Shown here: piece after piece, positions 1-64,000 of the stretch
How the letters are laid out: every line of letters starts with the position of its first letter
Position numbering within the stretch: position 1 is the first letter of the stretch
Assembly: GCA_963708185.1 (NCBI GenBank)
Contig: OY970195.1
Location: 32,001-96,000 of the forward strand
DNA: 64,000 nt
Reading direction: 5' to 3'
Origin: Candidatus Peregrinibacteria bacterium
GTDB taxonomy: Bacteria; Patescibacteriota; Gracilibacteria; UBA1369
Position numbers and translations under genes: made by a program
The notes under the pieces: model-generated
What the model saw: the letters and a program-made list of their open reading frames with translations, nothing else
What the model was told of the DNA's origin: nothing
The model's database searches: none

Positions 1-727
1 CGAACACGCCGATGTTCTGAAGTTCTTTTTCGAGCGGGCTTTTATCTTTTTTGGTCTCCGTGGTGAGTTTGGCGATTTTTCCCATTTCGGTATGCATGCC
101 GGTGTGGAGCACGACAGCCCGCCCGGTTCCGTGAGTGACCATGGTTCCCATGAAAACCTTATGGATTTTTTCCGGTTCATGGTCCCAGTTCGCTTCATAA
201 AGGATGGACGATTTTCCAACCGGGACGGATTCGCCGGTAAGGATGGCCTCCTGGGTTTCCAGTTCGTTTTCTTCAAAGATAAGGGCGTCGGCGTTGACGG
301 TGTCACCTTCTTCAAGGATCAGAATGTCGCCGGGAACCACGTCGGCAGCCGCGATTTTGATCTGCTTGCCGTCCCTGAGCACCCGGGCCTGCGGGGTGAT
401 GAGCTTCCGTAAGGCTTCGATGGCTTTCTCGGCCTTGTACTGCTGGGCGAAACCGATGCAGGCGTTAAGGATGACGATGAAAATAATGATGATGGCGTCG
501 GCGGTCTCCCCGCTCAGAAAAGCCAAACAAGCCGCCACGATCAGAATGATGACCATGAGATCCTTGAACTGGTCGAGAAATTCCAGAATCAGCGGGCGTT
601 TCTTTTTTACTTTCAAAAGATTTGCCCCTTTTTCCGCGAGGACTTTTTTTGCTTCGTCCGAACTCAACCCTTTCGGCGTTGAAAGGTGTTTTTTCAGAAA
701 TGCCTCGAGATTTTTGTTCAGGGACAT
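1..727 (-). CDS. Cation-transporting P-type ATPase (Ca2+/PII type), N-terminal part; runs off window edge
   Basis: Not in the ORF track. Manual translation from ATG at 727: MSLNKNLEAF..GLSSDEAKK..FLDQFKDLMVIILIVAA..QQYKAEKAIEAL..VVPGDIL..LTGESVPV (actuator TGES motif)..TGMHTEMGKIA. Confidence 0.9.
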   Translation of the reverse strand, partial: MSLNKNLEAFLKKHLSTPKGLSSDEAKKVLAEKGANLLKVKKKRPLILEFLDQFKDLMVIILIVAACLAFLSGETADAIIIIFIVILNACIGFAQQYKAEKAIEALRKLITPQARVLRDGKQIKIAAADVVPGDILILEEGDTVNADALIFEENELETQEAILTGESVPVGKSSILYEANWDHEPEKIHKVFMGTMVTHGTGRAVVLHTGMHTEMGKIAKLTTETKKDKSPLEKELQNIGVF

Positions 728-730
728 AGG

Positions 731-1393
731 TTATTGTAAATGTTCCAGTCTCCATTTTTTGATGTTGGCGTGGTGTCCGCTCAAAAGAACCTCGGGTACG
801 GGTTTTCCTTTGAAGGTTCTCGGCTGGGTGTAATGGGGATACTCTTTTTTTCTTTTGAGGGCTTTGGAAAAACTTTCTTCCTCGGTTGAGGCTTCTTCAC
901 CCAGGACGCCGGGGACGAAGCGGCTCAGGACGTCCATCACCACCATCGCGGGGAGCTCGCCTCCGGTCAGAACGTATTTGCCGATCGAGATCTCTTCGTC
1001 GACGGCAAGGTCGATGACGCGCTGGTCCACGCCTTCGTAGCGTCCGCAAAGAATGATAAGGCCGTTTTTTTTGCCTTTTTGGATTTTTTTATAGAGTTTT
1101 TCGGCCGATTGCTGGGTAAAAAGATTTCCCCTCGGGCTCATGTAGATCACAGGCCCTTTGTTGAGTTTTTTGACGGCCCTGATGCAATCGTAGATCGGCT
1201 GGGCCATCATCACCATGCCCGGACCTCCGCCAAAGGGAGGCGCATCCACTTTATGGTGCTTTTCTTTGCTGTAGGTGCGGATGTCATGAACGTGAATGTC
1301 GATTTTTTCCGATTGGATGGCTCGTTTAATGATGCTTTCCTGGAGGTAAGAGTCGAAAATATTTGGAAAAATGGTAAGGATGTCGAAGCGCAT
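731..1393 (-). CDS. trmD: tRNA (guanine37-N1)-methyltransferase
   Basis: MRFDILTIFP, GGGPGMV, CGRYEGVDQR, SIGKYVLTGGE, EYPHYT motifs; ATG at 1393 preferred over 1420. Confidence 0.97.
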   Translation of the reverse strand: MRFDILTIFPNIFDSYLQESIIKRAIQSEKIDIHVHDIRTYSKEKHHKVDAPPFGGGPGMVMMAQPIYDCIRAVKKLNKGPVIYMSPRGNLFTQQSAEKLYKKIQKGKKNGLIILCGRYEGVDQRVIDLAVDEEISIGKYVLTGGELPAMVVMDVLSRFVPGVLGEEASTEEESFSKALKRKKEYPHYTQPRTFKGKPVPEVLLSGHHANIKKWRLEHLQ

Positions 1394-1488
1394 GAAACAA
1401 AAAAAAGACTTTGTCGTCATTGTATCATAGGTGTTGTAATGAATGAATTATGGTATAATTATAAACTCTAGCAGTTTGAACATTTTCT

Positions 1489-3060
1489 ATGGTCCAGAAA
1501 TTTGCACCGGAATCGGAAAATTCAGAACAGCCATTGAACAGTCTCGAGCTTGAAGCCGGGATTCCGGTCACCATCAATGAGAAAGAGTTTCAGGAGGGGA
1601 CAGTCCTTGAAGTCTTCAGTTCCAATGGAAATCCGATCCTGACTTTGCGGAAAAACCCCCATGGAAATCAAGGGGAGCGTTCCTGTGCCCTCGAGATGAT
1701 TGACGGGCATAAAATCCTTTTGCCCGTGCCTTATTTTCATAGTACGTCGCAATATTTCATCGACGTCAAAGACAACGGAGATATTGAATTAAAGGTTCCG
1801 GCCGAAGGCAAGAATCTCCTCTACCGGCTCGATGACGGTCAGCGCGATATTTCGTCGATTCGAAGCAAGATCGTTGAGAAAGGCGAGCTGAGTCCCGAGT
1901 GGCAGGAAATACCTCTCCAGGATGACCAGTCCCTGGCTTTTTATAACACAAAGAAGGTCTGCGTGGCCCGCTTGTATAAAGTTCCCCATACCACCGAGTA
2001 TATTTTGCGGGACGCGCATGGAATCGCGAGGGAACACTTTATTGAAGGAGAGTCTGCGGAAACTCCCGCAAAAAATTCAAAGAATATTTCGATCGAAGTG
2101 AAACAGGGGAAGTTTCTCATAAAAGGCGGACATAAGCTGCAGATGGTCATAGAACAACTGCCGTCTTTTGAGAAAATTCCCGGGGGTGCCGCGGGATCTT
2201 TTGAAGACGACACAGCTGTGCTGCTGACCGGCACCATAAACGGTGGACGGAGAATAGCTTTGGGAAGTTTCCGCGAGGTAGGTGTCGTGAAAACGGAATA
2301 TTCCGATTGCAACGAGGATAATGCCGGATTCAACATTGATACAGCCGTCGTCGCAGACGGTCTCGGCGGAAACATGAACGGTTCCCACGCATCGGATTAT
2401 GCCGTCGAGTCTTTACTGAAATCCCGGGCGAATTTCAAACAGGCCCTGAATAACGCCCACGAACGGATGATCCTTTTTACCAGCGCTTTCCGACAGCTCC
2501 AGGAAGAAGCCCGCGATTCGCAGGATGCGTGGTTCGATAACGGGCAACTCGCTCAGGTTCCCGTTCCCAAAATAGCCGTTCCGGATACGGTCATGTGCGC
2601 TGTCCGCTTCAATGGCGATGCGATGGAAACGATGGTTCTCGGAGATTGCGCCATTTACGTGGTTCGTGACGGAAGGATTGTTTACCGGTCACGGGAACAT
2701 ACTTATGTGGCCCAGCAGGTGGCCATGGGGAAGATGACAAAACGGGAGGCCATGACTTCTGAGCTTCGCAGTATCGTTGGATCCACCATGGTTGGGGCAT
2801 TTTCTCCGGACCTTGACACTTTTCAGCTTCAAAAAGGGGACAGCATTGCATTGATGAGTGACGGCGGTATCATGCCAGACAGCGTCATCGTCGACTGTGT
2901 TCAGGGCAACACGCCGGAAGTCGCCGTCAAACGTTTATTCGAAGAAAAACGCGATGAAAATATTCTCGGAGGGGCGTATTACGATCCCGATGACGGTGGC
3001 GCACCGGTGGCACAGTCATCGAAAGACAATACCTCCTATCTCGTGATTGAACACGATTAG
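1489..3060 (+). CDS. PP2C/PPM-family Ser/Thr phosphatase domain protein with unknown N-terminal half
   Basis: C-terminal half has NEDN, VADGLGG, LGDC, MSDG and DN motifs of PP2C. Confidence 0.75.
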   Translation: MVQKFAPESENSEQPLNSLELEAGIPVTINEKEFQEGTVLEVFSSNGNPILTLRKNPHGNQGERSCALEMIDGHKILLPVPYFHSTSQYFIDVKDNGDIELKVPAEGKNLLYRLDDGQRDISSIRSKIVEKGELSPEWQEIPLQDDQSLAFYNTKKVCVARLYKVPHTTEYILRDAHGIAREHFIEGESAETPAKNSKNISIEVKQGKFLIKGGHKLQMVIEQLPSFEKIPGGAAGSFEDDTAVLLTGTINGGRRIALGSFREVGVVKTEYSDCNEDNAGFNIDTAVVADGLGGNMNGSHASDYAVESLLKSRANFKQALNNAHERMILFTSAFRQLQEEARDSQDAWFDNGQLAQVPVPKIAVPDTVMCAVRFNGDAMETMVLGDCAIYVVRDGRIVYRSREHTYVAQQVAMGKMTKREAMTSELRSIVGSTMVGAFSPDLDTFQLQKGDSIALMSDGGIMPDSVIVDCVQGNTPEVAVKRLFEEKRDENILGGAYYDPDDGGAPVAQSSKDNTSYLVIEHD

Positions 3061-3108
3061 CAGCTGTGTGTGGTGCTGGGTTACGCCTGATGGGCCCGGA
3101 GGCGTTTT

Positions 3109-3531
3109 TTAACGTTTGCTGAATTGCGGTGCTCGACGTGCGCGCTTGAGACCCGGCTTTTTGCGTTCCTTGACGCGGGCGTCGCGAGTGAGAAACCCGG
3201 CCTTTTTCAGGGTGGAGCGGAAAGTGTCGTTGTATTCGAGCAGGGCACGGGAAATCCCGTGGCGGATAGCGTCGGTTTGGGCGTTGATGCCGCCGCCGCT
3301 TACTTTTACGGAGATATCGAAGTTTTTGGTCATGCCCGTGAGTTTGAGCGGAGCTTTGATCACGGAATGACCGGTGGCAGTTTTGATGAACTCATCGACC
3401 GGTTTGTCGTTGACGGTGATGACGCCTTTGCCGTTTGAATAGAGGCGTACGCGGGCTACGGCGGTCTTGCGTTTCCCGAGACCGTAGTAGTATTCCTGAA
3501 GTTTGGATTTAGCTTTCGTGGTTTCTGCCAT
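3109..3531 (-). CDS. rpsI: 30S ribosomal protein S9
   Basis: [37 protein letters not shown]. Confidence 0.98.
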
Positions 3532-3561
3532 TTTTTAGGATGATAGGTTGTAGATGTTCGA

Positions 3562-3993
3562 TTAGAGTTCGAGTGGTTTCGGTTCCTGGGCAATCTGCTT
3601 GTGTTCACTGCCGCCGTAGACCTTGAGTTTTCTCAGGATGTCTTTCTTCAGTTTGTTCTGAGGGATCATGCCGGCAACAGCCTTGAAAATGATGTCTTCA
3701 GGTTTCTTTTCCAATAAACGCTGAGGGGTGGTCGATTTTAAACCGTTTGCGTAGCGGGTATGGTGGTAATAGACCTTCTGGGTGGTCTTGTTTCCGGTGA
3801 ACCTGATCTCCTTGGCGTTGACGACGACGACAAAATCGCCGCAGTCGAGGTGAGGGGAATAGAGGGCCTTGTGCTTTCCGCGGAGAATATCGGCGATTTT
3901 CGTGGCAACACGTCCGACGGTTTTTCCTTTCACGTCAACGAGAAACCATTGGCGCTTGATATCGGTGTTTTTGGGGGAGTAAGTCTTGTTCAC
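3562..3993 (-). CDS. rplM: 50S ribosomal protein L13
   Basis: GTG start at 3993 (VNKTYSPK..WFLVD..GRVAT..LRGKHK..PHLDCGD); the longer ORF to 4155 overlaps rplQ. Confidence 0.95.
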   Translation of the reverse strand: MNKTYSPKNTDIKRQWFLVDVKGKTVGRVATKIADILRGKHKALYSPHLDCGDFVVVVNAKEIRFTGNKTTQKVYYHHTRYANGLKSTTPQRLLEKKPEDIIFKAVAGMIPQNKLKKDILRKLKVYGGSEHKQIAQEPKPLEL

Positions 3994-4018
3994 TGTTGAG
4001 AAATTGATAGGGTGTAGA

Positions 4019-4372
4019 TTAAACCAGTTCGATCTGGACGATCGGAGCCGCGTCACCTGCGCGGAATTTGATCGGAGTGATACGGGTGAAACCGCTTGTT
4101 CTTTCAGCATAACGTTTGGTGAGCTCTTCCATGACTTTGCGGGATGCGAGTTCACTGTGCAAGACGCTGTTGAGTGAGCGGATGGCGAGACGTTTTTCTT
4201 TTTTCTTCGCCGCGTTGATCAGTTCATCGATCAGAGGCTGCACCGCTTTGGCTTTTGCCTGAGTCGTCTGGATTTTTTCATGGATCATCAGTGACGTCGC
4301 AAGATTTCCGAGCATGAGCCGGCGCGTATCACGTTTAAGTCCTAAAGTGTTTTTTCTGTGCTGGTGCCTCAT
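4019..4372 (-). CDS. rplQ: 50S ribosomal protein L17
   Basis: MRH..NLATSL..HEKIQTT.AKAK..R.SGFTRI..RAGDAA. Confidence 0.97.
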   Translation of the reverse strand: MRHQHRKNTLGLKRDTRRLMLGNLATSLMIHEKIQTTQAKAKAVQPLIDELINAAKKKEKRLAIRSLNSVLHSELASRKVMEELTKRYAERTSGFTRITPIKFRAGDAAPIVQIELV

Positions 4373-4412
4373 TGAGGATGGAAAGTAGAGAGTATTAAAA
4401 TGATTGTGTCGA

Positions 4413-5390
4413 TTATTCTTCGGAGAGCATAAGGTCTCGTGACTTCAGCGCGTTCTTTACTTCAGTGAGAGCCTTTTTACCAAACCCGCGGAGATTCGTC
4501 AACTTGCTTTCGGTGCATTTTGAAAGTTGTTCGATGGAACCGATGCCTCCATTGATGAGGGCATTGAGAGTTCTCGGTGAAAAGCCCAGGATTTCAATCG
4601 GAGTGTAGCTTTCCTGAACCGGCTTGTTCTTTTCTTCTGCCTGTTCTTTTTCTACGATCTTCTTGAAGTCGGACATGTAATCCGCTTCAACCATGGCGTT
4701 TTCCTGATTGAAGAGGTTGTAGTACGACTGAAGGATGTTGGAAGCGAACTTGACGGCGTCTTCCGGAGTGATGGAGCCGTCGGTCATGACTTCCAGCATG
4801 AGTTTGTCGAGGTTCGTCATCTGGCCCACGCGGGTAGCTTCTACATCGTAGCGGGCCTTTTTAACCGGGCTGAAGACTCCGTCCAGGATCATGAGAGCTG
4901 GATCCACGCCGTCTTCCTTCTGGCGTGCATGGGCAGGCATATACCCAACGCCTTTTTCAATGCGGAGTTCCATATTGAGTTTCGCACCTTTTTCCAGAGT
5001 GGTGATGTAAAGGTCCTTGTTGAGGATTTCAACGTCGCTCGGGCACTTGATGTCTTTGGCGTAGACGGGGCCTTCCTTGGAGACGCTCAACGTGCAGGTG
5101 GTAGGTTCCTTGCTGGCCTTCTTGATATAAAGTCCTTTGAGGTTGAGGGTGATGTCGAGCACACTTTCCTTGACTCCTTTGACCGTGGAATATTCATGGC
5201 TCACACCGTCGATTTTGATGCCGGTGACGCTTGCTCCGGGCAAGGAAGAAAGAAGAACGCGACGAAAAGCATTACCAATGGTCATGCCGTATCCCGGTGG
5301 GAGCGGGCTGACGGTGAAAATGGCATGATTATCACTGACCTTTTCAGTTTTAATCTTTGGAATGCCGATTTCTTCTTGAATGTAATGCAT
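4413..5390 (-). CDS. rpoA: RNA polymerase alpha subunit
   Basis: PLPPGYGMTIGNAFRRVLLSSLPG, HEYST, RVGQMTNLDKL, alpha-CTD RGFGKKAL. Confidence 0.98.
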   Translation of the reverse strand: MHYIQEEIGIPKIKTEKVSDNHAIFTVSPLPPGYGMTIGNAFRRVLLSSLPGASVTGIKIDGVSHEYSTVKGVKESVLDITLNLKGLYIKKASKEPTTCTLSVSKEGPVYAKDIKCPSDVEILNKDLYITTLEKGAKLNMELRIEKGVGYMPAHARQKEDGVDPALMILDGVFSPVKKARYDVEATRVGQMTNLDKLMLEVMTDGSITPEDAVKFASNILQSYYNLFNQENAMVEADYMSDFKKIVEKEQAEEKNKPVQESYTPIEILGFSPRTLNALINGGIGSIEQLSKCTESKLTNLRGFGKKALTEVKNALKSRDLMLSEE

Positions 5391-5471
5391 TATGTTGAGG
5401 TTTAAAGGATGACATACCTTTTTGGTTTGTCCCTGCCGGGACGGAGAAAGTTCCCCTTTAAAATGGGGATA

Positions 5472-6089
5472 TTAAGCTTTCGAATAGTATTCAATCACCA
5501 TGCTTGTCTGGATACCCTGTTCAAGTTCCTGGGGTTCGATTTCACGGGTGACTTCACCGGTAAGGGTTTTGTAATCCACCTTGATCCATTTTGCCGGCGC
5601 AAACTTTTGCTTTTCGAGATCTGAAAAGAGTTTCGATTTTTTCAGACGTCCAATGGCTTCGAACTTGTCGCCGACGGTCACTTGGTATGAAGGGACGTTG
5701 ACCTTGCGGTTGTTGACTTTGAAAAGGCCGTGGCTGACCATCTGGCGAGCCTGTGGACGGCTCTTGGCGAGGCCGGCCTTGAAAATAACGCTGTCGAGAC
5801 GTTTTTCAAGAAGTTTTAAAAGTGCGTTACCGGTAACCTCTTTCATGGTACTCGCTTTCTTGTAGTAGTTGAAAAGTTGGCGTTCCGTAATGCCGAACAT
5901 GATTTTAATGCGCTGTTTTTCACGAAGCTGGCGTGCAAATTCGGACTTCTTGGAGAAGCTTCCCTTTGGGCCGTGCATGCCCGGTTTGTAGTTCTTTTTG
6001 ATCTTGTTGGTATCGAACTTTTCGTTACCGAAGAGATTCATTCCTTCTCTTCTGACCAAACGCATTTTGGGACCGGTATATCGTGACAT
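5472..6089 (-). CDS. rpsD: 30S ribosomal protein S4
   Basis: MSRYTGP..PGMHG..QLREKQR..LEKRLD..ARQMVSHG..IEYYS. Confidence 0.98.
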   Translation of the reverse strand: MSRYTGPKMRLVRREGMNLFGNEKFDTNKIKKNYKPGMHGPKGSFSKKSEFARQLREKQRIKIMFGITERQLFNYYKKASTMKEVTGNALLKLLEKRLDSVIFKAGLAKSRPQARQMVSHGLFKVNNRKVNVPSYQVTVGDKFEAIGRLKKSKLFSDLEKQKFAPAKWIKVDYKTLTGEVTREIEPQELEQGIQTSMVIEYYSKA

Positions 6090-6140
6090 GTGAGAACAGT
6101 ATAAGGTGGATAATATAAGGTGCGGGTAAGCCGCTGCGCT

Positions 6141-6671
6141 TTAGACGCGGCGGGATCTGCGCTTGCGAACGCCGTTGTGGGCGATCGCGGTGATGTCGGT
6201 GAGAGATTCGATGTTGAGTCCGCCGGTGTGGAGTCCGCGGATGGCTTGTTCACGACCCGAGCCGACGCCCTTCACAATAACATGAACCTTTTCCAAACCA
6301 TAGACTTTTGCTTTGTTGACGGCATTTTCGGATGAAACCTGGGCTGCATATGGAGTGGCTTTTTTTGCGCCCTTGAATCCGTTGGATCCTGCGCTGCTCC
6401 AGGCAAGCACTTCACCGTTCATGTCGGTCAGGGTGACGATGGTGTTGTTATAGGTGGCCTGAATATAAGCTTTTCCTTCCAATACCGTGCGGCGTTTTGC
6501 CTTTCCCTTTTTGGACTTTACGGGTTTTGCGGATTTTTCCGGAGTGGCCGCTTTCTTTGAAGCTTTGTCCTTGGCCGGCGCTTTCTGGTCTTTGTCGGCC
6601 CCGGTCTGTTCAGCCGCTGCGTTTTCACCGCTTTCGGAGGCTTTTGCCGTTTTGGTCGTTTCTTCTGCCAT
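6141..6671 (-). CDS. rpsK: 30S ribosomal protein S11 (long N-terminal extension)
   Basis: ATYNNTIVT..WSSAG..KKATPYAAQ..GSGRE..HNG. Confidence 0.97.
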   Translation of the reverse strand: MAEETTKTAKASESGENAAAEQTGADKDQKAPAKDKASKKAATPEKSAKPVKSKKGKAKRRTVLEGKAYIQATYNNTIVTLTDMNGEVLAWSSAGSNGFKGAKKATPYAAQVSSENAVNKAKVYGLEKVHVIVKGVGSGREQAIRGLHTGGLNIESLTDITAIAHNGVRKRRSRRV

Positions 6672-6704
6672 TGTTAGTAAATGATGAGAATATGAGTGTT
6701 ACGA

Positions 6705-7088
6705 TTACTTGGTGGCTACTTTTTTGTTGGCAACCGTCTTTCTCTTTCCTTTTCTGGTGCGTGCGTTCGTCTTGGTGTTCTGCCCGCGCACCGGGAGTCC
6801 GCGGCGATGGCGGAAACCACGATAGGAACCGATTTCCTGGAGACGCTTGACGTCCATCTGGATTTTACGGCGAAGATCACCTTCGGTCTGCATTTTGGAG
6901 ATTTTTTCGCGAAGGATATTCAGTTGGTCGTCAGTAAGCTCGCTCACCCGGATGTCCGGACTGATATTGCTTTCCTTGAGAATCTTGTTGCTCAGACTCC
7001 TGCCGATGCCATAAATGGAAGTCAGTCCAATTTCGATTCGTTTTTCCTTGGGGAGTGTAATACCTGCTATACGGGCAACCGTTGCCAT
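6705..7088 (-). CDS. rpsM: 30S ribosomal protein S13
   Basis: [36 protein letters not shown]. Confidence 0.98.
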
Positions 7089-7113
7089 AAAACGATGAAG
7101 TTAAGTTTAAAAA

Positions 7114-7227
7114 TTAACCCTGTCTTTGCTTGTGCTTTTTAATCACGCAGATGACCCTCACGACGTTTTTGCGGCGGATGACCTTGCATTTGTTACAAAT
7201 TTTTTTGACTGATGATCGTACTTTCAT
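7114..7227 (-). CDS. rpmJ: 50S ribosomal protein L36
   Basis: Below the ORF-track cutoff; manual translation [37 protein letters not shown]. Confidence 0.96.
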
Positions 7228-7607
7228 GATGGGGATTGGGTTGATTCGGTTGACGGCTCCTTGTTTTCGTCAGGTGTTTTCGTTTCGCCCTCTGGAGGCG
7301 GGGTTCCCTCAGGGGTTACGGCCGGAGCGGCAGCTGGCGGAGTTTCCTGTACCGGCTGGGTGCCGGGTCCCGTTCGCTGATCCTTGTGACGGAAGACGAT
7401 TCTTCCTTTGGTAAGGTCGTAGGGTGTCAGTTCAATGGTTACTTTGTCTCCGGGAAGGATGCGGATGTAGTTTATCCTCATTCGTCCGGAAATATGTGCC
7501 AGGACGGAATGATCAGGATAACGTTCATCGAGAAGTTTGACCCGGAACATAGCATTTGGCAGGGCTTCTGTGACCACTCCCAAAACTTCGATTACCTCTT
7601 TCGCCAT
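7224..7607 (-). CDS. infA: Translation initiation factor IF-1 with P/T/E-rich C-terminal tail
   Basis: [41 protein letters not shown]. Confidence 0.96.
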
Positions 7608-7733
7608 ACGTTGGATGTAAGTGAGGTTTTATGCCTTGTTTTTCCTCTTTTTCAGGACAAAATTTTACAAAAGAGCGTTAGGATTCTACATGACTAAAAT
7701 GACCATTGCAAGGGAATTTTTATGTCAAAGTTG

Positions 7734-8519
7734 TCAGGTTTCGTCGGGTCGTTTCGTCAGGATTTCACAACCCTTGGGAGTGATGGCAATGGTATGTTCC
7801 ACCTGGACCGCGGGAGAGCCGTCCACCGTGACGATCGTCCAGCCGTCTTTCAGCGTTTTTACCCTTGAGTTTCCCATGGTAAAGATAGGTTCGATGGCGA
7901 TGGTCATCCCGGCCTGTAAAACCGGGCCCGGATCGGAGTCCCGAAAGTTTGGAACCTGAGGGTCTTCGTGGAGGCGGTGTCCGATGCCGTGGCCGATGAG
8001 ATCATGAACCACGCTGTAGCCGTTTTTTACGATAATATCCTCGATGACTCCGCTGATGGTCCTGATCCGTATTCCCGGCTTGGCGGTTTCGGTGGCTTTC
8101 TTCAGTGCTTTTTCCGCTGTAGCGATGAGTTTGGCGAGCTCGGGCTTTATTTTTCCGACGCCTTTCGTGATCGCGGAGTCACTGTGAAATCCTTCATAGA
8201 CAACCCCACAATCCACGGTGACGATATCACCTTCGCGGAAGCCGTGGTGGGTGGGGATGCCGTGGACGACCTGGTCGTTGATGTTGATGCAGCAGACGTT
8301 GGGGAATCCGTTGTAGCCCTTGAAAGAGGGGAGGACTCCATAATCTTCCATCATTTTTTCGGCCATGACGTCAAGGTCCATTCCGGTCATGCCCGGTTGG
8401 ATGTGTTTACCGATTTCGTGAAGAATAAGCCCGAGAATCCGTCCGCTCTCGCGCATTTTTTTCATGTCTTCCGCATCTTTGATGCCGATTTTCATGTGCC
8501 CTTCTCTCCAGTATTTCAT
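7734..8519 (-). CDS. map: Type I methionine aminopeptidase
   Basis: FKGYNGFP..VVHGIP..GHGIG..LHEDP..AIEP..EHT; start may be ATG at 8495. Confidence 0.96.
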   Translation of the reverse strand: MKYWREGHMKIGIKDAEDMKKMRESGRILGLILHEIGKHIQPGMTGMDLDVMAEKMMEDYGVLPSFKGYNGFPNVCCININDQVVHGIPTHHGFREGDIVTVDCGVVYEGFHSDSAITKGVGKIKPELAKLIATAEKALKKATETAKPGIRIRTISGVIEDIIVKNGYSVVHDLIGHGIGHRLHEDPQVPNFRDSDPGPVLQAGMTIAIEPIFTMGNSRVKTLKDGWTIVTVDGSPAVQVEHTIAITPKGCEILTKRPDET

Positions 8520-8536
8520 GGCCTGTATTTCATGAA

Positions 8537-9172
8537 TTAGAGCTTCCCGTCCAAAAGTTTGAAAATTTCCGTCGTTGCATCGGGAATACTCAGGTTTCCG
8601 TTCATCCTGAGCATTTTTCCTTCTTTTTCGTAGTGTTCGATCACGGGCATGGTTTCGTCAAAGTACGCTTTGATGCGGGTCTTGATGCTTTCCGGGTTGT
8701 CGTCGTTGCGGGCCACCAGTTTTCCTCCGCATTTTTCACAAGTTTCTTTGGTGTAGGCGGCGGGATAGACCGTTTTACAGTTTTCACAGATTCTTCGGCT
8801 CATCAGTCTTTTCATGACGACGTCTTCCGGGACTTCGATCAATATACCCAGCATCTGACGGTTGTATTTTTTCATGAGGGCGTCGAAGGTTTCGGCCTGG
8901 ACCATTTTTCTGGGAATACCGTCAAAGAGCACATTTTTGCCGGCAGGAAGTTTTTGCATGAAGTTTTCGATGATGTCCATGACCACTTCGTTGGGGACGA
9001 GATTGCCGGCTTCGACAATACTTTTGACCTTGCGTCCAAGGTCGGAATCTTCCTGGGCGAGTTTGCGCAATTCGCCTCCGGTTTCAAAAACCATGAGTCC
9101 GTATTTTTCGGCGACCGCTTTGCCTAGCGTGCCTTTTCCGGAACCCTGAATTCCAAAGAGGACGATGTCCAT
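8537..9172 (-). CDS. adk: Adenylate kinase (Zn-lid type)
   Basis: GIQGSGKGT P-loop, FDGIPR, CxxC..CxxC lid, RNDD. Confidence 0.95.
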   Translation of the reverse strand: MDIVLFGIQGSGKGTLGKAVAEKYGLMVFETGGELRKLAQEDSDLGRKVKSIVEAGNLVPNEVVMDIIENFMQKLPAGKNVLFDGIPRKMVQAETFDALMKKYNRQMLGILIEVPEDVVMKRLMSRRICENCKTVYPAAYTKETCEKCGGKLVARNDDNPESIKTRIKAYFDETMPVIEHYEKEGKMLRMNGNLSIPDATTEIFKLLDGKL

Positions 9173-9175
9173 GGA

Positions 9176-10474
9176 TTAATAAAGTTTATTGTAGTCGTGC
9201 ATGACCAGCTGTGCGTTGACCTGGCGGAGCAGTTCGAGCACAACACCGGCAATAATGATCAACCCGGCGCCGCTGATGACGGTTGGTACGCTTCCGAAAG
9301 AGAAGCTGGAAGAGATGTTTTCAAGGATGACGGGCAGGACGGCGATGAGTCCGATGAAAAGACCACCGAAAAGGTTGAGGCGGTCGGAAATTTTCTGGAG
9401 GTATTCCGCCGTTTGTTTTCCCGGGCGAATGCCGGGGATATAGCCGCCGCGTTTCTGGATGTTTTCAGCGACCTGTTCCGGGTTGAAGGTGATGTTGACG
9501 TAGAAGAAGGTGAAAGCGATGACGAGCAGGAAGTAGGCGATGAGGTAGGGAATGCCGTTTTGTTGGAAGTACGTCGTGATGAAGGTCGCGATGTTCTTCA
9601 GCCAATCCTGCGGCGCGTTCTGTAAAAACTGGGCGATGATGCCCGGGAAAGTGATCAAAGAAATGGCAAAGATGATGGGGACCATTCCCGCCTGGTTGAC
9701 GCGGATGGGAAGGGTCGAGTTGTCGCTGCGTCCGCGGATGCCGCGGCCGGCGTAAATGATCGGGATGTTGCGTTGCGCTTCCGTGACGAGGATGACGAGA
9801 ACCGTGAGGATGAGCGTCACCAGGAGCATGATGATGAACGGAATGAGTTTTTCGGACGATTGCTGGGTCAGCGCGAGGTTCTGTCCGATGACGGAAGGGA
9901 TGTTGGCGATGATACCGATGAAAATGATGATCGATGCCCCGTTGCCGACGCCTTCTTCGGTGATGAGTTCACTTAACCACATCAAGAGGAGGGTTCCGGC
10001 GGTTACCGTCACCATGATTGGGAGAATGACCGCAGGGGAGTTGATGTCAGTAAAAAGAGGAACCGGTGATTGTGAGTTCAAAAGAAGGATCATGCCGTAG
10101 GACTGGATGAAAGCGAGCGGCAATGTGATCCAGCGGGTGTATTTGTTGAGCTGGCGCTGCCCCTGTTCACCTTCCTTGGAGATGCTTTCCAGTTTGGGGA
10201 CGATGACCGTGAGCAGCTGGATGATAATGGAGGCGTTAATGTACGGCGAAAGCCCCATCAAGATAATGGAAAAGTTGTGTGCGCTGCCTCCCGTGAGAAG
10301 ACTGAAGAGGCCGAGAATCTGGTTGCGGTTGAAAATGACTTCAAGCGCGCTGAGGTTGACGCCGGGAATCGTGACCTGTGCCAGCATACGGCAAATGATC
10401 ACCATACCGATCGTGAAGAGGATTCTGTTGCGGAGTTCTTTGGAATTCCAGATTTGTTCTAAGTATTTAAACAT
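9176..10474 (-). CDS. secY: Preprotein translocase SecY
   Basis: GLSPYINASII, ITEEGVGNG, NQAGMVPIIFA, IPGIRPG. Confidence 0.98.
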   Translation of the reverse strand: MFKYLEQIWNSKELRNRILFTIGMVIICRMLAQVTIPGVNLSALEVIFNRNQILGLFSLLTGGSAHNFSIILMGLSPYINASIIIQLLTVIVPKLESISKEGEQGQRQLNKYTRWITLPLAFIQSYGMILLLNSQSPVPLFTDINSPAVILPIMVTVTAGTLLLMWLSELITEEGVGNGASIIIFIGIIANIPSVIGQNLALTQQSSEKLIPFIIMLLVTLILTVLVILVTEAQRNIPIIYAGRGIRGRSDNSTLPIRVNQAGMVPIIFAISLITFPGIIAQFLQNAPQDWLKNIATFITTYFQQNGIPYLIAYFLLVIAFTFFYVNITFNPEQVAENIQKRGGYIPGIRPGKQTAEYLQKISDRLNLFGGLFIGLIAVLPVILENISSSFSFGSVPTVISGAGLIIIAGVVLELLRQVNAQLVMHDYNKLY

Positions 10475-10537
10475 CGGGTGGGTCTTGAGTTAGGGCAGGA
10501 TCGGCCGGGCGGTTGGTAAGGGAACCCGCTCGATCGT

Positions 10538-11068
10538 TTATTTGCTTGCTTTCGCTCCTTTTTTGGCTTTGGCCGGAGTGGGAGCTTCTTCTTTTGATGC
10601 CGGTTCGGCTGCGGCTGCGGTCATAAGCTCGGTTACGGTGCCTTTGGCTTTTTCGATTTTCACCTTGGCGCTCTTGGAAATGCGGTCGATTTTGACGTTG
10701 AGTTTTTTGGTGAGTTCACCGTCACCAAGCAGTTTAACAGGTTTTGTCTTACTGTTAATAAGTTTTTTTTCATAGAGCTTGATCATGTCGATGTCCTCGT
10801 TGTCACCGAAGACGTTGAGTTTACCGACATTCACCACCTGGAAAGAGATATGGTTCGGGTTGTTGAAGCCTCTGTACTTCGGAAGGCGGCGGAAGAGAGG
10901 AGTCTGTCCTCCTTCGAATCCCGGCTTCTTTTTGCTGCCGGTGCGCTGTCTTTGTCCGTTCATACCGCGAGTGGAATACGTTCCGTGGCCGGATCCGGGA
11001 CCGCGACCAACGACTTTACGTTTTTTGCGTGAGCCAGGATTGCTTTGGAGTTTCTGAAGTCTGTCCAT
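10538..11068 (-). CDS. rplO: 50S ribosomal protein L15
   Basis: VGRGPGSGHG..GFEGGQTPL.RRLPK..KLLGDG. Confidence 0.97.
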   Translation of the reverse strand: MDRLQKLQSNPGSRKKRKVVGRGPGSGHGTYSTRGMNGQRQRTGSKKKPGFEGGQTPLFRRLPKYRGFNNPNHISFQVVNVGKLNVFGDNEDIDMIKLYEKKLINSKTKPVKLLGDGELTKKLNVKIDRISKSAKVKIEKAKGTVTELMTAAAAEPASKEEAPTPAKAKKGAKASK

Positions 11069-11095
11069 AAATCTTTTGATGGTAAGTGAGTGAGA

Positions 11096-11770
11096 TTAGT
11101 CTTTCTTCGGAGTTTCCTTGGGAGCTTCGGCTTTTGCCTCAGGGGTTCCGGCTGGTTTTGCTTCAGGGTTCACTGCCGGTTTCGCCTGGGGAGCTTTTTG
11201 GGCGTGTCCGTGTTTTTCGTTGTGAGGGTGGGGTTGCGGTTTCTGTGGTTGTTGGGCAGGCGTTTCGGTCTTCGGGGCGATCTTTTTCTGCCAAGGGAAC
11301 GTTTTGAGTTTTCCGAGCGCCATGATGGCTGCCTGGCTGTTGCTCAAACGGTTTTTGCATCCGAGGACTTTGCTGAGAACGTCCTTCACTCCGGCAAGTT
11401 CAAGGATTTTGCGAAGAGGGCCGCCGGCGATGATTCCGGTACCAGGACAACCCGGCATGATGATCATTTTCGCGCTCTTGAATTTGACCTGGACGCGGTG
11501 AGGGATGGTTTCTCCGATAATAGGAACCTCAATCAGTGATTTTTTTGCCTGGGCCACAGCTTTCTTGATGGCTCCCTGGACTTCAACGGATTTACCGATG
11601 CCCATGCCGACCTTGCCTTTCTTATTGCCAATGACAACGGTAGCCCGGAAACGAAGTCTGCGTCCGCCTTTTACCACACGGGTCACGCGGTCGATCTGAA
11701 TGACTTCTTCTTCGAACTCCTTGTGTTCACGGACAGGAGGTCTGCCTTTTTTGTTCATAGGTCTTGGCAC
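11096..11770 (-). CDS. rpsE: 30S ribosomal protein S5
   Basis: RVTRVVKGGRRLRF..GTGIIAGG. Confidence 0.97.
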   Translation of the reverse strand: MPRPMNKKGRPPVREHKEFEEEVIQIDRVTRVVKGGRRLRFRATVVIGNKKGKVGMGIGKSVEVQGAIKKAVAQAKKSLIEVPIIGETIPHRVQVKFKSAKMIIMPGCPGTGIIAGGPLRKILELAGVKDVLSKVLGCKNRLSNSQAAIMALGKLKTFPWQKKIAPKTETPAQQPQKPQPHPHNEKHGHAQKAPQAKPAVNPEAKPAGTPEAKAEAPKETPKKD

Positions 11771-11789
11771 GGTTGTTGAAAATTAAGAT

Positions 11790-12140
11790 TTAAAATTGTA
11801 ATCCGCCTTCACGGGCGCCATCGGCGATGGCTTTGACGCGACCATGATATTTATAGCCGTTACGGTCGAAAACACAAGCGGTGATGTTCTTTTCTTTGGC
11901 GAGCTTGGCCAGCTCCATGCCGACTTTTTTGGCACGTTCCGACTTGGTTCCCTTGTCTTTCATCTTGAGATCGTTGCAGTTGATGATGGTGGCGTGTTTC
12001 TGATCATCAACGAGCTGGGCATAGTGGTTGTTGAGACTGCGGTAGATCACGAGGCGTGGTTTTTCTGCAGTCCCGCTCACTTTTGCCCTGATGCGGGCGT
12101 GACGGTTCGTTCGGTTGAGTTCTTTTTTAGAGGTTGTCAT
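11790..12140 (-). CDS. rplR: 50S ribosomal protein L18
   Basis: PRLVIYRS..FDRNGYKYHGRVKA.ADGAREGGL.F. Confidence 0.97.
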   Translation of the reverse strand: MTTSKKELNRTNRHARIRAKVSGTAEKPRLVIYRSLNNHYAQLVDDQKHATIINCNDLKMKDKGTKSERAKKVGMELAKLAKEKNITACVFDRNGYKYHGRVKAIADGAREGGLQF

Positions 12141-12153
12141 AGAGGATCAAAGA

Positions 12154-12708
12154 TTATTTTTCTTTAGCTGCTGCTTTTCCTGCTTTGCGGGCGACGTATT
12201 CACCGAGGTATCGGATTCCTTTGCCTTTGTAAGGTTCGGGTTTGCGATAGCTGCGAATCTTCGCCGCTACTTCGCCGACGAGCTGTTTGTCGGCTCCGGA
12301 AACGGTCAAAATGTTTTTCTTTTCCTGGTCGATCGAAATCTGGATGCCGGCCGGGGGTTGGAATTCAACCGGATGTGAGAATCCGAGAGAAAGCACCAGT
12401 TTTGATCCCTGCATATTGGCGCGGTAGCCGACGCCCTGGATTTCAAGCTGTTTGCTGAAACCTTTCGTCACGCCGTGGACCATGTTGGCGATGAGGGTAC
12501 GGCTGAGACCGTGCATGCTTCTGTCGAGCTGTTCTTCCTTCCCCCTTTTGATGGTGACGGTTCCGTCGGCTATCTCCACCGTGATTTTCTTGTGGATGGT
12601 GAAGCTGAGTTCGCCTTTGGGTCCTTTGACGACAATCAGGTTGCCGTCACGTTTTTCAACGGTGACGCCTGAAGGGATGGCAATGGGGAGTTTTCCGATA
12701 CGAGACAT
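12154..12708 (-). CDS. rplF: 50S ribosomal protein L6
   Basis: MSRIGK.P..GVGYRA..LGFSHP..PEPYKGKG. Confidence 0.98.
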   Translation of the reverse strand: MSRIGKLPIAIPSGVTVEKRDGNLIVVKGPKGELSFTIHKKITVEIADGTVTIKRGKEEQLDRSMHGLSRTLIANMVHGVTKGFSKQLEIQGVGYRANMQGSKLVLSLGFSHPVEFQPPAGIQISIDQEKKNILTVSGADKQLVGEVAAKIRSYRKPEPYKGKGIRYLGEYVARKAGKAAAKEK

Positions 12709-12735
12709 ATTTGAGAATGGTAGAGTGTAGGATTT

Positions 12736-13122
12736 TTAGTAGACTTCGCAGATCAGTTCGCCTCCGAGTTTCTTTTTCTTGGCTTCTTCTCCGCTCATGA
12801 TTCCCTGTGGGGTGGAAACGACGGCGACGCCGAGACCTCCGTTGATTTTTTTGAGCTGGGAGGTTTTCATGTAAATGCGCTGTCCCGGTTTGCTGATCTT
12901 TTTGAGACTGATATCTCTGTGCTGGGGATGCAGAACAATTTTTATCTCTTCAAAATCGTTGTTTTTCATGTTGTTGAATTCCTGGATGAAACCTTTATCC
13001 TGCAGGACTTTGAGCACGCCCATCTTCATGTTGGAAAATGGTACGGTGACCGTATCCTTTCTTGCCATTGAGGCGTTGCGGATTCTGGTCAAAAGATCTG
13101 CGATAGGGTCTGTTAACATCAT
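12736..13122 (-). CDS. rpsH: 30S ribosomal protein S8
   Basis: MMLTDPIADLLTRIRNA..SKPGQRIY..GGELIC; real start 13122 or 13119. Confidence 0.96.
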   Translation of the reverse strand: MMLTDPIADLLTRIRNASMARKDTVTVPFSNMKMGVLKVLQDKGFIQEFNNMKNNDFEEIKIVLHPQHRDISLKKISKPGQRIYMKTSQLKKINGGLGVAVVSTPQGIMSGEEAKKKKLGGELICEVY

Positions 13123-13156
13123 TTTTTTGTGAATGAGAGAATATATTTTCTGAGTC

Positions 13157-13381
13157 TTACCAGGAGGACTTTTTGATACCCATGATGAGTCCTTTGGCTG
13201 CATTTTCACGGAAACAGATACGGCACATTTCAAATTTTCTCATGTAGCCCCCTCTGCGACCGCACAGTTTGCAGCGGTTGTAGACGCGGCTCGGAAATTT
13301 AGGTTTTTTCCCTGCCGCGAGAGCGTCGAGATAACTTTTCTGTTTGCGTGCCGTTTTCACTTTGAGTGAGAGTCTTGCCAT
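13157..13381 (-). CDS. rpsZ: 30S ribosomal protein S14, zinc-binding (type Z)
   Basis: [21 protein letters not shown]. Confidence 0.95.
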
Positions 13382-13426
13382 TTGTAGGATGATAGGATGT
13401 GAGAATTGAAAATGTAAGGTTTGAAA

Positions 13427-14002
13427 TTACTTCGTTTCGCCGCGTTTGCTCTTGAGTTCCTGGAAAGGGAAGCCGAGTTTTTTGAGAAGCTGAAGTCCTT
13501 CCTTGTCGTTCTTGGCGGTGGTGACCACCGTGACTTCTATCCCGTGGATTTTGTTGAGATCTTCAGGATTGATTTCCGTGAAAACGGTGCTTTCCTTGAT
13601 GGCGACGGTGTAGTTGCCGTGTCCGTCGAAACTTCTCGGCGAGATGCCACGGAAGTCGCGCACGCGGGGGAACACAACGTTGATGAGTTTGTTCAGAAAA
13701 TTGTACATGCGGGTGCCGCGCAGGGTCACGTACACTCCGACGGGCTGGCCCTTCTTCAGTTTGAAGTTGGAAATGGCGATGCGGGCTTTTGCGACCATGG
13801 GTTTCTGTCCGGAAATCGCGGCCAGGTTCTCAACGACGTAGGAATAGTCCTTGCCCATGCCGGTGAGTTTGCCGATACCGACGTTGAGTTTGACCATTTT
13901 TACGCTCGGAACAGCGTTGGCATTCTTGATGTTGAGCTCTTTTTTGAGTTCAGGCTGAATGGTCTTGCTAAACCGTTCTCTTAATGTGAGGAGTTGTGAC
14001 AT
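13427..14002 (-). CDS. rplE: 50S ribosomal protein L5
   Basis: ISGQKP..VTLRG..PRVRDFRG..FDGHGNY. Confidence 0.97.
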   Translation of the reverse strand: MSQLLTLRERFSKTIQPELKKELNIKNANAVPSVKMVKLNVGIGKLTGMGKDYSYVVENLAAISGQKPMVAKARIAISNFKLKKGQPVGVYVTLRGTRMYNFLNKLINVVFPRVRDFRGISPRSFDGHGNYTVAIKESTVFTEINPEDLNKIHGIEVTVVTTAKNDKEGLQLLKKLGFPFQELKSKRGETK

Positions 14003-14016
14003 GGTTTTTAAAAGTA

Positions 14017-14373
14017 TTAAATTGCTTTTTTCTTGGATGCTTTGGGCTTGGAGGCTTCCGGCATGAGGTCGAGTGAAGCCCCGGTAAGTTTGGAAATGCG
14101 TTCTTTTTTGCCGTTTTCGAGGACCTTGTAACCAACGCGGGTCGGTTTGTTCTCCTTCGGGTCCATCACCATGACGTTTGAAACGTCCATTGGAGCTTCG
14201 AAGGTGATTTTCTGCCCCGGCTGGGTCTGGGTCTTTTTCACGTGTTTGGTGCGCATGTTGACCTTTTCCACCACGATCTGGTTGTGCTTGGCGATCACGC
14301 GGATGACCTTGCTGATCTTTCCTTTGTCTTTGCCGCTGATGACCAATACTTTGTCGTTCGCCTTAATTTTCAT
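14017..14373 (-). CDS. rplX: 50S ribosomal protein L24
   Basis: KOW motif VISGKDKGK..EAPMDVSNV. Confidence 0.97.
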   Translation of the reverse strand: MKIKANDKVLVISGKDKGKISKVIRVIAKHNQIVVEKVNMRTKHVKKTQTQPGQKITFEAPMDVSNVMVMDPKENKPTRVGYKVLENGKKERISKLTGASLDLMPEASKPKASKKKAI

Positions 14374-14384
14374 AGTTTGTAAAT

Positions 14385-14753
14385 TTAGAGTACTTCAGGG
14401 GCCAGAGAAATGATTTTCTGGAAGCCTTTTTCACGCAGTTCACGTGCGACGGGTCCGAAAATACGGGTTCCTTTGGGTTCGTTTTCTTTGTTGATGATGA
14501 CGATGGCGTTTTCATCGAAGCGGATATACGTTCCGTCTTTGCGTTTGGTCTCTTTTCTTGCACGTACCACGACGCCTTTTTCCACGCTGTGCGCTTTGAC
14601 GGCGCCGCGAGGGGCAGCCTGCTTGATGGTCACCACGACGACGTCGCCGAGGCCTGCATAGCGGCGGCGGCTGCCGCCGAGGACTTTGATGCACTGGGCC
14701 AGTTTGGCTCCGGTGTTGTCCGCGATGTTGATCATGCTGCGTAACTGAATCAT
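14385..14753 (-). CDS. rplN: 50S ribosomal protein L14
   Basis: [35 protein letters not shown]. Confidence 0.98.
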
Positions 14754-14783
14754 GGTTGTTTCTTAAAAAGAGGTCTTAAAAAG

Positions 14784-15032
14784 TTATTTTTTTGCCGGTT
14801 GAGCTTCTTCCGGTTTGACTACCGTCCATCTTTTGAGTTTGCTCAGGGGGCGGGTTTCATAAATGGTCACTTCGTCTCCGACCTTGGAGGTATTCTGAGG
14901 ATCGTCCACATAGAATTTTTTCGATACACGGTACTTCTTCCTGTATTTCGAATGCATTTTGTAGCTGTTCACCGTGACGACACGTGTTTTGTCCATTTTA
15001 TCGCTGACGACAATTCCTTTTTTTGTTCTCAT
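14784..15032 (-). CDS. rpsQ: 30S ribosomal protein S17
   Basis: GIVVSDKMDKT..ETRPLSKLKRW. Confidence 0.97.
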   Translation of the reverse strand: MRTKKGIVVSDKMDKTRVVTVNSYKMHSKYRKKYRVSKKFYVDDPQNTSKVGDEVTIYETRPLSKLKRWTVVKPEEAQPAKK

Positions 15033-15058
15033 GTGAACGTTAGATTAGAGAGATGGAG

Positions 15059-15418
15059 TTATTTTTGTGAAGACTTTGCTGTCGAAGCCTTGCTTTTCTT
15101 GGCAGGAGTTTTAGCAGAAGCCGTTTTCTTTGTCGAAGCCTTTTTCGCGGCGGTTTTCGGCTGAGCTTTTTTCTCTTCGGCTGGCATTGCTGCCGCTGTT
15201 TCTTTCTTTGCCGATTCAGGCTTCTCTTCCATTTTCATTTCTTTCGTCAGGGTGTGGAGGAGTGCAATGTATCGTTTCAGGTTCTTGATCATGTGAGCTT
15301 CCTTGGAGCTTCCGCTGCGGACCTCGAATTTTCTTTTGAGGAGTTCGCGGCGGGATCTTTCGAGTTCGTCCATCAATTCCCTGTTTCCGAGTTGTCGAAT
15401 TTCTTGTTTGCTGAGCAT
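15059..15418 (-). CDS. rpmC: 50S ribosomal protein L29 with K/A-rich C-terminal tail
   Basis: L29-like N-terminal ~60 aa; canonical position between rplP and rpsQ. Confidence 0.88.
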   Translation of the reverse strand: MLSKQEIRQLGNRELMDELERSRRELLKRKFEVRSGSSKEAHMIKNLKRYIALLHTLTKEMKMEEKPESAKKETAAAMPAEEKKAQPKTAAKKASTKKTASAKTPAKKSKASTAKSSQK

Positions 15419-15425
15419 AGGATGT

Positions 15426-15848
15426 TTATAAACTGACGTTACTGTCGATGAAGCGGCATTTTACCGGGAGTTTCTGGGATGCAAGGCGCATGGCTTCCTT
15501 GGCGGTCGCTACGTCCACACCGTCCATTTCAAAGAGAATTGTTCCCGCGTGGATTTCAGCCACGTATTTTTCAACGGTTCCTTTTCCGCTTCCCATGGGT
15601 ACTTCCGCAGCTTTTTGCGTGACAGGTTTGTGAGGGAAAACACGGATCCAGATCTTGCCGCCACGTTTGATGAAGTGTGTCATGGCGCGGCGTGCGGCTT
15701 CGATTTGCCGGCTGTTGATTTCTCCGCCTTCAAGCGATTTGAGGGCGTAAGCCCCGAAAGCTGCAAGGGTGCCCCGGGTCGCAACTCCGTGGGTGGAGCC
15801 GCGGAGGCGGTGAGATTTGCGGTATTTGAGCTTTTTGGGAGTAAACAT
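15426..15848 (-). CDS. rplP: 50S ribosomal protein L16
   Basis: [28 protein letters not shown]. Confidence 0.98.
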
Positions 15849-15903
15849 AAGGTGAGAATTGAGCTAGCAGAGTATAGCGATTTTCGCTGGATAATCAAGG
15901 TTT

Positions 15904-16575
15904 TTATGCCTGTTCGGCCATTTCGGTGCGTAAGGCGTCTCCTCTTTTCTTGAAGATGTCGCCTCGGTAGATCCATACTTTCACGCCGATGGTTCCGTAA
16001 GCCGTTTTGGCGTGGATGCAGGCGTAGTCGATGTCCGCTCGCAGCGTATGGAGGGGGATCTTGCCGTTGGAGAAGAATTCCGAACGGGCGATTTCAACTC
16101 CATTCAACCTTCCTGCGAGGAAGATCTTGGCGCCGCGTGCTCCGCTTTCGATGGCTTTATCCACAGCCATTTTTGCGGCACGGCGATAGGAGACTCTTTT
16201 TTCGATCTGCTGTGCGATGCTGTCGGCAAGCAGTTTGGCGTCAAGCGCCGGTTTCTTGATCTCTTTAATGTTGAGGGTGAAGTCTTCGTGAAATTTCTTT
16301 TTCAGTTCGTCGCGGAGAGTGTCGATGCTTGCCCCCTGGCGTCCGATGATGACGCCCGGCTTGGCGGAATGGATGAAAACGTTAACCTTTCCTGCGCTGC
16401 GCTGGATTTCAATTCTTGAAACAGCCGCGTCGGCAAGCCTTTCTTCAATGAGCTTGCGAATTTGGATGTCCTGGTGGAGCATTTTGGAATAGTTGCGCTT
16501 GTTGGCGAACCACTTGGAGTCCCAGGAACGAATGATGCCGATGCGTAGGATGTTTGGATTAACTTTCTGACCCAT
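15904..16575 (-). CDS. rpsC: 30S ribosomal protein S3
   Basis: MGQKVNP..KPGVIIG..PLHTLRADIDY..GVKVWI. Confidence 0.98.
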   Translation of the reverse strand: MGQKVNPNILRIGIIRSWDSKWFANKRNYSKMLHQDIQIRKLIEERLADAAVSRIEIQRSAGKVNVFIHSAKPGVIIGRQGASIDTLRDELKKKFHEDFTLNIKEIKKPALDAKLLADSIAQQIEKRVSYRRAAKMAVDKAIESGARGAKIFLAGRLNGVEIARSEFFSNGKIPLHTLRADIDYACIHAKTAYGTIGVKVWIYRGDIFKKRGDALRTEMAEQA

Positions 16576-16600
16576 TGTTTTGAATTAAGGATTAGTGAGT

Positions 16601-17086
16601 TTATGCCTTGATGGTTTTGACGCCCTTTTTGGCGGCCGGTTTTTTGGCGGGAGCCGCTTTTTTTACCGGAGCTTTTTTCTTCGGTTCTTCCTGCTTTGCT
16701 TCCGCAGGAGCCGCTTCAGCGGTTTTTGCGGTGCTCTTCTTCTTTGATTCCGGTGCTTCTTCGTTCACGCCGAGGATGACCGTGGCGTGAGCCATTCTTT
16801 TTAAAATCGGGTGGACGCGTCCGCGTGAGATGGGAACGCTGCGTTTGAGGGTTTGCCCTTCCGTCACGATGATCTCTTTGATATAAAGGCTGGACGCTTC
16901 CTGTTTAAAATTGTTTTCAGCATTGGACATGGCGCTGTGAACGATTTTTCTTAAGATCTTTGCGCCTTTTTTTGGTGTGAACTTGAGAATGTCCAAAGCC
17001 GTCTGCACATCCTTCTTGCGAACAAGACCCGCAATAAGGTTGAGTTTTTTGGAAGTGATTCGTAATGATCGTCCGATTGCTTTCAT
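16601..17086 (-). CDS. rplV: 50S ribosomal protein L22 with K/A/P tail
   Basis: SAMSNAENN..RGRVHPILKR..H. Confidence 0.96.
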   Translation of the reverse strand: MKAIGRSLRITSKKLNLIAGLVRKKDVQTALDILKFTPKKGAKILRKIVHSAMSNAENNFKQEASSLYIKEIIVTEGQTLKRSVPISRGRVHPILKRMAHATVILGVNEEAPESKKKSTAKTAEAAPAEAKQEEPKKKAPVKKAAPAKKPAAKKGVKTIKA

Positions 17087-17116
17087 GATGGGGTGTATAA
17101 AACGTTAGAAGTTGAT

Positions 17117-17437
17117 TTATTTCGCTGCTGGAGCCGCTGCCGGCGCAGGTGTTGCCGTGCCGCTTTCGGCCTTGGCCAGTTTACCGCCGTGGCCCTTGAA
17201 CTTGCGAGTGTGAGCAAATTCGCCGAGTTTGTGTCCGACCATGTTTTCAGTGATGAACACGGGAATATGCTGCTTTCCGTTGTGGACGGCGATGGTATGT
17301 CCAACGAATTCAGGAGCAATGGCCGAACCACGGGCCCAGGTCTTGATGATCTTTTTCTGGTTGCCGCCATTCTGCATCTCAATTTTTTTGAGCAGCTTGG
17401 GGTCGACGTGAGGTCCTTTTTTAGTACTTCGTGACAT
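17117..17437 (-). CDS. rpsS: 30S ribosomal protein S19
   Basis: [22 protein letters not shown]. Confidence 0.98.
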
Positions 17438-17462
17438 GGTGAGGAGTGGTTATGTGAGAGAT

Positions 17463-18314
17463 TTAGGATGCTGAACTGAATTTCTTGTCGTTCTTGCGTT
17501 TGATGATGAACTGGTCGCTGTATTTGCGTTTGCGGGTCTTATAACCGAGAGCAGGCATACCCCATGGAGTTTTCGGTCCGGGGAGACCTGTCGGTTGGTT
17601 TCCTTCACCACCACCGTGCGGATGGTCGATCGGGTTCATGGCTTTACCGCGGACTTCCGGCCTCCAGCCCATCCAGCGTTTGCGGCCGGCTTTGCCGAGT
17701 TTGACGTGGAAGTGGTCGGGGTTGCTGACCGCACCGATCGTAGCAAAACAGTTTTTATCGATATTGCGGACTTCGCCCGATGGAAGCTGGATCTGGGCGA
17801 ATGTGCCTTCAATGGCGACGACGCGAGCTTTTGAGCCTGCTGAACGGACGATCTGTCCGCCGCGTCCCTTCGTGAGCTCAACGTTGTGGATTTCGAAACC
17901 CACTGGAATGTATCTCAAAGCCATGCGGTTGCCGACTTTGATTTCGGCTTTGTCCGTGGTGATGATTTTGGTTCCCACTTTGATCTGGTCCGGGGCGAGG
18001 TGATAACGCTTGTCTCCATCGGCATAATTGACGAGCATAATGAAACATGTGCGGTTCGGATCGTATTCGATGGCTGCGACGGTTCCGGGAACGTTCACTT
18101 TTTTGCGCTGACTGAAGTCAACGATGCGATAGAGCTGTTTGTGGCCTCCACCCTGGTGACGGACGGTGATTTTCCCCTGGTGGTTGCGGCCTGCTCTACG
18201 TTTAAAGCTTTTGGTGAGACGTTTTTCAGGACGTGACTTCGTGAGCTCTTCAAAGGTTGAAGTGCTCATGAACCTGCGTGACGGAGTCGTAGCTTTATAT
18301 TTCTTGAATCCCAT
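17463..18314 (-). CDS. rplB: 50S ribosomal protein L2
   Basis: GRNHQGKITVRHQGGGHK..IEYDPNR..MNPIDHPHGGGEG. Confidence 0.98.
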   Translation of the reverse strand: MGFKKYKATTPSRRFMSTSTFEELTKSRPEKRLTKSFKRRAGRNHQGKITVRHQGGGHKQLYRIVDFSQRKKVNVPGTVAAIEYDPNRTCFIMLVNYADGDKRYHLAPDQIKVGTKIITTDKAEIKVGNRMALRYIPVGFEIHNVELTKGRGGQIVRSAGSKARVVAIEGTFAQIQLPSGEVRNIDKNCFATIGAVSNPDHFHVKLGKAGRKRWMGWRPEVRGKAMNPIDHPHGGGEGNQPTGLPGPKTPWGMPALGYKTRKRKYSDQFIIKRKNDKKFSSAS

Positions 18315-18341
18315 GTGAGTAAAAAAGAGAATGTAGAGTTA

Positions 18342-18644
18342 TTATTTCTTGATTTCCTTGCCGACCTTGGTGACGTCGAGTTTCTTCCCCCCCCTGAGCG
18401 TCACGATGGCTTTTTTCATGGCGGAGCGTTTGTCGACGAGCATGCGGCGGGCGATACGGGTTTTTGCCGGAGTGTTGATAATGCGGACGGTTGCCACATC
18501 GGCGCCGTAAGCGTCCTTGATGGCTCTCTTGATGTCGATCTTCGTGGCGTTGCGGTTCACCCAGAAAGCGTACTTGAATTTTGTGCTGAGGGCTGTCGCT
18601 TTTTCAGTTACGACCGGCATGATGATGGTGTACAGGGTATCCAT
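18342..18644 (-). CDS. rplW: 50S ribosomal protein L23
   Basis: PVVTEKA..ATKIDIK..KKAIVTL. Confidence 0.96.
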   Translation of the reverse strand: MDTLYTIIMPVVTEKATALSTKFKYAFWVNRNATKIDIKRAIKDAYGADVATVRIINTPAKTRIARRMLVDKRSAMKKAIVTLRGGKKLDVTKVGKEIKK

Positions 18645-18649
18645 GAGTA

Positions 18650-19279
18650 TTATTTAAAAAGTTCTTCCATTTTCTTGAGTGCTTTTTCGAAAAACAGCAC
18701 CTGATCGTAACGCTGGAGATCCGCAATATTCAGGTAGTTGACCAACATGGTTTTCACGAATGGAAGGTTACTGCTTGATTTCTGAACGGTGGTGTCTTTT
18801 TCCGGAATAAGAATGAGAACGTCTTTTTCAATAGGGAGCTTATGGAGCATAGCCATGAAGTTCTTCGTTTTGACTTCCTTGGCTTCGTATTTGTCGAGGG
18901 CAATAATCTTTCCGTCCTTGAGTTTTTCGGAAAGGGCGGAGAAAATGGCCATACGGCGCTGTTTTCTTGGCATCATCTGGGTGTAGTTGCGGTTGTTCTT
19001 GGGACCGAAAGCCACACCACCACCTTTCCAGTGGGGGTTGCGGGTCGAACCCTGGCGAGCGCGTCCCGTCCCTTTTTGAGGGAAAGGTTTTTTCCCGCCT
19101 CCGCGGACTTCAGCTTTGGTCTTGGTCCAGGTGATTTCACTGACGCGTGCGTTGGCATGCTGGCGGACAAGAGCCTGATGGACGAGGTCTTTGTTGAACT
19201 TGGCACCGAAGATGGTGTCAGAGACTTCAACGTCTCCTTTCTTTTCTCCTTGCTGGTTGTAGAGTGTAATTTTAGCCAT
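18650..19279 (-). CDS. rplD: 50S ribosomal protein L4
   Basis: [29 protein letters not shown]. Confidence 0.98.
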
Positions 19280-19284
19280 GATGA

Positions 19285-19866
19285 CTAATTAAGTTTCTTG
19301 AGAGATACAAAACTGTTGTTTCCGCCCGGAACGGCTCCTTTGATGCCGACGAGGTGTTTCTTGGGATCCAGATAGACGACGGAGGTGCGAGTGGTGACGG
19401 TTTCAGCTCCCATGTGACCCGGGAGGCGTTTTCCACGGAGGATTTTACCCGGTTTGGCGCGAGCGCCGACTGAGCCGGGTTCGCGATGGAAGTGGGAACC
19501 GTGAGATGCCGGACCGCCAGCCATGTGGTGACGCTTGATGACACCCTGGAAACCTTTACCTTTCGATGTTCCGGTCACACTGACCAGATCACCTTCCTTG
19601 AAGATTTCCACCGTGACGGCGTCGCCCTGTTTCACTTGTTCATCGCCTTTGATGCGAAACTCTTTCATCATGTAGAACTTGCGGGTCTTGGTAGGTTTCG
19701 GAACTTTAGAAAATCCCAGGACTATCGCCGGATATCCATCTTTTTCAACGGTCTTGATCTGTGCTATTTCGTTCGGTTCGCACTGGATCACCGTCATTGG
19801 GATCACGCGGCCATCGTCTTGAATGACTCTCGTCATGCCTAATTTTTTACCGATCAAACCGGTCAT
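19285..19866 (-). CDS. rplC: 50S ribosomal protein L3
   Basis: GKKLGMT..GTSKGKGFQGVIKRH..GHMG..KGAVPG. Confidence 0.98.
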   Translation of the reverse strand: MTGLIGKKLGMTRVIQDDGRVIPMTVIQCEPNEIAQIKTVEKDGYPAIVLGFSKVPKPTKTRKFYMMKEFRIKGDEQVKQGDAVTVEIFKEGDLVSVTGTSKGKGFQGVIKRHHMAGGPASHGSHFHREPGSVGARAKPGKILRGKRLPGHMGAETVTTRTSVVYLDPKKHLVGIKGAVPGGNNSFVSLKKLN

Positions 19867-19998
19867 AAGAGTAGAGGTTAAGTCTTGGTCCCGCTGGGCG
19901 GGAAGACGGAGGTGAAGATTCCGCCCTTTCAGGCGAGGGGATTTGATCCCGTGGAACCCGCACTTCGCTTCAACATGCTAGGTTGAGTTGTTTCCTTT

Positions 19999-20325
19999 TT
20001 AAGCCGCCTGGAGCATCTTGATTTCGATGTCGACGCCGGCAGGGAGACTTAGGTTGGTAAGTGAGTCAATGGTTTTTGGGGTGCTTTCGGTGATGTCAAT
20101 CAGTCTCTTGTGTGTTCTCATTTCAAATTGATCGCGAGCATTCTTGTGGACAAAGGTCGAGCGGTTGACCGTATATTTTTCAATCTTTGTCGGGAGAGGA
20201 ATGGGGCCAGCTACAATCGCACCAGTTCTTTCGGCCGTTTCGATGATCAATCGGGCTGAATCGTCTACGACTTTGTGGTCGTAGGCCTGAATCTTGATGC
20301 GGATTTTTTGTTTAGCTGCTGCCAT
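19999..20325 (-). CDS. rpsJ: 30S ribosomal protein S10
   Basis: [29 protein letters not shown]. Confidence 0.98.
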
Positions 20326-20363
20326 TTCGGATCAATAAGTTAAGGATCGGGAGAGAACAGGAA

Positions 20364-21548
20364 TTATTCAAGAACCTTGGTAACAACACCTGAACCGACC
20401 GTGCGTCCACCTTCGCGGATAGCAAAGCGGGTACCTTCATCAAGAGCGATCGGAGCACCGAGCTCGATGTTCATCTTGAGGTTGTCTCCAGGCATAACCA
20501 TTTCAACGTTTGCAGGAAGCTCAATGGAACCGGTGACGTCCGTGGTTCTAATGTAGAACTGAGGCTTGTAACCCTTGAAGAAAGGAGTGTGGCGTCCGCC
20601 TTCTTCTTTCGTAAGGATATAGACTTCGCCTTCGAATTTCGTGTGAGTCTTAATGGAACCCGGCTTGGCAAGCACCTGCCCGCGGACGATGTCTTCACGT
20701 TCAACACCGCGGAGGAGCAGCCCGACGTTATCACCTGCCTGACCCTGATCGAGGAGTTTCTTGAACATTTCAACACCAGTCACGACAACTTTGCGTGTCG
20801 GGAGGATACCGAGAACATCAACTTCATCGTTGATCTTCACGATACCGGTTTCAATACGGCCAGTAGCAACGGTACCGCGGCCTTTAATGGAGAATACATC
20901 TTCGACAGGCATAAGGAACGGCTTGTCGAGATCGCGGACAGGATCCGGGATGTAGCTGTCCAAAGCGTCGAGGAGTTCCTGGATGCATTTGGTAGCTTCA
21001 GGATCCGTAGGATTTTCCATGGCCTTGAGAGCGGAGCCGCGGATGAAAGGGGTCTTGTCAGCATCGTATCCATACTTCTTGAGGAGTTCCTTTACTTCCA
21101 TTTCTGAGAGTTCAGCAATTTCAGGATCAGCCATGTCCATCTTGTTCATGAAAACAATGATGTACGGAACGTTCACCTGTTTTGCAAGGAGGATGTGTTC
21201 ACGGGTCTGAGGCATCGGGCCGTCAGCTGCGGAACAGACGAGGATGGCGCCGTCCATCTGAGCGGCACCTGTAATCATGTTCTTCACGTAGTCGGCATGC
21301 CCCGGACAGTCGACGTGGGCATAGTGGCGTTTGGCGGTTTCATATTCCTGGTGGGAGGTCGCAATGGTAATACCACGCGCCTTTTCTTCAGGAGCGTTAT
21401 CAATTTCATCGTACTTGCGGGCTTTGGCCATACCTTTGTTCGCGCAGTACATGGTGATGGCTGCGGTTAAGGTCGTTTTACCGTGGTCGACGTGACCGAT
21501 CGTACCCACATTGACGTGAACCTTGTTTCGATTAAATACTTCTGCCAT
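20364..21548 (-). CDS. tuf: Elongation factor Tu
   Basis: [32 protein letters not shown]. Confidence 0.99.
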
Positions 21549-21729
21549 AAATTGATAACGTTAAGTAACTTATATTGGTGCGTTTTTGGAGCAAACGCGA
21601 AAGGATATTATAGGAAAAAAAAAGCCAATGCAAGTGAATTTTTCCAGACTCACAGCTGTGAAGATTTTGTTTGCCGGAAAGGATAAGTGTGGTTTATAGT
21701 TTATCACCTTTTAATTGCGCCTTATTTCT

Positions 21730-22650
21730 ATGAAAAAGTCTTTTAAAAGCTTAGACGGAAGTGATCGTTTGAAAGTGGTCGAAGCAGTTGACGTTCCGCG
21801 GCCCGTGGATGGGGAACTGTTTCCCGATGGGTTGTCGAAACCGAGGAAAACTTTTGGTAAAAGGATACGGGAAACGATTGTTCAACAACCCAAGCGTTTT
21901 TTTGTGACGTGTGTTGTCGGCGGCCTGGCGGGAAGTTTGGGCAGTAGCTATGGTATCCGGACCTATGAGAATTATGAGTATAAGAAACACTTCGGTTTAT
22001 TTCCGAGCGATATGCAGCTTTTTTGTAACGAGCTTTTAGGGAAGGAGGGGGTTCCCATCCGTGAAACTTCTTTCTATAGGAAGTCAGATATACCAGGAGT
22101 TGAAAGTGGGCTTGAGAAGAATGTCATACGGGGAGCCCGTTTTACCATTCCGGACGAAAACGGTGATACCATTGAAGTTGAAGCCGAATGTGAACGTGAT
22201 TTGTACGACATATCATTTGTGGACGGTAAACATTTTGTCCCCCGTGGTTATTACGGCTGGTGTTCTTACGGCCATTTTTTCTGTTTTTCGAATGAGGATA
22301 AAGAAGGCTTTGTATCTTTTAAGATCCAGGAAAAGAGCCTCAAAGATCCTGATAAAAAAGCGGTTTTGGAGGAAAAGCCTCCTTCCTCACAAGATACGCT
22401 TTCTGCTGATGAAAACTTGAATGTTGAGGCATTCAAGGGTGGTGTGACGGCCAGTGAGAGGAAGATTTCGAGGGATGGAGAACATGAAAGGGCTAGCGCT
22501 GAAGAACTCCAGGCACTTCAGCAACGATATCATTATCTCGTTCAGCAGGCCACGAAGAAGCTTCATGATAATGGAGTGGAAATTTATGCTCCGGAAACTC
22601 CGCCTTCACCCTGGAGTGAGATTTGGTATCGTGATCCGGCCAAACAGTAG
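21730..22650 (+). CDS. Hypothetical protein, one predicted TM segment
   Basis: Long ORF filling the tuf-gnd gap; hydrophobic FFVTCVVGGLAGSLG; ATG at 21730. Confidence 0.65.
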   Translation: MKKSFKSLDGSDRLKVVEAVDVPRPVDGELFPDGLSKPRKTFGKRIRETIVQQPKRFFVTCVVGGLAGSLGSSYGIRTYENYEYKKHFGLFPSDMQLFCNELLGKEGVPIRETSFYRKSDIPGVESGLEKNVIRGARFTIPDENGDTIEVEAECERDLYDISFVDGKHFVPRGYYGWCSYGHFFCFSNEDKEGFVSFKIQEKSLKDPDKKAVLEEKPPSSQDTLSADENLNVEAFKGGVTASERKISRDGEHERASAEELQALQQRYHYLVQQATKKLHDNGVEIYAPETPPSPWSEIWYRDPAKQ

Positions 22651-22654
22651 CTTT

Positions 22655-24133
22655 TTAGTTACCGTACCAGTCGAAATGGAAGACACCCTTTTGATCCCTG
22701 CGTTCAAAGGTGTGCGCACCGAAGTAATCCCTCAGCCCCTGAATGAGATTCGCGGGGAGTTCTTTTGAAGTGATGCTGTTGAAGTAGTTGAGGGTCGCGA
22801 ATAATGCCGGTGCGGGAATGTTTTTTTTGAGCAAAACGGTGAGGAGTTTTTTGAGGTCCGCGAGGTTGACGTTGACGATGGTTTTTGTTTCCTCGGATAG
22901 GAGGAGATGTTCGATATCCGGTTCCGTCTTATATATATGAGTAAGTGTTTTGAGAAGTTCCGAGCGGATGATGCAGCCGCCCTGCCAGATGCGGCAGACC
23001 TCGCTGAGGTCGATGTGCCAGTTTTGTTCTTTTGTGGCGGTCGCGTCGGGCCCCACGAGACTTCCCGCTCCCTCGTTTCGCCCGAGCATGGGATGCTCGG
23101 CGGCTTTCGTTATCAATTGCAGACCCTGGGCGTAGCAGAGGGTCATGGCGAGATAGAGCGCGTTTTCGAGTTCTTCCGTGAGGTTCGAAGGAAGAATTTT
23201 GGTGGTCTTGGATTTGGTTTTGTAGATTTTCTGGAGCGATTTACGGAGGTCTTTCTGGGCGGAGACGCTGCGGGCGAAAACCGCCTCGGTTATTGAGGAG
23301 AGGGGAATGCCGCGGAGGGCCGCGTCAACGACCGTCCAGGCTCCCGTGCCTTTTTGTCCGGCCTTGTCGAGTATCTGATCGATGAGGAATCCTTCACCGT
23401 GATCGTTCTTCTGACGGAGGACCGGTTGGACGATTTCAAACAAAAACGATTTCAGCTTTCCGTTGTGAAGTTTTTTAAAAACGTCGGCGATGCGGCCCGC
23501 GTCCAGTTTGTAGCATTTGCGCAGGTAGTCGTAGGCTTCGGCCATGAGCTGCATCACGGCGTACTCGATGCCGTTATGGACCATTTTGACGAAGTGCCCC
23601 GCACCGTCGGTGCCGATGTGGGTGACGCATGGTCCGCCGTCAAAATCGCGGGCCGCTATTTTTTCCAGTAACGGTTTGAGCGCCTTCCAGGAGTGGTCCG
23701 AACCTCCGGGCATCAGGCTGGGGCCGTGCAGTGCGCCTTCTTCTCCGCCGCTCACGCCCATGCCGACAAAGTGGAGCCCTTTTGCTTCAAGGGTTTGTGT
23801 CCTGCGGATGGTGTCGTGATAGTCGGAATTGCCGCCGTCGATAATGATGTCGTCTTTTTCCAGAAGCGGGGTCAGGTGATCGATGACTTCGTCCACTGCC
23901 GGACCGGCCTGTACCATCACCAGCACCCGGCGGGGTTTTTCAAGGGAGCCGATAAAATCCTTCAGTTCTTTGAATCCGTGCAGATAGTCGTCGCCGTGCT
24001 CGTTCACAAGCAGTTGCGTTTTTTCGTAGGTGCGGTTGAAGACGGACGTATGGATGTTGCGGCTGGCGAAATTGCGGGCAAGGTTTGATCCCATGACCGC
24101 GAGGCCGATAACTCCGATGGAAGATTGAGACAT
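22655..24133 (-). CDS. gndA: NADP-dependent 6-phosphogluconate dehydrogenase
   Basis: GLAVMG, DGGNS, GVSGGEEGA, KMVHNGIEY, GQKGTG, RDYFGAHT. Confidence 0.97.
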   Translation of the reverse strand: MSQSSIGVIGLAVMGSNLARNFASRNIHTSVFNRTYEKTQLLVNEHGDDYLHGFKELKDFIGSLEKPRRVLVMVQAGPAVDEVIDHLTPLLEKDDIIIDGGNSDYHDTIRRTQTLEAKGLHFVGMGVSGGEEGALHGPSLMPGGSDHSWKALKPLLEKIAARDFDGGPCVTHIGTDGAGHFVKMVHNGIEYAVMQLMAEAYDYLRKCYKLDAGRIADVFKKLHNGKLKSFLFEIVQPVLRQKNDHGEGFLIDQILDKAGQKGTGAWTVVDAALRGIPLSSITEAVFARSVSAQKDLRKSLQKIYKTKSKTTKILPSNLTEELENALYLAMTLCYAQGLQLITKAAEHPMLGRNEGAGSLVGPDATATKEQNWHIDLSEVCRIWQGGCIIRSELLKTLTHIYKTEPDIEHLLLSEETKTIVNVNLADLKKLLTVLLKKNIPAPALFATLNYFNSITSKELPANLIQGLRDYFGAHTFERRDQKGVFHFDWYGN

Positions 24134-24257
24134 AAAATTCAAGTGCTAGGTCGTCGCTGGTGGTATTGTATCAAATGTTTGAAAAAATGGCAGTGTTGAC
24201 AATTTTGATTTCTTTCTCGAGAATGCTTTACCGATTATTCATTCTCATCAGCTGTGT

Positions 24258-24788
24258 ATGACTGAACCCAAAGTGCCGCAAGTTTATCAGGAAGATTCAG
24301 AAGATACCCTGCATTCCCGGGGGATTTTCGATCAGGGCGAAAAACCGCGCGACGTGGCAATTTCTCCTGCGGTGGTTTTGCCGCAAGATCCTGTTGCCGC
24401 CCGGGAAAGGATTGATGAAATCCGGCAGGATCAAAGGACCGCTTTTGAAGAGACGATCATTGAGACCTCTCCTTTGAGAGCTTCGCTGGCGCTCCAGACG
24501 ATTAAAAGTCAGATTACGACGTCGGGCACTGTTCTTTTGAATGTGGTTCGCGGACACGGCGTGATGATTTTGAGCACTTTTTTGACGTTGGACGATTTGA
24601 AGGAACGTTTGAAAAACGGCCAGGTCGTTTTGAAGCGAGTCTCCCTCGACGCAAAAGTAAGCGATTTGACTCAAAAATGCATCAAGATTACCACGCAGGA
24701 CGGTCATCTCTTCACTGTGTGCAGTCTGCCCAACGATGTTTTGGGGATCGTGGTGGAAGATGATGAGACTCAGCTTTTTCAGGGCTGA
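24258..24788 (+). CDS. Hypothetical protein
   Basis: ORF fills the gnd-fusA gap; TTGACA-like element upstream near 24196. Confidence 0.6.
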   Translation: MTEPKVPQVYQEDSEDTLHSRGIFDQGEKPRDVAISPAVVLPQDPVAARERIDEIRQDQRTAFEETIIETSPLRASLALQTIKSQITTSGTVLLNVVRGHGVMILSTFLTLDDLKERLKNGQVVLKRVSLDAKVSDLTQKCIKITTQDGHLFTVCSLPNDVLGIVVEDDETQLFQG

Positions 24789-24804
24789 TCCGGGTTGAGA
24801 TCCA

Positions 24805-26874
24805 TTATTTCGTCTTCTCAGCGATGATCTTTTCGGCGACGTTGTTCGGAGCTTTTTCGTAATGGTCGAACTCCATGGAGTAGGCCGCGCGGCCCTGGGT
24901 CATGGAGCGGAGGTCGGTGGCGTAGCCGAACATTTCTGCCAACGGAACGCGGGCGTGGATAACCTTTGCCAGGCCGCGATCGGTGGTTTCGTAAATCTGG
25001 CCGCGTTTGGACGAAAGGTTTCCCATGACGTCACCGAAGAAGTTTTCCGGAGTGGTGACTTCGACTTTCATGATCGGTTCAAGGATAACCGGTGCAGCCG
25101 CTCTGGCGCCTTTCTGGAAAGCGAGCGATCCTGCGATTTTGAAGGCAAGTTCATTCGAGTCCACGTCGTGGTAGGAACCGTCGTAGAGTTCAACTTTTAC
25201 GTCCACGACCGGGTATCCGGCAAGGATGCCGCGGGTCAAAGCTTCTTTAATACCTTTGTCGACGGCAGGGATGAATTCGCGGGGGATTTTTCCTCCGATG
25301 ATCTTGTTGACGAATTCGTAGCCCTTACCTGGTTCGTTGGGTTCGAGGCGGATTTTTACATGGCCGTACTGACCGCGGCCGCCCGACTGTTTGACGTATT
25401 TTTCTTCGGACTCCACTTTGTTCTGGATGGTTTCACGGTAGGCGACCTGGGGGCGGCCGATGTTCGCTTCAACTTTGAATTCGCGTTTCATGCGGTCGAC
25501 GATGATGTCGAGGTGAAGTTCTCCCATCCCCGCGATGAGGGTCTGTCCGGTTTCTTCGTTGGTTTTGACCTGGAAGGTCGGATCTTCTTCGGCAAGTTTC
25601 TGGAGAGCGATGCCCATTTTTTCCTGGTCGGCCTTGGTTTTTGGTTCGATGGCGATCTGGATGACCGGTTCGGGGAAGGTGATGGATTCAAGGACGATCG
25701 GGTTGTTTTCGTCGCAAAGGGTGTGACCGGTGAAGGTGCCCTTGAGGCCGACGGTCGCGGCGATGTCGCCTGCGTGCACTTCCTTGATTTCCTGACGGTT
25801 GTTGGCGTGCATCTGGATGAGACGGCTGATGCGTTCCTTATTCCCGGTGCTGGTATTCAAAACGTACGAACCCGAAGCGAGTTTTCCTGAATAGACGCGG
25901 AAGTAGGCCAGTTTCCCCACGAACGGGTCGGTCATGATTTTGAAAATGAGCGCCGAGAAAGGGGAATCTTCCTGCATGGTTCGTTCCTCTTCAGCTCCGG
26001 TGTCAGGGTTGATGCCTTTGACCGCACCGACGTCGAGCGGCGAAGGGAGATAGGCGTTCACACCGTCGAGGACGAGCTGGACGCCTTTGTTGGCGAGCGC
26101 CGATCCGCAGAATACGGGATAGAGTTTGTTGCGGACCACGGCGTGGCGCATTCCTTTCATGAGCTCCTCCATGGTGAAGGCTTCGCCGTTGAGATATTTG
26201 TCGATCATTTCGTCGTTTGCCTCGGCGATTTTTTCAACGAGGGTCGCGTGGAATTTGTCGGCCTGTTCCTTGAGTTCTTCAGGAATGGGGATCTCTTTCA
26301 TGATTTCTCCGAACTTTCCTTCAAAGTTGAAAGCCTTCATCTGTATCAGGTCAACGACGCCGCTGAAAGTGTTTTCCTGACCGATGGGAAGCTGGATGGC
26401 TACCGCGCTTTTACTCAAACGTTCCCAGATGGAATCGAGGGACATGAAAAAGTCAGCACCGATTTTATCCATCTTGTTGACGAAAGCCATGCGGGGAACC
26501 GAGTATTTGTCGGCTTGTCTCCATACGGTTTCGGACTGAGGTTCTACGCCCTGGGAGCCGTCGAAAACGACGACGCCTCCGTCGAGTACGCGGAGTGAAC
26601 GTTCCACTTCGGCGGTAAAGTCCACGTGCCCCGGGGTATCAATGATGTTGTAGCGGCATTCCTTCCAGGAGCAGGTCGTGGCGGCGGAGGTAATGGTGAT
26701 ACCGCGTTCGCGTTCCTGTTCCATCCAGTCCATGGTGGCGGCGCCTTCGTGCACTTCACCGATCTTGTAGTTCTTGCCGGTGTAAAAAAGAATACGTTCG
26801 GTGGTGGTGGTTTTACCGGCATCAATGTGCGCGATAATACCGAAGTTACGCAGTTTACTGAGGTCGTCTGACAT
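24805..26874 (-). CDS. fusA: Elongation factor G
   Basis: [36 protein letters not shown]. Confidence 0.99.
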
Positions 26875-27035
26875 GGGCTAAGGAATTAAAAATTAATGTT
26901 GTAAGTATTTTGAGGAAAGCTGTAAGGCAATTTTTAGCCTTCGTATTATAGGTTTTTTGCTCTTGAAGTCAAGAAGAGAGATTTTTCAATTGAGTCCGTC
27001 GTGGTGCGGTTGATTCCAGATTTTCGTCTGGTATT

Positions 27036-27917
27036 ATGCTGACAAGGTTTTTTACTTGTCTTATGCCGCTCTCAAGTTCGATAAATTTTTTCGTTTTTGC
27101 GCTTGGAGTTTTTTTCCAGCTTTTACTTTTTTTCCTGGGCGTCAGGGATTTCAAAAGGCTTGGATTGGTCTTGCTCATGAGTCTTTTCGCCGCCGTTGTT
27201 TTTTACGGCGGGAATCCTCAGGGGGCTACTTTCTCCGCTGCATTTGTGCTTTTTTTGTCGATGCTTTTTTTTGTCGTTTTTCACAACGATCTTCTGCCCA
27301 TCATTGATGAGCGTTTTTTGCTTTTTGTAACCTTTTTGTTCTGGTTTGTCGCGTCGGGGCTGGTTCATTTTAATTTCTCCCTGCTTTCCCCCTGGGTGCT
27401 TCTGGCCGTTCCTCCGACGATCGGAGTTTTTGTTCTGGTTTTTACCAAATTTGAACTTCATTTCGGCTGGAAGTACGTCTTTTTTTTCTGTTTTTTCGCC
27501 GCCGTGTTTTATTTTGGAACGGTGAATCTTGAGTCCAGTCCGCTTGTTTTTGTTTTGATCGGCGCACAGCCCCAAATATCGGGGATCCATGTGTTCGAGG
27601 CTTTCTTTTCCGGCATGGCGTTGACGGGCTTTCTTGCAGCTTTTGATAATTTATTGTCGTTGCTTCCCGCAAAACGTGAGACTCTTGATCGGTGGAAAAA
27701 ACGAACGCAATTGGATCTGGAACATTTTTCGAACCGGCAAATCAATTATCGTGAAAGCGCGCTGATTTTTTTGATTTTCATTGTAGTCTCCGCTTTGACC
27801 ATGTATTTTGATCTGAGCATCGTGCTGATCATGAATATTTTATTTGTTTCAATGATATTCTTCCAGAACGTCGATCATTTACTTCATAAACCGAAAAAAC
27901 ATGCATCCACCACTTGA
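27036..27917 (+). CDS. Hypothetical polytopic membrane protein
   Basis: Phe/Leu-rich with many hydrophobic segments; overlaps bcp start. Confidence 0.65.
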   Translation: MLTRFFTCLMPLSSSINFFVFALGVFFQLLLFFLGVRDFKRLGLVLLMSLFAAVVFYGGNPQGATFSAAFVLFLSMLFFVVFHNDLLPIIDERFLLFVTFLFWFVASGLVHFNFSLLSPWVLLAVPPTIGVFVLVFTKFELHFGWKYVFFFCFFAAVFYFGTVNLESSPLVFVLIGAQPQISGIHVFEAFFSGMALTGFLAAFDNLLSLLPAKRETLDRWKKRTQLDLEHFSNRQINYRESALIFLIFIVVSALTMYFDLSIVLIMNILFVSMIFFQNVDHLLHKPKKHASTT

Positions 27918-28377
27918 ATTGAACAGTTTGGCGCCGGATTTTAAGCTTCCCGACGATGAAGGGAAGGAACGTTCCCTGGCTGATTTTCGCGGAAAAATCG
28001 TTTTGCTCTATTTCTATCCCAAAGACATGACACCGGGATGCACGGTGGAAGCGCAGTGTCTGCGCGACCGCATGAATGATCTTCAGGCTCTCGGAGTCCA
28101 GGTTTTAGGAGTCAGTACCGATGACGTGAAATCGCACAAGAAGTTCAAGGAAAAACAACATTTGAACTATCCCTTGCTTGCCGACACCGAAAAAAAGGTC
28201 GTTGAAATGTACGGGGTGTGGAAGGAAAAGTCCTTCATGGGAAAGAAGTACATGGGGACGTCCCGTGAATCTTTTCTGATCGACAAGCACGGCAAAATCA
28301 TCAAACACTACGAAAAGGTGAAGCCTTTTTCCCATGCCGAGGAGGTCATCAACGACGTGAAGGCGATGGGGATTTAA
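27901..28377 (+). CDS. bcp: Thioredoxin-dependent peroxiredoxin (BCP/PrxQ)
   Basis: YFYPKDMTPGCTVEAQC motif. Confidence 0.93.
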   Translation: MHPPLELNSLAPDFKLPDDEGKERSLADFRGKIVLLYFYPKDMTPGCTVEAQCLRDRMNDLQALGVQVLGVSTDDVKSHKKFKEKQHLNYPLLADTEKKVVEMYGVWKEKSFMGKKYMGTSRESFLIDKHGKIIKHYEKVKPFSHAEEVINDVKAMGI

Positions 28378-28730
28378 ATTTCGGTCTCATCTTTCGTGAG
28401 CCTCCCGGGTTGCTTGCTGCGAAAGTACAGATTTTTGTCGAACGGAGGGATCCCCGTCTGGCCTTGAAGATGGGCCATTTCATGGAATTTTTTGCTTGGA
28501 ACTCCGTCGATCTGTTCAATGACCTTTTTTCTCAAAGGTTTGAAGTTTCTTTCCGCACGGCTTCTTGCCACGAGGGCCTGGTATTGGAGCAGGACCTTCG
28601 CGCTGATGATGCCGATGTCGGTGGAGAATCCGTCCGCTTCCCCGTCGAGCGCTTCGTTTTTACTGCCGAGTTTTGTGACTTTTTCTCCGGAGAGGACGCA
28701 TCGGTAATCTTTTTCAGGTGAGTTTTGCAT
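28374..28730 (-). CDS. Hypothetical protein
   Basis: ORF between bcp and hflX; ATG at 28730 is likely. Confidence 0.5.
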   Translation of the reverse strand: MQNSPEKDYRCVLSGEKVTKLGSKNEALDGEADGFSTDIGIISAKVLLQYQALVARSRAERNFKPLRKKVIEQIDGVPSKKFHEMAHLQGQTGIPPFDKNLYFRSKQPGRLTKDETEI

Positions 28731-28807
28731 ATTGTTGTAAATAAGTTCCGTTTGAACGGGAATATAGAATTTTTCAGTTCGGCGAGTCAAACTTTTCGTG
28801 CATTTTT

Positions 28808-30112
28808 TTAAGGTCCGACATTTTTCTCAAGATTTTTTTGTGTGAAGTTTTTGACCTGCCGTTGGGTTTTGAGGTCTTTGATGACGTTGAGGACGCCGGT
28901 GGCTTTCGGCGATTTGGGTTCCGGGAAGAGGGCGTCGCGAATCGTTGCTTTCAGGTTTTCCAGTCCTTCCTTGTTTTGGGCGGATACGAAGGAGGGGTGG
29001 AAAATCCTGAACTGTTTTTCAAGCAGTGCCGTGTCCAGGTTCGGTGCGCGGTCGGTTTTGTTGAAAACGTAAATGGTGGGCTTCATTAACGCGTCGATTT
29101 GGAAGAGGATTTCGTTGACGACTTCGATTTTCTGGAGAAAATGCGGGTCGCTGACGTCGATGACGTGGAGGAGAAGATCGGCTTCAATGCTTTCTTCCAG
29201 CGTGGACTGGAACGATTTGATGAGCGGAGTGGGGAGATTCTCGATAAAGCCGATGGTATCGGAAATGAGCACTTCATGAGGTTCGATATACATCTTTCCA
29301 ACGCGGGTATCCAGTGTCGCAAAGAGTTTGTCCGCGGCATAGGCCCCTTTGCGGGTCAGGGCGTTGAGCAGTGTGGATTTGCCCGCGTTGGTGTAGCCGA
29401 TGATGCCCACGGTTTTCAGGTCGCGACGTTTGCGGGCATCGCGGTGGACTTTGCGGACTTTCTTGCAGGATTCAAGCTCCTGTTTGATACGGAACTCCAT
29501 TTTGTCGAGGTGGCGTTTCATCATTTCGATGTTGGTTTCGCCTTCACCGCGGGTACCGATACCGCCTCCCTGTCGTGAAAGTTGCATCCCCATGCCAAAG
29601 ATGCGCGGCCCCATATGTTTGATACTGGCCAGTTCGATTTCCAGACGGGCTTCACGGGTGGCCGCGTGTTTTTGGAAAATTTTGAGGATGAGGTCGATGC
29701 GGTCCCAGGCCTGCATGGCAGGTTTGACGGGCTTGCGGATTTTGCCCTTGAGTTCCGGCGAGGTCGCGGCTTTACGTTCCTCCTCGGCCGCTTTGCGCAG
29801 ACGTTCGTTGATGTTGTAGGTCTGGTGCGGCTTGAGTTCGTTGTTGATGATGAGGATGTTGGCCTCATCCGCTTGATGACGGCACGTCGCCTCAGCTCCG
29901 GCCTCAGTGTCGCGGCTTTCACGGATGATTTCCTCCAGTTTTCCGCTGCCGATGAAGGTTTTGTAATCTGGCGTCTGTCTTTTCTGGATTTTTTTGACGA
30001 CGACGATGCCGCCGTAGGTCCTGATAAGGTTTTCGGCTTCGGTGAGACGATATTCGGCTTCCTCCTTCGTCAGTTGGGGCGGAATGCAATCAACGAGAAT
30101 CGCTTTGAGCAT
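28808..30112 (-). CDS. hflX: GTPase HflX
   Basis: IGSGKLEE, DRIDLIL.IF, GGGIGTRG.GET, GYTNAGKST, LFATLD, DTIGFI, NKTD. Confidence 0.96.
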   Translation of the reverse strand: MLKAILVDCIPPQLTKEEAEYRLTEAENLIRTYGGIVVVKKIQKRQTPDYKTFIGSGKLEEIIRESRDTEAGAEATCRHQADEANILIINNELKPHQTYNINERLRKAAEEERKAATSPELKGKIRKPVKPAMQAWDRIDLILKIFQKHAATREARLEIELASIKHMGPRIFGMGMQLSRQGGGIGTRGEGETNIEMMKRHLDKMEFRIKQELESCKKVRKVHRDARKRRDLKTVGIIGYTNAGKSTLLNALTRKGAYAADKLFATLDTRVGKMYIEPHEVLISDTIGFIENLPTPLIKSFQSTLEESIEADLLLHVIDVSDPHFLQKIEVVNEILFQIDALMKPTIYVFNKTDRAPNLDTALLEKQFRIFHPSFVSAQNKEGLENLKATIRDALFPEPKSPKATGVLNVIKDLKTQRQVKNFTQKNLEKNVGP

Positions 30113-30509
30113 TTAAGGTGTTTCCGATCAAAGTATAGAAAAGTCCTATCGCAAAAAGTGCTATTACATCGTATGAGCCTTCTAATCCTTTGAGAAAGTC
30201 CGGGGAGAACCCTTTTACATGAACCATGAAGAAAGCAACGACCATGATGAACGCCAAGAGAACCCCGAAGAGTCTGGTGATGATGTCTCCGTATTTATTG
30301 TTGATCAGTCCACCGATGATGATGCAAATACCACCGCCAAATTCTCCGAGTGAGGCCATCCACCCAAGGATAACCGGTACATTCAGATGTGCGGCAAAAA
30401 CGGCCGGCCCGGTGATAAAAAGTTTTTCGTACCCGGCGGAGATGAATACAATGGCGAGCGTCAAACGCAGGACCCAGTCGGCGACAAGCGAAGCGGTATT
30501 TTTGTTCAT
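30090..30509 (-). CDS. DoxX family membrane protein
   Basis: LRLTLAIVFISAGYEK..EFGGG..LAFIMVVAFFMVH. Confidence 0.8.
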   Translation of the reverse strand: MNKNTASLVADWVLRLTLAIVFISAGYEKLFITGPAVFAAHLNVPVILGWMASLGEFGGGICIIIGGLINNKYGDIITRLFGVLLAFIMVVAFFMVHVKGFSPDFLKGLEGSYDVIALFAIGLFYTLIGNTLNAQSDSR

Positions 30510-30526
30510 ATGTAAACAGTTAGAGA

Positions 30527-31753
30527 TTATGTGACTGTTTTAGGTTCTACTCGTGGTGGAGCCGGCAGGAAGGAAAAAAGTAGAGCACTCACCAGCGCAA
30601 TGACACCGGCGGCTGCGAACGTCGCTGAGGGGTTATAGGCATTCCAGAGCCAGCCGGCCAGGAGCGAAGCGGGCAGGTAAATGATACCGGTCACAAAGTT
30701 ATAGAGTCCGATCGCCGAGGCGCGATGTTCTTTGGGGGTGATGTCGCTGATGTAGGCTTTGGTCTGCGCTTCGTCAATGGCGTAGAAAATGCCGTAGACC
30801 AAAAAGAGCAGGATGACGCTGACCTTGTCAGCAGCAAAGAAGAATCCGGCGCACATCAACACGTAGATGACGTATTCGGCCATGATGACGGTCTTCCTGC
30901 CGATCTTGTCGCCGATTTTTCCGACGGGAATGGAAATGAGGATGAAGGATGTGTTGAAGAGGGCGTATAAAAGCACGACGTCTTTGATTTCGAACCCCAC
31001 GGAATAGGCTTTCAAGAGCAGGAAAGCGAAGCTGAAGTAGGAGAGCGAGAACAGGCCGGCCACCTTGATGTAGCGGTGGAAAGCTTTTCCGAGGTTTTTA
31101 TAGTTCTTGAAAACATTTTCACGGATCTTGGTGGCCTGCGCTTTTTTTTCATGCACAAATATGGCCAGGATGAGCACCGAAAGCACAGCCGGGACGATGG
31201 CGACCTGGAAAAGGAACTTGAAACCGTCCATGGTCTGGCCGAGCATGCTGAGAATGAAGTACCCCAGGAACGGTCCGAGGATGGCTCCGGTTTTGTCGAG
31301 GGTTTTATGGAAACCGAAGGAGTAGCCGAGTTTTTCCTTGTCGGCGATGGTGGAGATCAATGCGTCACGGGGGGCTCCGCGTATGGACTTGCCCAGACGC
31401 TCGACCACGCGGAACGTAAAAACGGCGGGGATGGTCGTGGCGAAAAGCAGGATGCTTTTTGCCACCGTTGAAAAGCCGTAACCGAACAGGGCGAAACTTT
31501 TCCGTTTGCCGGTCTTGTCCGAAAGGTACCCCGACACATAATCAAGCGAAGAAGCGGAAAAGTCCGCAAATCCTTCCATGGTGCCGATGATGAAACTGGA
31601 TGCCCCGAGGATCGCCACCAGAAAAATCGTCAGGACCGAGAAGATCATTTCCGAGCTGATATCGGTGAGCAGACTGACGACGCCGAGCCAGAAGATCTGG
31701 GGATCGACCCCGAAAATTTTGGTTTTCGCTTGATGAGCCTCCTGGACCATCAT
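30527..31753 (-). CDS. MFS transporter
   Basis: SLLTDISSEM, GYLSDKTGKRK, RLGKSIRGAPRDALI; about 12 TM. Confidence 0.93.
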   Translation of the reverse strand: MMVQEAHQAKTKIFGVDPQIFWLGVVSLLTDISSEMIFSVLTIFLVAILGASSFIIGTMEGFADFSASSLDYVSGYLSDKTGKRKSFALFGYGFSTVAKSILLFATTIPAVFTFRVVERLGKSIRGAPRDALISTIADKEKLGYSFGFHKTLDKTGAILGPFLGYFILSMLGQTMDGFKFLFQVAIVPAVLSVLILAIFVHEKKAQATKIRENVFKNYKNLGKAFHRYIKVAGLFSLSYFSFAFLLLKAYSVGFEIKDVVLLYALFNTSFILISIPVGKIGDKIGRKTVIMAEYVIYVLMCAGFFFAADKVSVILLFLVYGIFYAIDEAQTKAYISDITPKEHRASAIGLYNFVTGIIYLPASLLAGWLWNAYNPSATFAAAGVIALVSALLFSFLPAPPRVEPKTVT

Positions 31754-31759
31754 GTGGGT

Positions 31760-31957
31760 TTAGATTGTTTTGGCGAGAGCGTCCCGGATAGCGTTTTGTT
31801 GTCGCAGGACGTCTTTCTCTTCGGACGTGAATGTCCGCTGTTCATCCTGGCGGGCCAGGTGAGCGGGAATGATGAATTCGTGGCCTTCATGAGCATCGGC
31901 CGGGGGTCGCGAATCTTTCCGGTCGAAATAACCGATCTCCAAACGTGTCTCTTCCAT
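31760..31957 (-). CDS. Small hypothetical protein
   Basis: 65-aa ORF packed tightly between rpsG and the MFS gene. Confidence 0.5.
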   Translation of the reverse strand: MEETRLEIGYFDRKDSRPPADAHEGHEFIIPAHLARQDEQRTFTSEEKDVLRQQNAIRDALAKTI

Positions 31958-31966
31958 AGATAAAAA

Positions 31967-32422
31967 TTAGTATCTGGCGTAGTGAGCGAACGCCTTGTTG
32001 GCCTGGGCCATGCGGATGGTGTCATCCTTTTTCTTGATGGCGTTGCCTTCGTTGTTTGAGGCCATGAGCAGCTCGTCGGCGAGTTTTTTGGCCATGGGCT
32101 GTCCTTTCTTACCGCGGGCGGATTCAAGAATCCAGCGGAAGGAAAGCATGAGCTGGCGGCCGGGTTTGACTTCGATGGGGATCTGATAAACGGCTCCGCC
32201 GATACGCTTCGGGCGGATCTCGAGTGCTGGTTTGACGTTTTCAATCGCTCGTTCAAAAACTTTCACCGGTTCCTTCTGTCCCTTTTCGGTCAGTACATGC
32301 ATGGTGTCCTTGAAGATTTTGCGGGCGATGTTCTTTTTCCCGGCTTTCATGATGTAGTTGATGAATTTTTCCTGAAGAGGGTTTGAACCTTCGGGGATGA
32401 ATGTCGGACGTTTTTGTGCCAT
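31967..32422 (-). CDS. rpsG: 30S ribosomal protein S7
   Basis: KFINYIMKAGKK..RIGGAVYQIP..MAQANKAFAHY. Confidence 0.97.
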   Translation of the reverse strand: MAQKRPTFIPEGSNPLQEKFINYIMKAGKKNIARKIFKDTMHVLTEKGQKEPVKVFERAIENVKPALEIRPKRIGGAVYQIPIEVKPGRQLMLSFRWILESARGKKGQPMAKKLADELLMASNNEGNAIKKKDDTIRMAQANKAFAHYARY

Positions 32423-32467
32423 TGTTATGAAAATTTAGGATGGTAGGGTTTCTTCGATTGGATCGGT

Positions 32468-32881
32468 TTAGCCTTTTGGCTTCTTCTGGCCGTAGAGAGA
32501 ACGGCTCTGTTTGCGGTTCTGGACGCCCTGCGTGTCGAGTTTTCCGCGGACGATGTGGTAACGCACACCCGGAAGATCCTTCACGCGACCGCCGCGGATG
32601 AGGACCACGGAGTGTTCCTGAAGGTTGTGCCCTTCACCAGGAATGTAGGCGTTGACTTCAACACCGTTGGTGAGGCGGACCTTGGCGAATTTGCGGAGCG
32701 CCGAGTTCGGTTTTTTTGGAGTCATGGTGCCGACCTTGATACATACGCCGCGTTTCTGGGGGCAGTTCAGGCTGAAATCACGGTTTTTGATCGTGTTCAT
32801 GATGCTGAGCAGCGCCGGAGCTTTACTCTTTTTGAGCTTGTTGCGGCGGGGTTTGCGGATAAGTTGGTTGATGGTTGGCAT
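32468..32881 (-). CDS. rpsL: 30S ribosomal protein S12
   Basis: [30 protein letters not shown]. Confidence 0.99.
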
Positions 32882-32946
32882 TTTTTGGCTTTTTAGAATG
32901 TGAGAACGATGCAGCTTTAGGCAGGTTGTTGCCTGCGTGCTGGGTT

Positions 32947-32975
32947 AATTTACACGCAGGCAGATCGAATTGCAA
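32947..32975 (-). promoter_or_regulatory. Putative sigma70 promoter for rpsL-rpsG
   Basis: TTGCAA-17 nt-TAAATT on the minus strand. Confidence 0.45.
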
Positions 32976-32985
32976 GAGCAGTTTC

Positions 32986-36948
<3,963 letters not shown>

Positions 36949-37017
36949 GTGGATGGAATTAATAAGTTATAATAAATTATTTTTGAAAATTGTGCGTGGA
37001 TGCGTTTTTTTAAACTT

Positions 37018-37539
37018 TTACAGTCCCAGGTCGTCGTCGATTCCGACGTTTCCCGAGGCGTTTGCTGCTGCGCCCACCGGTTCTTTTTCACTTTTTTCGG
37101 CTTCGGCTTCGGTTGGGGCTTTGGGAGCGGGTTCGCGGCGAGGATGTTCCTCCACGTGCATTTCCTGGACTCCCTCTTCGGGAATGTAGTCTTCACTTCC
37201 GCTTTGCTGACGTTTTTCAAGCATGATCATGTCCTGGATGACGATTTCAGTCTTGAATTTCTTGATACCTTCCGGGGTGTCCCAGCTGCGGGTCTTGAGA
37301 TATCCTTCGATGTAGACGAGTTTTCCTTTCTTGAGGTACTGTCCGCAGATTTCCGCGAGCCGTGACCAGGCAACGATTTCATGATATTCGCTCGAGGTGT
37401 GCCTTTGGCCGTCCCGCGTGACCCATTCACGGTTGGTGGCGATGCCGAAGGTGGTAACGGACTGTCCGTTCGGGGTCTGACGTACTTCAGGGTCGCGGGT
37501 GAGATTTCCGACTAAAATAACTTTATTAACACTACGCAT
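37018..37539 (-). CDS. ssb: Single-stranded DNA-binding protein
   Basis: SVNKVILVGNLTRDPE..VYIEGYLKTRSW..; acidic C-terminus ending DDDLGL. Confidence 0.95.
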   Translation of the reverse strand: MRSVNKVILVGNLTRDPEVRQTPNGQSVTTFGIATNREWVTRDGQRHTSSEYHEIVAWSRLAEICGQYLKKGKLVYIEGYLKTRSWDTPEGIKKFKTEIVIQDMIMLEKRQQSGSEDYIPEEGVQEMHVEEHPRREPAPKAPTEAEAEKSEKEPVGAAANASGNVGIDDDLGL

Positions 37540-37608
37540 AGGAGGGGTGGGTAAGGATAAGGAGGGAAAGAGAGATTGCCGTTGGGGACGGCAATGGTTG
37601 GTCCGGAT

Positions 37609-40600
37609 TTATTCTTCTTCTTCCAAGAGTTCTTTTTCCAGTTTTTCGGCTTCGGCAAGTTCTTCAGCCGTAGGCCCTTCAATGCTTTCGAAGTCGACTT
37701 CAGGCTCTTCTTCGACGTATCCTTCGTCGCCTTCCTGTTTTTCTTTGACTCCCATTTCTTTCTCTTCTCCTTCTTCTTTTTCTTTCAGTTCATCAACATC
37801 CTCTTCTTTGATTCCCGGTGCGCCTGCGAGAACGGGTTCGACTTCCGCTTCCATCATCTTTTCCACTTCGCTGTCGACTTCCGGGCGGTTCGGATCGTTT
37901 TCGTTGAGGAATGCCGTTTCTTCGGATTCAGCCTGGGCGAGCGTGTACTCTTCCTCTTCCTTGAGCAGGTCGGCTTTTTCAGTGACCTGGAGCTGGACGT
38001 TCAAACCCAAAGACTGAAGTTCTTTCACCAACACGTTGAACGATTCAGGTGTGTGAGGTTTGCGGATGGCTTCGCCTTTGACGATGGATTCGTATGCTTT
38101 GGCGCGTCCGTAGACGTCATCGGATTTGATGGTAAGCATTTCCTGAAGAGTATGCGCGGCTCCGTAGGCTTCGAGCGCCCATACTTCCATTTCTCCGAAA
38201 CGCTGCCCTCCGTGCTGGGCTTTACCTCCGAGAGGCTGTTGGGTGACGAGTGAGTATGGTCCGACGGATCGTGCGTGGATCTTGTCTTCAATCAAGTGGC
38301 TGAGTTTCATAATGTAGGCGATACCTACGGTGGTTTCGTGATCGAACGGCTCGCCGCTCAGACCGTCATAGAGCTGGATCTTTCCGTCTTCCGGAAGATC
38401 GGCTTTTTTGAGGAGTTCGGTGATCTGCTCGGTGGTGATACCGTTGAGGGCGGGCGTCGCAACTTTGATGCCGAGTTTGCGTGAAGCCCAACCTGCATGC
38501 GTTTCAAGAATCTGACCGATGTTCATACGTGCCGATACGCCGAGCGGGTTCAAAATGACGTCGATCGGTGTTCCGTCCGGAAGGAACGGCATGTCCTCCT
38601 GAGGAACGATGATGGAGATGACACCCTTGTTTCCGTGGCGGCCCGCAACCTTGTCTCCGATGGAGATCTTGCGGGTCTGGGCGACGTTGACTTTAATCTG
38701 CTGGTTCACGCCGGTCGGAAGTTCGTCTCCGTTCTTGCGTGAGAAAATCTGGATGGCGACGATTTTCCCGCCTTCACCGCCGGGGAGGCGGAGCGAGGTG
38801 TCTTTGACGTCGCGGGCTTTTTCACCGAAGATGGCGCGAAGCAGTCTTTCTTCCGCGGTGAGTTCGGTTTCGCCCTTCGGGGTGATCTTGCCCACGAGGA
38901 TGTCTCCTTCACGGACCGTCGCACCGATGCGGATGATGCCGTTTTCGTCGAGATCCTTGAGGCGCGCTTCACCGACGTTCGGGATGTCACGGGTAATGAT
39001 TTCAGGTCCGAGCTTGGTGTCGCGGACGTCCATGGTGAATGTTTCAATGTGGACGGAATCAAAAAGGCCGTCTTTCACGACGCGGTCGGAAATGATGACG
39101 GCGTCTTCAAAGTTGTATCCCTGCCATGACATGTAGGCCACGAGGACGTTCTGACCGAGCGCCAGTTCACCGTTTTCGATGGCCGGACCGTCGGCGAGGA
39201 CGTCGCCTTTATGAACGCGTTGGCCTTTGTTGACGCGGGCGCGCTGGTGGATACAGGTACCCTGGTTGCTGCGTTCGTAGCTGAGCAGTTTGTGGATGGC
39301 TTTTTTCCCGGAGTCGTAAATGATCGTGATTTGTTCGCCGTCGACGTAGGAAACGGTTCCGTTGTCTTCAGCCAGGAGAACCTGACCGGAGCTTTTTGCC
39401 ACCACTTCCTCGATGCCCGTTCCAACCACCGGAGCGGAAGGAGTAATGAGCGAGACGGCCTGACGCTGCATGTTCGAACCCATGGATGCACGGGTGTTGT
39501 CGTCGTGTTCAAGGAACGGAATGAGTGAGGTTGTTTCTGAAATAATCTGTTTCGGAGACACGTCGATGTGCGTGATGTCTTCGACGTTGGCCATGGTCGG
39601 GTCGCTGTTCTTGCGTGCCGAAACCAGGTTGGCCATGATTTCGCCCTTGTCGTTAAGTTCGGTATTGGCCTGGGCGATGACGAGATTGCGTTCTTCGTCG
39701 GCGTCGTAATAGCGGACGTGTTTGGTGATGTACGGACGGACGGCGATTTTGTCGATGGCGAGTTTTTCGATCTCCTTGGCGAGTTTGGCGTCGACCTTGG
39801 TGCCGGATTTCGCAATCATCTTCTTGCTCTTGGGATTGCTGACGCTTTCGGTCAAGGTTCTTCCTTCAAGATCTTTGGCTTTGTTCATGACAAAGTGCGC
39901 AACCTCGCGGAAAGGAGTTTCAATGAAGCCATACTTGTTGACGCGGGCGTAAGTGGCCAGATGCACCACGAGACCGATGTTCGGACCTTCCGGCGTGGCA
40001 ATCGGGCAGATGCGTCCGTAGTGGGAAGGATGCACGTCGCGGACGTCGAAGGACGCGCGTTCACGTGAAAGACCTCCCGGACCCATGGCCGAAAGACGGC
40101 GCTTGTGGGCGAGTTCAGCCAGCGGGTTGGTCTGGTCCATGAACTGGGAAAGCTGTGAGCTTGCGAAGAATTCACGGAGCGCCGCCGTGATCGGTCGGGA
40201 GTTGATGAGCTGGGTCGGAGTGACCGTTTCCAGATCCATCACCGTCATGCGGTCCTTGGCGATGCGGTCGGTTCTCAGCAGACCGACGCGGAATTTATTC
40301 TGGACGAGTTCGCCGACCGCGCGGATGCGGCGGTTGGAGAGGTGATCGATGTCGTCCGGCTGCAACTCTCCGTTGTTGAGGCGGATGAGGTATTTGATGA
40401 TTTCAATGAGGTCTTTCACCTGGAAGGTGTGGAACTCCTTGGTGTTTGGAATATCGGATTTGAAGCGCTTGTTGAGTTTGTAGCGCGCTACCGGTCCCAT
40501 GTCGTACTTGCGGTAGTCGAAGAACATGGACTGGATGAGCGATTTCGCATTTTCCGGCGTGGCGAGATCGCCCGGGCGGATCTTGCGGTAAATGCTCTGG

Positions 40601-41808
40601 TAGGCTTCGTCAACGGTCTTGGCGTTGTCTTTTTCCAGGGTGTTGAAAATGTAGTCGTGTTGAGGATCCATCGTCACGTCCTTGAAAAGATCGAGGATCT
40701 CCTTGTCCGTTGAGTATCCGAAAATACGGAGGAGGGAAGTGATGGGGATCTTGCGTTTGCGATCGATCTTCACGGTGATGACGCCTTTCTTGTCGGTTTC
40801 GATTTCGAGCCAGGCGCCGCGCTTTGGAATGATCTTGGCGTTGTGGACGCCTGGAGCGGCGCTGTTCTTGGAGAAGAACACGCCCGGTGAACGAACGAGC
40901 TGACTGACGACGACGCGTTCGATGCCGTTAATAATAAAGGTACCGCGGTTGGTCATGAGCGGGACTCCTCCAAGGAAGACATCCTGTTCCTTGATTTCTC
41001 CGGACTCCTTGTTGATCAACTGGACATGGACCTTGAGCGGAGCTTCGTAGGTCAGGTTCTTGTTCTTGCAGGTTTCGGCGTCCCACTTCGGATCGCCGAT
41101 GGAGTGTTCCAAAAAGTGAAGTTCGAGTTTTTTTCCGGAAAAGTCGGAGATCGGATTGATTTCGTCGAGCAGTTCGCGGATGCCGTCTTCCAAAAACCAG
41201 CGGTAGGAATCGATCTGGATTTCGATGAGGTTCGGAAGGACGACTTCCTGGTCCAAACGAGGATTCAGATATTTGCGGTTGCTGGACTCTTTCATCACGA
41301 TGTTCTCTTTGGGGAGAAGCTTGGTGATCTCTTCGGCAACGCTCGTGGAAGTCTTCATCTTGGCGGTAGCCTTGGCGACTTTGGCCTGAGCGGCTTTGAC
41401 GGCTTTTTCGTCAATGACGGGAGCCTTCCTGGCACCCGGACGGCCGTGGCCCTGGTAGTGTTTTCTCGCTTCCACCTTTTTTTCAGCCTTCGGAGCAGGT
41501 TTCTGTACGGGCTTGGCGGCTTTTGCCGGTTTGGTCGCTTTTGCGGGCTTGGCAGCTTTGACCGCTTTGCTCTTTTTGACGATTTTTGCAGCCGGTTTTT
41601 TTGCCTTTGGAGCGGCTTTTTTCATTTTCTTCGCCGGCTTTACAGTTTTTTTGGCGGCCTTGGCTGTCTTTTTTACCTTAGCCTTTGTCGGTTTTGCCGC
41701 CTTCTTGGAAGGCTTTGCCGCTTTTTTTGCGGGCTTCTTCAAAGACTTCGTCACCTTTTTAGCGGCTTTTGCCGTCTTCTTTGGTGACTTCGATGTTTTC
41801 TTGGCCAT
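37609..41808 (-). CDS. rpoB: RNA polymerase beta subunit with K/A/P-rich N-terminal and E-rich C-terminal extensions
   Basis: [44 protein letters not shown]; likely start MAKKTSK at 41808 (ORF open to 41856). Confidence 0.98.
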
Positions 41809-41943
41809 ATTGAAAGAAGAGTGAATAAAATTGCGGAAGTTGTGAAGTGCTTTCATCGTTTAGGATTAAGGCTCTTCAACTGCGCTATCGCTCATAACTC
41901 ACTCTGTGCTCTCTATATAGAGAGGGGTCTGATAGCTTAGTCC

Positions 41944-41971
41944 ATTTTATTTATTTTTGACCTTATGTCAA
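41944..41971 (-). promoter_or_regulatory. Putative sigma70 promoter of rpoB
   Basis: TTGACA-16 nt-TAAAAT on the minus strand. Confidence 0.6.
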
Positions 41972-42000
41972 ATTACTTTTCATAGTTTGTTATCTATGAG

Positions 42001-42028
42001 TTGACAAAATTGCGTTTCTTGGTATGTT
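42001..42028 (+). promoter_or_regulatory. Putative divergent sigma70 promoter
   Basis: TTGACA-16 nt-TATGTT upstream of the 42090 ORF. Confidence 0.45.
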
Positions 42029-42089
42029 GTCAGCTATTTTGGGTGGGATTAGGTTCATTGAAAGACTGTTTTTTTGCAGGTAATGATCT

Positions 42090-42716
42090 GTGATAGATCC
42101 CCGAGGTGATTCATGGCAGTGTCATGGTGATGCTTTCATGTTCCAAAGGAAAATCACAGATGTCTTGCCTGCAGGAGGTGTTATGAATAAAGCGAGTGAT
42201 TTTTTTCAAGCTGAAGTCATGGAGGTGATTGCCAACGGCAATGTTGAAGGTTTCCGTCTTCTGGTGAGAACCTCACCGGAAAAGCTTCAGCAGGCCATTG
42301 ATTCGTCGAATCACTTCCGGAGGTTTATCCTTTGCGATCTGATGGATCCGTCGCGTTACACGGCAAAAGACATGTTTTACACGTACAAAATCATGGAGGA
42401 CGATGAATGCGGGAATTTTTTGAGAAAAATTCTCCCCGGAGCGCGTCAGGCCTATCTTTTTTCGAGACTCAATCACGGTCACCGCGGAGAGTTGGCCAAA
42501 TTTGCACAGACCGACCGGGCAGCCACCTGCGAGGTGGTTCGTTTGTACATCGACAGGCAGAGGTTCTTCAGCAACGACCAGCTGATGTTCGTTTTTGAGC
42601 ATTTCCCCGAGCTGAAGGAGCAGGTTGCCAAAAAAATCGTCGAGGTGACCTTCGGCGAGCAGCTTCCGGATTGCGGGCACTATCGCAAGTTCTTTACACT
42701 TCTTCCTTCGGGTTGA
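42090..42716 (+). CDS. Hypothetical protein
   Basis: 208-aa ORF downstream of a promoter-like element; start uncertain. Confidence 0.55.
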   Translation: MIDPRGDSWQCHGDAFMFQRKITDVLPAGGVMNKASDFFQAEVMEVIANGNVEGFRLLVRTSPEKLQQAIDSSNHFRRFILCDLMDPSRYTAKDMFYTYKIMEDDECGNFLRKILPGARQAYLFSRLNHGHRGELAKFAQTDRAATCEVVRLYIDRQRFFSNDQLMFVFEHFPELKEQVAKKIVEVTFGEQLPDCGHYRKFFTLLPSG

Positions 42717-42882
42717 GGTAAGGACACCATCCACAAGGCAAGACAATGCGGCCGGGTTGAGTTGATATTTCTTATACTCCCCGGTCGTTTTGCCTTTTTC
42801 GATACTCAATGTTTTCATCCAAAGACCCCGGATATTTCCGGGGCCTTTGGATTTCGATGGTCTCTGTTTTTGAATGGAAGGT

Positions 42883-44115
42883 CTAGACTGCGAAATTCTT
42901 GAAAAAGAAGTTGCGGACCATGTAGTTGAAGACGCCGTCGGATTCGTGGCGGCTCTGGTGATCGGTGATTTCGGCGATGGCGTTGGCGAACTGGATGACG
43001 ACGACTTCATCCGGGGTGGCGACTCCGGTGTTCACTTTGTGGAACCATACCGCGGGATCGGAGTTCACGAGAAGATCGTCATGGGATGTCGAAGTATTGT
43101 AATAGTTCACTTTTTCCAGAGGCTGGCTGTAGAAGTCCTGGATGGAGAGTTTGTCCGGATTCGGTTTGACTTCGATGCTGATATCGAGCATGTCGTGATT
43201 GGATCCGGCAAAAAATTTGAGCATGTCTTGCACGTCGCCGCTGGAGATCAGCAAAGACTGGGGATATTTGGTGGCATAACCGATCAGAGCGTTTGGATGT
43301 GCGTCATCGGTAATGGTAAAGTTCGGCGTGCCGGAACTTTCGGCGAAAGTGTAGTTGTAGAGTGAAACGTTAAACGGGATGATGGTGTCGCCGAAGATGC
43401 TGCTTTGTTCCTGAATGTCGTTCGGGAAATTGTCCGATACGGCCTTGGCCCGGTAAATGAGCTGGGCGAGCTGGCCGCGGGTCAGGTTTTGTGCCGGATA
43501 GAAAGGGTTGCCGCTTGTGGCGTGGGTGTAGCTGCCGGCGTCATAGAAGTTTTTGAGGGCCGCGAAGTTGACGTAAACCGCGAACCAGTCCGTGCTTTTG
43601 ACGTCGGAAGCGATCGATCCCGAATTGGGAAGATTGCCGTGAGTCACTGCATATTGCATCGTCGTATCGTTATAGAACTCTTTCATGACGATCTTGTAGG
43701 CTTCGGCTTTGTTGATGTTGTTGCCCGGACGGAAGTAACCGTCGGGATATCCCTGGACCGTTCCGCGTTGGCGGGCGAGCGCTACGTATTTTGCATACCA
43801 TTCGGTTTTCGGGGTGTCCGGAAACATCGCAGCGGTTCCCATGGCGGTGTCTGCATTTTTTTCATTGCCGTCGGCAAGAAAAATCATTTTTAACATTTCG
43901 GCGCGGTTGACCGGGTTATTGGGGCGGAAGGTTCCGTCACCGTAACCCTGGACGACACCGTTGAGGGTCAGCCAGTTGATGGCTTTATAGTAGGGGTCCG
44001 TGCTCGAGACATCCGTGAATTTTACGCCGCTCGCGGCATTGGCTATTCCCAGGCTCATCATGCCGGCAACGGTGGAGGCAATGAGGAGCAGGGAAATTTT
44101 TTCTTTTATTTTCAT
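42883..44115 (-). CDS. Secreted S-layer homology (SLH) domain protein
   Basis: Signal peptide; FTDV..GVVQGYGDGTFRPNNPVNRAE, GYPDGYFRPGNNINKAE, FYPAQNLTRGQ (three SLH repeats). Confidence 0.88.
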   Translation of the reverse strand: MKIKEKISLLLIASTVAGMMSLGIANAASGVKFTDVSSTDPYYKAINWLTLNGVVQGYGDGTFRPNNPVNRAEMLKMIFLADGNEKNADTAMGTAAMFPDTPKTEWYAKYVALARQRGTVQGYPDGYFRPGNNINKAEAYKIVMKEFYNDTTMQYAVTHGNLPNSGSIASDVKSTDWFAVYVNFAALKNFYDAGSYTHATSGNPFYPAQNLTRGQLAQLIYRAKAVSDNFPNDIQEQSSIFGDTIIPFNVSLYNYTFAESSGTPNFTITDDAHPNALIGYATKYPQSLLISSGDVQDMLKFFAGSNHDMLDISIEVKPNPDKLSIQDFYSQPLEKVNYYNTSTSHDDLLVNSDPAVWFHKVNTGVATPDEVVVIQFANAIAEITDHQSRHESDGVFNYMVRNFFFKNFAV

Positions 44116-44181
44116 AAATGGAAGTTAAAAAATAATGGGGTTGATAATATTCATAACGATCGTATTAGTGAGATATTACAC

Positions 44182-45480
44182 CTATCCGTTCAGGGCGTCG
44201 AGCGGCTGCATGTGTGCCGCCTGGTTTGCCGGGATAAAGGCGAAAAGCATGCTCAGGAAAATCGAAAAAAGAAATATTCCCAGCAGGCTGAAGAAATCGT
44301 TGGCGAAAATGGAGGCCGGCTTTCCCGAAACGTCCGGGAGCAGGTTTTGGGCGACGAGATTCATGACGAACTCTCCTGCGAGTCCGATAAGTATGCCGAT
44401 CACTCCGCCGATGACTCCCAGGATCCCGGCTTCGGTGAGGAACATTTTCTGGATATGGCCGCGGGTGGCTCCCAAAGCCCGGAAAATACCGATCTCTTTT
44501 CTGCGTTCGGAGGTTGCTGAAAAGAAGGTGTTGGCGATCATCAGTCCGGCGACGATGAGAATGGTGATGCTGATCATGCTCAGGCCGAAGTTGACGAAGC
44601 GGAAGTTCTGTTCGAAGGTCTTGATCTGCGCCTGGGCCGAAGTGACGTCCAGTCCCATGTTTTCGATGGTTTTCTGAACGGCGTCGGTGTTTTCGGCGCT
44701 GTCCGTTTCCACGTAGAGACGGAGGTAGCTGTCGGTGTAAGCCTGGTCACGGTCCTGATTGAGCTTGCGCACGACGTTGATGGGAAGGGTGACGCCCACC
44801 AGCGTGGTTTTGTCCGAAAATCCGATGAGTTTCACCCTGATGGGATTGCTCGTGGTGTTGATGTTGTTCAAAAAGGTGGATTCATCGGGGAGCAGCGTAA
44901 ATTCGATGCCGGTGAGATCTTTTTCGGTAAGATGCGGCAGGCTGGTGGAGTTGGCGATGGTGAAGTTGTAGAGGTCGATGATCCTGCGCGAAAGGATGGC
45001 GGGATACGGTTGCTCGGGATAGTTGGCGACGGCGTCGTTCCATTCCGACTGGAGTTGGGGCGTGTCGAGCGTGTCCTGGATGTAGTCCGTGGGCAGCCCG
45101 AAGATCATGGTGTCGGTCTGGAAGGTTTGTCCGACGAGGCCTATCTGCAGGGAGCTTACGTTGTTGTAACTCATTTCGGGGAAGACGCCGGTGACGTGGG
45201 GGATTTTTTCGATCTGTTTCGTCATGTCCGGCGTGATGCGCGCTTTGATTTCACTTGTGGGGATGAGACTCAGCAAAGCGTTGCCGGCGTTTTTGCCCTG
45301 GACGGTAAGTTCGGTGAGCGGACCGGTATCAAGAATGTTGGTGTAGATGGCCTGGTGGAGTCCTGAACTCAGGCCCGTGAAAACGACGAGCGAAGCGATG
45401 CCGACCATCAGTCCGAGCGTGGTGAGGAAGGTGCGCAATCGCTGACTCATCAAATTTTTCAGGGCGAGACGGTAATACAT
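44182..45480 (-). CDS. ABC transporter permease, MacB/FtsX family
   Basis: RTFLTTLG..ERRKEIGIFRALGA..PANQAAHMQPLDAL. Confidence 0.92.
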   Translation of the reverse strand: MYYRLALKNLMSQRLRTFLTTLGLMVGIASLVVFTGLSSGLHQAIYTNILDTGPLTELTVQGKNAGNALLSLIPTSEIKARITPDMTKQIEKIPHVTGVFPEMSYNNVSSLQIGLVGQTFQTDTMIFGLPTDYIQDTLDTPQLQSEWNDAVANYPEQPYPAILSRRIIDLYNFTIANSTSLPHLTEKDLTGIEFTLLPDESTFLNNINTTSNPIRVKLIGFSDKTTLVGVTLPINVVRKLNQDRDQAYTDSYLRLYVETDSAENTDAVQKTIENMGLDVTSAQAQIKTFEQNFRFVNFGLSMISITILIVAGLMIANTFFSATSERRKEIGIFRALGATRGHIQKMFLTEAGILGVIGGVIGILIGLAGEFVMNLVAQNLLPDVSGKPASIFANDFFSLLGIFLFSIFLSMLFAFIPANQAAHMQPLDALNG

Positions 45481-45482
45481 AG

Positions 45483-46217
45483 TTATCTGGTGAATTTGCT
45501 GAAGGTGTTTTTTTCCAGGAGCCGGCCGTCTTTTATCTCCACGACTCTTTCCGCATACTTGGAGATTTCGCGATCGTGGGTGACCACGATCAGCGTCATG
45601 TTCTCGTTTTTGTGGAGCTGTTTGAGCAGGTCGATGATGCTTTTTCCGGTGACGGAATCGAGGTTGCCCGTGGGTTCGTCGGCGAGAAGGATGTGAGGTT
45701 TGTTGATGATGGCCCGTGCGATGGCGGCGCGTTGTTTCTGTCCGCCGGAAATTTCGGACGGACGATGGTTCATACGTTCGCCGACCTCCACGGCTTCAAG
45801 CAGCTGTTTGGCTTTTTTCTGCATGGTGGCCTCTTTGCGTTTTTTTCCGCCGGCGAACATGAGAGGAACTTCCACGTTTTCCAGCAGCGTGAGATGGGAC
45901 TGGAGGTTGAAGTCCTGGAAAACGAAACCGATTTCTTTGTTGCGGTATCGTGAAAGATCGCGGTCCTTGAGCGCGGCGAGATTTTTTCCTTCTACGATGA
46001 CTTCGCCTTCGGTGGGTTTGTCCAGTCCGCCGATGAGGTGGAGCAGGGTGGATTTTCCGGATCCCGAAGGTCCGACGATGGCGACGAACTCACCGTCCGC
46101 GATGGAAAGGTTGATGCCTTTGAGGGCGAGTACCTCTTCATCGTAGGTTCGGTAGATCTTTTTGACGTTTTTGAGTTCGATCATTGGCGCTGGGGTAACG
46201 GTTTTTGAGTGTCCCAT
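45483..46217 (-). CDS. ABC transporter ATP-binding protein (LolD/MacB-like)
   Basis: GPSGSGKST, ISGGQKQR, LADEPTGNLD, VTHD. Confidence 0.95.
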   Translation of the reverse strand: MGHSKTVTPAPMIELKNVKKIYRTYDEEVLALKGINLSIADGEFVAIVGPSGSGKSTLLHLIGGLDKPTEGEVIVEGKNLAALKDRDLSRYRNKEIGFVFQDFNLQSHLTLLENVEVPLMFAGGKKRKEATMQKKAKQLLEAVEVGERMNHRPSEISGGQKQRAAIARAIINKPHILLADEPTGNLDSVTGKSIIDLLKQLHKNENMTLIVVTHDREISKYAERVVEIKDGRLLEKNTFSKFTR

Positions 46218-46585
46218 TCCAGTTGAAGGTTCGGAGTGTCGAATGCCTGGATTTTTGTTTCACCTGCGGCCGCTTGTTTGTCGAGGGTTTCAAAAGTGAA
46301 TACCGTATTGCGGGCATTACTCATGATGCCCAGGCTTGAGATGTGATACGGGTCATCCGCCGGGGATTCGAATTTGAGACTGATCGGTTTCATCGCGAAG
46401 AAGGAGTATCTTGCTCCCTGTCCGGAATCCCGATTGATGACGTAAAGTCCCCAAAAGTCCTGGCGGATGATAAAGGCCGGGGTCAGGATCCACAACAAAA
46501 ACAACCATCCGATATAGACGAGGGCGAGGATGCTGAGGACGCTTTTCCAGTCAAATGTGCGGAAGGATTTTTTCATCCACCGCAT
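46181..46585 (-). CDS. Hypothetical membrane-anchored protein
   Basis: N-terminal TM segment; overlaps the ABC ATPase start. Confidence 0.5.
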   Translation of the reverse strand: MRWMKKSFRTFDWKSVLSILALVYIGWLFLLWILTPAFIIRQDFWGLYVINRDSGQGARYSFFAMKPISLKFESPADDPYHISSLGIMSNARNTVFTFETLDKQAAAGETKIQAFDTPNLQLEWDTQKPLPQRQ

Positions 46586-46622
46586 TGTACACCAGGCCTT
46601 GGCTTTTTAGAACATGCCTTTC

Positions 46623-47450
46623 CTAGAACAGCCCCGCTTTTTTTGGAGTGTCTTTTTCGTCGTCTTCCGGAGGATCTGCCTCTTGTGCAGAGCGAGGCAT
46701 CACCTGCACGTTGGTGAAGTAGGTGTCGTAGAATTTTTTCATCTCGAGGAGTTTCTTGAGGACTTTTTCGTCGTCGCCGGCATCGATGTATTTGGGGTTC
46801 ACTTTAATGGAGATGTTTCCCGGCCAACTGTCCTGTTTAAGTTTGGTGAGAAAACTTTCGATCGGAAGGATACCTTCGGTGGGAAGATAGTATTGGCGGC
46901 CGAGTTTGACGTTGGAAAGGTGAACGTGGACGAGATATTTCTTCAAAGCTTTGTAGATGCGAATGAGCTCTTCGTGTTTTTGTGCAACGCGGGTGGTGTC
47001 GATACAGGCGTGCTTGAATTTCTTCATTTCGTTGACGTTCCCCATGGCGTGTTCGGGAATGATTCCCAAAAAGGTTTCGGAAGGGGCGTTTTCCAGGGCG
47101 ATGGAAATGTTTTCTTTCTGACGGATCTTGGGGATCTCGTTCTTGAGCCACTGGATATATTTGAAGTCGAAGATTTTGGGAGGCTGGACCACGATGATGC
47201 GGCAGCCGAGTTCTTTGGCCATGTTGACCGTTTCCATGACCTTTTTGGGACTGGAAACCGGAGGTGCCTGGATGGCGACCACGGGGATCTGGTACTGGTC
47301 CGAAAGCAGCTTCACGTACTTGGTGTTCTGCGTGTCGTAGTTCTTGAAGTCGATGGCTAGGTCCAGTCCGCCATATCCGGCTTGTTTCACAAAGTTGAAG
47401 ATGCGGTTGAGTCCGTAGCCACGAAGTGAGTCTGAAGAGAGGACAAGCAT
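46623..47450 (-). CDS. Sugar phosphate isomerase/epimerase (AP-endonuclease-2 TIM barrel) family
   Basis: AGYGGLDL, IALEN, CIDTT, HVHLSN motifs. Confidence 0.75.
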   Translation of the reverse strand: MLVLSSDSLRGYGLNRIFNFVKQAGYGGLDLAIDFKNYDTQNTKYVKLLSDQYQIPVVAIQAPPVSSPKKVMETVNMAKELGCRIIVVQPPKIFDFKYIQWLKNEIPKIRQKENISIALENAPSETFLGIIPEHAMGNVNEMKKFKHACIDTTRVAQKHEELIRIYKALKKYLVHVHLSNVKLGRQYYLPTEGILPIESFLTKLKQDSWPGNISIKVNPKYIDAGDDEKVLKKLLEMKKFYDTYFTNVQVMPRSAQEADPPEDDEKDTPKKAGLF

Positions 47451-47536
47451 GGGTTTGGTTTTTATTTAATTTCGTTTCATTATACCATAAAATCCCCTTT
47501 CTCAGCAAGAATGGAGAAGGGGCTTTTTATAAGGGT

Positions 47537-47776
47537 TTATTTTGAGGTGTGCTGGCTGGACGTCGGCGTTTGGTCGTGGTCCGGCTGGTGCTGTTTATTC
47601 GAGCTGCAGCTTTTGGAAATGAGCGCCGAAGCGATGAGTGCAGCGAAAAAAGGCGTGTAGTATTTGACGAAGTCCATGGTGTGCTGGCGTTGGAATTCGT
47701 TGAGATACATGCGGACCTCGCGCAGTTTCGGATCAGCGGGTTCCTCGATTTTTTCATCTTCGAAAAATTCTTTCAT
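47537..47776 (-). CDS. Small hypothetical membrane protein
   Basis: 79-aa ORF directly after serS, one hydrophobic segment. Confidence 0.5.
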   Translation of the reverse strand: MKEFFEDEKIEEPADPKLREVRMYLNEFQRQHTMDFVKYYTPFFAALIASALISKSCSSNKQHQPDHDQTPTSSQHTSK

Positions 47777-47785
47777 GCTGGTGAG

Positions 47786-49057
47786 TTATTTCCCGATGTG
47801 GGTCCGTCCGCCCATGTAGCCGCGCAGGACTTCGGGGATTTCGATGGTTCCGTCCTTTTGCTGGTAGTTTTCCATGATGGCCACGAGCGTGCGGCTGATG
47901 GCTACGGCCGTGCCGTTGAGAGTGTGGATATTTTCAGTACCTTTTTCACCTTTGGCGCCGCTTCTCATACGGATGTTGGCGCGGCGGGCCTGGTAGTCCG
48001 TGCAGTTGCTGCAGGAAGTAAGTTCACGGAATTTCTGCTGGGTGGGAATCCAGACTTCAATATCGTATTTTTTGGCGGCCGGGTTGCCGAGGTCCCCTCC
48101 GCAGATGTTCACGACCTGGTAGTGGAAGCTGAGTTCGCTCATGATCTCTTCCTCTGTGGCGAGGATGAGTTCGTGTTCGGATTCGGATTTGCTGGGATGG
48201 CAGAAGCTGAACATTTCCACTTTGTCGAACTGGTGGACGCGGATGATCCCGTAGGTATCCTTGCTGTAGCTGCCGGCTTCGCGGCGGAAGCATGTGGAAA
48301 ATCCCATGTAGCGCATGGGGAGTTTTTCAGTATCCACGATCTTGTCGGCGTGAAGCATGGCGAGGGGAACTTCCGACGTCCCCACCAGATAAAGGTTGTC
48401 GTCTTCGGGGTTCACGTGATAGATCTCGTTGCGGTCTGCGGGGAAAAAGCCGGTGGCGATCATGGCCTTTTCTTTCACCAATACCGGCGGGAGAATCGGG
48501 GCGAAGCCTTTGCTCGTGAGTTTCTGGATGACGAACTGCAGAATGGCGAACTCCAGGAGAACAAGGTCGTTTTTTAAGTAATAGAAACGGGTGCCGGATG
48601 TTTCGGCCGCGGTTTCGGTATCAATAAGGTCCCACTTTTTGCCGAGTTCCATGTGGTCGAGGGGTTCAAAGTCGAATGCGGGTTTTTTGCCCACGGTTTT
48701 GACGACGACGTTGTCTTCCTCACCTTTGCCTTCCGGGACCGAGTCCAGGGTGGGGTTGGGGATGAGCAGGGTTTCCGCTTCAAGGTCCAGTTTGAGTTTT
48801 TCCAGTTTTGGATCGAGCTCCTTGAGGCGGTCCTTGAGTTCCTTGGATTGTTCGAGCAGAGGTTTTTTGTCTTGAGCCTCCGGGATCTCTTTGGCGATTT
48901 TGTTCTGCTGGGCTTTGAGGTTTTCGACTTCGCCCATGAGTTTGCGGCGGTCCTCGTCCATTTTTATGACGGCATCAAGGTCGCCTGAATAGCGCTTTTT
49001 TAAAATAGCTTTCTTGATCTTATCCGGATTTTCAATAAGAAGTTTAAGGTCGATCAT
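47786..49057 (-). CDS. serS: Serine--tRNA ligase
   Basis: GTSEVPL, CFRREAGS, RVHQFDKVE, SCSNCTDYQARR, HTLNGT. Confidence 0.98.
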   Translation of the reverse strand: MIDLKLLIENPDKIKKAILKKRYSGDLDAVIKMDEDRRKLMGEVENLKAQQNKIAKEIPEAQDKKPLLEQSKELKDRLKELDPKLEKLKLDLEAETLLIPNPTLDSVPEGKGEEDNVVVKTVGKKPAFDFEPLDHMELGKKWDLIDTETAAETSGTRFYYLKNDLVLLEFAILQFVIQKLTSKGFAPILPPVLVKEKAMIATGFFPADRNEIYHVNPEDDNLYLVGTSEVPLAMLHADKIVDTEKLPMRYMGFSTCFRREAGSYSKDTYGIIRVHQFDKVEMFSFCHPSKSESEHELILATEEEIMSELSFHYQVVNICGGDLGNPAAKKYDIEVWIPTQQKFRELTSCSNCTDYQARRANIRMRSGAKGEKGTENIHTLNGTAVAISRTLVAIMENYQQKDGTIEIPEVLRGYMGGRTHIGK

Positions 49058-49163
49058 GGCAAAGTGAGTTCGTGGAAAGGAAGGATGTTGGAACCGGGAA
49101 CTATCCTATCACGCCCGGCTTGCGGGGGCTAGTGCGCATTTGGTTAAAACTCAGTTGGAAAGA

Positions 49164-50357
49164 CTATTGAATGTCCACGGATGAATATGATCCGGGACCG
49201 CCGCTGCCGTCATAGCCTTCAACGCTTTCACCTTCGCCCAACGTTTCATCCATTATAAAAAGATCACTGGGATGTGCGAGCGATGTTTCAATGAAAGTTC
49301 CTGGAGGGCATGTCTGATCTGCGGTCACATGGAAATTTTTTGTGGCACCCTTTGGAATGCCGTAGGGTGAAGGACAGCTCAAGTGAGCAATTTTTAAGAC
49401 ATCGGCGTTGGTGTAATCGCTTATTTTATCCAGGGCGCAGATCTGGGTTGTGCCGTTAAAAAGTTTAAAGTTTGAGATGTTGTCGGGGTTGCAGGTTCCG
49501 GTAAGATGAAGACTCATTCTTTGAAGAGCACCGTCATCGATCGCTCCCTCAGTGATGGTGAACTCGGCGATTGTTGCATTTTGTCCCGGAGTGGCTGTGG
49601 GGAGTGGGTTGTTTGCGGCGTTGATACTTATCATCCCTGTGCTGATTCCTCCGACTGTAAATTGTGATCCAGCAATACTTTCAGGAACTCCATCAAGTAT
49701 GGCATCGTTAGAAAAGTCTTCCTGGCGGGGAACATAGCGAAAGCCGTAGTTTCCTACGGACTGTTCAGTGAAATTGGCATAGAGGCAGAGTTCGTTTACA
49801 CTGTCAGCTGATAGAGGAAAATTTATTCCATCAAACGTATGGCTGAATGCCGTGTCGCTTCCGTTTTGAAATTCCGTCATGCGGCTGCCGTCCGGATAGG
49901 TTATGGTAAATTCGGTCTGGGTCGGGTCGCTGGCGCCTTCGGTTTCAAAGGTTGCGCTTTTCATTGATCCTTCTACGCAGCCGTTTTTGATGTTCCAGCA
50001 AAAAACAGGAACATTGGTGGAATCTTTTGCAATTGAAAGTCCTTCCGGCCCCACGAACTCGATCTGGATTTTATTGCAGTCAGGTGAGCCGCCGGTTCCT
50101 CCGGCTCCACCTTGTCCGCTCGAGCCTCCTGTTCCACCGGTTTCGTTTGAGGAAGAACCTCCCGTGCCGGAGGTGCTTTCGTTGTTATCAACCGGGAGTT
50201 CCGATCTTGCCCCGCATGCCGTGGTTGAGGCAAGTACGAGCAATGCAGCAATCCGGTTTCTGTTCAAAGATTTCAAGCGGCCAACCTGCGTCGGTGCAGT
50301 GTTGGTTGTTTCAGTATTTTTTTCGGTTTGTTCGCAGGAAAGTTTACGATCAATCAT
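49164..50357 (-). CDS. Putative surface lipoprotein with Gly/Ser linker and beta-rich domains
   Basis: Hydrophobic stretch then TAC lipobox, GARSEL, GTGGSS..GGAGGTGGS linker. Confidence 0.65.
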   Translation of the reverse strand: MIDRKLSCEQTEKNTETTNTAPTQVGRLKSLNRNRIAALLVLASTTACGARSELPVDNNESTSGTGGSSSNETGGTGGSSGQGGAGGTGGSPDCNKIQIEFVGPEGLSIAKDSTNVPVFCWNIKNGCVEGSMKSATFETEGASDPTQTEFTITYPDGSRMTEFQNGSDTAFSHTFDGINFPLSADSVNELCLYANFTEQSVGNYGFRYVPRQEDFSNDAILDGVPESIAGSQFTVGGISTGMISINAANNPLPTATPGQNATIAEFTITEGAIDDGALQRMSLHLTGTCNPDNISNFKLFNGTTQICALDKISDYTNADVLKIAHLSCPSPYGIPKGATKNFHVTADQTCPPGTFIETSLAHPSDLFIMDETLGEGESVEGYDGSGGPGSYSSVDIQ

Positions 50358-50434
50358 GAGTTGGATGGAAGAATGTTTAAAGAAGGTCGGATACTATCAA
50401 AATCCGGCTGAAAAAACAAGGGTATCGGCTAGTG

Positions 50435-50806
50435 TCAGGACGAGAGCAGTTTTTTTATTTTGCCGACGACACCGTTGCCGATTTTTTCCTGGTAGCGGTG
50501 GAGCAGAGCGATTTTGAAGAGGCTGAAGGCTTCGGCGTGGCAAACTTCGTGATCCGGGTAAAGTCTGCAGAGTTCGATGATTTTTTGTGCGGCGGGAATG
50601 ATGCTTTTTTTGAGATGGTCCACTGTATCGAGATCCATGAGGTGCCGGTATGCTGCGTCAATCGATGTTTCTCCGCTGGAGATGGTATCTTCAAGAACTG
50701 CCAGCATCGCTTGGGACAGCTGCCGGGAGTTTTCGATCGGTGGAAGAAGGCGCGGGGTGGTTTGTTCATCGGCGCTCTTTTCCGGATTTTGGCGTTCCTG
50801 GGACAT
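50435..50806 (-). CDS. Hypothetical protein
   Basis: 123-aa ORF co-oriented with its neighbours. Confidence 0.55.
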   Translation of the reverse strand: MSQERQNPEKSADEQTTPRLLPPIENSRQLSQAMLAVLEDTISSGETSIDAAYRHLMDLDTVDHLKKSIIPAAQKIIELCRLYPDHEVCHAEAFSLFKIALLHRYQEKIGNGVVGKIKKLLSS

Positions 50807-50830
50807 TGTTTTCGGGGTAACGTCTGCATT

Positions 50831-51511
50831 CTATACCCGGGAACGGCGTCTGAAAAGGTCGTGTACGCTGACGACCGTGCGGCCGTAGCCGCGGGTGAGT
50901 TTGTGGAAAAAACTTTCGGGGCCGGGGATGGGCTTCACCATCATGAAGTGCATGCCGAGTTGGCGCGCGCCGCCGTCGGTGAGGGGATTGTCTCCGACCA
51001 TGGCGCATTTTCTCGGGTGGACCTTGAGGTAGTGGTCGGCGGCGCGCTGGAAACCCGCGGCTTCGGGTTTGGGAGCGGCGTGTTTGACCACCGGGATGCC
51101 GAGCTGTTCAAAAATGACCCGTTCGCTGGCGTTGTTGGAAAACACGCAGACGTTCATCTTGGCGCGGATTTCGCGCAATTTTTCTACGACCGGTTCGGCA
51201 AAATTTTCGCCGTGATGGGCGACGAGTGTGCCGTCCACGTCCAAGATCAATCCCATGATGTAGCGACGGACGGCGTCAACATTCAGGTCTTCGATTTTTT
51301 CCAGTCTGGAATGGATCCTGGTCAACCGGGGATTGAAAGGCAGGCTCAGCGCGAAGCCGATTTTTTCAACGTTCAGTCCTTCGCGGTTTTCGTCGGCGAT
51401 ATGAAGAATGCCGTTTTGTCTGGCGGAAGGATAAATGATTTTTCCCGATACCGGCGTGGATTCGGGGTTTTGCCTTCTATCGCGGTTTTCCTGTGGGAAT
51501 TTGATGCTCAC
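50831..51511 (-). CDS. YqeG-like HAD-IIIA phosphatase
   Basis: ILDVDGTL, FSNN, KP, MVGDNPLTD. Confidence 0.85.
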   Translation of the reverse strand: MSIKFPQENRDRRQNPESTPVSGKIIYPSARQNGILHIADENREGLNVEKIGFALSLPFNPRLTRIHSRLEKIEDLNVDAVRRYIMGLILDVDGTLVAHHGENFAEPVVEKLREIRAKMNVCVFSNNASERVIFEQLGIPVVKHAAPKPEAAGFQRAADHYLKVHPRKCAMVGDNPLTDGGARQLGMHFMMVKPIPGPESFFHKLTRGYGRTVVSVHDLFRRRSRV

Positions 51512-51671
51512 AATTGAATGACAAAGGTTTCCTGAAGGGAAACTTTTAACAAAACCGGACGTTTTTGTCTAGGGGAAGTTGGTAAGGTTTTGAGCGTTTC
51601 ATATTATACTTTGTTGAGTACTCCGCTCTTCCAAGAGCAATATTCCTTATTTATTAATCCCCACAACGTCT

Positions 51672-52469
51672 ATGGCTTCAAATACAGCGGGAGATGTTTC
51701 CCATAAAATTCTTCGTTATGCCGGCAGTCTTTTTCTGCTTGCGGCCGCCAGTGTCATGGTCTGGCAGATGACCGGACCGAGCTGGTTCAAAAACATCAAA
51801 GCGGAAATTACCAACCAGCCGTATGCCCGTACCATTACGGTGGCAGGTGAAGGCAAAATCAGTGCCAAACCGGACATCGCCAACGTCAGTCTTTCGGTGG
51901 TTTCAAAAGGAAGCACCGTCAAACAGGTGACCACGGACAACAACACCAAGATGAATCAGGTTCTTGACGCGGTGAAAGGTCTCGGTGTCGATCCGAAGGA
52001 CATCACCACCACGGCGTACGACCTTTACCCGGAATACGATTACAGCACTCCGCTCCGTCCCGGTACGACCAACAAAATTATCGGTTATAACCTGACCCAG
52101 GAAGTGACGCTCAAAGTTCGCGACCTCACCAAGGTGGACGACATTCTTGATGCCGGCACCAAAGCCGGTGCCAACCAGGTCGGTTCGTTGAGTTTCGATA
52201 TCGACGATAAAGGTCCGGTCAAGAAAGAAGCGCGTCAGAAAGCTTTCGATGACGCTAAACAGAAGGCTCAGGAAATGGCTTCCCAGGCAGGCGTCAGCCT
52301 CGGCCGCGTCGTGACCTTCAGTGAAGAGTCCACGCCGACGCCGTATCCGATCTACAACATGGCCATGGATGTGAAGAGCGCCGGTGTTGCTGCTGCTCCG
52401 GCTCCGAGCATCGAACCGGGTTCCAAAGAACTGACGATGAACGTGAGCGTGACCTACGAGATTGAGTAG
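51672..52469 (+). CDS. SIMPL (DUF541) domain protein
   Basis: ITVAGEGKISAKPDIA..AFDDAKQKAQEMA..IEPGSKE..VSVTYEI. Confidence 0.92.
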   Translation: MASNTAGDVSHKILRYAGSLFLLAAASVMVWQMTGPSWFKNIKAEITNQPYARTITVAGEGKISAKPDIANVSLSVVSKGSTVKQVTTDNNTKMNQVLDAVKGLGVDPKDITTTAYDLYPEYDYSTPLRPGTTNKIIGYNLTQEVTLKVRDLTKVDDILDAGTKAGANQVGSLSFDIDDKGPVKKEARQKAFDDAKQKAQEMASQAGVSLGRVVTFSEESTPTPYPIYNMAMDVKSAGVAAAPAPSIEPGSKELTMNVSVTYEIE

Positions 52470-52503
52470 CCGCGTGGAGTGAAAGGCACAACGTTGTGAA
52501 TTT

Positions 52504-52533
52504 AAAAAGCCCCGCCGGTAGGCGGGGCTTTTT
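52504..52533. terminator. Bidirectional intrinsic terminator
   Basis: AAAAAGCCCCGCC-GGTA-GGCGGGGCTTTTT between convergent genes. Confidence 0.88.
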
Positions 52534-52545
52534 GTTGTGTGATTT

Positions 52546-53043
52546 TTATTCCATGGGGTTGTCCTGTTTTTTCGTGTTTTCTTCTTTGGCTTCTTCTGTG
52601 GCTTTTTCGGCCTTGATCCTTTTTTCCACGATATCCTTCGCTTTCTTTTTGTACGCAAAATACGCTCCGCCGAGGCCGAAGATAATGAAAAGCAGCCCGA
52701 TGATGAAGACGAGGCCCGGGGCCATCCATAAATCGAGGAGGCTGTTGATCTGGGCGTCCTGCGGATTTTTCGGGTTATAGAGGACGTCCACCTGTTTGCC
52801 GACGCCGAATTCCGGAGTGATCGTTCCGACGTTCGACGTGAATTTTACGGCTGTGCCGTCCGGCGCGGTGAACTGTACGACCGCATGGTAGGTGCTGTTT
52901 TTTGAACCGCCGAGTTGATTCTGGACGACGGTGCCGGTGGCATGTTTGCTGCTGAGAATGAAACTGTTCTGTCCGTTGAAGAGGAACATCCCGAAGACGA
53001 TGATGCCTACTCCGATGAGCGCGTTGTAGAGGCCACGGATCAT
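52546..53043 (-). CDS. DUF3592-like membrane protein
   Basis: TM-ATGTVV..VVQFTAPDG..GKQVDVLYNPKNPQDA-TM. Confidence 0.8.
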   Translation of the reverse strand: MIRGLYNALIGVGIIVFGMFLFNGQNSFILSSKHATGTVVQNQLGGSKNSTYHAVVQFTAPDGTAVKFTSNVGTITPEFGVGKQVDVLYNPKNPQDAQINSLLDLWMAPGLVFIIGLLFIIFGLGGAYFAYKKKAKDIVEKRIKAEKATEEAKEENTKKQDNPME

Positions 53044-53052
53044 GCGCAAAAT

Positions 53053-53862
53053 TTACAGGATTTTTCCTTCCTTGCGCAAGCGTTCTTCGATGGCTTTGAT
53101 TTCGGCGCGCTGCTCGTCGCTCATGCCGTCTCGGATTGCCTGACGCCGCGCTTCGATGCCGCGCCGGGTCAGTTCTTCCAGGCTTAAGGTCTGTTTATCT
53201 TTTGACGGCGATGGGATCGGTTCTGGTTGCCGTTTCTCTTCTTGTTGTGCAAGTCTTTTTTTTCCTTCCGCTGCGGCTTCCTCCCTTGCTTTTATTCCGC
53301 GTTCCCGGAGTTTTTTCGCGGTTGTTCTCCGTTCCCATAGTTTTTGCTGGCGGGATTGTGGTTGTGGAACGCACGGGACTGGTTTGGGTGCAGGTTCGTC
53401 TTGTTCCGGCTGAGGAAGTTGGGGAAATTCGCGTTCGAACATCTTGGCCTCGGTTTCGCTGAAAACTCCTCCGAACTTCATGCCGATAAGGGTGTTGCTG
53501 ATCTGGCTGACGACACGGAAAATAATATGACTGCAGGTTTCGCGATTGTCATCTGGTGTTTCATGGTCGCGTTTTTTTTGCGGCATGTGCTCACGGAGAT
53601 CGTGGCGCAGTTTCAGGACAAACCTTTCAAGATCCCGTTTGTGAATTTCCATTTCGGGCAGTTGTTCAACCGGCGTGCGTTGGCCGTTTTGTAGATAGAC
53701 CCCCAAAAGATCTTTGTTCGAGGCCATGGCCTCGTGGACGTATTCCAGGGCCCGGTCGTATTCCGTTTTCATGTTCGGGGAGATGGCCTCAAGAACGTCG
53801 GCTTCGTCGCGCTGTTCCTTGAACGCTTTGCCGATGGATTTTGTAAATTCGTTCAGTTTCAT
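53053..53862 (-). CDS. Hypothetical protein (charged, helical)
   Basis: 269-aa ORF. Confidence 0.6.
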   Translation of the reverse strand: MKLNEFTKSIGKAFKEQRDEADVLEAISPNMKTEYDRALEYVHEAMASNKDLLGVYLQNGQRTPVEQLPEMEIHKRDLERFVLKLRHDLREHMPQKKRDHETPDDNRETCSHIIFRVVSQISNTLIGMKFGGVFSETEAKMFEREFPQLPQPEQDEPAPKPVPCVPQPQSRQQKLWERRTTAKKLRERGIKAREEAAAEGKKRLAQQEEKRQPEPIPSPSKDKQTLSLEELTRRGIEARRQAIRDGMSDEQRAEIKAIEERLRKEGKIL

Positions 53863-53934
53863 GGGAAGTGGTTATAAGGGGCGATTGTAGCCAAAGAAAA
53901 CGGTTGTGCCAAGCTTTTTTTTCAGTTAGTATCG

Positions 53935-54357
53935 TTGCAAATAAATATTTCCGTTACGATTGTTGCTGTGTCCGGTCCAAAAGATCAACTGGGAAGAATA
54001 GATATCAGCTTTGAAGACCTCGATGAGGGTTGGGTTGACGATGACGTCGAACCTGGCACGGTGCCTTATCCACAGCCAACGAGCGGTTTTTTCAATAAAG
54101 GGCCGAAAGAGCTCGATCTGCTTTCACGGTTTGATGATGACGAAGCTACGCTGATCATCGATCTCGACCCGTATCTTCAAATGCTGGAGCCTCCGTATGC
54201 GGAGATCGCAGCCGCCGTGCGCGCGCGGTTCAAGGCTTTCGTGAAAAAATGTTTCGACGGGGAGTACGACGAAAGCGAAATCAACGCCATGTACAGCGAC
54301 GCTCGGCTGGTGCGCGAGAAGCTGGTCACGATCAAGAAAGCCGTTGATGCCGACTAA
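53935..54357 (+). CDS. Hypothetical acidic protein
   Basis: 140-aa ORF filling the gap; start uncertain. Confidence 0.5.
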   Translation: MQINISVTIVAVSGPKDQLGRIDISFEDLDEGWVDDDVEPGTVPYPQPTSGFFNKGPKELDLLSRFDDDEATLIIDLDPYLQMLEPPYAEIAAAVRARFKAFVKKCFDGEYDESEINAMYSDARLVREKLVTIKKAVDAD

Positions 54358-54361
54358 AGGG

Positions 54362-54919
54362 CTACTGCAGTTTTTTGAAAAATGCGTCGGCGATGCTGAT
54401 CTGCGTCAGTTTGTCGTTCGGAGCCATCACCAGAATGGAGACCGTTCCCTGGCGCGCGTCGAGACTGTTGTTGACCGCCGAATAGACCGCATCGTCGCCG
54501 AGTCCTCCGATGTCGCTGTAGGCGCCGTTGGGATATTTACCGTCGGGAATGTTCGCGGCAGCGGTCTCAAGGTTGCTGCGATAGTCTTCCATGTCGGAAG
54601 CGGCCTGGGCCACGCTGTCGACCATGGTCACCGTGAAGTAGACCTGGCCGCTTGAACCGTAGGTGCAGGTCCATTGTCCGTCGTTGAGCGGCATTGCTTT
54701 CGGCGAAGCCAGTTGGTCAGAGGGAATATCGACGATGGCTGAAAGATCGGCCGGGGAGAGGGTGTCGCAGCTGCCGTCGACAAGTTTGCCGCCGCCTGTA
54801 GATGCGACGTTCGTCGATGATCCCTGCTGGTTGGTCGCGGCAGGGGCACCTTGCTGGCATCCGGCAAAGATCGTCATGCTCAAAAATCCTGCCATGATGA
54901 AGGGTGAGAGTTTTTTCAT
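54362..54919 (-). CDS. Lipoprotein (DUF3558-like)
   Basis: FAGC lipobox; C..LS, WTCTYG, IGGLGDDAVY. Confidence 0.7.
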   Translation of the reverse strand: MKKLSPFIMAGFLSMTIFAGCQQGAPAATNQQGSSTNVASTGGGKLVDGSCDTLSPADLSAIVDIPSDQLASPKAMPLNDGQWTCTYGSSGQVYFTVTMVDSVAQAASDMEDYRSNLETAAANIPDGKYPNGAYSDIGGLGDDAVYSAVNNSLDARQGTVSILVMAPNDKLTQISIADAFFKKLQ

Positions 54920-54969
54920 GGTTTTATGTAAAGGGGTATGGTCGTCTGCCGTGGGAGCAGGCCGGTTGG

Positions 54970-55590
54970 TTATTGTAACGTTGCGAGGAAGGCCTTGGCA
55001 ATCTGGACCTCCTGATCTTCGTTGTTGGGAGAGATCACAATGACAGTGACGTTGCCCTGGCGCGCTTCAACCTTTCCGCTTTCGGCGGCGTACATGGCTT
55101 CATCGCCGAGGTTGGGGATGGTGGCTACGGTTCCAAGGCCCGGGAGATCTTCCTGGACCGCGGTCTTGGCGTCATCGGGGCCGTTGGAAACTCTTACAGT
55201 GAATGACGCTGAGCCGTCGCCGTAGACGCAGGTGTAGATGCCTTCGCTGAAGCTGTTCACGACCATGGGGATCTGGTCCGCGGTTGTGCCGAGGATGTTG
55301 GCGACGACGTCGGAGGTCATGCCGTTACAGGTCTTGCTGTCGAAAGCGTAGGTTTTGTCGGTTGCTCCGTTGCCGGCCGGGTTGATGGTCAGTGAAGTGT
55401 TCTGGTCGGACGTAGACTGCGGGTTGATGGTGAGCGAAGCGTTCTGATCCGCCGGTGTGGTTGAGGTTCCGGTCGATGCGGTGGTTGAGGTCGTTGAAGA
55501 CGGAGCCGCGGGCGCGTTCTGCTGGCAGGCTGCGAGGGTCATCATGCTGACCATTCCAATGGCTGCGATGGCGAGGTGTCGGTTGTTCAT
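54970..55590 (-). CDS. Lipoprotein, paralog of 54362-54919
   Basis: LAAC lipobox; YTCVYG, IPNLGDEAMY, ARQGNV; ATG at 55590. Confidence 0.7.
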   Translation of the reverse strand: MNNRHLAIAAIGMVSMMTLAACQQNAPAAPSSTTSTTASTGTSTTPADQNASLTINPQSTSDQNTSLTINPAGNGATDKTYAFDSKTCNGMTSDVVANILGTTADQIPMVVNSFSEGIYTCVYGDGSASFTVRVSNGPDDAKTAVQEDLPGLGTVATIPNLGDEAMYAAESGKVEARQGNVTVIVISPNNEDQEVQIAKAFLATLQ

Positions 55591-55647
55591 ACAAAAAAGT
55601 AAAAGGCTGACGTTGAGTATAGCCCTTTCCGGTTCCAAAGCCAATTT

Positions 55648-56661
55648 TTAGTGCAGGTAGGCAATCTTGACGATGGGATTGATCCTGATGATTTCTTCCA
55701 CTGTGCCGCGGAGATGGGGCGGGATGTCTTGCTGGTTGCCGATCCTGTCGATGATCTGCTGGATGTTTTTTGCGAACGTTCCGAAAAATCTGGCGGTGTT
55801 GGAAACCTCGTGGGCGAAGTTGGTTTCGAGTTTTGCTTTGACGGTGTTGAGTTCATGGATCGCTCCCTGGATTTCAACGCGTTTCATGGGTTTGGTGACG
55901 AGGAGAATGCTTCGCGGAAACGATGTTTTTTTCTCGAGGATGCGGATCATGTCCTCCACGCTCCGGCGCATGTTCGAGTCGGGCGCATCGGTTTTGATTC
56001 CGGTTTCGGTCAGCGATCTTCGTATCTCCTCGACCTCATAGCTGATGGTGGTGATAAGACGGAATTTTTCCAGCTGGCGCGCGGCGACGGCAACAAGGTC
56101 TTCCAGTGGAAGTTCGGGTTCTTTGCGTTCTTCCGGGAGGGGATTGGCAATACCCAGGCGCGTAGCGACCCGCGACGGAACGGTTCTCACCGCTGAAACC
56201 TTCGGGTCGATCCGGTCGGAATCTGCGGAGGGATTGAAGAGGCGCTGGGTTTGTTTTCTCGTCTCCAGATTGATGGACGGCACCGGCATGATGCCCGTGG
56301 CACGATGATCGCTCGTGATGCTTTCAAAATGAACGGTCGCCGCTTTTTTGGTTTGTTCGTTCACCAGTCCGCCGTGCTTTTGGCTGAAAAAATCGATGAG
56401 ATCATCGAGCATGCAGATGACGGTCTGGATATGGGTGAGGTTATCCGGAATCTTCCGTCCGCCCACGATGGCGGATTTGGTTTGCAGAAGATCGTCCAGG
56501 ATTTCGGTCGCCTGGATGAGACGTTTATAGAAGTGCTGGCGGACGGTCCGGTTGTTGATATTATCGTGCGTGAGCGCTTCACCGGCGACGCCCAGCACTT
56601 TTTGCATTTTGATGCGGGCGGTCTCTTTGGAGTTTACATTGGAGTTTAAAGGTTTTTCCAT
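55648..56661 (-). CDS. Hypothetical protein
   Basis: 337-aa ORF, no recognisable motif. Confidence 0.6.
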   Translation of the reverse strand: MEKPLNSNVNSKETARIKMQKVLGVAGEALTHDNINNRTVRQHFYKRLIQATEILDDLLQTKSAIVGGRKIPDNLTHIQTVICMLDDLIDFFSQKHGGLVNEQTKKAATVHFESITSDHRATGIMPVPSINLETRKQTQRLFNPSADSDRIDPKVSAVRTVPSRVATRLGIANPLPEERKEPELPLEDLVAVAARQLEKFRLITTISYEVEEIRRSLTETGIKTDAPDSNMRRSVEDMIRILEKKTSFPRSILLVTKPMKRVEIQGAIHELNTVKAKLETNFAHEVSNTARFFGTFAKNIQQIIDRIGNQQDIPPHLRGTVEEIIRINPIVKIAYLH

Positions 56662-56684
56662 GGAGTTACAGAAAAATGGAAACC

Positions 56685-57158
56685 CTAGAGTTGGCTCGCC
56701 GGAAGCATGTCTTCGGGTTTTGACGGATCGTAGACGACTTCGATCTGTTCACCCACGCGCGGGAACCCTACTCTGGAGACAAAGACGTTGAAGCTTCCGC
56801 GGATTTTTTGTGGAGTTTCCACCGTGAGGCGGATGAGCGGAGCGAGGTTGACCGTTACGCCGGTGTCGCGGACCTCAAGGATGGTGGCCGTGGTTTTCTG
56901 ACCGTTCTTGCGGAGACGCCCCTTGAGACCCAAGTTGGAGAGGCCATGGAAACCCATGCCGATGAGCGGAGCGAAAGCGAAGAGAAAAATGAGGGCCATG
57001 AATCCAAAGAAGTAGTATCCCACTTCAGGCCCGGTTAAATACGTGTCCATAAATGCAGCAACACCGGTGGGGTTGATGGTGGCAAGAATTCCGACGGCGA
57101 TGCCCAGGGCGCCCATGATGATGCCGAACCACATGCCGATTTTGCTCCAGAGATTCAT
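56685..57158 (-). CDS. Two-TM membrane protein with C-terminal OB-like domain (DUF3592-like), paralog 1
   Basis: GRLRKNGQKTTATILEVRDTGVTVNLAP..VSRVGFPRVG..VVYDP. Confidence 0.7.
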   Translation of the reverse strand: MNLWSKIGMWFGIIMGALGIAVGILATINPTGVAAFMDTYLTGPEVGYYFFGFMALIFLFAFAPLIGMGFHGLSNLGLKGRLRKNGQKTTATILEVRDTGVTVNLAPLIRLTVETPQKIRGSFNVFVSRVGFPRVGEQIEVVYDPSKPEDMLPASQL

Positions 57159-57227
57159 AATGTGTGAGGTAAGAAGTAAGGCTCGTTTAGGTTATATTAC
57201 TGGTATTCCTGTTTCCCTTCAATGCTG

Positions 57228-57824
57228 TTACGGTTTCTGCAGATCGGTCACCTGGTCGTTGATGTTTGTGGGGTATACATCCTGTTTGCTGTTGGTCAGA
57301 TCAGTGATCTGACCGTTGATGGGGATGGGGATGGTGTCGATGAACAGGGCCGCTCCGTCAAAATCCATGCTGTCTTTGATGGCGGCATTGACGTCCATGT
57401 ACTCCCGGTCCTGCTGGAAAGGCAACGGTTTCACGGTATATTGGACGGCGAGCGTGAAAGGACTGACCGTTCCTTTGAGCAGTTCCACCGGAACGTCGTA
57501 GAGCCGGTTCTGGACGTGAACCTGCAGAATGGCATTGGGAGGGTTGATGGTCTGGGAGTTGAGCATGTTCACAAAGTCGCCGCTCTTCATTCGGCCGGTC
57601 TGGCGGTACGGCCGGTCGGTAAAGTAGAGCGCTTCCGGTGCGTTTTGCATCGTCAGCGTGTAGGTGCCGTCTGCGGATTTTTGGAGTGACGCGTTCTGGG
57701 CGTCCTGGACGTAGAGTTCGGTTTTGGCATTTGCCCTGGTCAGGAGAATGCCAAACAACACCACGTTGATGACGATGGATGCCACGGCAAGGTACCCCCA
57801 GCGGTTGGGAGTTTGATTTTTCAT
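57228..57824 (-). CDS. Secreted/membrane-anchored hypothetical protein (FTDRP..PPNA motif)
   Basis: N-terminal TM; LYFTDRPYR, NPPNAIL, LFID. Confidence 0.65.
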   Translation of the reverse strand: MKNQTPNRWGYLAVASIVINVVLFGILLTRANAKTELYVQDAQNASLQKSADGTYTLTMQNAPEALYFTDRPYRQTGRMKSGDFVNMLNSQTINPPNAILQVHVQNRLYDVPVELLKGTVSPFTLAVQYTVKPLPFQQDREYMDVNAAIKDSMDFDGAALFIDTIPIPINGQITDLTNSKQDVYPTNINDQVTDLQKP

Positions 57825-58312
57825 GGAAGAAGGGAGTTATGGGATTTTATCTGTTTGGATATGGCTTTTTCCTGTTTCGTCGGGCCGGCCTGGATAAAAA
57901 TGATGATGCCGATGATCAAAAATATCAGTGTTTCAAAAATCTGGATTCCGGTTCCGAGGTAAACGATCCAGGGGTTGTAGATGCGGGCCTGGGGCGGGTT
58001 CGCCGGGTCATAAAATACATCGACTTTATCTCCGGACTGGTACATGGGAGGGGTCGACGTATCTCCCGATTCGAACTCCTGGGTTTGCCCGGCGGCGGTG
58101 GTGAAGTGTACGACCGGTCCGTAGTTTTCGTCCGACGTGCCCTGGAGGTAGGTTTTCATATCGACGACCACGCCCTGGGCGTGCAGGCTGTTTTTCACGA
58201 GAGTGCTGGTGTCCACATACGAGTTCCAGGCGCTCATCGCCGTAAAAAACGCGACGACAAGAAACGATAACCTGATGATCAATCTGATAACGCTGCCAAG
58301 AGAAATCTGCAT
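57821..58312 (-). CDS. DUF3592-like membrane protein
   Basis: AQGVVVD..PVVHFTTAAG..GDKVDVFYDPANPPQARI-TM. Confidence 0.8.
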   Translation of the reverse strand: MQISLGSVIRLIIRLSFLVVAFFTAMSAWNSYVDTSTLVKNSLHAQGVVVDMKTYLQGTSDENYGPVVHFTTAAGQTQEFESGDTSTPPMYQSGDKVDVFYDPANPPQARIYNPWIVYLGTGIQIFETLIFLIIGIIIFIQAGPTKQEKAISKQIKSHNSLLP

Positions 58313-58331
58313 GTGTTATGGAGTCAAAAGG

Positions 58332-58829
58332 TTATTTTTCGAATAGATATGCCGGTCGGATTTCTTTCGGGTTTTCGGGGTTGAAGACGACGTCGACTTT
58401 GTCTCCGGGTCTGGGAAAGCCCACGCGGGAGACGAAGGTGTTGAAGGATCCTTTCACATGGTTGGGGAGTTCAACGGTCATGACCACCATCGGGGCAAGG
58501 TTCACCGTTACACCCGTGTCCTCAATGCTGACGACGGTTGCATCGGTTTTCTGTCCTATTTTCCGCAGGCGTCCCTTGACACCAAAGCCTCGAACGAAAT
58601 CTACGATGAACGGTAAAAGCATCGCGAGTACAACGATACCCATGCCTCCCACAAAGATCCAGAGGATCCAGGTCAGGTCCACATCTCCGTTGAAGAGCGG
58701 GGTGTCGAGCAGTGAAGGGGCAAAGATACCCACCCCGGCGGGGATAAGCACGAACAGAATGATTGAGAGGGCTCCAATAGCGATTCCACCCCACATGGCT
58801 ATCAGCGTCATGAGTCTTCGGAAGGTCAT
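58332..58829 (-). CDS. Two-TM membrane protein, paralog 2
   Basis: GVKGRLRKIGQKTDATVVSIEDTGVTVNLAP. Confidence 0.7.
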   Translation of the reverse strand: MTFRRLMTLIAMWGGIAIGALSIILFVLIPAGVGIFAPSLLDTPLFNGDVDLTWILWIFVGGMGIVVLAMLLPFIVDFVRGFGVKGRLRKIGQKTDATVVSIEDTGVTVNLAPMVVMTVELPNHVKGSFNTFVSRVGFPRPGDKVDVVFNPENPKEIRPAYLFEK

Positions 58830-58867
58830 GGTTGAGGGATTAAAGGTTTGGGGAAAAGAGTAGGACG

Positions 58868-59365
58868 TTATTTTTTGATCTGATACGCCGGGCGGATTTC
58901 GGTGGGTTTGTTCGGGTTGAAGACGACGTCGACCCGGTCGCCCGCCCTTGGGAAGTCCACGCGGGAAACATAGGTTTCAAAAGATCCTTTGATGTGGTTG
59001 GGAAGTTCCACGGTTACGACCACGAGCGGAGCCAGGTTCATCGTTACTCCCGTGTCCTCAACGCTGACCACGGTGGCGGTAGTTTTCTGTCCAATCTTGC
59101 GCAGGCGTCCTTTGACACCGAAGTTCAGAAAGAAGTCTACCAAGAACGGTGAAAGCGAGGCAAAGAAAATGAAGCCCATGCCGCCCATGAAAAACCATAT
59201 GATCCAGTTGATGTCGACTTCTCCTTTGAAAATAGGAGTGTCAAGGACGGAAGGGGCAAAGATGCCCAATGCTCCCGGAATAATGACGAAGAGAATGATT
59301 GCCAGTGCACCAAGGGTGATTCCACCCCACGTCGATATTTTCATCATGAGCTGCCGATAGGTCAT
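58868..59365 (-). CDS. Two-TM membrane protein, paralog 3 (tandem duplicate of 58332-58829)
   Basis: Same length (165 aa) and colinear with paralog 2. Confidence 0.7.
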   Translation of the reverse strand: MTYRQLMMKISTWGGITLGALAIILFVIIPGALGIFAPSVLDTPIFKGEVDINWIIWFFMGGMGFIFFASLSPFLVDFFLNFGVKGRLRKIGQKTTATVVSVEDTGVTMNLAPLVVVTVELPNHIKGSFETYVSRVDFPRAGDRVDVVFNPNKPTEIRPAYQIKK

Positions 59366-59376
59366 AGAAAGTGAGG

Positions 59377-59655
59377 TTAGGGTAAGTTATGGGGGTTGAA
59401 GTTATCGTTGATTCCCGTCTGGTCTTTCTCCTTTTTTTCATCCGGAGAAAGAGAGCGCAGCGAAAAGTACATGACCACGCCGATGATGAGGAATAAGATG
59501 CCGATCCCTCCGGCAATACCCGGTCCGAGCCAGCGTTCAAGCGGATCGAGATCCTGGAAAACCGCTTCCTGAAAGTACATGAACACGGCAACCGACATAA
59601 GGATAATGCCGACGGCCGGAAAGATGAGCGCAATGGTGGAGGCGGGATTTTTCAT
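59377..59655 (-). CDS. Small two-TM hypothetical protein
   Basis: 92 aa, two hydrophobic helices. Confidence 0.6.
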   Translation of the reverse strand: MKNPASTIALIFPAVGIILMSVAVFMYFQEAVFQDLDPLERWLGPGIAGGIGILFLIIGVVMYFSLRSLSPDEKKEKDQTGINDNFNPHNLP

Positions 59656-59691
59656 GGCCTGATGGTATCAGGCCGGAGACTTCCCGGCAAT

Positions 59692-60456
59692 TTATTTTGA
59701 TCCGCCCATCGCCTTTCTGGCGCCTTCAATGAAGGCGCGGTATTCGTTTTTGCCGTCGGGCCAGTTTTCGTCCGCGCCCCAGGGCGGCAGTTGGTCGGAA
59801 TCCAGGCAGGCTTTTATGTCCATCAGCGTGGGCTCCACCCAGGAATCGTCCCCAACATAGGTGATGATCTCTTCCGTGAACTTGAGTTTCGATCCAAAGC
59901 GCCGCGGGGTTTTTAGGGCGTTGGCAAACACAAAGTACGCGGTGTTACTCACGGTAAAACCGTTGCGGCGGAGCAGCCACTGGTAGACTTCGGCCTGGCG
60001 TTTGTAGCTCTGTTTGTATTTGTCGTCCAGGCTGATCTCCTTAGCGGTGGAGGTGCTCTTGTAATCCACCACGTGGAGTTCGCCGTGCTTGTTGATCCAG
60101 AGGTCGTCCACTGCTCCGAACACCAGAAAATTCGTGGGCTTATGCACAAAGCGCACGCCCTTGAAGTTTTCGCGCCAGTCGTCCATCTGGGGGTTCTGGT
60201 AGGGGACGGCGTTGATGTGGAATTCGGCCATGAGCGGGTGCGGCTCCTTTTTGGCGCGATAGGCGTCGAACTCCTTTTTGAGCAGCGCGTCCACGGCGGA
60301 GTTGAGGCTGAAGCCGGGCATGCCGGGCGGTTTCACACCCAGGCGGCGGTCCAGATAAAAGGTGCGCGGGCAGGTCAAAAAAAGCTCGATCTTGCTGCGT
60401 GAGAGCTTGAAAGGTTCTTTGCTTGCGGGATCGTACAGGTGAGAGGTGCGGGGCAT
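59692..60456 (-). CDS. PD-(D/E)XK nuclease family protein (RecB/Cas4-like)
   Basis: LSRSKI..CPRTFY, GAVDDL, VVDYKST, RQAEVY; ATG at 60456 (MPRTSHL). Confidence 0.85.
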   Translation of the reverse strand: MPRTSHLYDPASKEPFKLSRSKIELFLTCPRTFYLDRRLGVKPPGMPGFSLNSAVDALLKKEFDAYRAKKEPHPLMAEFHINAVPYQNPQMDDWRENFKGVRFVHKPTNFLVFGAVDDLWINKHGELHVVDYKSTSTAKEISLDDKYKQSYKRQAEVYQWLLRRNGFTVSNTAYFVFANALKTPRRFGSKLKFTEEIITYVGDDSWVEPTLMDIKACLDSDQLPPWGADENWPDGKNEYRAFIEGARKAMGGSK

Positions 60457-60489
60457 GGGGGGGTTGAAAAGTTCTTTTATTATAGCACT

Positions 60490-60688
60490 TTTCGTATTTG
60501 TTGTAATAGACCAGGCGTCGGATGCCGCGATAGCTGGAAAGGTCCGGCTCGTAAAGTGCTTCGCCGGAAATTTTTTGGCCGTTTTCCATTTTCGTTGAAA
60601 GAAAGAGCACGTTGAGCGGGAAGATGTTGAGCTCGAACCTGTGCGCCACCGTGAGCCTGTTTGGAATGAAAGCGAAACCGTTGGACAT
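60490..60688 (-). pseudogene. Truncated paralog of the riboswitch-associated 132-aa protein
   Basis: First ~66 aa (FAFIPNRLTVAHRFELNIFPLNVLF..ALYEPDLSSY..YYNKY) align to 63060-63458, then homology stops. Confidence 0.7.
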
Positions 60689-60697
60689 GAGGGTATA

Positions 60698-60782
60698 TTT
60701 ATCAACTCTGGTTGGAGTACCTTGCCGCGCGGCAGGTTGCTGACGGGTCAGGGAGCCAGGGCTCTCGCCGTCTCTTGATAAA
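60698..60782 (-). ncRNA. SAM-I-type riboswitch (P4-less), copy 1
   Basis: Minus strand: TTTATC-AAGAG-ACGG-CGA-GAGC-CCTG-GCTC-CC-TGA-CCCGT-CAGCAACCT..AAGGTACT-CCAA-CCAG..GATAAA. Confidence 0.75.
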
Positions 60783-60792
60783 ATGGGATTCG

Positions 60793-60821
60793 ATTATGCG
60801 GGTGGGTTTTGCTTATTGCAA
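60793..60821 (-). promoter_or_regulatory. Putative sigma70 promoter for riboswitch copy 1
   Basis: TTGCAA-17 nt-CATAAT on the minus strand, about 10 nt before P1. Confidence 0.55.
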
Positions 60822-60841
60822 GAAATTTGTTAATTTTTTGT

Positions 60842-60918
60842 ACATTGAACGTATTTATTACGCTGCCGCCTCTGCTAAAGCTCCCACTAAGCGGCAGCGT
60901 AATAAATACGTTCAATGT
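60842..60918. repeat. Perfect 28-bp inverted repeat with 21-nt spacer
   Basis: ACATTGAACGTATTTATTACGCTGCCGC (60842-60869) / GCGGCAGCGTAATAAATACGTTCAATGT (60891-60918). Confidence 0.95.
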
Positions 60919-61100
60919 TGTCAACCAAGCAATTATTACGAACGCTAGTAGTGTTTTTGATAGTTTGGATTTGTCGGATTTGTTTGACATGGTGAAAATT
61001 CTTACTGAAGACATAGTATCAAAAAAGCGCAGGAGAATCAACAAAAGAGGCCATTGTGGTAAAGGGCGGTGACGATCGACGATGGAAATGTTGGGCTATT

Positions 61101-61478
61101 TTATTTTGATTCGACAAGCTTGATTTTCATTCGATACTCTTTAAGTTTAATTTTGTCAGATACAGGTTTTAAGGCCATTTTTAAAGGTTTTTCGGCCTTG
61201 CCAACAATAATTAGCCCGCGTACTTTTTGTCCTTTCTTTGCAAGATTTTCTTGTACCCATCCCATGTAATTTAGAACTTGTCCCTCTATCCAACCTGTAG
61301 CGTCATCCAATTTTTTTACAGGTTCTTCGAAAGACGCCACATGTTTTCTTGAAATTCCAAATACACGAAAAAATTCATTCCAAAAGGTTTGAGCCTCAGC
61401 TTTTTCACGCTTTGCATCACGCCATTCGCGTGAGAATTCAATAGCTCTTTTTCTGATTTCATTCCAGTTTAAAACCAT
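61101..61478 (-). pseudogene. Chimera of an MmeI-type (Type IIL R-M) N-terminus and a NucS/DUF91-like C-terminus
   Basis: LNWNEIRKRAIEFSREW..EKAEAQTFWNEFFRVFGISR..FEEPV, then GQVLNYMGWV..VRGLIIV. Confidence 0.65.
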
Positions 61479-61596
61479 ATGTATTTTTGGTATTTGTTTT
61501 TTGTTTTATTATCTTATTATTTTACCATAAATTTTGATTTTTGTCTTCAGCTAAAAATGGCTTAGATGAACCTTAAATATTGGTATAATTTGAATT

Positions 61597-62400
61597 TTAA
61601 AAACGGCCTCTCCAGTGAGCACGAGATTTTAGTGTCGCAATATCATTTTTTTCAATTTTTTCTAGATATTGTTCAAATTTTGTAAAATCTACAATATCTA
61701 GTAAAAAATATTCATTATTTTCTTGGCCAGATTTATTTATATAACTATAATTTACCTCTAATTCAAAATCTGAATCATTGATATTTTTAAATTTATCATC
61801 GCCAATATCGATTTTATAAAGTTTACTAAAGTCGCTGCAAAGAATAATAGGATAATAAACATCGTCAATAAAATGATGCTGCAATTTTTTTTGTTCATTC
61901 GAAATAAAACCTTTTTTTCTTAAGTTGATTGTTCCATTTAGCGCTTGATTTAAAGCTCTATAGAAGTCTTCTGATTCGTGAGTTTTTTGTGGATCTTTGC
62001 TCGATGAGAATAATTTTCCTACCCTGGTATCCCAAAAATTATGATGTTTTTCAATCATAACATTACTTGCGTGCTCTTCTAGTCCAGTGTTTCTCATAAT
62101 CATCTGTTCTGCCGAATTTTTGTCTTTTTCGTCAAACCAAAACACGGTTTCATTAGAAATATATTTGCATTCTATAAAAAGCTGTACACGTACGACGCCA
62201 TATTTGCTATCCATCGTAGCCACTCCGAAGTTTTTTTCGGCAATAATGTCGATTTCACGTGGTTTATTTGTTTGATTGTCGCTGTAATAGGGGCTAATCA
62301 ATACTGTCCATCCTTTTTCTCTTAGGAATTGAATAACTTTGGAATGGAACGTGTTGCCACTTTTTTCAATTATCTCCTGAATTGGATCTTTTTTTGCCAT
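61597..62400 (-). CDS. AT-rich PD-(D/E)XK-like nuclease
   Basis: SG.TFHSKV..GWTV.ISPYY.D..KPREIDIIAEK..LFIECK. Confidence 0.7.
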   Translation of the reverse strand: MAKKDPIQEIIEKSGNTFHSKVIQFLREKGWTVLISPYYSDNQTNKPREIDIIAEKNFGVATMDSKYGVVRVQLFIECKYISNETVFWFDEKDKNSAEQMIMRNTGLEEHASNVMIEKHHNFWDTRVGKLFSSSKDPQKTHESEDFYRALNQALNGTINLRKKGFISNEQKKLQHHFIDDVYYPIILCSDFSKLYKIDIGDDKFKNINDSDFELEVNYSYINKSGQENNEYFLLDIVDFTKFEQYLEKIEKNDIATLKSRAHWRGRF

Positions 62401-62412
62401 TAGTAAGTTTTT

Positions 62413-62436
62413 AAAAAGCCGCCATATGGCGGCTTT
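62413..62436 (-). terminator. Intrinsic terminator downstream of the dnaK remnant
   Basis: AAAGCCGCCA-TA-TGGCGGCTTTTT on the minus strand. Confidence 0.75.
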
Positions 62437-62468
62437 ATTGTGATCCTAGTTTTGAACCAGGACAACTC

Positions 62469-62904
<436 letters not shown>

Positions 62905-62914
62905 CGTTGTTCGT

Positions 62915-62942
62915 TTGACTTTTCAGTATCTTCAAGTATCTT
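62915..62942 (+). promoter_or_regulatory. Putative sigma70 promoter for riboswitch copy 2
   Basis: TTGACT-16 nt-TATCTT about 10 nt before P1. Confidence 0.45.
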
Positions 62943-62952
62943 TCTGGTGCTT

Positions 62953-63051
62953 TTTATCAAGAGACGGCGAGAGCCCTGGCTTTGTGACCCGTCAGCAACC
63001 TGCACGCGCGGAAACGCGCGGGGGAAGGTGCTCCAACCAGGATTTGATAAG
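62953..63051 (+). ncRNA. SAM-I-type riboswitch (P4-less), copy 2
   Basis: P1 TTATC/GATAA; AAGAG; P2 ACGG/CCGT with GA/TGA k-turn; loop CCTGG pairs with CCAGG; P3 CAGCAACC/GGTGCT capped by CGCGCG-GAAA-CGCGCG. Confidence 0.85.
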
Positions 63052-63059
63052 AATCTGCC

Positions 63060-63458
63060 ATGGCTACGCCTTTTGCTTTCATTCCAAACAGACTCACCGT
63101 CGCGCACAGGTTTGAGCTGAATGTTTTTCCGCTGAACGTGCTTTTTGCTTCCAAGCGGACGGTACGGGGCAGGGAGGTCTACGTTTCGGCGCTGTATGCG
63201 CCCGATCTTTCGAGCTATTGGACGTGCACGGCTTCGCCCGCGGGCGGGAAACTGCACCGGATGTGGTATTCCAACAAATACGACCGGGACTGGCGGCTGG
63301 AGATCATCTATCACGAGCAGAACCGGAATTACCGGGCCGTAAAGCTGCACCGGGACAAGCGCGTTTTTATGGTTTCCGGCAAGGACTGGCAGTCGTTTTT
63401 TATTTCTCTGACCGGGCGCGGGGTGGAGGAGCGGGAGGGGTGCAGGGAGAGGTTTTAA
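63060..63458 (+). CDS. Uncharacterised 132-aa soluble protein directly downstream of the SAM-I riboswitch
   Basis: ATG 9 nt after the GATAA of P1; followed by a terminator; the paralog at 60688 differs mostly at third codon positions in its 5' part, which supports coding. Confidence 0.8.
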   Translation: MATPFAFIPNRLTVAHRFELNVFPLNVLFASKRTVRGREVYVSALYAPDLSSYWTCTASPAGGKLHRMWYSNKYDRDWRLEIIYHEQNRNYRAVKLHRDKRVFMVSGKDWQSFFISLTGRGVEEREGCRERF

Positions 63459-63483
63459 AAAAGCCGCCCATCGGGCGGCTTTT
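63457..63483. terminator. Bidirectional intrinsic terminator
   Basis: AAAAAAGCCGCCC-ATC-GGGCGGCTTTT between convergent genes. Confidence 0.85.
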
Positions 63484-63486
63484 GCT

Positions 63487-63783
63487 TTATTGATTTTGCG
63501 GTCCGGCCGAGTCTTCGGTGGGCGGGATGAGGCCCTTGAGTTTCTGGAGGAGGTTGTCGGCGGGTTTGAGGCGCTGTTCGATGATTTCGGCCATCTGCAG
63601 GGCCGTGGAATGCGGGATGAAGACGCGGGAGGTGACCACGGCTTCGCCGGGCGCGAGTCCCGGGACAATGAAGGTCAGGCAGACGTCTTTGTCCGTGGTG
63701 GCGATCATGACGTCCGTCCCGTGGGTTCCGCGGATGATTTTTTCGTCGTATTTGAGCTGGAGCTGGATCTTTTTATCGTCCAT
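63487..63783 (-). CDS. Hypothetical protein (DUF3467-like)
   Basis: IQL..IIRG..V.LTF..VTSRVFIP pattern. Confidence 0.55.
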   Translation of the reverse strand: MDDKKIQLQLKYDEKIIRGTHGTDVMIATTDKDVCLTFIVPGLAPGEAVVTSRVFIPHSTALQMAEIIEQRLKPADNLLQKLKGLIPPTEDSAGPQNQ

Positions 63784-63807
63784 AAAAAAGAGGAATGAAT
63801 TGGTAGG

Positions 63808-64000
63808 TTATTTTTTTTCTCTGACCACGGTGATGGAGCACTCGGTCACGAGCGCGGCCATGGCGCCGACGGCGGCGAACACGGGTACGAGCACGGTGAA
63901 GACCACGCCAACCGTGAGGGGGATTTCTATGATGGGTTTGCCGTTTTTGTCGCTGATGATGACCTTGCGGACATTGCCTTCGCGAATGAGTTCCTTGAGT
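63808..64000 (-). CDS. DUF4342 domain protein, 3' part; runs off window edge
   Basis: Manual translation KELIREGNVRKVII..EIPLTVGVV..AAVGAMAALVTECSITVVREKK*. Confidence 0.8.
   Translation of the reverse strand, partial: LKELIREGNVRKVIISDKNGKPIIEIPLTVGVVFTVLVPVFAAVGAMAALVTECSITVVREKK

Follow-up and report, generated by a model that had tools for sequence, protein, structure and literature searches.

We analyzed a 64,000-nucleotide stretch (the window) of the genome of a Candidatus Peregrinibacteria bacterium, in which a predicted SAM riboswitch precedes a short gene, here called gene X. The first-pass annotation had described a promoter-like element, a SAM-I aptamer, a 132-amino acid open reading frame (ORF), and a terminator in a reduced genome. 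This genome measures 1.44 Mb at 99% completeness, the ORF was confirmed, and the promoter-like element and terminator were both located, each as a consensus match only (Table 1). The promoter-like element agrees with the consensus at 9 of 12 positions, and its region contains two such sites where 0.5 would be expected; the terminator-like hairpin has 11 pairs, 7 of them G–C. A second aptamer (copy B), a truncated paralogue of gene X (X'), and a nuclease gene lie on the opposite strand.

Table 1. Features of the locus around gene X, with coordinates in the window.
Feature	Coordinates	Strand	Basis and remarks
Promoter-like TTGACT-16 nt-TATCTT	62915..62942	+	Consensus match only; ends 8 nt ahead of the aptamer
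SAM-I riboswitch aptamer, copy A	62951..63053	+	RF00162 match; P1, P2 k-turn, pseudoknot, P3; without P4
Spacer UCUGCC, 6 nt	63054..63059	+	Between the P1 3' strand and AUG
Gene X, 132 aa, unnamed family	63060..63458	+	ORF; family profile, predicted fold
Terminator-like hairpin and T-run	63459..63483	+	Consensus-type match only; closes the one-gene unit
SAM-I aptamer, copy B	60696..60784	-	RF00162, 46.1 bits; inverted relative to copy A; without P4
X', truncated paralogue of gene X	60455..60688	-	41% identity to X over 114 aa
PD-(D/E)XK nuclease gene	59692..60456	-	PF12705, E 4.7e-12; 254-aa ORF from first ATG

A covariance-model search of the window with RF00162 (SAM-I) matched copy A over the full model (positions 1–108) with 47.5 bits (E = 9.3e-08), a mere 3 bits over the curated Rfam gathering cut-off of 44.4 bits, and this upholds the original assignment to SAM-I. 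P1 is formed by 62951–62958 and 63046–63053, the AUCAAGAG element occupies 62956–62963, and P2 carries a GA/UGA k-turn signature. The P2 loop and J3-4 form the pseudoknot through CUGG (62976–62979) and CCAG (63037–63040), and the core of P3, which is extended and capped by a GAAA loop, consists of GCAACC (62995–63000) and GGUGC (63027–63031). The RF00162 core elements and the conserved junction nucleotides in these three segments (AUCAAGAG, GCAACC, and GGUGC) are all intact. P4 is absent, as had been observed, with 3 nt in place of 18 model positions. Minimum-free-energy folding of 62945–63120 did not recover the aptamer and gave a structure no better than those of shuffled sequences (z = 0.38).

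In the available portion of PMC12714719, natural SAM-I aptamers with a missing or very short P4 are described from a group of Actinomycetota and reported to be functional, with affinity falling as P4 shortens or is lost. Because such natural members are reported there, the absence of P4 is compatible with membership in RF00162. To judge from the same portion, those aptamers resemble copies A and B in being standard RF00162 aptamers minus P4, whereas copies A and B come from Candidatus Peregrinibacteria and stand ahead of the X family. Loss of P4 in SAM-I aptamers is thus already known and is not unusual. When compared with S-box leaders (RF00162, including those of metK in this phylum), copy A appears from its sequence to share the four-way-junction core, P1–P3, the k-turn, the pseudoknot, and the OFF logic, but it differs in having no P4, no terminator/antiterminator, and an AUG 6 nt past P1; gene X, unlike the targets of S-box leaders, is not a known Met/Cys/SAM gene. 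The SAM-I/IV class (RF01725) is a member of this clan too, with a core like that of SAM-I but no canonical P4, and a further pseudoknot joins its 3' hairpin to the P3 loop. We noticed no such hairpin in copy A, whose P3 ends in the GAAA tetraloop, and Rfam clan competition kept RF00162. An RF01725 search of the window genome gave no match, but the control genomes gave none either. It is very probable that copy A is a SAM-I riboswitch and controls X.

The start codon of gene X follows the last aligned aptamer base by 6 nt, a distance previously given as 9 nt and dependent on the P1 end chosen. Reading of the sequence found neither a terminator nor a GGAG-like Shine–Dalgarno motif in this spacer, and no hairpin with a T-run ahead of the ATG. 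Shine–Dalgarno-like motifs are scarce in the window generally, occurring at the first ATG of 7 of 84 crude long ORFs. Translational control is plausible because so few nucleotides separate P1 from the AUG and because such motifs are rare, and expression of X is probably controlled here at translation initiation. The first-pass annotation had reached the same inference, which the spacer and the rarity of these motifs fit, whereas the leaders of most X relatives are of the terminator type, in which a U-run comes after a CUCUUUCUC...GGAAAGAG hairpin.

No RF00162 match besides copies A and B occurs in the window genome. They are inverted repeats, and the 5' half of the aptamer is 94% identical over 52 nt, compared with 74% for the adjoining coding DNA. 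Copy B has 2 nt instead of the 18 model positions of P4, a short P3, GGUAC where the conserved GGUGC is expected, and noncanonical pairs marked in the alignment. The likeness of X' to X is strongest over the first ~55 residues, and ~78 codons are homologous; the family profile matches X' at positions 10–78 only (window 60488–60685; G000:92488–92685). Past the homologous part, the X' frame continues out of register through the next gene to 60140. Because the ATG of the 254-amino acid nuclease ORF, at 60456, coincides exactly with the end of X' homology, the PD-(D/E)XK gene may by now share a transcript with aptamer B upstream of it. Between X and X' lies a 31%-GC insert that carries a nuclease-like ORF and a fragment of MmeI_N. 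The locus has been rearranged, as is evident from this foreign insert, the truncation of the second copy, and a dnaK fragment. Among the loci compared, a homologue of the PD-(D/E)XK gene stands behind a riboswitch–metK arrangement in L090 only, which we take as coincidence.

Protein X matched no Pfam family at E ≤ 0.1, no NCBIfam model at E ≤ 1, and no PHROGs family; its best PADLOC match (E = 0.016) was at noise level, and a sequence-profile search of the PDB gave a best E of 0.64. The ORF had been said to resemble no MetK, methyltransferase, or transporter, which is in keeping with its lack of a Pfam, NCBIfam, PADLOC, or PHROGs family. A profile search defined an X family of 277 clusters at E ≤ 1e-3, which gene X matches over its full length. 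The family shares the motifs F-I-P-x-R-L, F-P-L-N-V-L-F, A-L-Y-E-P-D, Y-x-N, and W-x-x-F-F, with P9, L12, F23, P24, Y46, P48, Y70, N72, K95, W110, F113, F114, G121, and E126 invariant or nearly so; a Cys near the C-terminus is not conserved across the family. X has a pI of 9.9, and values range widely across the family (median 6.2). Synonymous differences are about equally frequent in N-terminal (0.49) and C-terminal codons (0.58). Since synonymous change is as frequent in the conserved 5' codons as downstream, we rejected the notion that these codons are constrained at the level of RNA. Source names among ten profile matches read solely "hypothetical protein", and no description of the X family was found in the main texts of a limited literature collection on SAM riboswitches and on riboswitches in Patescibacteria and CPR phyla. 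The Protein Atlas gave no usable match for one homologue (P0005), and the sequencing runs listed comprised none of RNA and one of DNA, in which the share was small. The 277 clusters, a confident structural model (pLDDT 93), and the equal synonymous variability of N- and C-terminal codons support X as a real, conserved, uncharacterized protein.

The model of X (pTM 0.86) predicts an antiparallel meander β-sheet with two short helices. It has no hydrophobic helix, in line with the earlier statement that the ORF lacks a transmembrane segment, and X has no signal peptide. Foldseek searches of the PDB and BFVD with this model returned nothing at E ≤ 0.001; in the wide VIA search the top row was Tp0751 (Z = 5.8), and no relative reached Z 6. 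The predicted fold is one for which we found no clear relative, and we do not claim that it is novel. Levivirus coat proteins made up 14 of the top 50 VIA rows (Z = 4.0–5.5), with 58–83 residues of the meander sheet aligned at an rmsd of 2.3–4.2 Å and, as in X, a C-terminal helix after the sheet; they differ in showing no sequence similarity, and since these Z values lie in the range of common arrangements and the top row, Tp0751, is unrelated, we read this as resemblance and not as membership. From the strand periodicity in the DSSP string of the model, and not from coordinates, Tyr46, Tyr70, Asn72, and Lys95 would lie on one face of the sheet. A tandem X–X protein (P0028) is the sole hint that X may pair. 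Prediction of a two-copy complex scored 0.02, which counts neither for nor against a dimer.

The first-pass annotation had asked whether homologues of the ORF carry SAM aptamers upstream, and they do, at many metagenomic loci and in all five X-bearing genomes we identified. A SAM-clan aptamer lies 5' of X on the strand of the gene at 34 of 53 metagenomic loci (29 SAM-I and 5 SAM-I/IV), or 34 of the 45 with adequate upstream DNA; near-duplicate loci are included (e.g., L038/L040/L041, L015/L016, and L042/L043), so these counts overstate the number of independent cases. The SAM-I/IV aptamers (RF01725) precede the homologues at L012, L014, L015, L016, and L057. Eight of the 19 aptamer-less loci have <160 nt upstream, and the remaining 11, with at least 159 nt, lack an aptamer that reaches the gathering cut-off (L013, L030, L033, L042, L043, L052, L054, L055, L059, L060, and L064). 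Sub-threshold SAM-I matches occur at two of the 19, L030 and L061. In an alignment of 34 X-linked SAM-I aptamers, 8 of 14 consensus pairs show compensatory changes, and P4 is missing in just 4. The P4-less architecture is represented by four copies in two genomes, the window genome and a further Candidatus Peregrinibacteria record. All seven RF00162 matches in the five X-bearing genomes (G000, which is the window genome, G401, G026, G066, and G273) lie 5' of X or of an X remnant. The X-linked aptamers comprise two riboswitch classes on low-GC and mid-GC contigs, which argues that SAM control of X has been selected for. Across lineages, the sequences tie expression of the X family to riboswitches of the SAM clan, and the link between aptamer and X is strong, not universal. 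Separately, at locus L083 a SAM-I aptamer precedes a 117-amino acid ORF unrelated to X.

On balance, we favor the view that the P4-less SAM-I riboswitch represses a one-gene unit whose product, X, is an accessory protein of the response to SAM shortage, not a core Met/SAM enzyme. At high SAM levels, the aptamer would bind its ligand and close P1, whose 3' strand ends 6 nt ahead of the AUG; in an organism with sparing use of Shine–Dalgarno sites, such a folded block beside the start codon would probably keep the 30S subunit off, resulting in OFF control at translation initiation. In most X relatives, to judge from their leaders, an S-box terminator/antiterminator would make the same decision. 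X would then be produced when SAM is scarce. An accessory role is suggested by the rarity of X (found by either profile in 4 of the 401 genomes sampled from the phylum), the absence of Met/SAM genes from its 25 commonest neighbor families, its fusions, and the unconserved Cys near its C-terminus. We tentatively suggest, with some doubt, that X acts nonenzymatically, through binding; its partner might be a small molecule of the adenosyl type or else a macromolecule, held by the surface of Tyr46, Tyr70, Asn72, and Lys95. Since no fold relative reaches Z 6, X could still have an enzymatic role.

A different explanation, which we consider unlikely, is that X is a missing component of the Met/SAM pathway that is induced to restore the SAM pool, be it an enzyme, a binding protein for SAM, SAH, MTA, or methionine salvage, or an uptake helper. 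To our knowledge, SAM-clan riboswitches nearly always govern Met/Cys/SAM genes, and elsewhere in the phylum RF00162 precedes metK at 23 of 29 loci examined. The retention of SAM control under two riboswitch classes would also suit such a role, as would the conserved Tyr, Asn, Lys, and Glu residues, which could line a small-molecule site. The question of whether the window genome encodes metK, raised in the first-pass annotation, is answered in the affirmative: the gene lies elsewhere and carries no RF00162 match. The same holds in four of the five X-bearing genomes, where metK coexists with X and has no RF00162 of its own; this counts against a pathway role, whereas the fifth (G026, 0.5 Mb) gave no metK match and counts for one. 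X as a replacement for MetK was rejected on the basis of these four genomes. Also rejected as evidence was the idea that the riboswitch had moved from metK to X, because RF00162 is without any match in 120 of 151 sampled genomes, which makes an unregulated metK the common state. Further points against a pathway component are the rare and patchy occurrence of X, its fusions to tetratricopeptide (TPR), phosphatase, and zinc-ribbon domains, which would be odd for a pathway enzyme, and the lack of a signal peptide or transmembrane segment, which makes a transport role unsuited. The neighbor survey (150 of 151 flanking ORFs scanned, 96 families) contained no Met/SAM family among the 25 commonest, and the rows returned by Foldseek-PDB and the wide VIA search included no SAM lyase, methyltransferase, or other SAM-binding fold, which is weak evidence. 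The original proposal of an unrecognized SAM-related protein stands insofar as the family is conserved with SAM aptamers, and the handling of SAM itself is unsupported by neighbors or fold searches.

Another possibility, which we hold to be quite unlikely, is that the riboswitch serves as a sentinel of SAM depletion and X belongs to a conflict system. X might relieve self-restriction when DNA methylation fails without SAM, or it might be an effector or sensor that responds once the pool has been drained by a SAM-degrading phage enzyme; phages use SAM lyases against SAM-dependent defenses. The patchy distribution of X and its island-like, variable settings are consistent with this idea: X and X' flank the 31%-GC insert, X' abuts the PD-(D/E)XK nuclease, and in L007 X is surrounded by a KAP NTPase, a 122-amino acid ORF that may be a PIN-type toxin gene, two small paired genes, and a DUF2779 nuclease. 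Neighbor families include ResIII (2), N6_N4_Mtase (2), Bro-N (2), RE_endonuc, YhcG, PDDEXK_3, SNF2, PIF1, and Cap15, and X is fused to a conflict-type (polymorphic-toxin-type) DSP phosphatase in one member and to TPR repeats in others, in addition to a CpXC zinc ribbon and the tandem X–X form. Against this, the defense neighbors are raw counts, uncorrected for the background of these genomes, and many neighbors are housekeeping genes (MnmA-type tRNA methyltransferase, SmpB, ComEC, and glycosyltransferases). PADLOC and PHROGs provided no meaningful match, none of 21 pattern matches in viral contigs encodes X, and X is mostly monocistronic with no cognate partner gene. A protein of ~85 amino acids, U, recurs 5' of X (L036, L038, L040, L044, L048, and L051) or fused to it (L010 and P0027). 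U belongs to no Pfam family, and its model (pLDDT 86) best matched small periplasmic YdgH/BhsA-like and dodecin-like domains (Z ≤ 4.9); neither the Pfam nor the fold search gave a clue to its function.

In a further reading, to which we likewise assign little probability, the riboswitch would be a cheap alarm inside the cell instead of a metabolic feedback loop; together with X it would form a portable module that fires at SAM collapse, with X a new-fold conflict or rescue protein. Either a SAM-degrading phage enzyme or starvation, in a cell that depends on a host, could set it off. X might, for instance, hold back the restriction nucleases of its own cell during a stall in DNA methylation or act as a coat-protein-like, RNA-binding translational regulator. 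Finally, it is very improbable that copy A has decayed into a relic without SAM sensing, leaving X constitutive in the window genome: its narrow clearance of the cut-off, the loss of P4 and of the relatives' expression-platform terminator, the rearranged locus, and the GGUAC core substitution in copy B would fit such decay, but the P4-less architecture is kept in four copies in two genomes, the aptamer is conserved above the adjoining coding DNA (94% vs 74%), the core nucleotides and pseudoknot of copy A are intact, and natural P4-less SAM-I aptamers are reported as functional in the available portion of PMC12714719.

Beyond the first-pass annotation, this analysis adds the inverted copy B, the unnamed X family, and the recurrence of SAM-clan aptamers upstream of it. 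SAM riboswitches are among the best-mapped regulons, and X, which stands behind a SAM aptamer across lineages and under two classes while belonging to no known family or clear fold, points to an unknown piece of SAM biology. Because the riboswitch reveals the inducing condition, the function of X is testable. The family occurs chiefly in uncultured bacteria that depend on a host and whose tiny genomes cannot afford idle genes. Should SAM collapse turn out to trigger X as a rescue or conflict protein, the known uses of riboswitches would be widened.

We searched with the SAM-I covariance model RF00162 and found a match, copy A, directly upstream of the 132-aa ORF whose product we call X. It spans the whole model at 47.5 bits (E = 9.3e-08; gathering score, 44.4 bits), which bears out the SAM-I riboswitch before a stand-alone ORF proposed in the first-pass annotation. 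Only 3 nt stand in place of the 18 model positions of P4, which is absent, and 6 nt separate the last aptamer base from the ATG. Copy A is a real SAM-I element of the ordinary class, and its P4-less kind is already known. According to PMC12714719, natural P4-less SAM-I aptamers exist and can function at reduced affinity, so the loss is neither novel nor disqualifying.

Features of the gene X region and its flank (window positions)
Feature	Position	Strand	Description
Copy A	62951-63053	+	RF00162 match
P1	62951-62958 with 63046-63053	+	alignment read against sequence
Junction AUCAAGAG	62956-62963	+	read against sequence
P2 loop CUGG	62976-62979	+	can pair with CCAG 63037-63040; read against sequence
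P3 core GCAACC / GGUGC	62995-63000 / 63027-63031	+	flanks long GC stem with GAAA loop
Promoter-like TTGACT-16-TATCTT	ends 8 nt upstream of copy A	+	pattern match
Gene X ORF	63060-63458	+	ATG at 63060; 132 aa
Hairpin and T-run	63459-63483	+	directly 3' of gene X ORF
Truncated dnaK 3'-part fragment	62469-62920	-	HSP70 model positions 458-509
Nuclease-like ORF	61597-62400	-	267 aa; weak NERD/XisH/UPF0102-type matches
MmeI fragment	61101-61478	-	125-aa ORF; matches MmeI N-terminal domain (MmeI_N) only
Low-GC insert	60800-62450		31% GC; window about 51%
Inverted repeat	60842-60918		perfect, 28 nt, 21-nt spacer; just outside copy B, upstream side
Copy B	60696-60784	-	RF00162 match
PD-(D/E)XK nuclease gene	59692-60456	-	254 aa
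Three tandem paralogous genes	56685-59365	-	about 160-aa proteins
Direct repeat D1	58331-58630 / 58867-59166		300 nt, 77% identical; two of the three paralogues

The key check of that proposal was whether the aptamer is conserved with homologs of the ORF, and it held up. In five X-bearing genomes (the window genome, G401, G026, G066, and G273), all seven RF00162 matches are followed by X or by a remnant of it. Among 53 metagenomic loci with X relatives, an upstream same-strand aptamer reaches the gathering score as SAM-I in 29 and as SAM-I/IV in 5; 8 of the other 19 have less than 160 nt of upstream DNA, and two (L030 and the 5'-cut L061) hold sub-threshold SAM-I. A SAM-clan aptamer is present in 34 of the 45 loci having at least 159 nt upstream, several of which are near-duplicates and not independent cases. 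The SAM-I loci have a GC content of 30-44% and the SAM-I/IV loci one of 48-55%; SAM control therefore persists in distinct kinds of organism, exerted through two riboswitch classes. RNAalifold gave 14 consensus pairs for 34 X-linked SAM-I aptamers, 8 with compensatory changes, and among these aptamers P4 is missing only in four copies, from the window and from L007, a locus of a related genome. LOOT RNA (RF03000) also adjoins X genes at L031:1951-2077(+) (79 bits) and L037:24-144(-) (67.6 bits), with a sub-threshold match in a third locus (L029:640-749).

Most X relatives have a leader that closes with a CUCUUUCUC...GGAAAGAG hairpin and, after it, a U-run; the 5' half of this hairpin can alternatively pair with GGGAAAGA of P4/P1. 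Taken with the established antiterminator logic of S-box leaders, this arrangement implies that in these leaders SAM terminates transcription. In the window and L007, P4 and the terminator are both gone, 6-7 nt lie between P1 and the AUG, and SD-like (GGAG-type) motifs are rare in the window (at the first ATG of 7 of 84 crude long ORFs). For these reasons start-site accessibility is likely to be the handle of control in both, and closure of P1 by SAM would block access to the start codon of gene X. Translational control of gene X is plausible on these sequence features; the minimum-free-energy fold of the window leader was uninformative.

Copy B, found in the same scan (46.1 bits), is the only other RF00162 match in the 1.44-Mb single-contig window genome. 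It too lacks P4, its P3 is short, and it has GGUAC where the family has GGUGC. The first ~55 residues of the ORF behind it, X', closely match X; homology ends after about 78 codons, exactly where the PD-(D/E)XK nuclease gene starts, and copy B is therefore a 5' remnant. This nuclease has a 56%-identical homologue in genome G099 of the same phylum (L090:2-355), directly 3' of a riboswitch-controlled metK, the sole such case among the loci compared. The two copies face outward, and the low-GC insert between them, which carries the MmeI fragment and the nuclease-like ORF, looks like foreign, restriction-related DNA. The dnaK fragment, also between the copies, whose reading frame appears broken in the ORF list, abuts the promoter of gene X; an intact dnaK lies about 4 kb past the window end (G000:C1:99088-100899), and the pair points to local duplication or rearrangement. 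The X/X' locus is a rearranged, variable region. L007:2960-3520 shows the same pattern of duplicated riboswitch and 5' gene stub: only 34 X codons follow its first aptamer before the sequence becomes unrelated, and this unrelated stretch contains a 122-aa ORF, a putative PIN-type gene; an intact X gene follows its second. The junction between riboswitch and X seems to be a frequent site of insertion or rearrangement. Further along, the three tandem paralogues have hydrophobic N-terminal halves and, by eye, are probably membrane proteins. Most long ORFs in the window are on the minus strand.

The gene X ORF is a real gene. A word-indexed search returned three relatives only; a profile built from seven sequences and read against 1.84 billion representatives returned 277 clusters at E ≤ 1e-3 and 199 at E ≤ 1e-10. 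Family motifs are sharp, with P9, L12, F23, P24, Y46, P48, Y70, N72, K95, W110, F113, F114, G121, and E126 near-invariant. The strikingly conserved N-terminus is kept at the protein rather than the RNA level: when X is compared with its homologue in L007, the fraction of identical degenerate codons with a synonymous difference is 0.49 over codons 1-53 versus 0.58 downstream. The pI of X is 9.9, and that of the family varies (median 6.2). X matched no family in Pfam, NCBIfam, PADLOC, PHROGs, or PDB sequences, and the sole source name seen among its relatives is "hypothetical protein".

The AlphaFold model of X is confident (pLDDT 93, pTM 0.86). It predicts an antiparallel meander sheet and two short helices, one close to the N-terminus and one preceding the C-terminal strand. 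Foldseek returned no match at E ≤ 0.001 against PDB or BFVD. The best hit of the VIA wide structure search has Z 5.8, and many levivirus coat proteins score Z 4-5.5, a range the tool calls unspecific. The model thus has no clear fold relative in these searches.

X is rare: of 401 genomes sampled from the phylum, either profile detects it in 4. It is usually monocistronic. RF00162 matches occur in 31 of 151 genomes of the phylum; of 29 non-window loci examined, metK lies downstream in 23, X in 2, and an unrelated 117-aa ORF in 1, and the other 3 gave no assignment. That 117-aa ORF, at L083:1669-2019(+) in genome G130 behind a SAM-I aptamer of 46.6 bits, matches no Pfam family and was ruled out as an X relative (hhalign probability 0.4%); the phylum thus holds a second orphan gene under SAM regulation.

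Pfam assigned 96 families to 150 flanking ORFs of X loci. Neither a Met/SAM gene nor a recurrent partner is among the 25 commonest families, which mix nuclease, R-M, and mobile-type families with housekeeping genes. Fusions in the X family join the domain to TPR repeats, a conflict-type DSP phosphatase, a CpXC zinc ribbon, or another X domain. In some loci a small variable gene, often encoding a ~85-aa domain (U), stands between riboswitch and X, and Pfam, a predicted model, and structure searches gave no clue to the function of U. Four of the five X genomes also carry metK. This setting speaks against an enzyme of the core pathway. We therefore take X to be an accessory protein produced when SAM is scarce. 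It would most likely act through binding, via the conserved Tyr46, Tyr70, Asn72, and Lys95 positions, which strand periodicity in the model would place on one face. A metabolic salvage or binding role is possible though rather unlikely, and a role in conflict or restriction alleviation, set off by a collapse of SAM, is less likely still. The suggestion that the ORF product is SAM-related is supported at the level of regulation only, through the SAM-clan aptamers upstream of its relatives. What is new is the riboswitch cargo, an unnamed protein family of no recognized fold that is tied to riboswitches.
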